Source: an uncultured virus (IMG/VR IMGVR_UViG_3300030331_003482) (Duplodnaviria > Heunggongvirae > Uroviricota > Caudoviricetes). From it: DNA of 20,000 bases. The translations under genes were made by a program, and so were the position numbers. The DNA lies in IMG/VR virus record IMGVR_UViG_3300030331_003482, positions 45,227 to 65,226 of that record. One strand, given 5' to 3'. The first letter of the stretch is position 1. Every line of letters begins with the position of its first letter. Shown here piece after piece: positions 1 through 20,000 of this stretch. The notes beneath the pieces were generated by a model that made no database searches, had not been told where the DNA came from, and saw only the letters and a list, made by a program, of their open reading frames with translations.

Positions 1-291
1 AGTAGGTTTTTGTTTTCTGACAAGAGATATAATCTTTTCAAAGTTATGTTTCAGCTTGTGATTGTATAACTCGCCATCAAGTGTAACGTTAGGGTGTTGA
101 TCAAAGAAAGACTTAAGAGCCATTTCAATATGTCTAACGTTCATAAATTGTTTGTGGTTACGCGAATACGCACCATATTTTGTAAATAAGCATCGAACAC
201 CATCGAGCTTAGGTTGTATGTATACGACCTGATTCCAGTCTACTCTAGACTTGTCAAATTTGTGGGCCAGCATTGCCTTGTGTTGTATCAT
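1..291 (-). CDS. ATP-dependent DNA ligase, N-terminal part (runs off the left edge)
   Basis: Not in the ORF track. Manual translation from ATG 291: MIQHKAMLAHKFDKSRVDWNQVVYIQPKLDGVRCLF...SRN...LDGELY... It contains adenylation motif I (KxDGxR) and motif III (LDGELY). Confidence 0.9.
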   Translation of the reverse strand, partial: MIQHKAMLAHKFDKSRVDWNQVVYIQPKLDGVRCLFTKYGAYSRNHKQFMNVRHIEMALKSFFDQHPNVTLDGELYNHKLKHNFEKIISLVRKQKPT

Positions 292-583
292 CTAAGTTAT
301 CTAATTTATTTTGTATTATTTCTAATCTTCGTTTTATTATCGCCGCTTTCATATATTCTTCTTTACCTTCATATATTGCAAGCAGCGTGTGTAGTCTAGC
401 CATTTCAGCAACTAAAAATTCTTCTTCAGTTTCTTTGAAAGGCATATAACCTTTCATTATGTCAGCAATAGTCATTGGCGTAGACATTTGATGTTCTTCT
501 TGTTTAAACTTCCACAGCATCTTTTTAATTACCGCATCCGTTATCATATCAATTGTTGCATCGTTTATATTATCTAAATCCAT
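254..583 (-). CDS. Hypothetical protein with C-terminal UVR (uvrB/uvrC)-like helical motif; true start may be ATG 547
   Basis: ORF track. EEYMKAAIIKRRLE resembles the UVR consensus E(D/E)(F/Y)ExAAxxRDxI. The motif copy at 568-600 overlaps ATG 583. Confidence 0.6.
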   Translation of the reverse strand: MDLDNINDATIDMITDAVIKKMLWKFKQEEHQMSTPMTIADIMKGYMPFKETEEEFLVAEMARLHTLLAIYEGKEEYMKAAIIKRRLEIIQNKLDNLDDTTQGNAGPQI

Positions 584-600
584 TCGTATTTAGTTTGTTT
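568..600 (-). promoter_or_regulatory. Conserved early-promoter-like motif, copy 1
   Basis: Minus strand AAACAAACTAAATACGA-N9-GATAATA. Confidence 0.7.
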
Positions 601-1066
601 TTGCTAGTTGTTCTATTTTTTTAAATCTTTGTGTTAGTCTAGTATCCTTTTCAAAGTCAGTATAATCCATATCTGATTTATATTTTTCTATAATTTTATC
701 AGGGGTTAACACAAATACACATTTACTAGTGTATTGATCATAGCAGCTAATCCATATATCATCAGCGCCTGTCCATATGACGTAAGTGTAGTTATGATCT
801 ATAGATTGTGGCTCTGCATATAAGTAGCAACTGTCATAGTACATATCGTGTACTAACTTAGCTGCCATTGCGGTACCATCTTGTCTAGCATTAGCTTTAC
901 ACCAATTTGCTAGCTGTACACCTTGCCACTCAGGATAACCATCGTGATGTAAATACATATTTACATAGCTTTTGTCACCTAAATTCCAAGGATCTTGAGC
1001 AAAACCTAATTCGTGATTTTGTGCGTAGTCTCTATCAACTACCATTGTTAAATTTCTTGTACTCAT
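590..1066 (-). CDS. Phage hypothetical protein (MSTR...YxHxDGYP type)
   Basis: 158-aa ORF, tightly packed with neighbours. MSTR start and YLHHDGYP motif are typical of small phage early proteins. Confidence 0.75.
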   Translation of the reverse strand: MSTRNLTMVVDRDYAQNHELGFAQDPWNLGDKSYVNMYLHHDGYPEWQGVQLANWCKANARQDGTAMAAKLVHDMYYDSCYLYAEPQSIDHNYTYVIWTGADDIWISCYDQYTSKCVFVLTPDKIIEKYKSDMDYTDFEKDTRLTQRFKKIEQLAKTN

Positions 1067-1230
1067 TTTATTCCACCGTTTTTAATTGTTCTTCTTATTT
1101 CCATCAGATAATCATGAAACTTACTCCACTTATCTGAATCATCTTCATATGTTGCTGCCTCGATTCTAAATTTAAAATCTTTTATAAGCATAGTCAACAT
1201 ATTGTTTATTACTTCTTTTGGTATTGGCAT
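1063..1230 (-). CDS. Small hypothetical protein (55 aa)
   Basis: Manual translation MPIPKEVINNMLTMLIKDFKFRIEAATYEDDSDKWSKFHDYLMEIRRTIKNGGIK*. TAATG overlap with the upstream gene and ATGA overlap with the downstream gene. Confidence 0.75.
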   Translation of the reverse strand: MPIPKEVINNMLTMLIKDFKFRIEAATYEDDSDKWSKFHDYLMEIRRTIKNGGIK

Positions 1231-1538
1231 TATCTTTCATCTTTAAATAACGCTAAACCAAGTTTAGCATAGTTAATAATATCAGCAAATCTACTATCAA
1301 TAGACTCTGCTTTCTTTACGTTAGCATGATTAACATGAGCAAATACACTATTGACTTGTTTGTCAAAGTATGTAGCCCATACTTTTAATGCACTAGTATT
1401 CAGCCTGTTGGCTGTGCTTTTAAAATTATTTAGTACATCATCATTCATTAGTGTATACTCAGGGCCTTTGTCACCCATTATATTTTTAGCCATAAGTGAT
1501 ATAGCTTTATCTAGTTTATTAAATTCTGCTTGTGTCAT
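1230..1538 (-). CDS. Nucleotide-modification-associated domain 1 (Nmad1/DUF1599)-like all-alpha protein
   Basis: Pattern KGPEY...NNF...DKQV...ESIDSRFADIINYAKL matches remembered family motifs. Confidence 0.6.
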   Translation of the reverse strand: MTQAEFNKLDKAISLMAKNIMGDKGPEYTLMNDDVLNNFKSTANRLNTSALKVWATYFDKQVNSVFAHVNHANVKKAESIDSRFADIINYAKLGLALFKDER

Positions 1539-1549
1539 TTTTTTATTGT

Positions 1550-1843
1550 TTAATCTAGTAATGTCATATAAGCTGTAGGGTTTTCTGATCTAAACCAGTC
1601 TACAGCTTTTATCATATCCTTTTGTAATTTAACCATTGCAGGATCTTCTATGTAAAAGTCACCTGAGTTTTGAGCGTTTACAGCTAATGTATACTCAGCG
1701 CCTTTTATAAAATCATACATAGATAACTCTGGACCTGATATTAAACACTTTGCGCCTGAAAAAGGATTTTTTACTATATCACCTTGTGTGTACCAAGTAC
1801 CTTTAAACCATTTTGGTTTTTCTTGTTTATTCTTTGTATCCAT
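1550..1843 (-). CDS. Phage hypothetical protein
   Basis: 97-aa ORF in the co-oriented cluster, overlapping the upstream gene end. Confidence 0.7.
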   Translation of the reverse strand: MDTKNKQEKPKWFKGTWYTQGDIVKNPFSGAKCLISGPELSMYDFIKGAEYTLAVNAQNSGDFYIEDPAMVKLQKDMIKAVDWFRSENPTAYMTLLD

Positions 1844-2285
1844 CGTATTCTTTGTCTAGTAATTCATCTTTCTTATCATCAAACTTGTTACTATACCAAT
1901 CTTGGTATTTATCAGTGCAAATACTAAGAAAATCATATTCCATATCTTCCCATATAGCTGGATCAATCCAAACCATATCACCGTCATTTAAAGTATCAAG
2001 TACTCTATCAGACCACTCAGGGTGATCTTCATAATAGTATACATCATTATCTATACTTGGAGCACCGTGATCTCTAGTACAAACATAAACATCATACTGA
2101 TCAGCTGTGGTGTTAGTATATATTATTAAGTTTTCAGTGCCATTCGCCCAACTGCTTTTAACATCTAACGTTCCTGAGTACTCTTCTTTCAATACTTTCC
2201 AAGCATCTTCATCTTGTAAGCCAAAAATGATACCATCTTTTTCTAGTTCTTCTCTGACTATATCTGGCGTTAATATATTACTCAT
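1827..2285 (-). CDS. Acidic phage hypothetical protein
   Basis: 152-aa, very D/E-rich ORF; start overlaps the upstream gene end. Confidence 0.75.
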   Translation of the reverse strand: MSNILTPDIVREELEKDGIIFGLQDEDAWKVLKEEYSGTLDVKSSWANGTENLIIYTNTTADQYDVYVCTRDHGAPSIDNDVYYYEDHPEWSDRVLDTLNDGDMVWIDPAIWEDMEYDFLSICTDKYQDWYSNKFDDKKDELLDKEYDGYKE

Positions 2286-2508
2286 TTATCATAATGTTTT
2301 CGCCATATATAAAATCATAAGGAGACATTTTATAGCTTGTTAAACTTGTGTATGTAATGAGCTCGTTTATTTGTTGTATGGTAAGCTCAGACCATAATGA
2401 CTTAGACATGAGAGTATATTTAAGCATTCTAGCGGTATCATACTTCTTAGCGCTAGACCTTAAATCAACTTTAACCTCTGTCTTTAGTTTATCATATATT
2501 GATTTCAT
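2278..2508 (-). CDS. Hypothetical protein (76 aa; start revised to ATG 2508, MKSIYDK...)
   Basis: ATG 2508 follows motif copy 2 and an A-rich leader. The longer track start (2601) lies inside a structured RNA. Confidence 0.7.
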   Translation of the reverse strand: MKSIYDKLKTEVKVDLRSSAKKYDTARMLKYTLMSKSLWSELTIQQINELITYTSLTSYKMSPYDFIYGENIMINE

Positions 2509-2526
2509 AATTGTTAAATTTATATT

Positions 2527-2559
2527 TATTATCCTATTGTCATCGTATTTTGTTTGTAA
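2527..2559 (-). promoter_or_regulatory. Conserved early-promoter-like motif, copy 2
   Basis: TTACAAACAAAATACGA-N9-GATAATA. Confidence 0.75.
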
Positions 2560-2560
2560 T

Positions 2561-2665
2561 AAGTGGCGGCCAACCTGTGAGCAATGTCTTAAGCTTCTCA
2601 CGATGGACCGAGTTACGTATTGTTCACTTTGGGCTCACTTCTGAACGAAGTTACCTCGCCACCCC
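2561..2665 (-). ncRNA. Putative structured ncRNA (closed multi-branch fold)
   Basis: GC-rich island. GGGTGGCG/CGCCACTT and TAACTT/AGGTTG close the ends; internal stems are GTTCA/TGAAC and GTGAG/CTCAC. Confidence 0.5.
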
Positions 2666-2694
2666 AATACTGCGGTGCTTCCATCAGCCTGTAG

Positions 2695-2768
2695 TGGACG
2701 TGGCAGGAGTCGAACCTGCGTCTGGCACCTTTGCTTACGCCGAGGTTGCCGCCAACCATTACACGCCC
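2695..2768 (-). ncRNA. tmRNA-like tRNA-like domain lacking the mRNA-like domain (mini-tmRNA / Ala-tRNA mimic)
   Basis: Acceptor GGGCGTG/CACGTCC with G3-U70 and discriminator A. Stemless D-loop TAATGGTTGGC. Helix GGCA(A)CCT/AGGTGCC capped by GC-GTAA-GC. AGAC linker, then T-arm GCAGG-TTCGACT-CCTGC. Confidence 0.75.
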
Positions 2769-2989
2769 TATATCTCGTCGTAATAAGGATTAGTTATTAC
2801 TCCAAGTTGCAATGCTAGCTGCCTAGCAACAAGTTGCATGAGATAACTATGAGTGTCGTTGAATTGTTTGCCCTCAAGATCTTCATACTCCTTGCTGTCT
2901 AGTGCCCAGCTGCATTGTCTTTTAATATCTTTTTTAACTAAGCTTGCTATTGCTTTTGCTTCTATATCTAAGTTTTTAATTCTTCCCAT
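2768..2989 (-). CDS. Hypothetical protein
   Basis: 73-aa ORF; its TAG stop overlaps G1 of the tRNA-like RNA. Confidence 0.65.
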   Translation of the reverse strand: MGRIKNLDIEAKAIASLVKKDIKRQCSWALDSKEYEDLEGKQFNDTHSYLMQLVARQLALQLGVITNPYYDEI

Positions 2990-3074
2990 AATATTCTTCT
3001 ATTGTTACCCATTTGTCTATTTCTTGACAGTAAATCATACCATCAATTACGTTATTTTCTTCAAATCTACACAT
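2976..3074 (-). CDS. Small hypothetical protein (32 aa)
   Basis: Manual translation MCRFEENNVIDGMIYCQEIDKWVTIEEYYGKN*; fills the gap between its neighbours. Confidence 0.55.
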   Translation of the reverse strand: MCRFEENNVIDGMIYCQEIDKWVTIEEYYGKN

Positions 3075-3075
3075 A

Positions 3076-3297
3076 TTATACATTTCTTAGCATTGTACCA
3101 TAACCTCTGCGCTCGGTTAACTTACGTATACGTTTCGCCTGTTCTTTCGGCATAATCTGGATAGTATTACCGGTTTTGTGGTAGTTTATACTTATACAAC
3201 CATAAGGTTGCGTAGTACTGCAGTTGACGCAAGAGGTATACCCTAGGGCCAACCGAGCTTGAGGTATTATATTTTTACATTTACAATATTTTTTCAT
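3076..3297 (-). CDS. DksA/TraR C4-type zinc-finger-like protein
   Basis: YCKCKNIIPQARLALGYTSCVNC resembles CxxCGxxIPxxRLxxxPxxxxCxxC. Confidence 0.6.
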   Translation of the reverse strand: MKKYCKCKNIIPQARLALGYTSCVNCSTTQPYGCISINYHKTGNTIQIMPKEQAKRIRKLTERRGYGTMLRNV

Positions 3298-3304
3298 ACA
3301 ATTA

Positions 3305-3337
3305 TATTATCTTGCTTTAATCGTATTTTGTTTGTAA
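3305..3337 (-). promoter_or_regulatory. Conserved early-promoter-like motif, copy 3 (embedded in the 3' end of the upstream CDS)
   Basis: TTACAAACAAAATACGA-N9-GATAATA; ATG at 3297. Confidence 0.75.
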
Positions 3338-3771
3338 TTCTTTAAATAGTATTCTAACATATAGTTTAATCTAGCTAAGCTTGACCGTACTTTAGCCCTT
3401 GCTTTACCTATAAACTTTCTAGTTTGTAGTTTACCATCGATCAAGAACGTAGTTCTTTGCTCTTGATTATACGTTTTATTTATTTGATATGGTGAATAAC
3501 AACCATTTTGTTTTCTAACATAACCTGATTTGAAGCAAGCTAGTCTTAATCTTGGTGTATTTTCCCACTTAGTTCCGCTTGATATTAACCATCTTTTGTA
3601 ATAAGCGTTAGTATTAGCGTACGTAGAAACAGGAAACTCAAATTCTCTTGTACCATTTATCGCTTGTTTTTGAGTGGTTACCTCTTTAATATTATACTTA
3701 ATTAGCAATTGTCTTACAAAAGCGTTCTCAAGTGCTTCTTGTTCTAGTTGATATTTAGTTGCTTGTGTCAT
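3307..3771 (-). CDS. Basic phage hypothetical protein
   Basis: 154-aa ORF with A-rich leader. Confidence 0.75.
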   Translation of the reverse strand: MTQATKYQLEQEALENAFVRQLLIKYNIKEVTTQKQAINGTREFEFPVSTYANTNAYYKRWLISSGTKWENTPRLRLACFKSGYVRKQNGCYSPYQINKTYNQEQRTTFLIDGKLQTRKFIGKARAKVRSSLARLNYMLEYYLKNYKQNTIKAR

Positions 3772-4018
3772 AGTTTTTATTAATTTTATTCGCCATTTTT
3801 ATAAATTCAAAATCTTTTTCAAAGCCTTCAGGTGCATACTTGTTATATAAATCTACTAGTTCTTGCGTCCACCCGCCTAATTCTTGTACTTTGCTACTGA
3901 TAATTTTTGCTTGACGCCTACCAGAATCATAGTATCTATTATCGTCACTCATCATGTAAGTGTGATCGTGACACTTAAACATGTCTTCTATTGATAAATC
4001 TTCAAATGTTTTTGACAT
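3755..4018 (-). CDS. Hypothetical protein (HDHTYMMSDD motif); start at ATG 4018 or 4030
   Basis: ORF track 3755..4030; HDxxYxxSDD is a recurrent small-phage-protein pattern. Confidence 0.7.
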   Translation of the reverse strand: MSKTFEDLSIEDMFKCHDHTYMMSDDNRYYDSGRRQAKIISSKVQELGGWTQELVDLYNKYAPEGFEKDFEFIKMANKINKNYDTSN

Positions 4019-4181
4019 AACTCTTTCCATTTATTGTTATATAGTTGTTACACATTTTCGCATAAGGTACTCTGTGATAAACAGAACCTTCAATTAAACC
4101 ATCGCTATCGACAGTGTCATACAAGATGACGCTTTGTGGTACATCATGTATATCATAGTTAGTAAATTTTATTGTATTCAT
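4002..4181 (-). CDS. Small hypothetical protein (59 aa)
   Basis: Manual translation MNTIKFTNYDIHDVPQSVILYDTVDSDGLIEGSVYHRVPYAKMCNNYITINGKSYVKNI*; directly after motif copy 4. Confidence 0.65.
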   Translation of the reverse strand: MNTIKFTNYDIHDVPQSVILYDTVDSDGLIEGSVYHRVPYAKMCNNYITINGKSYVKNI

Positions 4182-4186
4182 ATTAT

Positions 4187-4219
4187 TATTATCTTACTAT
4201 GTTCGTATTTAGACTGTAA
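4187..4219 (-). promoter_or_regulatory. Conserved early-promoter-like motif, copy 4
   Basis: TTACAGTCTAAATACGA-N9-GATAATA. Confidence 0.75.
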
Positions 4220-4319
4220 ATTCATCACTTGAATCTAATCTATCATACCAATCATCTAAAATCATTTGTATTTGTTCTGAAGTGAGAACAGTTATCCTAT
4301 TATTACTAGTGCTACCCAT
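4209..4319 (-). CDS. Possible small acidic protein (36 aa)
   Basis: MGSTSNNRITVLTSEQIQMILDDWYDRLDSSDEFTV*. Confidence 0.4.
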   Translation of the reverse strand: MGSTSNNRITVLTSEQIQMILDDWYDRLDSSDEFTV

Positions 4320-4378
4320 AGTGTTAAAGTTAAAAGTGTTAAAAATATTATGTTTTCTAATGTTTCTTTTATATTCAT
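4292..4378 (-). CDS. Small single-TM membrane peptide (28 aa)
   Basis: MNIKETLENIIFLTLLTLTLWVALVIIG*; leader AAATATATAACT-ATG resembles that of the 4681 gene (AAATATAATAACT-ATG). Confidence 0.55.
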   Translation of the reverse strand: MNIKETLENIIFLTLLTLTLWVALVIIG

Positions 4379-4392
4379 AGTTATATATTTAG

Positions 4393-4436
4393 TTCTCGTG
4401 TGAGTAATCGAAACCCACCTCTGCTCCAAGACGAGA
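4393..4436 (-). ncRNA. tRNA-like minihelix (acceptor-like stem plus T-arm)
   Basis: TCTCGT-CTTGGAGCAGAG-GTGGGT-TTCGATT-ACTCAC-ACGAGA-A then CTA: 6+6 bp coaxial helices and a 7-nt T-loop. Confidence 0.55.
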
Positions 4437-4453
4437 TGTGAGGTTGAGTTAGA

Positions 4454-4681
4454 TTATACTAACTCTTTACCTCTTAATACTACTGGAATATTATTAGTCG
4501 CAGTGTAAGACTTATATTTTAACCAACATGGTAATTTAGTAAGTGTATCTTTCATTAGTGAAAATACTTTATCGTGATTATAAGTTATTGTATCACCTTT
4601 TTTGTTAGTGAATTCAATAGTTTGATTTTTACCGATTAGTGATTGTCTTACAACAAATCTTTTAGAAATTAAGTTACTCAT
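4454..4681 (-). CDS. Hypothetical protein, first substantial gene of the leftward arm
   Basis: 75-aa ORF after motif copy 5 with A-rich leader. Confidence 0.75.
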   Translation of the reverse strand: MSNLISKRFVVRQSLIGKNQTIEFTNKKGDTITYNHDKVFSLMKDTLTKLPCWLKYKSYTATNNIPVVLRGKELV

Positions 4682-4708
4682 AGTTATTATATTTAAGTTA
4701 TTTATATT

Positions 4709-4741
4709 TATTATCTTTTGAGTTTCGTATTTAGTTTGTAA
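4709..4741 (-). promoter_or_regulatory. Conserved early-promoter-like motif, copy 5
   Basis: TTACAAACTAAATACGA-N9-GATAATA (consensus). Confidence 0.75.
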
Positions 4742-4837
4742 AAGTATGTGAATTGTTTACTTGTAAATTTGTTATTAATAGTATACCGCAATCACTCTCT
4801 TTATTAAACATATTTATTATTTTTTTAAACTCATATA

Positions 4838-4870
4838 TATTATCTTTATATAGTCGTATTTATTATGTAA
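4838..4870 (-). promoter_or_regulatory. Conserved early-promoter-like motif, copy 6
   Basis: TTACATAATAAATACGA-N9-GATAATA. Confidence 0.7.
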
Positions 4871-5003
4871 ACTTAGTGAGTATATATTATAAAAATTTAA
4901 CTATATACATGTAAAATGTGAAAATATTTACACAAATATATATAAAAAGGGGGCCCCTACTCTTACAAAAATGATTTTTTTTATACAGACAAAGTACGAT
5001 AGA

Positions 5004-5019
5004 GTAGTGGCAACACTAC
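5004..5019 (+). repeat. Hairpin with GNRA tetraloop
   Basis: GTAGTG-GCAA-CACTAC, perfect 6-bp stem. Confidence 0.5.
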
Positions 5020-5049
5020 ACCTCATTACATCTCAAGCATATTTTTATA

Positions 5050-5092
5050 TGACAGTAGCCTTATAGATACTAATAGTAATAGGCAAATGTCA
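5050..5092. repeat. Spaced inverted repeat (operator- or terminus-like)
   Basis: TGACA-N3-GCCT-N19-AGGC-N3-TGTCA. Confidence 0.55.
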
Positions 5093-5132
5093 CCTTTTTA
5101 AATCATACTAAATACATGTAATATATTATAGT

Positions 5133-5366
5133 ATGGCGAAGCAGAAATTATCACTAAAAGCTAGGGCTGCTAAAAAACGTAGAGACCTAAGAGCAGCTAA
5201 TAGCGACAGGCGCAAAGCTATGAGAGCTGAAAACCAGCGTAAAAGACGTGCTGCTATTAAAGCCGGAAAAAATATACGTGGCAAAGACTACGATCACAAA
5301 ACCAAGAAGTTTACAAGTATAAAAGCGAACCGTGGAAACAGGGGACACGGTACGCGTAATGAATAA
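5133..5366 (+). CDS. Highly basic small protein, possibly degenerate HNH-like
   Basis: K/R-rich 77 aa; C-terminal KDYDH...KANRG. Confidence 0.65.
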   Translation: MAKQKLSLKARAAKKRRDLRAANSDRRKAMRAENQRKRRAAIKAGKNIRGKDYDHKTKKFTSIKANRGNRGHGTRNE

Positions 5367-5399
5367 CTATTCCCCTGCAACCTAATAAAAACCAAAACA

Positions 5400-5690
5400 A
5401 TGACGTATTTTTATTACAAAACCAATACTTGGGGTAACTCCAACCCACAAGTAACCGAGGAGACCAAAGATTTTTGGAAACACCTTGTTGAGAAAAAGAA
5501 TTGGAGAATTGTACAATTACCTAACGGTTTCTATCAAACAGAATATAAGGACATGGAAGATGTCTGGACTGATGTTACAAGAAGAGAAACTATAGAAAGT
5601 GCTGAAGCTGCTATTGATGGTAGCATCGAGCATTATACTAAAAGGTTAGACTTTTTAAAAGGACCTAAGGTAGTTAAGACGTTTAAATAG
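5400..5690 (+). CDS. Phage hypothetical protein
   Basis: 96-aa ORF with A-rich leader. Confidence 0.8.
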   Translation: MTYFYYKTNTWGNSNPQVTEETKDFWKHLVEKKNWRIVQLPNGFYQTEYKDMEDVWTDVTRRETIESAEAAIDGSIEHYTKRLDFLKGPKVVKTFK

Positions 5691-5712
5691 CAATATAATA
5701 AAATTTAATTAA

Positions 5713-7287
5713 ATGGAATATAATCAACCAAGCCAGATCGTCAAGAATCTTGACTATGGCTTAAATGCTAAACGCAAAATAATAGATGGTGTAGACAAAC
5801 TGAATAATGCAGTTAAATCTACACTGGGAGCCTCAGGAAAATGTGTCATCTATGAAGACGCATTAGGCAAGCCGGTGATTACAAAAGACGGTGTAACGGT
5901 AGCTCAATCCGTTGTCTTATATGATCCGGTTGAAAATATCGGAGCCACACTTATTAAAGAGGCTGCGAATAATACAGTGAAAGAAGCAGGTGATGGTACC
6001 ACTACGGCTACTGTCCTTGCTCACTCACTATTAACAATTGCAGAAGAATATGAAAAAGAAAATCAAAGAGAAGTTAAAGAAGGTATTAGATCTGGTACAG
6101 AAAAAGTTATCTCTCATTTGGAGAAACAAAGTATTAAGGTTACTGATGATCTATTACAACAAGTTGCTACGATATCTACTAACAACGATGAAGAGTTGGG
6201 TGGAATTATTGCAGAAGCATATAAGCAAGTAGGAAAAGATGGTATAGTCTTAATGGAAGGATCGCCAACGGGTGAAACATATGTTGATGTTGTTGATGGT
6301 ATACAAATGAAGTGTCCACTTAAATCACCTTATTTAATTACAGATAAAGATAAAGGCACGTGTGTATTAGAAAATCCTGCAATACTTATATCTTCATCAC
6401 CTATACCTAATATAAGAAAGATACAGAATATATTAGAACATTGTATAAAAGGTAATAAACCTTTATTAATAGTAGGTGATATTGAACAGCAACCAAAAGC
6501 TGCATTACTTACAAATAAAGTAAAAGGTAACATAAAAGTTAACTTTATTGATTTACCTGGTTTTGGTCCTACAAAAGAAGATACTATAGAAGATTTAGCT
6601 ATAGTAACAGGTGCTAAAATTATAAATGAAGAACTTGGTGACGATTTTGAGCTAATAGATCCTAGTTGCTTAGGTGAAGCTGTTAAAGCAGTAACTGATG
6701 ATAAGCATACAGTGTTAACTGTAAATAAATCAGGTAAAGAGTTAAAAGATCGTGTAAAACAAGTAAAAGATATAATTAAGAAGGAAACTAAAAATCCCTT
6801 CTTAAAAAAGAAACAACAAGAGAGATTAGCAATACTTAACGGATCCGTTGGTATCGTATTTGTAGGTGCTGATAGCGAAGTTGAGTTAAAAGAAAAGAAA
6901 GATAGAGTTGAAGATGCTATTTATGCTACGAAAGCAGCATTACAAGAAGGCATCGTACCAGGTGGTGGTATAGCGTTATTAAATGCCGCCAAGTCTATCA
7001 AACCAAAAAATGTTGGTGAAGAGATATTATTACAGGCGATAACAATGCCTTTTCAAACCATATTAGATAATGCTAATATTGATGTGCCTGAAACTAAACT
7101 CAAAACAGGTTACGGGGTTAATGTCATAAACGGTGAAATAGTTGATATGGTTAAGTCTGGTGTTATTGATCCGGTTTTGGTTACAAAATCGGCGCTTAAA
7201 AATGCTGCATCAGTAGCAAGCACTATAATATCTGCAGACTGTATAATAAGTAACGTTAGAATATTAAAACAAGATGAAAGCAGTTAA
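5713..7287 (+). CDS. groEL: Phage-encoded group I chaperonin (Cpn60/GroEL-like)
   Basis: ITKDGVTVA, AGDGTTTATVLA, LKEKKDRVEDA, GIVPGGG and GVIDP motifs; 524 aa; no GGM tail. Confidence 0.97.
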   Translation: MEYNQPSQIVKNLDYGLNAKRKIIDGVDKLNNAVKSTLGASGKCVIYEDALGKPVITKDGVTVAQSVVLYDPVENIGATLIKEAANNTVKEAGDGTTTATVLAHSLLTIAEEYEKENQREVKEGIRSGTEKVISHLEKQSIKVTDDLLQQVATISTNNDEELGGIIAEAYKQVGKDGIVLMEGSPTGETYVDVVDGIQMKCPLKSPYLITDKDKGTCVLENPAILISSSPIPNIRKIQNILEHCIKGNKPLLIVGDIEQQPKAALLTNKVKGNIKVNFIDLPGFGPTKEDTIEDLAIVTGAKIINEELGDDFELIDPSCLGEAVKAVTDDKHTVLTVNKSGKELKDRVKQVKDIIKKETKNPFLKKKQQERLAILNGSVGIVFVGADSEVELKEKKDRVEDAIYATKAALQEGIVPGGGIALLNAAKSIKPKNVGEEILLQAITMPFQTILDNANIDVPETKLKTGYGVNVINGEIVDMVKSGVIDPVLVTKSALKNAASVASTIISADCIISNVRILKQDESS

Positions 7288-7531
7288 TTATTATATAGTT
7301 ATTGATAAAATTAAAGAAAAACCTAAATCAGAGTCTGGCTTTGTATTATCTGAAGCACAAAGCGAAGATGTAAGGTTTTCTAAAGGTAATGTAATTAGCG
7401 TGGGTGAAGCAGTTAACGGTATTAACGAAGGTGATATTGTGTGGTATGACAAACACGCTGGTAACGGAATTGAGTATGATAACAAATATTATTATGTTAT
7501 CAAACATGGGGATGTTGTTATAATAGAATGA
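7274..7531 (+). CDS. groES: Co-chaperonin (Cpn10/GroES-like)
   Basis: 85 aa; mobile loop KSESGFVL, GNVISVG, INEGDIV; overlaps the groEL end. Confidence 0.92.
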   Translation: MKAVNYYIVIDKIKEKPKSESGFVLSEAQSEDVRFSKGNVISVGEAVNGINEGDIVWYDKHAGNGIEYDNKYYYVIKHGDVVIIE

Positions 7532-7968
7532 AATTAAGTGCATCTGACTTAAGAGAAATTCAATTATTTAAGTATTACAGGCTTGTTCGCAAATGGGCCT
7601 GTAAAACTTATAAACTTACTGACGCAGACCTTGAATTATTAATATACTTAGATTGTAAAGAAAGATTTACACGACAAGAATTTATCGATGGCACATACAC
7701 TATGTCATGGGACAAACAACGTTGGGATAAATTAAGATCCAAAGGTTGGATAGATGTATGGAGACATCGAAACAGAACTACAATTAAATTTTCTATTTTT
7801 AAAACTTCATTTAAATGTTCGCAATTAATTAGCAGAATATATCGTATACTATTAGGCGAAGAAGATCTGCCAACTAGTGAACGCAATGTATTTTTTAAAA
7901 ATAAATCATATAGCGATAAAGTCTTTAATAAAGCTATCGATGATATGATTAAAGATAAAGATCGTTAA
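7528..7968 (+). CDS. Putative winged-helix (MarR-like) DNA-binding protein
   Basis: LTDADLELLIYL...FTRQEF...WDKLRSKGWI pattern; ATGA-coupled to groES. Confidence 0.55.
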   Translation: MKLSASDLREIQLFKYYRLVRKWACKTYKLTDADLELLIYLDCKERFTRQEFIDGTYTMSWDKQRWDKLRSKGWIDVWRHRNRTTIKFSIFKTSFKCSQLISRIYRILLGEEDLPTSERNVFFKNKSYSDKVFNKAIDDMIKDKDR

Positions 7969-7985
7969 CAATTAAAAATAAAAAA

Positions 7986-8480
7986 ATGGCAAAACATAAA
8001 AAAATGGTTGATATTAGTAATGTACCAGCTGGTCAACAAAAATTAATTAAAGGTATAGTCAAGAAATCTGGTGGTGGACCACATATGGTTGGTTCAAAAG
8101 AAAAGGATACACCGGGTAACTTTGCTGAATACCATCACATGAAAATGATGGGATCACCTTTATATTATGGCAATAAACCAGATATGTATGGTGGTAAAGA
8201 TAAACCAGATATGTATGGTGGTGGAGGTAAACCAGATATGTATGGTGGTGCAGGTAAACCAGCTGGTGGCCCATTTGTAGGTGGTAGCTATAAAGCCACT
8301 GATACTAATAAAGAAGTTTTTTCTGAAGAGAAAGAAGAGAAAAAAGAAGAAGGTAGTAAAAAATCAGAAGGTACTAAAAGATTATCAGCTGCTAGATCAA
8401 GAAGAAAAGAAGCTAGAAAAAATCTTAAAGCGGACAGACTAAACAGAAGAGCTGACCGTATGGAAGCTAGAAGAAGGTAA
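7986..8480 (+). CDS. Low-complexity protein with KPDMYGG repeats and a basic tail
   Basis: 164-aa ORF; G/M/Y-rich middle and R/K-rich C-terminus. Confidence 0.75.
   Translation: MAKHKKMVDISNVPAGQQKLIKGIVKKSGGGPHMVGSKEKDTPGNFAEYHHMKMMGSPLYYGNKPDMYGGKDKPDMYGGGGKPDMYGGAGKPAGGPFVGGSYKATDTNKEVFSEEKEEKKEEGSKKSEGTKRLSAARSRRKEARKNLKADRLNRRADRMEARRR
8174..8262 (+). repeat. 27-bp tandem repeat (3 full copies plus 1 partial)
   Basis: TAAACCAGATATGTATGGTGGT at 8174, 8201 and 8228; TAAACCAG at 8255. Confidence 0.9.
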
Positions 8481-8644
8481 TGGCTAAAGCTTACCGTGGA
8501 GTTTTAAAAGCCCGTATAAATAAATTATATGGAGGCGATGTAACCTGCGGTAAGGTTAAAAAGCTAAAGTCACGTAAAGGTGCTACAAAGCGAGATGTGC
8601 AGCTCGCAAACTGGTTTATAAACATGCACGACTGTAAAATATAA
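8480..8644 (+). CDS. Small basic protein (54 aa)
   Basis: Manual translation MAKAYRGVLKARINKLYGGDVTCGKVKKLKSRKGATKRDVQLANWFINMHDCKI*; TAATG coupling; stops 4 nt before the holin. Confidence 0.75.
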   Translation: MAKAYRGVLKARINKLYGGDVTCGKVKKLKSRKGATKRDVQLANWFINMHDCKI

Positions 8645-8648
8645 TACA

Positions 8649-9047
8649 ATGAGTAAATTATTAGGTAAATTATTAGGTAATGCTGGAGGTAGCGTAATAA
8701 ACAAGCTAGCCGGTGTTGCTGATAAATTTATAAGAACAAAAGACGAGAAAGCAGAGTTTGAAAAACAAATGACGCAAATATTTATTGAAGCTGAGGCTGC
8801 GATGCAAAAAAATGTAACCGAAAGGTGGAAAGCAGACTTAGAGCACGGAAACTGGTTAACGCGTTCAGTTCGTCCTCTCGTACTCATATTCCTCATAGTG
8901 GCGACCGTGCTCATGATATTTATTGATAGTGGATCTATTAAGTTCGACGTAGAGCAGAAGTGGACAGACCTACTTCAGCTAGTTTTGATTACTGTAATCG
9001 GAGCCTATTTCGGCGGACGAAGTTTTGAGAAGTTTAAAAAGAATTAA
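8649..9047 (+). CDS. 3TM (GTA-type) holin family protein
   Basis: ERWKAD...WLTRSVRPL, hydrophobic helices and GAYFGGRSFEK. Confidence 0.85.
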   Translation: MSKLLGKLLGNAGGSVINKLAGVADKFIRTKDEKAEFEKQMTQIFIEAEAAMQKNVTERWKADLEHGNWLTRSVRPLVLIFLIVATVLMIFIDSGSIKFDVEQKWTDLLQLVLITVIGAYFGGRSFEKFKKN

Positions 9048-9050
9048 CAT

Positions 9051-9821
9051 ATGCCTAAAATCCAAAACATACAGGTTGATCAGGTAATAGACAAAAATGA
9101 TAAGTTACTAGGATCAGATTCCGGTGGTGGCACCAGAAATTATGTTATAGGTGATGTAACTAAATTTTTTAAAAATACTAACGCAGCTGGTATAGCTGGC
9201 CAGTTTACATATCAATACAAGAGTGCAGCCCCATTTAATGCTGGCTCTATGAGAGTTACTTTTTCTAGTGGCTTAACATTTCAAAACGCAACATCAATAA
9301 AGATTAGTAAGTTTATTCACAACTCAACTGAATCATACGAAAATATTTTAACAATACTAACTGGTAAGCAGTTATTAATAGTGGATCTTGAAGATCAAGA
9401 TAACTACGCTATATATAACGCTGGAACGTTAACTCAAGACACAAACGAAACAGATTTTTTTAATCTAGACTTAAGTACACCAACAAAGTTTAATGGTTCG
9501 TTTACAAATGAAAAATTTTATGCAATAATATCTATTGGTGGTGGTGGATCAGATAAGCACGCTGTTTTATCTTTTACGTCTAGTAATTTTGCTAGCACAA
9601 CAGACGGCGAAGGTAATGTCACACAGTTAACTGAAAACATCAACGGTTCTACAATGAAGTATGTAGACTTTCAGCATGACTTAGCTAAAAGAGCTAGCAT
9701 TACAGTAGCAGAGTCAGGATCACCAGAACAGGTAGCACATGTACCTGTTAAATATATAAACGATAATAAAGTAAGGGTTTACTTTACAGGAACAACTAGC
9801 GGAAAAATATACGCTAACTAA
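9051..9821 (+). CDS. Putative virion structural/tail protein
   Basis: 256 aa, beta-rich composition; first gene of the tail block. Confidence 0.6.
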   Translation: MPKIQNIQVDQVIDKNDKLLGSDSGGGTRNYVIGDVTKFFKNTNAAGIAGQFTYQYKSAAPFNAGSMRVTFSSGLTFQNATSIKISKFIHNSTESYENILTILTGKQLLIVDLEDQDNYAIYNAGTLTQDTNETDFFNLDLSTPTKFNGSFTNEKFYAIISIGGGGSDKHAVLSFTSSNFASTTDGEGNVTQLTENINGSTMKYVDFQHDLAKRASITVAESGSPEQVAHVPVKYINDNKVRVYFTGTTSGKIYAN

Positions 9822-9850
9822 GAAATTATAAAATTTAAACAACTACAACT

Positions 9851-10873
9851 ATGGCAATACCATTTCTTTCAAACATTAATATGAATAAAAACGAGATACA
9901 AAATCTCGTTCTTCATACACAAAACTCAGACCCAACTGGCACAGAAGGTCAAATTTATTATAACTCTAGTACAAACAAAGTATTAATACACAATGGAAGT
10001 AGCTTCATAAACATAAGTGGAGATATAACTGAAGTTATAGCTGGTAATGGTTTAACAGGTGGTGGTACTGTTGACGCTGTAACATTAAACGCTGTAGGTG
10101 GTGATGGTATAACAGTAACTGCTAACGAAATAGAAGCAACAGTTGATGGTGTTACTATAGGCCTTAATAATACTAATGGTCAAGGAGCGTTATTTGTAAA
10201 AGATAACAGTATAACTGGTGATAAATTATCAGATGATGTTACAATTGCAAACGACTTAACTGTAACTGGAGATTTAACTGTACAAGGTGATACAATAACA
10301 GCAAACGTTGGAACTTTAGATGTTGAAGATAAAAACATAACATTAAACTTCCATGCAAGCAGTGACACTAGTTCTACAGCAAATGGAGCAGGTATTACAA
10401 TTCAAGACGCCGTAAATGCTACTACTGATGCTACAATATTATGGAATACTTCTAATGATAACTTTGTATTCTCTCATGAAATAGCAGTACCAAGCTTAGA
10501 TATATCAGGTAACGTTGATGTAGATGGTACAATGGAAGCAGACGCTATAACAGTAAATGGAACAGCATTAAATACAGTTATAGAAAACGCAATTAAAGCT
10601 AGACAGTTTAAAGCTAATATTCCTTCTACCGCAAAAACAGCTGGCACAGCGTTTACAGTAGATCACAACTTAAATTCAAGAGATATTATAATTCAGGTAT
10701 ATAACAACGTAACAAACATAGATGGTGACGGCGGTAATACTAATGAAATTGATAATCAATATGAGACTGTTAATGTTGAAGTTTTTAGAAACACAGCAAA
10801 TCAAGTAACTATAAAATCAGGCGTTGCTTTAGCAGCAAACTCATTAAAGGTACTTATAACCGAAATAGGTTAA
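9851..10873 (+). CDS. Tail-fibre-associated structural protein
   Basis: AGNGLTGGG and DLTVTGDLTVQG fibre repeats; C-terminal HNLNSRDIIIQVY. Confidence 0.7.
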   Translation: MAIPFLSNINMNKNEIQNLVLHTQNSDPTGTEGQIYYNSSTNKVLIHNGSSFINISGDITEVIAGNGLTGGGTVDAVTLNAVGGDGITVTANEIEATVDGVTIGLNNTNGQGALFVKDNSITGDKLSDDVTIANDLTVTGDLTVQGDTITANVGTLDVEDKNITLNFHASSDTSSTANGAGITIQDAVNATTDATILWNTSNDNFVFSHEIAVPSLDISGNVDVDGTMEADAITVNGTALNTVIENAIKARQFKANIPSTAKTAGTAFTVDHNLNSRDIIIQVYNNVTNIDGDGGNTNEIDNQYETVNVEVFRNTANQVTIKSGVALAANSLKVLITEIG

Positions 10874-10894
10874 TATACAAAACTAAAATAAAAT

Positions 10895-13800
10895 ATGGCA
10901 CAAACTTTCTTATCCGATATTAAGCTTGGAGATAATATCTTCATACGCCTTGGCGATGCCACCAATGGTGATCTTCAAGTATATCACGATGGTAACCATA
11001 GTTATATTCAGGACGCCGGAACCGGCGAATTAAGACTTGCAGCAAATGTTTTTAGAGTATTAAACGCTAATGCTTCTGAAACAATGATCTACGCCGAGCA
11101 AGACGGCAAAGTACAATTAAGATTTAACGAGCAAACAAGGTTTGAAACAACAAACACAGGAGTTGATGTTACAGGTAACTTAGATGTTAGTGGTAGTGGA
11201 ACTTTTGGAGGCATGGTAACTGTTAATGGTGGAGGTATTGATATTGACAATGATGATGATATAAGATTAAGATTTGATAATGCTAGTACTTTTAAAGCAG
11301 GACTACAAGTAGTAACTACTATTGGAGATATGATAGCAAACAGTGCAGTGAATGATTTTGCTATTCGCTCACAAACAAACATGCTGTTTGCTACTGGTGG
11401 TAATACAGAACGTATGCGTATTGATTCTAGTGGTAAAATTGGTATAGGAAAAACGCCAAGCACGTGGGCTTTTGACGTTGACACAGGCCTTATATATATC
11501 GCGTCGTTTGATGGGGCTAATAATACTGGTGTTGTTATTAATAGTAATAACGCAACAGCTGCTCAGATTATGGGTTATTCTAACTCAGCATCAACTTACA
11601 ACGACTTAGATATTAGAGCTAACGCTACAGCAGGTAGCGGCGTTTATGTTGATGGTAGTGCGTCAACTGTTGGAATCGGGACAACAACCCCTTTGCAAAA
11701 ACTTACAGTTAATGGTGCTACATTTATAACAGGTGCATTAACTTCACCTGGTTCAGCAGGTTCTTATACCTATAATGGCACAGCAGTTGATTATCATTCA
11801 GATGGAGCTAGATATTGGTCTTGGGGTAATGCTACAACTAGAGGTACTTTTAGTTTTATACAATTAGAAAACGATGGTCAAAATCAACAAACGGCTTTAA
11901 GCATTAACAGCTCAGGCGCGGCAACTTTTGCAGGTAATGTAGGTATTAAAGAATCAAGTATTGATGCAAACTTACATATAACAGATACTAATCCAAATAT
12001 AAAATTTGAAAGATCGGGTCAAGGTAAATGGGCTTTTGGTATACCAAATAATCAAACATATTTAGCTTTTGATGAAACAAGTGATGATTTATCAACACCA
12101 ACGATGGTTCTTACTAAAACCACAAAATTTGTAGGAATTGGAAATTCAGACCCATCACAACGCTTACATCTTGGCGACGGCACAGATGCACTTAGAGGTA
12201 TAATGGCTATTGAGGGTGCGGGTGGACAACACTTAATATTTTCAGAGGCTTCAGATTATGGCAGTGGTGCAAACGCTTTTGCTTTAAGACCTGCGGCAGG
12301 AACAAAATTTTTAATACAAGAAGATGGCGCATCTACAGTTGCTTTTTCAGTAAACACAAATGGTAATGTTGGTGTTGGTGTTGGCGCAGCATATAAAGAA
12401 CTTGAAATAATTGGAGACTTACAATTAGATGCTGCAGATGCAAATATTTGGATTAAATCAGGTGCAGTTGGAACAAATGGATTTATTAATTGGACATTCA
12501 ACACGAATGATACTGTATTTAACAAAGTTGGTATTGATTATGATACAAGAGCCACTACAGGTTTTCATATTGATGCTGGTTATCCTATAACTATTGATGG
12601 TACAACTTTTATAAATTTTGCTCTATCTGGTATTAATCAAGGGTCATGGAACTCAACTGGATTAGGTATTGGAACAGGTTCAAGTATTGATGAGAGATTA
12701 CACGTGCAAGGTAGCGTTAATAATGACGATGTTGCTATTAAAATAGAAAACACTTTTGACGATGATGGAGCTTCTAGCGCTCCTGCTTCTGCATTACTGT
12801 TTGCAGCAGCAAGTAACAACGGATATATAAGACTTACAGGTTCTCCTTCTGATAATGCTGCTCAACATAAATTTGAAATAGGTAGTACAGCTAGTGATAG
12901 TTTTATTACATTTAAGCCTTCAGGTGGCATAGCTTTAACATTAGATTCATCACAAAATGCTAAGTTTGAAGGAAGTATCACTATGAATAGTGGTGCTAAT
13001 TTCTTCTCAGATAGTATATTTCAGTTTTTAAATACAGGTAGTGGAGCTCAATACGGTAAATTTAGAGGTATACAAGTATCTACATCATATTCTGGTACAC
13101 CGCCTTCACAAGGTATATTATTTGGAACAGATACTAATTTATATAGAGATTCAGCAAATGTTTTAAAAACAGATGATAGCCTAGTAGTAGATGGAGATCT
13201 TACAGTTAACGGCACAACAACTACAATAAACACTACAACTGTAGAGGTTGAAGATAACATATTACAACTTAATACAACACAAGGTTCACCAGACACAGCA
13301 ACAGCTGCTACATCTGGTATTTCTATTTATAGAGGTGATGGTGTTACGCAAGCTAGCTTTATATTTGATGATGCAGATGATACATGGGATTTAACAAATA
13401 ATTTAAATGTTGCGGGTAATGTAACTGTAAACACTGTAACATCAGGAGATATAAATATTTCCAAAACAGATCCTACAATTACTCTTTTTGATAATAGTGG
13501 CGCTAATACTGATCCACATGGTAGAATAGTATTTAAAGAAACTGCAAATTCAGAAAATTTTGATATAAATTATAATGGCACAGATGATAGGTTAGAGTTT
13601 AGAGGAAGAATAGGTAATAATGATAATACAGATTTAGTATATATAAATAGAGATTTAAGTAACGCGTTGCAAGTTGTAGGTGTTTTAAATGTAGGAACTT
13701 TTACATCTACAGGCACTAGCAATTTAAATATAATATCAGAAGCTGAACATGATACAAAATTAGGATTTTTTGAAGATAACCTTAATCATGGTTTTAGTTT

Positions 13801-16106
13801 AAATTACGATGGTGGAGATAATGACTTTATAATAAAAAGACATGACAGCTCGGCAGGTGGAACGCCTGTTTTAACTTTATTTAGAGAAAACAATCATGTT
13901 AAGTTTGAAGGTAATATTGCAATAGGTGGTCTTGATGTAGATAGCGCTAAAGCATTAAGAATAAAATCACAATCAACAAGTGCACAGTCTTCAGCAATAG
14001 AGGTTATACAAAATGGAACTGGTACTAATCCTATCATACGTATGGGCGAAAAATCTACCGATGGTGCTAGATTACATATGTTTGATGGTGGTACAGAAAA
14101 AATTGCTTTTTACACAGATGGTACTAACAATCATATTTCTGCAGGAAACTTAGGAATTAATGATGTATCGCCAAGTAAAGGTAAATTGCAAATAGACCAA
14201 GAAAGTAATACGTTATCTTCAATTCAGTTAGTAAACACCGCACAAGCCTCTTCTAATTTTGCTAGTTATCCTATATCTATATTTTTTGGTGATGAACAAA
14301 AAGGTTCTTCTGCAAGACATCAAGCATCAATAAATGCCGTTCGTGAGGCATGGAACAATTCTCCAGCAGCATTGACGTTTAAAACATCAGCAACAGTAAA
14401 TGGAGCTACTGAAAAAATGCGTATCACATCAGCAGGGCTGGTTGGTATTGGAACTGAAAGCCCTGATGAATCACTTCATATTAAAAATAACGATGGAGCT
14501 AATATCATATTAAATTCTGATACTAATACAAATGACAGTGGAATTTACATGTCTGAAGGAGCAGATGCTACTCCTACACAAAATGGTGCTTATGTTTATT
14601 ATGATGCAAGTGCAAATGAGTTTAAAATTGCAACAGGTGGTAGTTCATTAACAGATAGGTTAACAATAGCAAGAGACACTGGTAACGCAACTTTTGCAGG
14701 AGCTGTCGGTATAAAAACAGCTGCTACTTATACAGCAAATACAGTTGCTGATGAGTTAGTTATAGGTGATGGCACTGGTCATCACGGCATAACAATACAC
14801 ACAGGTACTACACATCAAGGTTCTATTTATTTCGCTGATGATTTAGACGCGGAAGCTGCTGGTGATAATCCAGTTGGTAACAGAGATGGTGTGTTTAGGT
14901 ATGATCAAANNNNNNNNNNCATTAACAGATAGGTTAACAATAGCAAGAGACACTGGTAACGCAACTTTTGCAGGTGATATAACTTTAGATGATAACTCTG
15001 GAGCATCACCTTCTTTGTTCTTTAAAAATGAGGATAATAATTTTTGGAGAATATTTTGTGGTAGTAGTTTAGATTTAACATTTAGAGTTGGTACTGTTAC
15101 AAAATTTGATATTGATTCTTCTGGTAATGGAACTTTTGCAGGCGAAGGAACTTTTGGCGGAGGTATAGTAAATGTTAATGGAACAACAACTTCTGCTTTA
15201 GCGCTTAATGCATCAACCCACGATACTAATACTGCAAATGTAGCAACTCTTTCTTTTTCTTATGCTCACTCTGCAGGTGTTGGAGTTGGTCACATAAAAT
15301 TAACTGAAGATGCTAATAACAGCTTTGGTGCTGATATGACTTTTGGTGTGCCTCACAATAATGGAAGTGGTGGTAGCACAACAAGAACAGCGTTAACTTT
15401 AGATGGTGGTACTTTAAACGCAGCTTTTGTAGGTAACGTTTCTGTTAATACTACATCAGCACCTGTTGGTAATTTGCAAGTTGTAGGTGATGCAGGTAGT
15501 GCAGGTAGAATATACATAAGTGATGTTGATGAAGGTACAACCACTGGAAAAAGCGCTCTTGCCATGAAGAGTGGTATTCATGCTTATTATTACAATAGAG
15601 ATAGTGGTAATTTATATTTAGGAACAAATGATGACCCTAATAAATTAATAATAAATGATTCAGAAGCAATTTTTGCAGGCAAAATATCTGTGGCTGGAAC
15701 ATCAGAAGTAGGTAGTTCAAACGGTAAAGTTCTACATGGTTCTAAAAGTGTTAATATTGGAGAAAATACATTTACTACGGTGTTAACAGTTTCTTTAGCA
15801 AACCACACAAGTTGTTATGTGAAAATATTTGGTACAGGAGATTGGAGTAGTCACTCAGCTGTAACGTACTTAGGAGAGTTCTTTTTACAAAATGGAGCTA
15901 ATGGTTACAATGAGCCTGGTATGATTATAAGAGAGGTAGATAATACTAAAACAGATGCTATAGTAGCTAAAATAGTAGATCCAACAGGAAATACAAATCC
16001 TAAAAATTTTGAAATACAACTTAAAGCAGATGATACTGTAGCAGCGGTAGGACCTACAATTAAACTAACATATGAAGTAATGGGAGTTTTTGGCATAGTA
16101 AGTTAA
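10895..16106 (+). CDS. Giant modular tail fibre/adhesin, interrupted by a scaffold gap (track ORFs 10895..14932 and 14862..16106)
   Basis: Repeated ERMRI-x-SSG-x-VGIGT and ATFAG motifs. Joining 10895-14700 to 14975-16106 through the duplicated 55-mer gives an intact 1645-aa frame. Confidence 0.75.
14646..14974 (+). repeat. Exact 55-bp direct repeat (14646-14700 and 14920-14974); second copy begins right after the 10-N gap (14910-14919)
   Basis: CATTAACAGATAGGTTAACAATAGCAAGAGACACTGGTAACGCAACTTTTGCAGG occurs twice. Confidence 0.95.
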
Positions 16107-16129
16107 AATATAATATGTAATATAAAGAT

Positions 16130-19100
16130 ATGGCAGATAAAACAACAGCAGGATTAAGATTTAGAGAATTAAACGCGACTTTTGCAGCGAATATTTTAGG
16201 AGGAGCTACTGACTTTAAAATTGGAGCAAATACTTCTGATGGTTCTGATAACGCGCAATTAAAAATAATGGGTGGTGGTGACGCCACGGATGTAAGAGGA
16301 GCTTCTATTCATTTAGCTGGTAATGAACATGGAAACGCAGGTTTATTGCAACTAAGGGCTGGTGATGGTACTACTGGTGGAATTAGACTATACGAAGGTG
16401 GTTCTGAAAGAATGAGAATATCTGCTGGTAAAGTAATTATATCAAACACAGGAAGTACTGGCACGCCGTCTGGTTTACTACATATAAAAGGTACAGGTGA
16501 CGCTATAAGAGTAGAATCAACAAACACAGGCGCTGGTGGTGCTCAAATAGATTTATTGCATTTTACAACTTCTCCAGCAGATGAAGATACTCATGGTATG
16601 ATAAACATGGGTGGTTATTACACTGGAACAACATCTGTATATGGTTCTCAAATATTAAGTAAATGGACTGATGTATCAGCAAGACACAGTAGATTAGAAT
16701 TTAAAACTTTAGATACAACATTAAGCACAGTGCTAACTCTAGCGCATGATAAATCCGCAACTTTTGGAGGGGATGTAAGAATACCACAAGGAGCTTTTAT
16801 TGCAGCGCAATCTTCTCTTACAAATCCTGTGTTAAGATTAACAAACACAGATGTTAACAACTACGACTTTACTTTTCCAAATAATTCTACACTCCAATTA
16901 GGCTCAAATGTAAATTCTGATTTAATATTTAAACTACTAAACGCTGGCACGGGTAATTTTAATTTAGCCGTTAACGGTGGTGTTACAGCTATTGGTGCTA
17001 TGTCGTCTTTTGAAACAACATTAACTAATAATGATGACTGGCAAAATTCACCTATAAGTATATTAGAAAGAGACAATGTAGGTTCTGGTCAAACGGCTGA
17101 TAAATACTCTCCTAATCTAAACTTTCATTGGGGAGGTATAGTATCTAGATCACTTTGGATGGACGCTAATGGTCATTTGCATTATGGTGAATATAGTACC
17201 ACTGGAATACCAGATGATCAATCTGGTCATTTTCGTGCTAATGAAATTCACGCTAATATATTTAGAGACAAAGGTAGTACAGGTTTTTATTTAGATCCAG
17301 CTAGCACAGGTACATCTTTAAATATAGCTGGTGCAATAGAGTTAGACGATGCAAAACCTATTAAATGGGGTACAGAAAATATATTAAGTCATAATGGTAC
17401 TCAAACTTATTTAGGTGATGCGACCTCAGCATCAGCATTAACATTAAGCGGTGGAAATGCAACTTTTGAGGGTGATAATTCAACTAATGGCATAATAAGA
17501 TCTGCTAAAAATATAGTTTCAAACTCTGTATACAACCTTATATCAATGCACAGTACAAGAGGTATTGATGACTATGGTGGTTTAGGTAAAAACTATATGC
17601 AGTTAAACTTAGTAACACCTGGCGCGAGTACAACAGGTGGCAGTTCAGCTCATGGCTTTGGTAACTTCTCGTTAAATTTAGCTAATAGTGGCTCTAATTC
17701 TAATATGACTGAAGTTTTAAACATAACATCTGGTGGTGCTGCAACTTTTGTAGGTCCTATGACAATATCGGGATCTTTTTCTAGCCCAGGAGATTTATTA
17801 ACTCTTTATAATACTAATAACGGCGGAGGTTCTGGTATAAGATTTAGTGATCAAGGGGGTTCTAATCCTTCAGCACAAAAAGGATTTTTTAAATTTCATC
17901 ATGTTAATACCGCAAGTCATGGTGGTGGTGCAGCTTTTGATATGACAAGTACAGAAGATAATTTAGTATTAGCTGTAGGTAATGCAGACGCTACTCATGG
18001 AAGAATAGTTGTTTGGGGCGGTGCTAATAATCAACAACCAGATTATGGTTTTGCTCAAGATTTAGATACTGGTATGTTAAGAACAGGTACTAATGCAATG
18101 AGGTTTGTTACTGGTGGCACCCCAGCTTTAGATTTTGATTCATCTCAACTCGCAACTTTTGGAGGAGACACAGTAGCACCAGGTGTATACGTTGGTTCAA
18201 GAAATGTTGCTTTTGACTTTTATAATAATGGCACAAGTTATTTTAATGGTGACGTAGAGGTAAATGCTAAGCTGCACATTTCTGATGAGCACCTTGTTCT
18301 TAGATCAAGTTCACCAGAATTTTATTTTGCTACAACAGGCAATAATCATTATAACTGGATGATTGCAGCTCAAGAAAATGTAGATGGTGGTTTAGAGTTC
18401 GGACACTCATCGGCTACAACTTCAACTTTAGACTTAGATGCTAGTAATTACGTAAGAACTCTAACACTTAACTCTGATAACTCTGCAGCTTTTGCAGGTA
18501 CTATTAAACCTAGTAAAGGTATTGGATGGCCAACAACACAAGGTATGAACTCTGGTGGTGGAACTGCTTACAAAAGAATAGGTACTTGGAAAGCTGGTCA
18601 ACAGGGTAGAAACTTATATCTATGTATAGTTGCTGGTAGTGGGTATAATGCATCATATGCACAACAAGGAGAAATTCATATATTACTTAGAACTTCTAAC
18701 GCTAGTAGTACAAAAACAGCTACACAAGGTAGTGCTGTGGAATTTGACGGCTACTATTATCAAACTGGAACAGTTAAACTTACTGATAGTGCTATAAGAG
18801 TAGAAGTAAGTGCGTCAGATGAGTATACTATATATATGCTAACTAAAAACTTTATAGGTATAGGTGCTATAAAAGCAAACCATGCACACAACGATGAGTT
18901 TATTGTTCATGCTGATGCAGGAGGTTCATCAAGTGATTTTAGTAGTTCAAACTACCTGGACATAATAGAATATTATAAACTTAATACTAATGCAATTTTT
19001 GCAGGAACTGTTAAAGGAACTACTTACTTAGTTAATCACGCTTCAGCTGCTGGTATAGGTGCTTCATTAGGAGATATTAATAGCGCTGAACTTGGGCCAG

Positions 19101-20000
19101 GATATTTAAGTTTATCAAGAGATGATACGGCTGATGCAAAACAAATAGTTTTTGAAAAGAACGATGCAGAGCATAGTTACCTTAGAACAGATGATGATAG
19201 TCTGAGAATTGTTGCTGGTGCTGGTAAAAATATTTTTATTGATACCAACAACAATGTTGCAAATATGTGGCGTTTTACAAGTAGTGGAATATTTCAATGG
19301 GGTGCTGCAAGAGGTACTTTGACTTGGGACAGTAACTATGCTAGAGTACACGCACAAGGAACAGACATGGAGCTACACTTAGGTAGTGGAAATGATAATG
19401 ATGCTGTAAAAATTATTGGTAGTGATACAACTTTTGCAGGTAATATAACTATTAATGACAAAATAACATTTGCTCATAACGATAATCACTTTATACAAAG
19501 CGGAACAAATAGCTGGGCGTTTAAAGCTAATAGTGGAACTGCAGCTCTTGTACTAACTACAGGTGGTGCCGCAACTTTTGCAGGTAATCTACAAGCAGAT
19601 TTTCAATTATTAGGTAGAGCTTTTAGAGGTACTAATCGAGGTGAATTACATCTTAATGCAACTGGTACTAATGATGTAGCTGAAATATTTTTTGGTTTTG
19701 GTTCAGGTTATACTGAGAATAATATTAGATGGGCTATTTCAGATAGAGGTACATCACAAGGTTTATTGCATATCTATCAAGGACCAGCAAATGGTGGGTT
19801 TACGCCATTGATGACATTCAAATCAAGTAATGATTCTGTTGGAATCGGAACGACAGACCCGTCTGAACTTCTTACCTTGAATAAAGCATCAGGTGCGGTA
19901 GGAATATTATTGGAAGGTAATGGAACTGATGTGGGTAAATTTAAAGTTGCTAGTGCAGGTGTAAACCACGCTGTTCAAATAGGTACTATTAGTAATAACG
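16130..20000 (+). CDS. Second giant modular tail fibre (at least 1290 aa; runs off the right edge)
   Basis: Absent from the track because there is no stop in the window. Starts MADKTTAGLRFRELNATFAA. All ATFxG boxes (16757, 17459, 17741, 18152, 18485, 18992, 19427, 19571) are in frame with ATG 16130. Confidence 0.85.
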   Translation, partial: MADKTTAGLRFRELNATFAANILGGATDFKIGANTSDGSDNAQLKIMGGGDATDVRGASIHLAGNEHGNAGLLQLRAGDGTTGGIRLYEGGSERMRISAGKVIISNTGSTGTPSGLLHIKGTGDAIRVESTNTGAGGAQIDLLHFTTSPADEDTHGMINMGGYYTGTTSVYGSQILSKWTDVSARHSRLEFKTLDTTLSTVLTLAHDKSATFGGDVRIPQGAFIAAQSSLTNPVLRLTNTDVNNYDFTFPNNSTLQLGSNVNSDLIFKLLNAGTGNFNLAVNGGVTAIGAMSSFETTLTNNDDWQNSPISILERDNVGSGQTADKYSPNLNFHWGGIVSRSLWMDANGHLHYGEYSTTGIPDDQSGHFRANEIHANIFRDKGSTGFYLDPASTGTSLNIAGAIELDDAKPIKWGTENILSHNGTQTYLGDATSASALTLSGGNATFEGDNSTNGIIRSAKNIVSNSVYNLISMHSTRGIDDYGGLGKNYMQLNLVTPGASTTGGSSAHGFGNFSLNLANSGSNSNMTEVLNITSGGAATFVGPMTISGSFSSPGDLLTLYNTNNGGGSGIRFSDQGGSNPSAQKGFFKFHHVNTASHGGGAAFDMTSTEDNLVLAVGNADATHGRIVVWGGANNQQPDYGFAQDLDTGMLRTGTNAMRFVTGGTPALDFDSSQLATFGGDTVAPGVYVGSRNVAFDFYNNGTSYFNGDVEVNAKLHISDEHLVLRSSSPEFYFATTGNNHYNWMIAAQENVDGGLEFGHSSATTSTLDLDASNYVRTLTLNSDNSAAFAGTIKPSKGIGWPTTQGMNSGGGTAYKRIGTWKAGQQGRNLYLCIVAGSGYNASYAQQGEIHILLRTSNASSTKTATQGSAVEFDGYYYQTGTVKLTDSAIRVEVSASDEYTIYMLTKNFIGIGAIKANHAHNDEFIVHADAGGSSSDFSSSNYLDIIEYYKLNTNAIFAGTVKGTTYLVNHASAAGIGASLGDINSAELGPGYLSLSRDDTADAKQIVFEKNDAEHSYLRTDDDSLRIVAGAGKNIFIDTNNNVANMWRFTSSGIFQWGAARGTLTWDSNYARVHAQGTDMELHLGSGNDNDAVKIIGSDTTFAGNITINDKITFAHNDNHFIQSGTNSWAFKANSGTAALVLTTGGAATFAGNLQADFQLLGRAFRGTNRGELHLNATGTNDVAEIFFGFGSGYTENNIRWAISDRGTSQGLLHIYQGPANGGFTPLMTFKSSNDSVGIGTTDPSELLTLNKASGAVGILLEGNGTDVGKFKVASAGVNHAVQIGTISNN

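Follow-up and report, generated by a model that had tools for sequence, protein, structure and literature searches.

Trans-translation is the main ribosome-rescue route of bacteria, and the locus described here raises the question whether a phage may encode a tmRNA reduced to its tRNA-like domain (TLD), and what such a message-less RNA could do to this route. The locus lies in the last 20 kb of a 65,226-base IMG/VR virus record that is rated complete, and we refer to this whole stretch of 20,000 nucleotides as the window. A preliminary description, made from the letters alone, had read positions 2692-2768 of the minus strand as a message-less tmRNA TLD with alanine identity. Its letters agreed exactly with the record, where the minus strand from 2768 to 2692 reads GGGCGUG UAAUGGUUGGC GGCAACCUCGGCGUAAGCAAAGGUGCC AGAC GCAGG UUCGACU CCUGC CACGUCC A CUA, and the proposed identity is backed by this sequence, by a global match to the Rfam tmRNA model, by a covariance model of a marine family to which the element belongs (model R1) and by the conservation of G3-U70 and A73 among relatives. 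We consider it very probable that this segment is a real TLD-only RNA gene, which we call a mini-tmRNA or, for short, a mini.

The gene comprises 77 bases in all, namely a 74-nt body (2695-2768) and an encoded 3′ trailer, CUA (2692-2694). Its 5′ acceptor strand GGGCGUG (2762-2768, with G3 at 2766) pairs, as judged from the sequence and from the minimum free energy (MFE) fold, with the 3′ acceptor strand CACGUCC (2696-2702), in which the sequence and the Rfam match place U70 at 2698. The resulting 7-bp acceptor stem thus carries a G3-U70 pair and is followed by discriminator A (A73) at 2695 and then by CUA, not CCA. Between the two acceptor strands, and likewise on the minus strand, lie a stemless D-loop analogue with GG (UAAUGGUUGGC, 2751-2761), helix 2, which in the MFE fold is closed as a 27-nt hairpin with a GUAA loop (GGCAACCUCGGCGUAAGCAAAGGUGCC, 2724-2750), an AGAC linker (2720-2723) and the T-arm GCAGG-UUCGACU-CCUGC (2703-2719). 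The pattern of the helix 2 hairpin, CAACC-NCG-GC-tetraloop-GC-AAAGGUG, recurs elsewhere and is termed module 1 below. The MFE fold of the element as a whole is Y-shaped (z = -2.19). Two features of tmRNA are therefore present, the 7-bp acceptor stem with G3-U70 and discriminator A, and the T-arm with a stemless, GG-bearing D-loop, which in tmRNA form the elbow bound by SmpB. tmRNA's mRNA-like domain, with its pseudoknots, resume codon and tag frame ending in a stop, is absent, and so are the D-stem and the anticodon arm with a 7-nt loop that characterise tRNAs (RF00005), the inner arm of the element closing in a 4-nt loop.

Searched with the Rfam tmRNA model (RF00023), the element gave a global match (model positions 1-374) of 40.2 bits (E 1.4e-14 for 701 bases searched), in which the 304 model positions from helix 2 onward, holding the pseudoknots and the tag frame, are reduced to 10 nt. 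The earlier statement that no tag is encoded is borne out by this deletion of the pseudoknot and tag part and by the absence of a tag reading frame. RF00023 scored better at this site than the other members of its Rfam clan. The gathering score of the model is 47 bits and the element falls below it, such that the match is visible only with E-value reporting; at gathering scores, Rfam listed nothing for the element region, and ARAGORN called no tRNA or tmRNA in the window or in the whole 65-kb genome, which hence lacks tRNA genes by this program. The check with Infernal and ARAGORN that the preliminary description had suggested thus came out for a tmRNA, at a sub-threshold score, and returned no ordinary tRNA. 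Three further readings of the locus were dropped. A micro-tag, GCG-UAA, could be read in the loop and was rejected because relatives carry GAAA or UUCG loops instead; a second or permuted tmRNA downstream was rejected at 18 bits (E 0.18) for the tmRNA_permuted model, with a spacer that folds no better than shuffles and a weak alignment fold; and a K-turn reading of module 1 found no support when judged by eye.

To what extent the element has relatives was addressed with a 25-nt pattern running from the T-loop to the trailer, which fixes U70, A73 and CUA by construction. This pattern matched at least 119 IMG/VR stretches. Among 121 pattern matches listed, a script that looked for a fully paired 5′ strand GGGNGUG 61-146 nt upstream identified 96 minis (81 distinct sequences), while the other 25 were full-length tmRNAs or had no clear assignment; ARAGORN called eight of the listed matches tmRNAs with tags, and one ‘mini’ (L063) tRNA-Pro. 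The family shares a constant frame, GGGNGUG-AAAUGGUUAG ... AACG-T-arm-CACNUCC-A-CUA, around a hypervariable inner arm of about 25 to 100 nt that is assembled from recurring modules, some of them nested. Across an alignment of 50 minis, the GG and the next U of the D-loop were at least 90% conserved, the two T-stem pairs left free by the pattern covaried and were unpaired in none of the 50, and the covariation score of the structure was 0.404, as compared with 0.096 in shuffles and at most 0.103 when the structure was slid along the alignment. Helix 2 was 71% paired in a fixed register, a figure lowered by register shifts between arms. For 19 of 20 minis with long arms the best Rfam match was tmRNA (31.5-52.7 bits), only one of them above the cut-off, and none of the inner arms at these 20 loci matched another Rfam family at E ≤0.5. 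Since Rfam tmRNA scores mostly stay below the cut-off, the family has remained unannotated.

The window element has near-identical copies in L332 and L333 and is 91% identical over 81 nt to L034; in L006, a homologue that shows compensatory changes is found upstream of the same gene, of 152 aa. An exact 28-nt scan of IMG/VR gave no match. Among cultured phages, blastn returned no match for the element region or the whole window, and with the full mini as query it found T-arm matches to tRNAs only; model R1, run on five cultured Flavobacteriia phage records, found tRNAs and one odd weak match, the canonical mini being absent from these five. Matches of the pattern in bacterial genomes were mostly full-length tmRNAs from many phyla, with the acceptor strand CACCUCC. 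One bacterial assembly (L318, genome_contigs) holds an 84-nt TLD-only element with the bacterial-type frame UUCGAC...GGAC. The CUA trailer (less often CAA or CUG) stands in place of CCA after phage tRNA genes as well as after minis (L004, L005, L006 and the primase-anchored loci described next).

Because the pattern fixes U70, A73 and CUA, we built model R1, a covariance model of the marine family, and a sample of loci anchored on a protein, which is the only one of our sets that is informative on the conservation of these residues. The sample consists of 80 loci anchored on the primase-helicase (72-89% identity), chosen without regard to RNA and searched with R1, which was itself trained on the pattern-based set and favours G-U by a few bits. 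The window element scores 68.4 bits with this model. Of the 36 loci that extend at least 8 kb upstream of the primase-helicase, 22 have a canonical mini, mostly 7.0-8.0 kb upstream of that gene; the mini of the window genome lies 7.4 kb upstream of it. Among the 25 full-length R1 matches of at least 43 bits, 24 carry G3-U70 and 24 carry A73; L201 has A3-U70 and discriminator C. The neighbouring pair 4:69 is C-G in 16 of these 25, A-U in seven, and G-C and U-A in one each, and the trailer is CUA in 19, CAA in four and CUG in two. That the G3-U70 wobble is kept while the neighbouring pair drifts argues for selection on alanine identity, despite the bias of R1, and the element is probably alanylated, to judge from its sequence and that of its relatives. 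The covariation that had been proposed as a check on homologues was found both in the free T-stem pairs of the 50 minis and in pair 4:69 of the 25 matches.

The expectation that homologues would conserve G3-U70 and helix 2 held within the canonical family but failed beyond it, where at least four relatives at the same genome position lack G3-U70 and forms of 43-50 nt lack helix 2. The former, which we call type B, are tRNA-like elements with a T-arm and a GG loop but without G3-U70. They occupy the position of the mini in at least four of the 14 loci without a canonical mini (L130, L158, L159 and L204). One of these is the closest relative (L130, 89% primase identity), in which a type B element (L130:2627-2708) replaces both the 73-aa ORF that lies upstream of the mini in the window and the type A gene, with the downstream spacer kept. 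Another type B element lies upstream of a different anchor gene, the 152-aa gene (L004), and had no Rfam match at E ≤1. The forms without helix 2 consist of an acceptor stem, a D-loop-like linker and a T-arm, and measure 43 nt (L186:3590-3632, L173:3746-3788, L185:4024-4066 and L207:4242-4284) or 50 nt (L135:2635-2684, L187:2850-2899, L160:3524-3573 and L178:1433-1482); their acceptor sequences vary, and G3-U70 is found only in L207 and L135.

The inner arms are portable as well. The 16 matches to module 1, spread over 15 IMG/VR stretches, comprise ten in type A minis, two in type B elements, one in another tRNA-like element, two outside any TLD and one by chance. Its tetraloop is GUAA, GAAA or UUCG, and the closing pairs of helix 2 differ among its carriers (GGCA/UGCC, GACA/UGUC, AGACA/UGUCU and GUGCA/UGCAC). 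A second module, ‘hairpin X’ (...CUUGGCUUCCUUAAGGUAUCAGUUGUACAAAGCCA...GUAGUGACAG), stands free after the mini in two loci (L006:2055-2130 and L004:2420-2500) and lies inside the mini arm in three others (L104, L107 and L193). Hypervariable as it is, and built from portable modules found outside TLDs too, the arm may itself carry part of the function.

The preliminary description knew of no such form in phages, and here it was mistaken. A tmRNA of ‘Mycobacterium phage DS6A (TLD only)’ is in print (Hudson, Lau and Williams 2014; PMC4131195; tmRNA Website tmID 11587), and its element matches the marine model R1 at 43.8 bits, with G3-U70, A73 and a CUA trailer; CUA follows many bacterial tmRNA genes, too. 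In the DS6A record the element is found at 28478-28560 (L129:579-661), in the gap between gp33 and gp34, and has no GenBank feature. Expression of the DS6A form in E. coli inhibits the endogenous tmRNA, according to the 2025 tmRNA database paper (PMC11915505), while the 2014 paper, citing Mao et al. 2009, describes inhibition of E. coli tmRNA by a TLD-only molecule similar to that of DS6A and reports that charging was not needed for this inhibition (PMC4131195). In the main texts of the literature, these reports on DS6A were the only ones of a phage TLD-only or mini-tmRNA, and no large phage family was reported. The window element and that of DS6A have in common a phage-borne complete TLD with G3-U70, A73, a stemless D-loop, a T-arm, helix 2 as a short hairpin, no tag frame and CUA. 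They differ in host and lineage, DS6A being an actinobacterial siphovirus and the window belonging to a marine phage with a likely Flavobacteriia host, and in their acceptor and arm sequences; moreover, DS6A was described as a single case, whereas the window element is one of a large family whose arms are swappable and which has alternative alleles. The element is thus a further case of the kind known from DS6A, within a large unannotated family of marine phages. New here are the match of DS6A to the marine model, the protein-anchored conservation, the type B allele in the closest relative, the forms without helix 2 and the adjacency to tRNA-Met genes.

With bacterial tmRNA (ssrA, RF00023) the element shares the acceptor with G3-U70, discriminator A, the GG of the D-loop and the T-arm, and both ends of the model are matched, but it lacks the pseudoknots, the resume codon and the tag frame. 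The D-loop region reads UGGUUUCGAC in bacterial tmRNAs and UAAUGGUUGGC in the window element, and the base of helix 2 is UUCGAC...GGAC in bacterial tmRNA, UUGGC...AGAC in the window and UUAG...AAC in the family; because of this difference at the base of helix 2, affinity for SmpB is not assured. SmpB is described as binding the TLD elbow and requiring the contact between D-loop and T-loop (PMC3968760). An engineered TLD made of the 5′ 25 nt and the 3′ 34 nt joined by a UUCG loop (PDB 2CZJ) was crystallised with SmpB (PMC3929946), and TLD fragments are reported to enter the ribosome with SmpB and EF-Tu and to support template-free polyalanine synthesis (PMC3929946; PMC3895274). These fragments, which bind SmpB and EF-Tu (PMC3929946), follow the same design as the window RNA but are laboratory constructs derived from full-length bacterial tmRNA and show only what such an RNA is capable of. 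Natural tmRNAs without a coding sequence are described from plastids (about 65 bp) and mitochondria, and a role in coping with incomplete mRNAs is ascribed to them (PMC11915505). Those of jakobid mitochondria and of some plastids, which lack a message, resemble the window element, by description, in consisting of a TLD of similar size without a tag frame. In organelles, however, such RNAs accompany a nucleus-encoded SmpB and presumably benefit the organelle, whereas the window phage has no SmpB among the 67 ORFs scanned.

The first 4700 or so positions of the window carry minus-strand genes only. Directly upstream of the RNA is a 73-aa ORF (2768-2989, from the ORF list), for which no Pfam or PHROG match was found. 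The G of its TAG stop (2768-2770) doubles as G1 of the RNA, so that cleavage by RNase P would strip the stop codon from the mRNA of this ORF. Such an overlap between stop codon and G1 occurs in six of 90 distinct contexts, and in four more the stop ends directly before G1; a comparable overlap, of smpB and ssrA, is described from Carsonella (PMC4131195). On the other side, a 131-nt spacer conserved in relatives (2561-2691, minus strand) separates the RNA from the next promoter-like motif. The spacer region is 92% identical over 154 nt to that of L159 and 76% identical to that of L130, where it lies downstream of the type B element, and a 48-nt block of it (2562-2609) recurs at about 93% identity in L040 and L118. 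It holds a stretch resembling the type B interior (AAAGUGAACAAUAC), and its fold is no better than that of shuffles (z = -0.21). The promoter-like motif (ATTACAAACAAAATACGA...GGATAATA, 2521-2566, minus strand) precedes the next gene and is shared by many related loci, where it often comes directly behind the mini, and it has a partial repeat at 3320-3338; in its gapped form it has one exact match in the window and none in 200 shuffles. The phage encodes a sigma-like protein (L128:4363-5130). The next gene was listed as an ORF of 107 aa from GTG 2601 (2278-2601); ATG 2508, which lies behind the motif and gives 76 aa, is its probable start. Neither an intrinsic terminator nor a sigma-70-like promoter immediately ahead of the RNA turned up in simple scans. 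In many relatives (L007, L016, L017, L032, L037, L049, L051, L055, L066 and others) a tRNA-Met (CAU) gene follows a few bases downstream of the mini, and ARAGORN called 22 tRNA-Met, two tRNA-Gln, one tRNA-Asp and one tRNA-Ala on the 80 primase-anchored loci. The nearest cultured relatives of the primase-helicase come from phages of Cellulophaga (40% identity), Tenacibaculum, Riemerella and Flavobacterium, which makes a member of the Flavobacteriia the probable host.

Part of the stretch is present in twenty public runs, five of them RNA libraries (contigs compared), and contigs from three studies cover neighbouring genes. The RNA is not covered by any assembled contig of the RNA libraries that has the window's own sequence. 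A contig of run X17 covers 2769-2965 and ends one base before G1; being a single contig from one study, it is not evidence of cutting by RNase P. Another contig, of X16, carries a relative's mini, in a type of library in which DNA may be present.

Building on the anatomy, family membership, conservation and covariation found here, we infer the following course of events for the phage's own host. The mini-tmRNA would be co-transcribed with the small ORFs upstream, cut by RNase P at G1 (2768), trimmed of its CUA trailer, provided with CCA by the host and charged by AlaRS through G3-U70 and A73. Its elbow, formed by the stemless D-loop and the T-loop, would bind host SmpB, and the RNA could thereby compete with host tmRNA for SmpB, AlaRS, EF-Tu and stalled ribosomes. 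As it has no pseudoknots, resume codon or tag frame, trans-translation could not finish on it, and the outcome would be competition and less tagging of stalled products during infection. We give roughly even chances to this reading, that is, to a processed, alanylated and SmpB-binding TLD-only competitor of host tmRNA, and somewhat less than even chances to competition with tmRNA-SmpB being its selected function. Of the roles that the preliminary description had proposed, the SmpB decoy is the one with published support, which comes from a similar molecule in E. coli as described in the two tmRNA papers (PMC4131195, PMC11915505).

An unlikely alternative is that the RNA rescues ribosomes without tagging, the alanyl-TLD together with SmpB taking over the nascent chain from a stalled ribosome and adding one or repeated alanines. 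This would free ribosomes, or yield alanine tails without a proteolysis tag, as proposed for the message-less tmRNAs of jakobid mitochondria. Because G3-U70 is kept, ribosome entry stays in consideration, and the retention of both G3-U70 and A73 in 24 of the 25 strong matches fits such a role, given that charging is reportedly dispensable for inhibition (PMC4131195); so does the help with incomplete mRNAs ascribed to mitochondrial and plastid tmRNAs without a coding sequence (PMC11915505). However, the mini-tmRNA has no stop codon and release would therefore need another factor, while homologues of release factors, ArfB and Pth were absent among the 67 phage ORFs scanned, and type B alleles at the same locus dispense with G3-U70 altogether.

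About as unlikely, in our estimate, is that the frame is a processing mark and scaffold, which mainly recruits RNase P and 3′ processing enzymes to cut a polycistronic transcript, and which also stabilises and presents the variable inner arm as the part that does the work, for instance a hairpin that binds a protein or acts as a decoy. In favour of it, hypervariable, modular arms sit on a constant frame, and module 1 and hairpin X are found within type A arms, within type B elements and on their own. Relatives carry several tRNA-like mini elements, including the 43-50-nt acceptor/T-arm forms with their varied acceptors, and the minis adjoin a tRNA-Met gene, in many loci, or the end of an ORF. 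RNase P, however, has no requirement for G3-U70 or A73, and yet these residues are kept in 24 of the 25 strong matches, on a frame that is tmRNA-like beyond being merely tRNA-like. Moreover, no arm at the 20 loci matched an Rfam family at E ≤0.5, the module 1 tetraloop varies between GUAA, GAAA and UUCG, and no partner is known.

The type B alleles and the portable arms, which keep the scaffold in play, do the same for a more speculative reading that we regard as rather improbable, namely that the locus is not a plain SmpB sponge but an arms-race cassette in which type A, type B and changing portable arms swap at one position among close relatives, and in which, in those elements that retain alanine identity, a charged TLD-SmpB complex may add untemplated alanine tails to stalled chains, much as TLD fragments are reported to do in vitro. 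If true, the virus would be running a tailing of host or phage proteins that needs no message. Still less probable, and very unlikely in absolute terms, is a decoy for defence systems, in which the RNA would absorb a nuclease or sensor of tRNA- or tmRNA-like shapes, such as systems with SmpB-like domains. The fast turnover of arms and alleles among close relatives does resemble an arms race, but a genomic link to defence is absent in the window, we know of no such defence in the likely hosts, and the reading is one of pure analogy. Elsewhere, CoCoNuT restriction systems are predicted to combine SmpB-like OB folds with RNases (PMC10542128), and a staphylococcal phage anti-CRISPR is described as acting with t(m)RNA fragments (PMC11662646). 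Finally, the view that the element is a tRNA, ordinary or decayed, or the remnant of an attachment site copied from the tmRNA gene of a host, is close to refuted: although tmRNA genes are common integration sites (PMC9004378) and tRNA genes lie near the element in relatives, the anticodon arm is absent and ARAGORN calls no tRNA, both halves of the TLD are present and not the 3′ part alone as in an attP copy, no integrase was found among the 67 ORFs scanned, the acceptor GGGCGUG/CACGUCC occurred in bacterial assemblies only in four minis on small MAG contigs (120 stretches), and the element is conserved with covariation.

A viral RNA that blocks or redirects trans-translation would be a cheap and protein-free means of host takeover. 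The TLD-only form is common in uncultured marine phages, has one phage example in print and is missed by both the Rfam cut-off and ARAGORN; the family also offers natural variants, which possess or lack G3-U70, possess or lack helix 2 and bear many different arms, and on which the workings of a message-less tmRNA could be tested. As to its own gene content, the window phage has no SmpB among the 67 ORFs scanned and encodes a crAss-type muzzle domain, a BACON domain, ribonucleotide reductase, thymidylate synthase, ERF, a sigma factor, the primase-helicase and GroEL/GroES. The GroEL (524 aa) and GroES (85 aa) homologues adjoin the structural genes, at positions 5713-7531 of the window.

What the first reader, a model, noticed from the sequence alone, without database searches (positions are those of the whole stretch)
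4390..4436. A ~44-nt tRNA minihelix between early genes, ending in the same ACTA as the mini-tmRNA
Seen: TCTCGT/ACGAGA (6 bp) stacks directly on GTGGGT/ACTCAC (6 bp, one G-U) with loop TTCGATT. That gives 12 bp in total, like the tRNA acceptor plus T helix (7+5). A 12-nt GG-containing linker replaces the D and anticodon arms. It is followed by A-CTA, exactly as at 2695-2692. Known: RNase P, RNase Z and CCA-adding enzyme recognise the 12-bp helix and T-loop. Inference: this phage may use tRNA mimics as mRNA punctuation/processing sites or as small decoy RNAs. Two different mimics in one early arm suggest a dedicated system.
Basis: partly seen in the sequence, partly recalled or inferred. Interest (0 to 1): 0.7.

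Follow-up and report, generated by a model that had tools for sequence, protein, structure and literature searches.

The report
Conserved mini-tRNA mimic in phage early operon
An uncultured marine phage carries, right after its first early gene, a 44-base RNA that keeps only the top half of a tRNA, and its conservation across many related phages shows it is functional, most likely as a site where host tRNA-processing enzymes cut the early transcript.

Summary
On the minus strand, 4436..4390 reads TCTCGT / 12-nt GG linker / GTGGGT-TTCGATT-ACTCAC / ACGAGA / A-CTA. One sequence alone is weak evidence (fold z -0.73; strict descriptor matched in 13 of 500 simulated genomes). Comparative evidence is decisive. 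The element lies downstream of the same conserved 75-79-aa first early gene in 28 of 30 distinct relatives' contexts. Of 12 base pairs, 8 show compensatory changes and 97.7% of cells pair (0 of 500 shuffles). Non-Watson-Crick cells are G.U 26 against A.C 2, so the early-sense strand folds. No tRNA finder or Rfam family matches it, and cultured phages and 185,579 prokaryote genomes lack it. It occurs in 24 viral and 117 metagenome contigs. Its A-CTA tail equals positions 73-76 of true tRNA-Met genes in six relatives. One relative has a 64-nt cloverleaf-like tRNA-like in the same slot. In 7 of 30 loci the next start codon follows three bases after the acceptor stem. Best reading (about 0.5): a tRNA-like processing signal for RNase P and a 3' tRNA endonuclease, like plant mitochondrial t-elements. 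A decoy role for the released minihelix stays open. No RNA data exist.

The parts
4431..4436 (-). 5' strand of the acceptor-like stem (TCTCGT)
   Evidence: It pairs with 4394-4399. Four of its 6 pairs show compensatory changes. Twelve acceptor variants were seen among 43 distinct elements.
4419..4430 (-). 12-nt linker CTTGGAGCAGAG with the GG that would mimic D-loop G18-G19
   Evidence: Invariant or nearly so in the close family. TGG is kept in every divergent variant found by gene anchoring. The contact with the T-loop is inferred.
4413..4418 (-). 5' strand of the T stem (GTGGGT)
   Evidence: Variants include GTGTGT/ACACAC, GTAGGT/ACCTAC and GTATGT/ACATAC.
4406..4412 (-). T-loop TTCGATT
   Evidence: Identical in all 30 CM matches, including divergent ones. 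It matches the tRNA T-loop consensus TTCRANN (consensus recalled).
4400..4405 (-). 3' strand of the T stem (ACTCAC)
4394..4399 (-). 3' strand of the acceptor-like stem (ACGAGA), stacked directly on the T stem
4390..4393 (-). Discriminator-like A followed by CTA, in the place of N73-CCA
   Evidence: ACTA occurs in 32 and GCTA in 4 of 43 distinct elements. Six of six tRNA-Met genes of relatives have N73-C-T-A.
4440..4473 (-). Hairpin spanning the stop codon (TAA 4456-4454) of the upstream gene, ending 3 nt before the minihelix
   Evidence: Comparable hairpins with different sequences end at most 4 nt upstream in 21 of 27 distinct contexts. The non-coding 3' arm tracks the coding 5' arm.
4454..4681 (-). 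Conserved 75-aa first early gene that always precedes the element
   Evidence: AlphaFold2 pLDDT is 86. No family, fold or named homologue was found.
4292..4378 (-). Downstream 28-aa hydrophobic ORF, the first of a variable set of small early genes
   Evidence: The downstream gene differs between relatives. A homologue of this ORF starts 3 nt after the acceptor stem in L051, L054 and L067.
4710..4743 (-). Promoter-like repeated motif upstream of the 75-aa gene. It places the element in the first early transcription unit (inferred).
   Evidence: The same motif recurs near 3340 and 2562 on the same strand.
2692..2768 (-). Second tRNA mimic of the same arm: a tmRNA tRNA-like-domain look-alike ending A-CTA
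   Evidence: tmRNA model 31.7 bits, gathering 47; tRNA model 29 bits; relatives.

Best explanation
The element is a transcribed, functional RNA that keeps only the parts of a tRNA read by shape. These are the roughly 12-bp coaxial acceptor/T helix, the T-loop, and a GG-bearing linker that probably closes the elbow.

Most likely the host tRNA-processing enzymes treat it as a pre-tRNA inside the first early polycistronic transcript. RNase P would cut between 4437 and 4436. That leaves the mRNA of the conserved 75-aa gene ending in its stop-codon hairpin. A 3' tRNA endonuclease of the RNase Z type, or exonucleolytic trimming, would cut at or after A4393. That frees the downstream variable small genes with a short, in some relatives nearly leaderless, 5' end. 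A minihelix of about 44 nt would be released and could receive CCA.

Shown: the structure, its conservation, the strand that folds, its fixed position after one gene, the tRNA-gene-like tail, and a tRNA-like ancestor or relative in the same slot. Inferred: transcription through it, all cleavages, CCA addition, and the effect on mRNA stability and translation.
For: (1) Structure under selection: 8 of 12 pairs are compensatory, 97.7% of cells pair, and 0 of 500 shuffles match. RNAalifold gives the same fold.

(2) The early-sense strand folds: among 408 pair cells of 34 distinct cores, G.U occurs 26 times against A.C 2.

(3) The acceptor sequence drifts freely (12 variants) while the loop TTCGATT and TGG stay. 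This fits enzymes that read shape, not sequence.

(4) Stem lengths trade off around 12. The main family has 6+6. The L023 copies and L009 have 7+5. L024 and L013 have only 6+5.

(5) The tail A-CTA equals positions 73-76 of 6 of 6 genuine tRNA-Met genes on the same strand in relatives.

(6) L027 carries a 64-nt cloverleaf-like tRNA-like with a 3-nt 'anticodon' loop in the same slot.

(7) The position is fixed after one gene. Of 30 distinct contexts, 28 have a descriptor hit within 300 nt. One of the other two lacks sequence, and the CM found the other.

(8) A hairpin ends at most 4 nt upstream in 21 of 27 contexts. This is what a protected 3' end after RNase P cleavage would need.

(9) The start codon lies 3 nt after the acceptor stem in 7 of 30 loci, and again after a second tandem copy in L023. 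It would be buried unless the RNA is cut.

(10) A precedent exists. Plant mitochondrial t-elements direct RNase P/Z cuts that form mRNA ends (PMC1920247, passages read).
Against: There is no RNA evidence at all: no RNA run holds the stretch.

Only one minihelix and one TLD-like element occur among the roughly 35 genes of the early strand, so this is not general punctuation.

The linker is conserved well beyond the GG (CTTGGAGCAGAG). Simple RNase P/Z substrates do not need that, so it hints at another specific partner.

In most loci only 3-4 unpaired bases separate the hairpin from position +1. The first pair is U-A or A-U and position -1 is A. From recalled knowledge of bacterial RNase P, which contacts the leader and prefers G+1 and U-1, these are not optimal.

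Two distant variants have 11 rather than 12 stacked pairs.

The folding energy of the single sequence is unremarkable.

The host, and hence its set of RNase P, RNase Z and CCA-adding enzymes, is unknown.
Confidence: 0.5

Rival explanations
1. The released minihelix is itself the product. It would be an abundant, very early small RNA acting as a decoy or sponge for host factors that bind the tRNA acceptor end or elbow. Examples are defence toxins that modify or cleave tRNA 3' ends, or tRNA-processing and modifying enzymes. Processing would then only be the way it is made. This does not exclude the best explanation.
For: It sits in the first early transcription unit, next to a variable block of small genes typical of host-takeover regions. 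The linker is conserved beyond what cleavage needs. Relatives carry several anticodon-less tRNA mimics, including a tmRNA-TLD look-alike, on the same strand. Phage tRNAs countering tRNA-directed defences are known (recalled; the listing shows a Septu/tRNA-Tyr case, PMC13096335, abstract only).
Against: The acceptor stem drifts freely, so the element cannot imitate one particular tRNA's acceptor identity. No target is identified. There is no RNA evidence. The placement of start codons 3 nt after the stem in 7 of 30 loci is not explained by a decoy role.
Confidence: 0.25
2. The element acts in cis as a protein-binding or ribosome-recruiting signal. Either the conserved 75-aa protein binds it (autoregulation or RNP formation), or the tRNA shape helps Shine-Dalgarno-less initiation of the next gene without being cut.
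For: It is strictly coupled to the 75-aa gene. That protein is basic and conserved, with a confident but unmatched fold. The linker sequence is conserved. Start codons lie close by. The genome's gene starts lack Shine-Dalgarno motifs.
Against: No RNA-binding family or fold was detected for the protein. The distance to the next start codon varies from 3 to 42 nt and the downstream gene varies. A second copy in L023 follows a different gene. The tRNA-gene-like tail is unexplained.
Confidence: 0.12
3. The element works at the DNA level. It would be a hairpin or cruciform serving as a promoter for a virion RNA polymerase, a replication origin, or a recombination/attachment site derived from a tRNA gene.
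For: Hairpin promoters are known for N4 virion RNA polymerase (recalled). The phage has a 2696-aa protein of unknown function and a crAss muzzle domain. tRNA gene fragments mark phage attachment sites (recalled).
Against: The ratio of G.T 26 to A.C 2 shows one strand folds. The T-loop, TGG and tRNA-like tail are RNA-level tRNA features. The core pattern is absent from one genome each of 185,579 prokaryote species. No integrase was found among the 57 ORFs scanned. There is a single copy per genome, downstream rather than upstream of the first gene.
Confidence: 0.04
4. It is a decaying tRNA pseudogene or a chance hairpin without function.
For: Single-sequence statistics are weak. A fuller tRNA-like occupies the slot in L027.
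Against: Compensatory changes occur in 8 of 12 pairs. The element persists across relatives whose GroEL is 65-87% identical and in 117 metagenome contigs.
Confidence: 0.02

Closest known systems
Plant mitochondrial t-elements (Forner et al. 2007, PMC1920247; abstract and passages read)
   Same: They are non-decoding tRNA-like structures with a T-arm motif and an acceptor-like stem, embedded in longer transcripts next to genes. Their ends coincide with mRNA 3' and 5' ends. They are thought or shown to be cut by RNase P and RNase Z. The excised element can be stable and can carry non-encoded C residues.
   Different: t-elements are organellar, mostly non-canonical cloverleaves, and were found by the motif GGTTCRANYCC. 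This element is in a phage and is reduced to 44 nt with a 12-nt linker. Its T stem has 6 pairs with a U-A closing pair, so the exact motif is not matched. No RNA ends have been mapped.
mascRNA at the 3' end of MALAT1 and the MEN-beta tRNA-like (recalled, not read here)
   Same: RNase P cleavage 5' of a tRNA-like structure creates the mature 3' end of the upstream RNA. That end is protected by an adjacent structure, and a small tRNA-like RNA is released and CCA-tailed.
   Different: These are eukaryotic nuclear lncRNAs with a full cloverleaf-like shape and a triple-helix protector. Here the setting is a bacterial virus, the protector is a hairpin, and there is no anticodon or D arm.
Synthetic acceptor-T-psi-C minihelices used as substrates of RNase P, CCA-adding enzyme, EF-Tu and some synthetases (recalled; reviewed in PMC9976931, seen in a search listing only)
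   Same: A 12-bp coaxial helix closed by a T-loop, with a discriminator base.
   Different: Laboratory minihelices are a single continuous hairpin without a linker and carry CCA. This natural element interrupts the 5' strand with a GG linker, probably to rebuild the elbow, and encodes CTA.
tRNA-like domains of tmRNA and of bacterial Y RNAs (YrlA; PMC4201824, abstract in listings)
   Same: Acceptor and T-arm mimicry without decoding. Phage-borne examples exist. A TLD look-alike lies 1.7 kb away in the same arm.
   Different: The minihelix has U3-A70, not G3.U70. It matches neither Rfam model. It lacks the Ro-binding stem and the tmRNA D-loop analogue, and is far smaller.
tRNA punctuation of animal mitochondrial transcripts and the tRNA-like TMER elements of murine gammaherpesvirus 68 (recalled)
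   Same: tRNA shapes serve as cut marks that free neighbouring RNAs. In mitochondria the resulting mRNAs are leaderless, as the CT-ATG arrangement in 7 of 30 loci would give.
   Different: Those use full or near-full tRNAs. Here there is a single anticodon-less minihelix per genome, in a bacterial virus.

Membership tests
Canonical tRNA (Rfam RF00005 / ARAGORN) | Cloverleaf with a D arm and an anticodon arm bearing a 7-nt anticodon loop | tested here: not met
   Only a 12-nt linker lies between the acceptor and T stems. ARAGORN finds no gene in the window or genome. The tRNA model hits only 2694-2767, not this element.
Canonical tRNA (Rfam RF00005 / ARAGORN) | Acceptor stem stacked on the T stem (about 12 bp) and a T-loop TTCRANN | tested here: met
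   6+6 pairs with the loop TTCGATT. Covariation is shown.
Canonical tRNA (Rfam RF00005 / ARAGORN) | 3' CCA, encoded or added | not testable with these tools
   CTA is encoded instead of CCA, as in 6 of 6 tRNA-Met genes of relatives. Addition of CCA needs RNA data, and none is available.
tRNA-like mRNA processing elements (t-element / mascRNA type) | A tRNA-like acceptor/T structure lying inside a longer transcript next to coding regions | tested here: met
   It lies between the 75-aa gene and the next ORF on the coding strand, with no promoter-like repeat between them. Transcription itself is inferred.
tRNA-like mRNA processing elements (t-element / mascRNA type) | RNA ends at the borders of the element; cleavage by RNase P and RNase Z | not testable with these tools
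   No RNA run holds the stretch, and the phage is uncultured.
tRNA-like mRNA processing elements (t-element / mascRNA type) | T-arm motif GGTTCRANYCC (as used in PMC1920247) | tested here: not met
   The window has GGGT-TTCGATT-ACTC, with an extra U-A pair. Distant variants are closer to the motif (L024: GAG-TTCGATT-CTC).
tmRNA tRNA-like domain | G3.U70 alanine identity pair and similarity to the tmRNA model | tested here: not met
   Pair 3-70 is U-A in 26 of 26 distinct sequences. No tmRNA hit was found at 4300-4520 up to E=10.
Bacterial Y RNA (YrlA) | tRNA-like domain joined to a Ro60-binding stem; a Ro60 (Rsr) gene nearby | tested here: inconclusive
   No Rfam match. No Ro60-like hit among the 57 ORFs scanned. 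The host genome is unknown.
Intrinsic transcription terminator | G+C-rich hairpin followed directly by a run of U | tested here: not met
   The scan's hit at 4435-4414 uses a pairing that neither covariation nor RNAalifold supports. Its 'T run' is the T-loop.
Phage attachment site derived from a host tRNA gene | Identity with the 3' part of a host tRNA gene, plus an integrase | tested here: not met
   The core pattern has 0 matches in one genome each of 185,579 prokaryote species. Both acceptor strands are present and covary. No integrase was found among the ORFs scanned.

The most novel reading that the evidence does not exclude
A group of uncultured marine Bacteroidota-type phages runs a dedicated early 'tRNA-mimic' system. 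Anticodon-less mini-tRNAs (this 44-nt minihelix, a tmRNA-TLD look-alike, and 53-80-nt tRNA-likes in relatives) are excised from early transcripts by the host's tRNA-processing enzymes. This would be a bacterial-virus counterpart of mitochondrial tRNA punctuation that yields near-leaderless mRNAs. The released CCA-tailed minihelices would also act in trans on host factors that recognise the tRNA acceptor end or elbow, such as tRNA-directed immune effectors.
Probability: 0.3. Interest if true: 0.85.

Novelty: new variant of a known kind. Interest (0 to 1): 0.68.

Why it matters
If the reading holds, this is the smallest natural RNA known to me that keeps a tRNA's acceptor/T helix and probably its elbow while discarding everything used for decoding. 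It would also be the first family of this kind in a bacterial virus.

It would show that phages use the host's shape-reading tRNA enzymes to cut and stabilise their first messages, as mitochondria and some eukaryotic lncRNAs do.

Together with the neighbouring mini-tmRNA and the other mimics in relatives, it points to an unexplored layer of phage-host conflict around tRNA-binding machinery.

The family is abundant in marine metagenomes (117 contigs for one strict pattern) and absent from Rfam. It is therefore a ready candidate for a new RNA family, and a compact natural substrate for studies of RNase P, RNase Z and the CCA-adding enzyme.

Tried and rejected
- **tRNA finders.** ARAGORN at default finds nothing. 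At relaxed thresholds it gives 30-156 calls across the genome, which is noise, and none is the minihelix.
- **Rfam.** Nothing at the gathering threshold. At E up to 10 over 4300-4520 there were only five chance-level hits.
- **Terminator-like hit at 4435-4414.** Rejected: the pairing is not conserved.
- **3-bp mini-hairpin inside the linker (CUU/GAG, MFE).** Rejected: the variants GTG and CTG break it.
- **Pairing of the linker with the 5' leader.** Considered by eye and not supported by the variants.
- **TTG-start ORF 4429..4292 across the element.** Judged spurious. The ATG at 4378 gives the 28-aa ORF that has homologues.
- **Cultured relatives.** GenBank phages have no DNA match to 3800-5200 or to the element. 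They also have no match to the 75-aa protein or the 2696-aa protein. The best GroEL match is 41.5% identical.
- **RNA runs.** No RNA holder is listed.
- **Earlier findings of this scan.** Nothing for this genome or sequence.
- **The 75-aa protein.** There are no PHROG hits and only chance-level Pfam hits. Foldseek's best E-value is 1.4. VIA-align's best Z is 2.9; both top rows happen to be tRNA-splicing endonucleases but are at noise level. The ESM Atlas gives only viral hypothetical proteins, at 0.76.
- **Metagenome contig ends near the element.** They showed no consistent border.
- **Literature.** Searches for a phage minihelix or tRNA mimic listed no paper describing such an element. This covers only the held open-access library.
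- **Weak PNK-like hit in the 2696-aa protein (E 8e-5).** Not pursued.

Full report
**What is there.** The window is the last 20 kb of a 65,226-bp viral record with 33% G+C. Genes at 1..4681 run on the minus strand, and structural and other genes from 5133 run on the plus strand.

- TCTCGT at 4436-4431
- the linker CTTGGAGCAGAG at 4430-4419
- GTGGGT at 4418-4413
- the loop TTCGATT at 4412-4406
- ACTCAC at 4405-4400
- ACGAGA at 4399-4394
- A at 4393, then CTA at 4392-4390

The element lies between a 75-aa ORF (4681..4454) and a 28-aa hydrophobic ORF that starts at 4378. The other ACTA, at 2695-2692, closes a 77-nt element. The Rfam tmRNA model aligns that element as a tRNA-like domain with the interior deleted (31.7 bits against a gathering score of 47). 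The tRNA model scores it 29 bits.

**Is it more than chance?** From this sequence alone, only just.
- The fold is -12.1 kcal/mol with z -0.73.
- A loose descriptor (6-bp acceptor, linker of 6-45 nt, T stem of 5-6 bp, loop TTCRANN) hits simulated genomes about once each.
- A strict post-hoc descriptor hits 13 of 500 simulations.
- ARAGORN and Rfam see nothing.

**Relatives settle the question.** Loci were collected through the neighbouring GroEL gene (32 loci) and through sequence patterns.

An alignment of 13 copies folds to the same 12 pairs with RNAalifold. In it 99.4% of cells pair and 6 of 12 pairs carry compensatory double changes.

A covariance model built from the alignment found 30 copies, 26 of them distinct, including divergent ones. 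In these, 97.7% of cells pair and 8 of 12 pairs are compensatory. No shuffle out of 500 reaches this, and slid structures pair in only 21-55% of cells.

A strict core pattern occurs in 24 viral contigs and 117 metagenome contigs. It does not occur in one genome each of 185,579 prokaryote species. In the 105 loci examined, 101 complete elements gave 43 distinct variants. These include 12 acceptor-stem versions and 17 T-stem versions, and nearly all are fully paired. The pattern fixed the loop and most of the linker, so this set says nothing about how well those parts are conserved.

Among the 408 pair cells of 34 distinct cores, the non-Watson-Crick cells are G.U 26 times and A.C twice. The structure therefore forms on the early-sense strand, as an RNA would.

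**Context.** The upstream gene is always the same conserved 75-79-aa protein. Of 30 distinct downstream contexts of that gene, 28 have a tRNA-like descriptor hit within 300 nt. One of the remaining two has no sequence available. The other has a terminal U.U and was found by the covariance model. The downstream gene varies between relatives.

This genome has a single copy of the element.

A hairpin ends at most 4 nt before the element in 21 of 27 distinct contexts. Its sequence differs between lineages, and in the short-gap class it contains the stop codon. In the window this hairpin is at 4473-4440.

A promoter-like repeat precedes the 75-aa gene and recurs twice further down the arm. The element would therefore lie in the first early transcription unit, though this is inferred.

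**tRNA kinship.** Divergent versions keep the loop TTCGATT and a TGG in the linker, but they redistribute the helix:
- 6+6 pairs in the main family
- 7+5 in both L023 copies and in L009
- 6+5 in L024 and L013

L027 has, in the same slot, a 64-nt cloverleaf-like RNA with a 3-nt 'anticodon' loop. This suggests the element arose from a tRNA gene by loss of the decoding half.

Six relatives carry a real tRNA-Met gene on the same strand, and its positions 73-76 read N-C-T-A. That is the same tail as the minihelix, which has ACTA or GCTA in 36 of 43 variants, and as the mini-tmRNA.

Relatives also carry TLD-like elements and tRNA-like elements of 53 to about 80 nt on that strand.

In 7 of 30 loci the next start codon begins 3 nt after the acceptor stem. 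L023 has two tandem cassettes of minihelix, CT and ATG.

**Mechanism.** The features under selection are those read by shape-recognising tRNA enzymes: helix length, the T-loop and a probable elbow. The acceptor sequence drifts freely.

Four observations point the same way: the tRNA-gene-like tail, the hairpin just upstream, the start codons that would otherwise be buried, and the fixed place after one gene. The most economical reading is therefore a processing signal. RNase P would cut 5' of it, and the upstream mRNA would end in the hairpin. A 3' tRNA nuclease would cut at the discriminator, and the downstream mRNA would start a few bases before its AUG. A minihelix would be released.

This is how plant mitochondrial t-elements are thought to work (PMC1920247, passages read). 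From recall, MALAT1/mascRNA and mitochondrial tRNA punctuation work the same way. I put this reading at about 0.5.

**What argues against it, or for something more.**
- There is no RNA evidence.
- There is one copy per genome.
- The linker is conserved far beyond GG.
- The single-stranded leader is short.
- The first base pair is U-A or A-U.

A trans-acting decoy role for the released RNA (0.25) and a cis protein- or ribosome-binding role (0.12) remain open, and the decoy role is compatible with processing. DNA-level roles and the pseudogene reading are unlikely (0.04 and 0.02).

The 75-aa partner protein gave no functional lead. Its model is confident (pLDDT 86), but no family or fold match was found.

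**The phage.** It has a terminase, portal, GroEL, holin, crAss muzzle domain, BACON domain, sigma factor, ribonucleotide reductase, thymidylate synthase, ERF and ligase. Its gene starts are A/T-rich and lack Shine-Dalgarno motifs. Its closest named GroEL matches are in Flavobacterium phages at 41.5% identity. DNA runs that hold the stretch are labelled marine or aquatic metagenomes. A Bacteroidota host is likely but not shown.

**Novelty.** No Rfam family, no GenBank phage and no paper in the searched library describes the element. The kind of element is known: a tRNA-like processing element or tRNA mimic. The form and setting are new: 44 nt, a GG linker in place of two arms, and a phage early operon. 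I therefore class it as a new variant of a known kind.

Noticed in passing
window 2692-2768 (-), and 2565-2692: A 77-nt tmRNA tRNA-like-domain look-alike with G3.U70 and T arm GCAGG-TTCGACT-CCTGC, ending A-CTA. It scores 31.7 bits on the tmRNA model and 29 bits on the tRNA model. A G+C-rich stretch follows it and is 92% identical in L051. Similar 3' halves with different interiors occur in L009, L016 and L027.
   Followed up: partly
window about 4710-4743, 3300-3345 and 2520-2565 (-): A repeated promoter-like motif, TTACAAAC(A/T)AAATACGA, then 9-11 nt, then GATAAT, lies in front of three early gene blocks. Copies are also found in many relatives.
   Followed up: partly
L023 3852-3896 and 3653-3696 (-): Two tandem minihelices, each followed after CT by the ATG of a small gene. 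L011 and L022 have only the first. This looks like a gene-plus-minihelix cassette gained or lost.
   Followed up: partly
L027 4594-4657 (-): A 64-nt cloverleaf-like tRNA-like (6-bp acceptor, small D-like arm, 8-bp arm with a 3-nt loop, T arm) in the slot where other phages have the minihelix. It may be an evolutionary intermediate.
   Followed up: partly
L012 1058-1131, L016 3776-3848, L021 789-863, L024 2173-2247, L035 2354-2427, L041 503-577: Phage tRNA-Met (CAT) genes on the early strand encode C-T-A at positions 74-76 instead of CCA. The L012 type has a G1.A72 mismatch, as initiator tRNAs have a 1-72 mismatch. The window's own phage lacks this gene.
   Followed up: partly
L022 685-737 and L023 1834-1886 (-); L002 3169-3246; L024 2368-2452; L013 770-851: Further anticodon-less tRNA-like elements (53 to about 85 nt) with a canonical T arm and 6-7-bp acceptor stems on the early strand of relatives, most followed by CTA or CCTA.
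   Followed up: no
window 4454-4681 (-): The 75-aa first early protein is conserved in all relatives, with 21 invariant columns. It has a confident predicted alpha/beta fold (pLDDT 86) but no family, no fold match and no homologue in GenBank phages.
   Followed up: yes
genome 21023-29113 (+), outside the window: A 2696-aa protein with no Pfam hit and no match in GenBank phages. It has a weak PHROG hit to polynucleotide kinase at residues 1826-2020 (E 8e-5).
   Followed up: no
genome 41030-41762 (-), outside the window: Two overlapping ORFs (120 and 152 aa) each match part of the PDDEXK-like family DUF3799. This may be a split or frameshifted exonuclease gene next to ERF.
   Followed up: no
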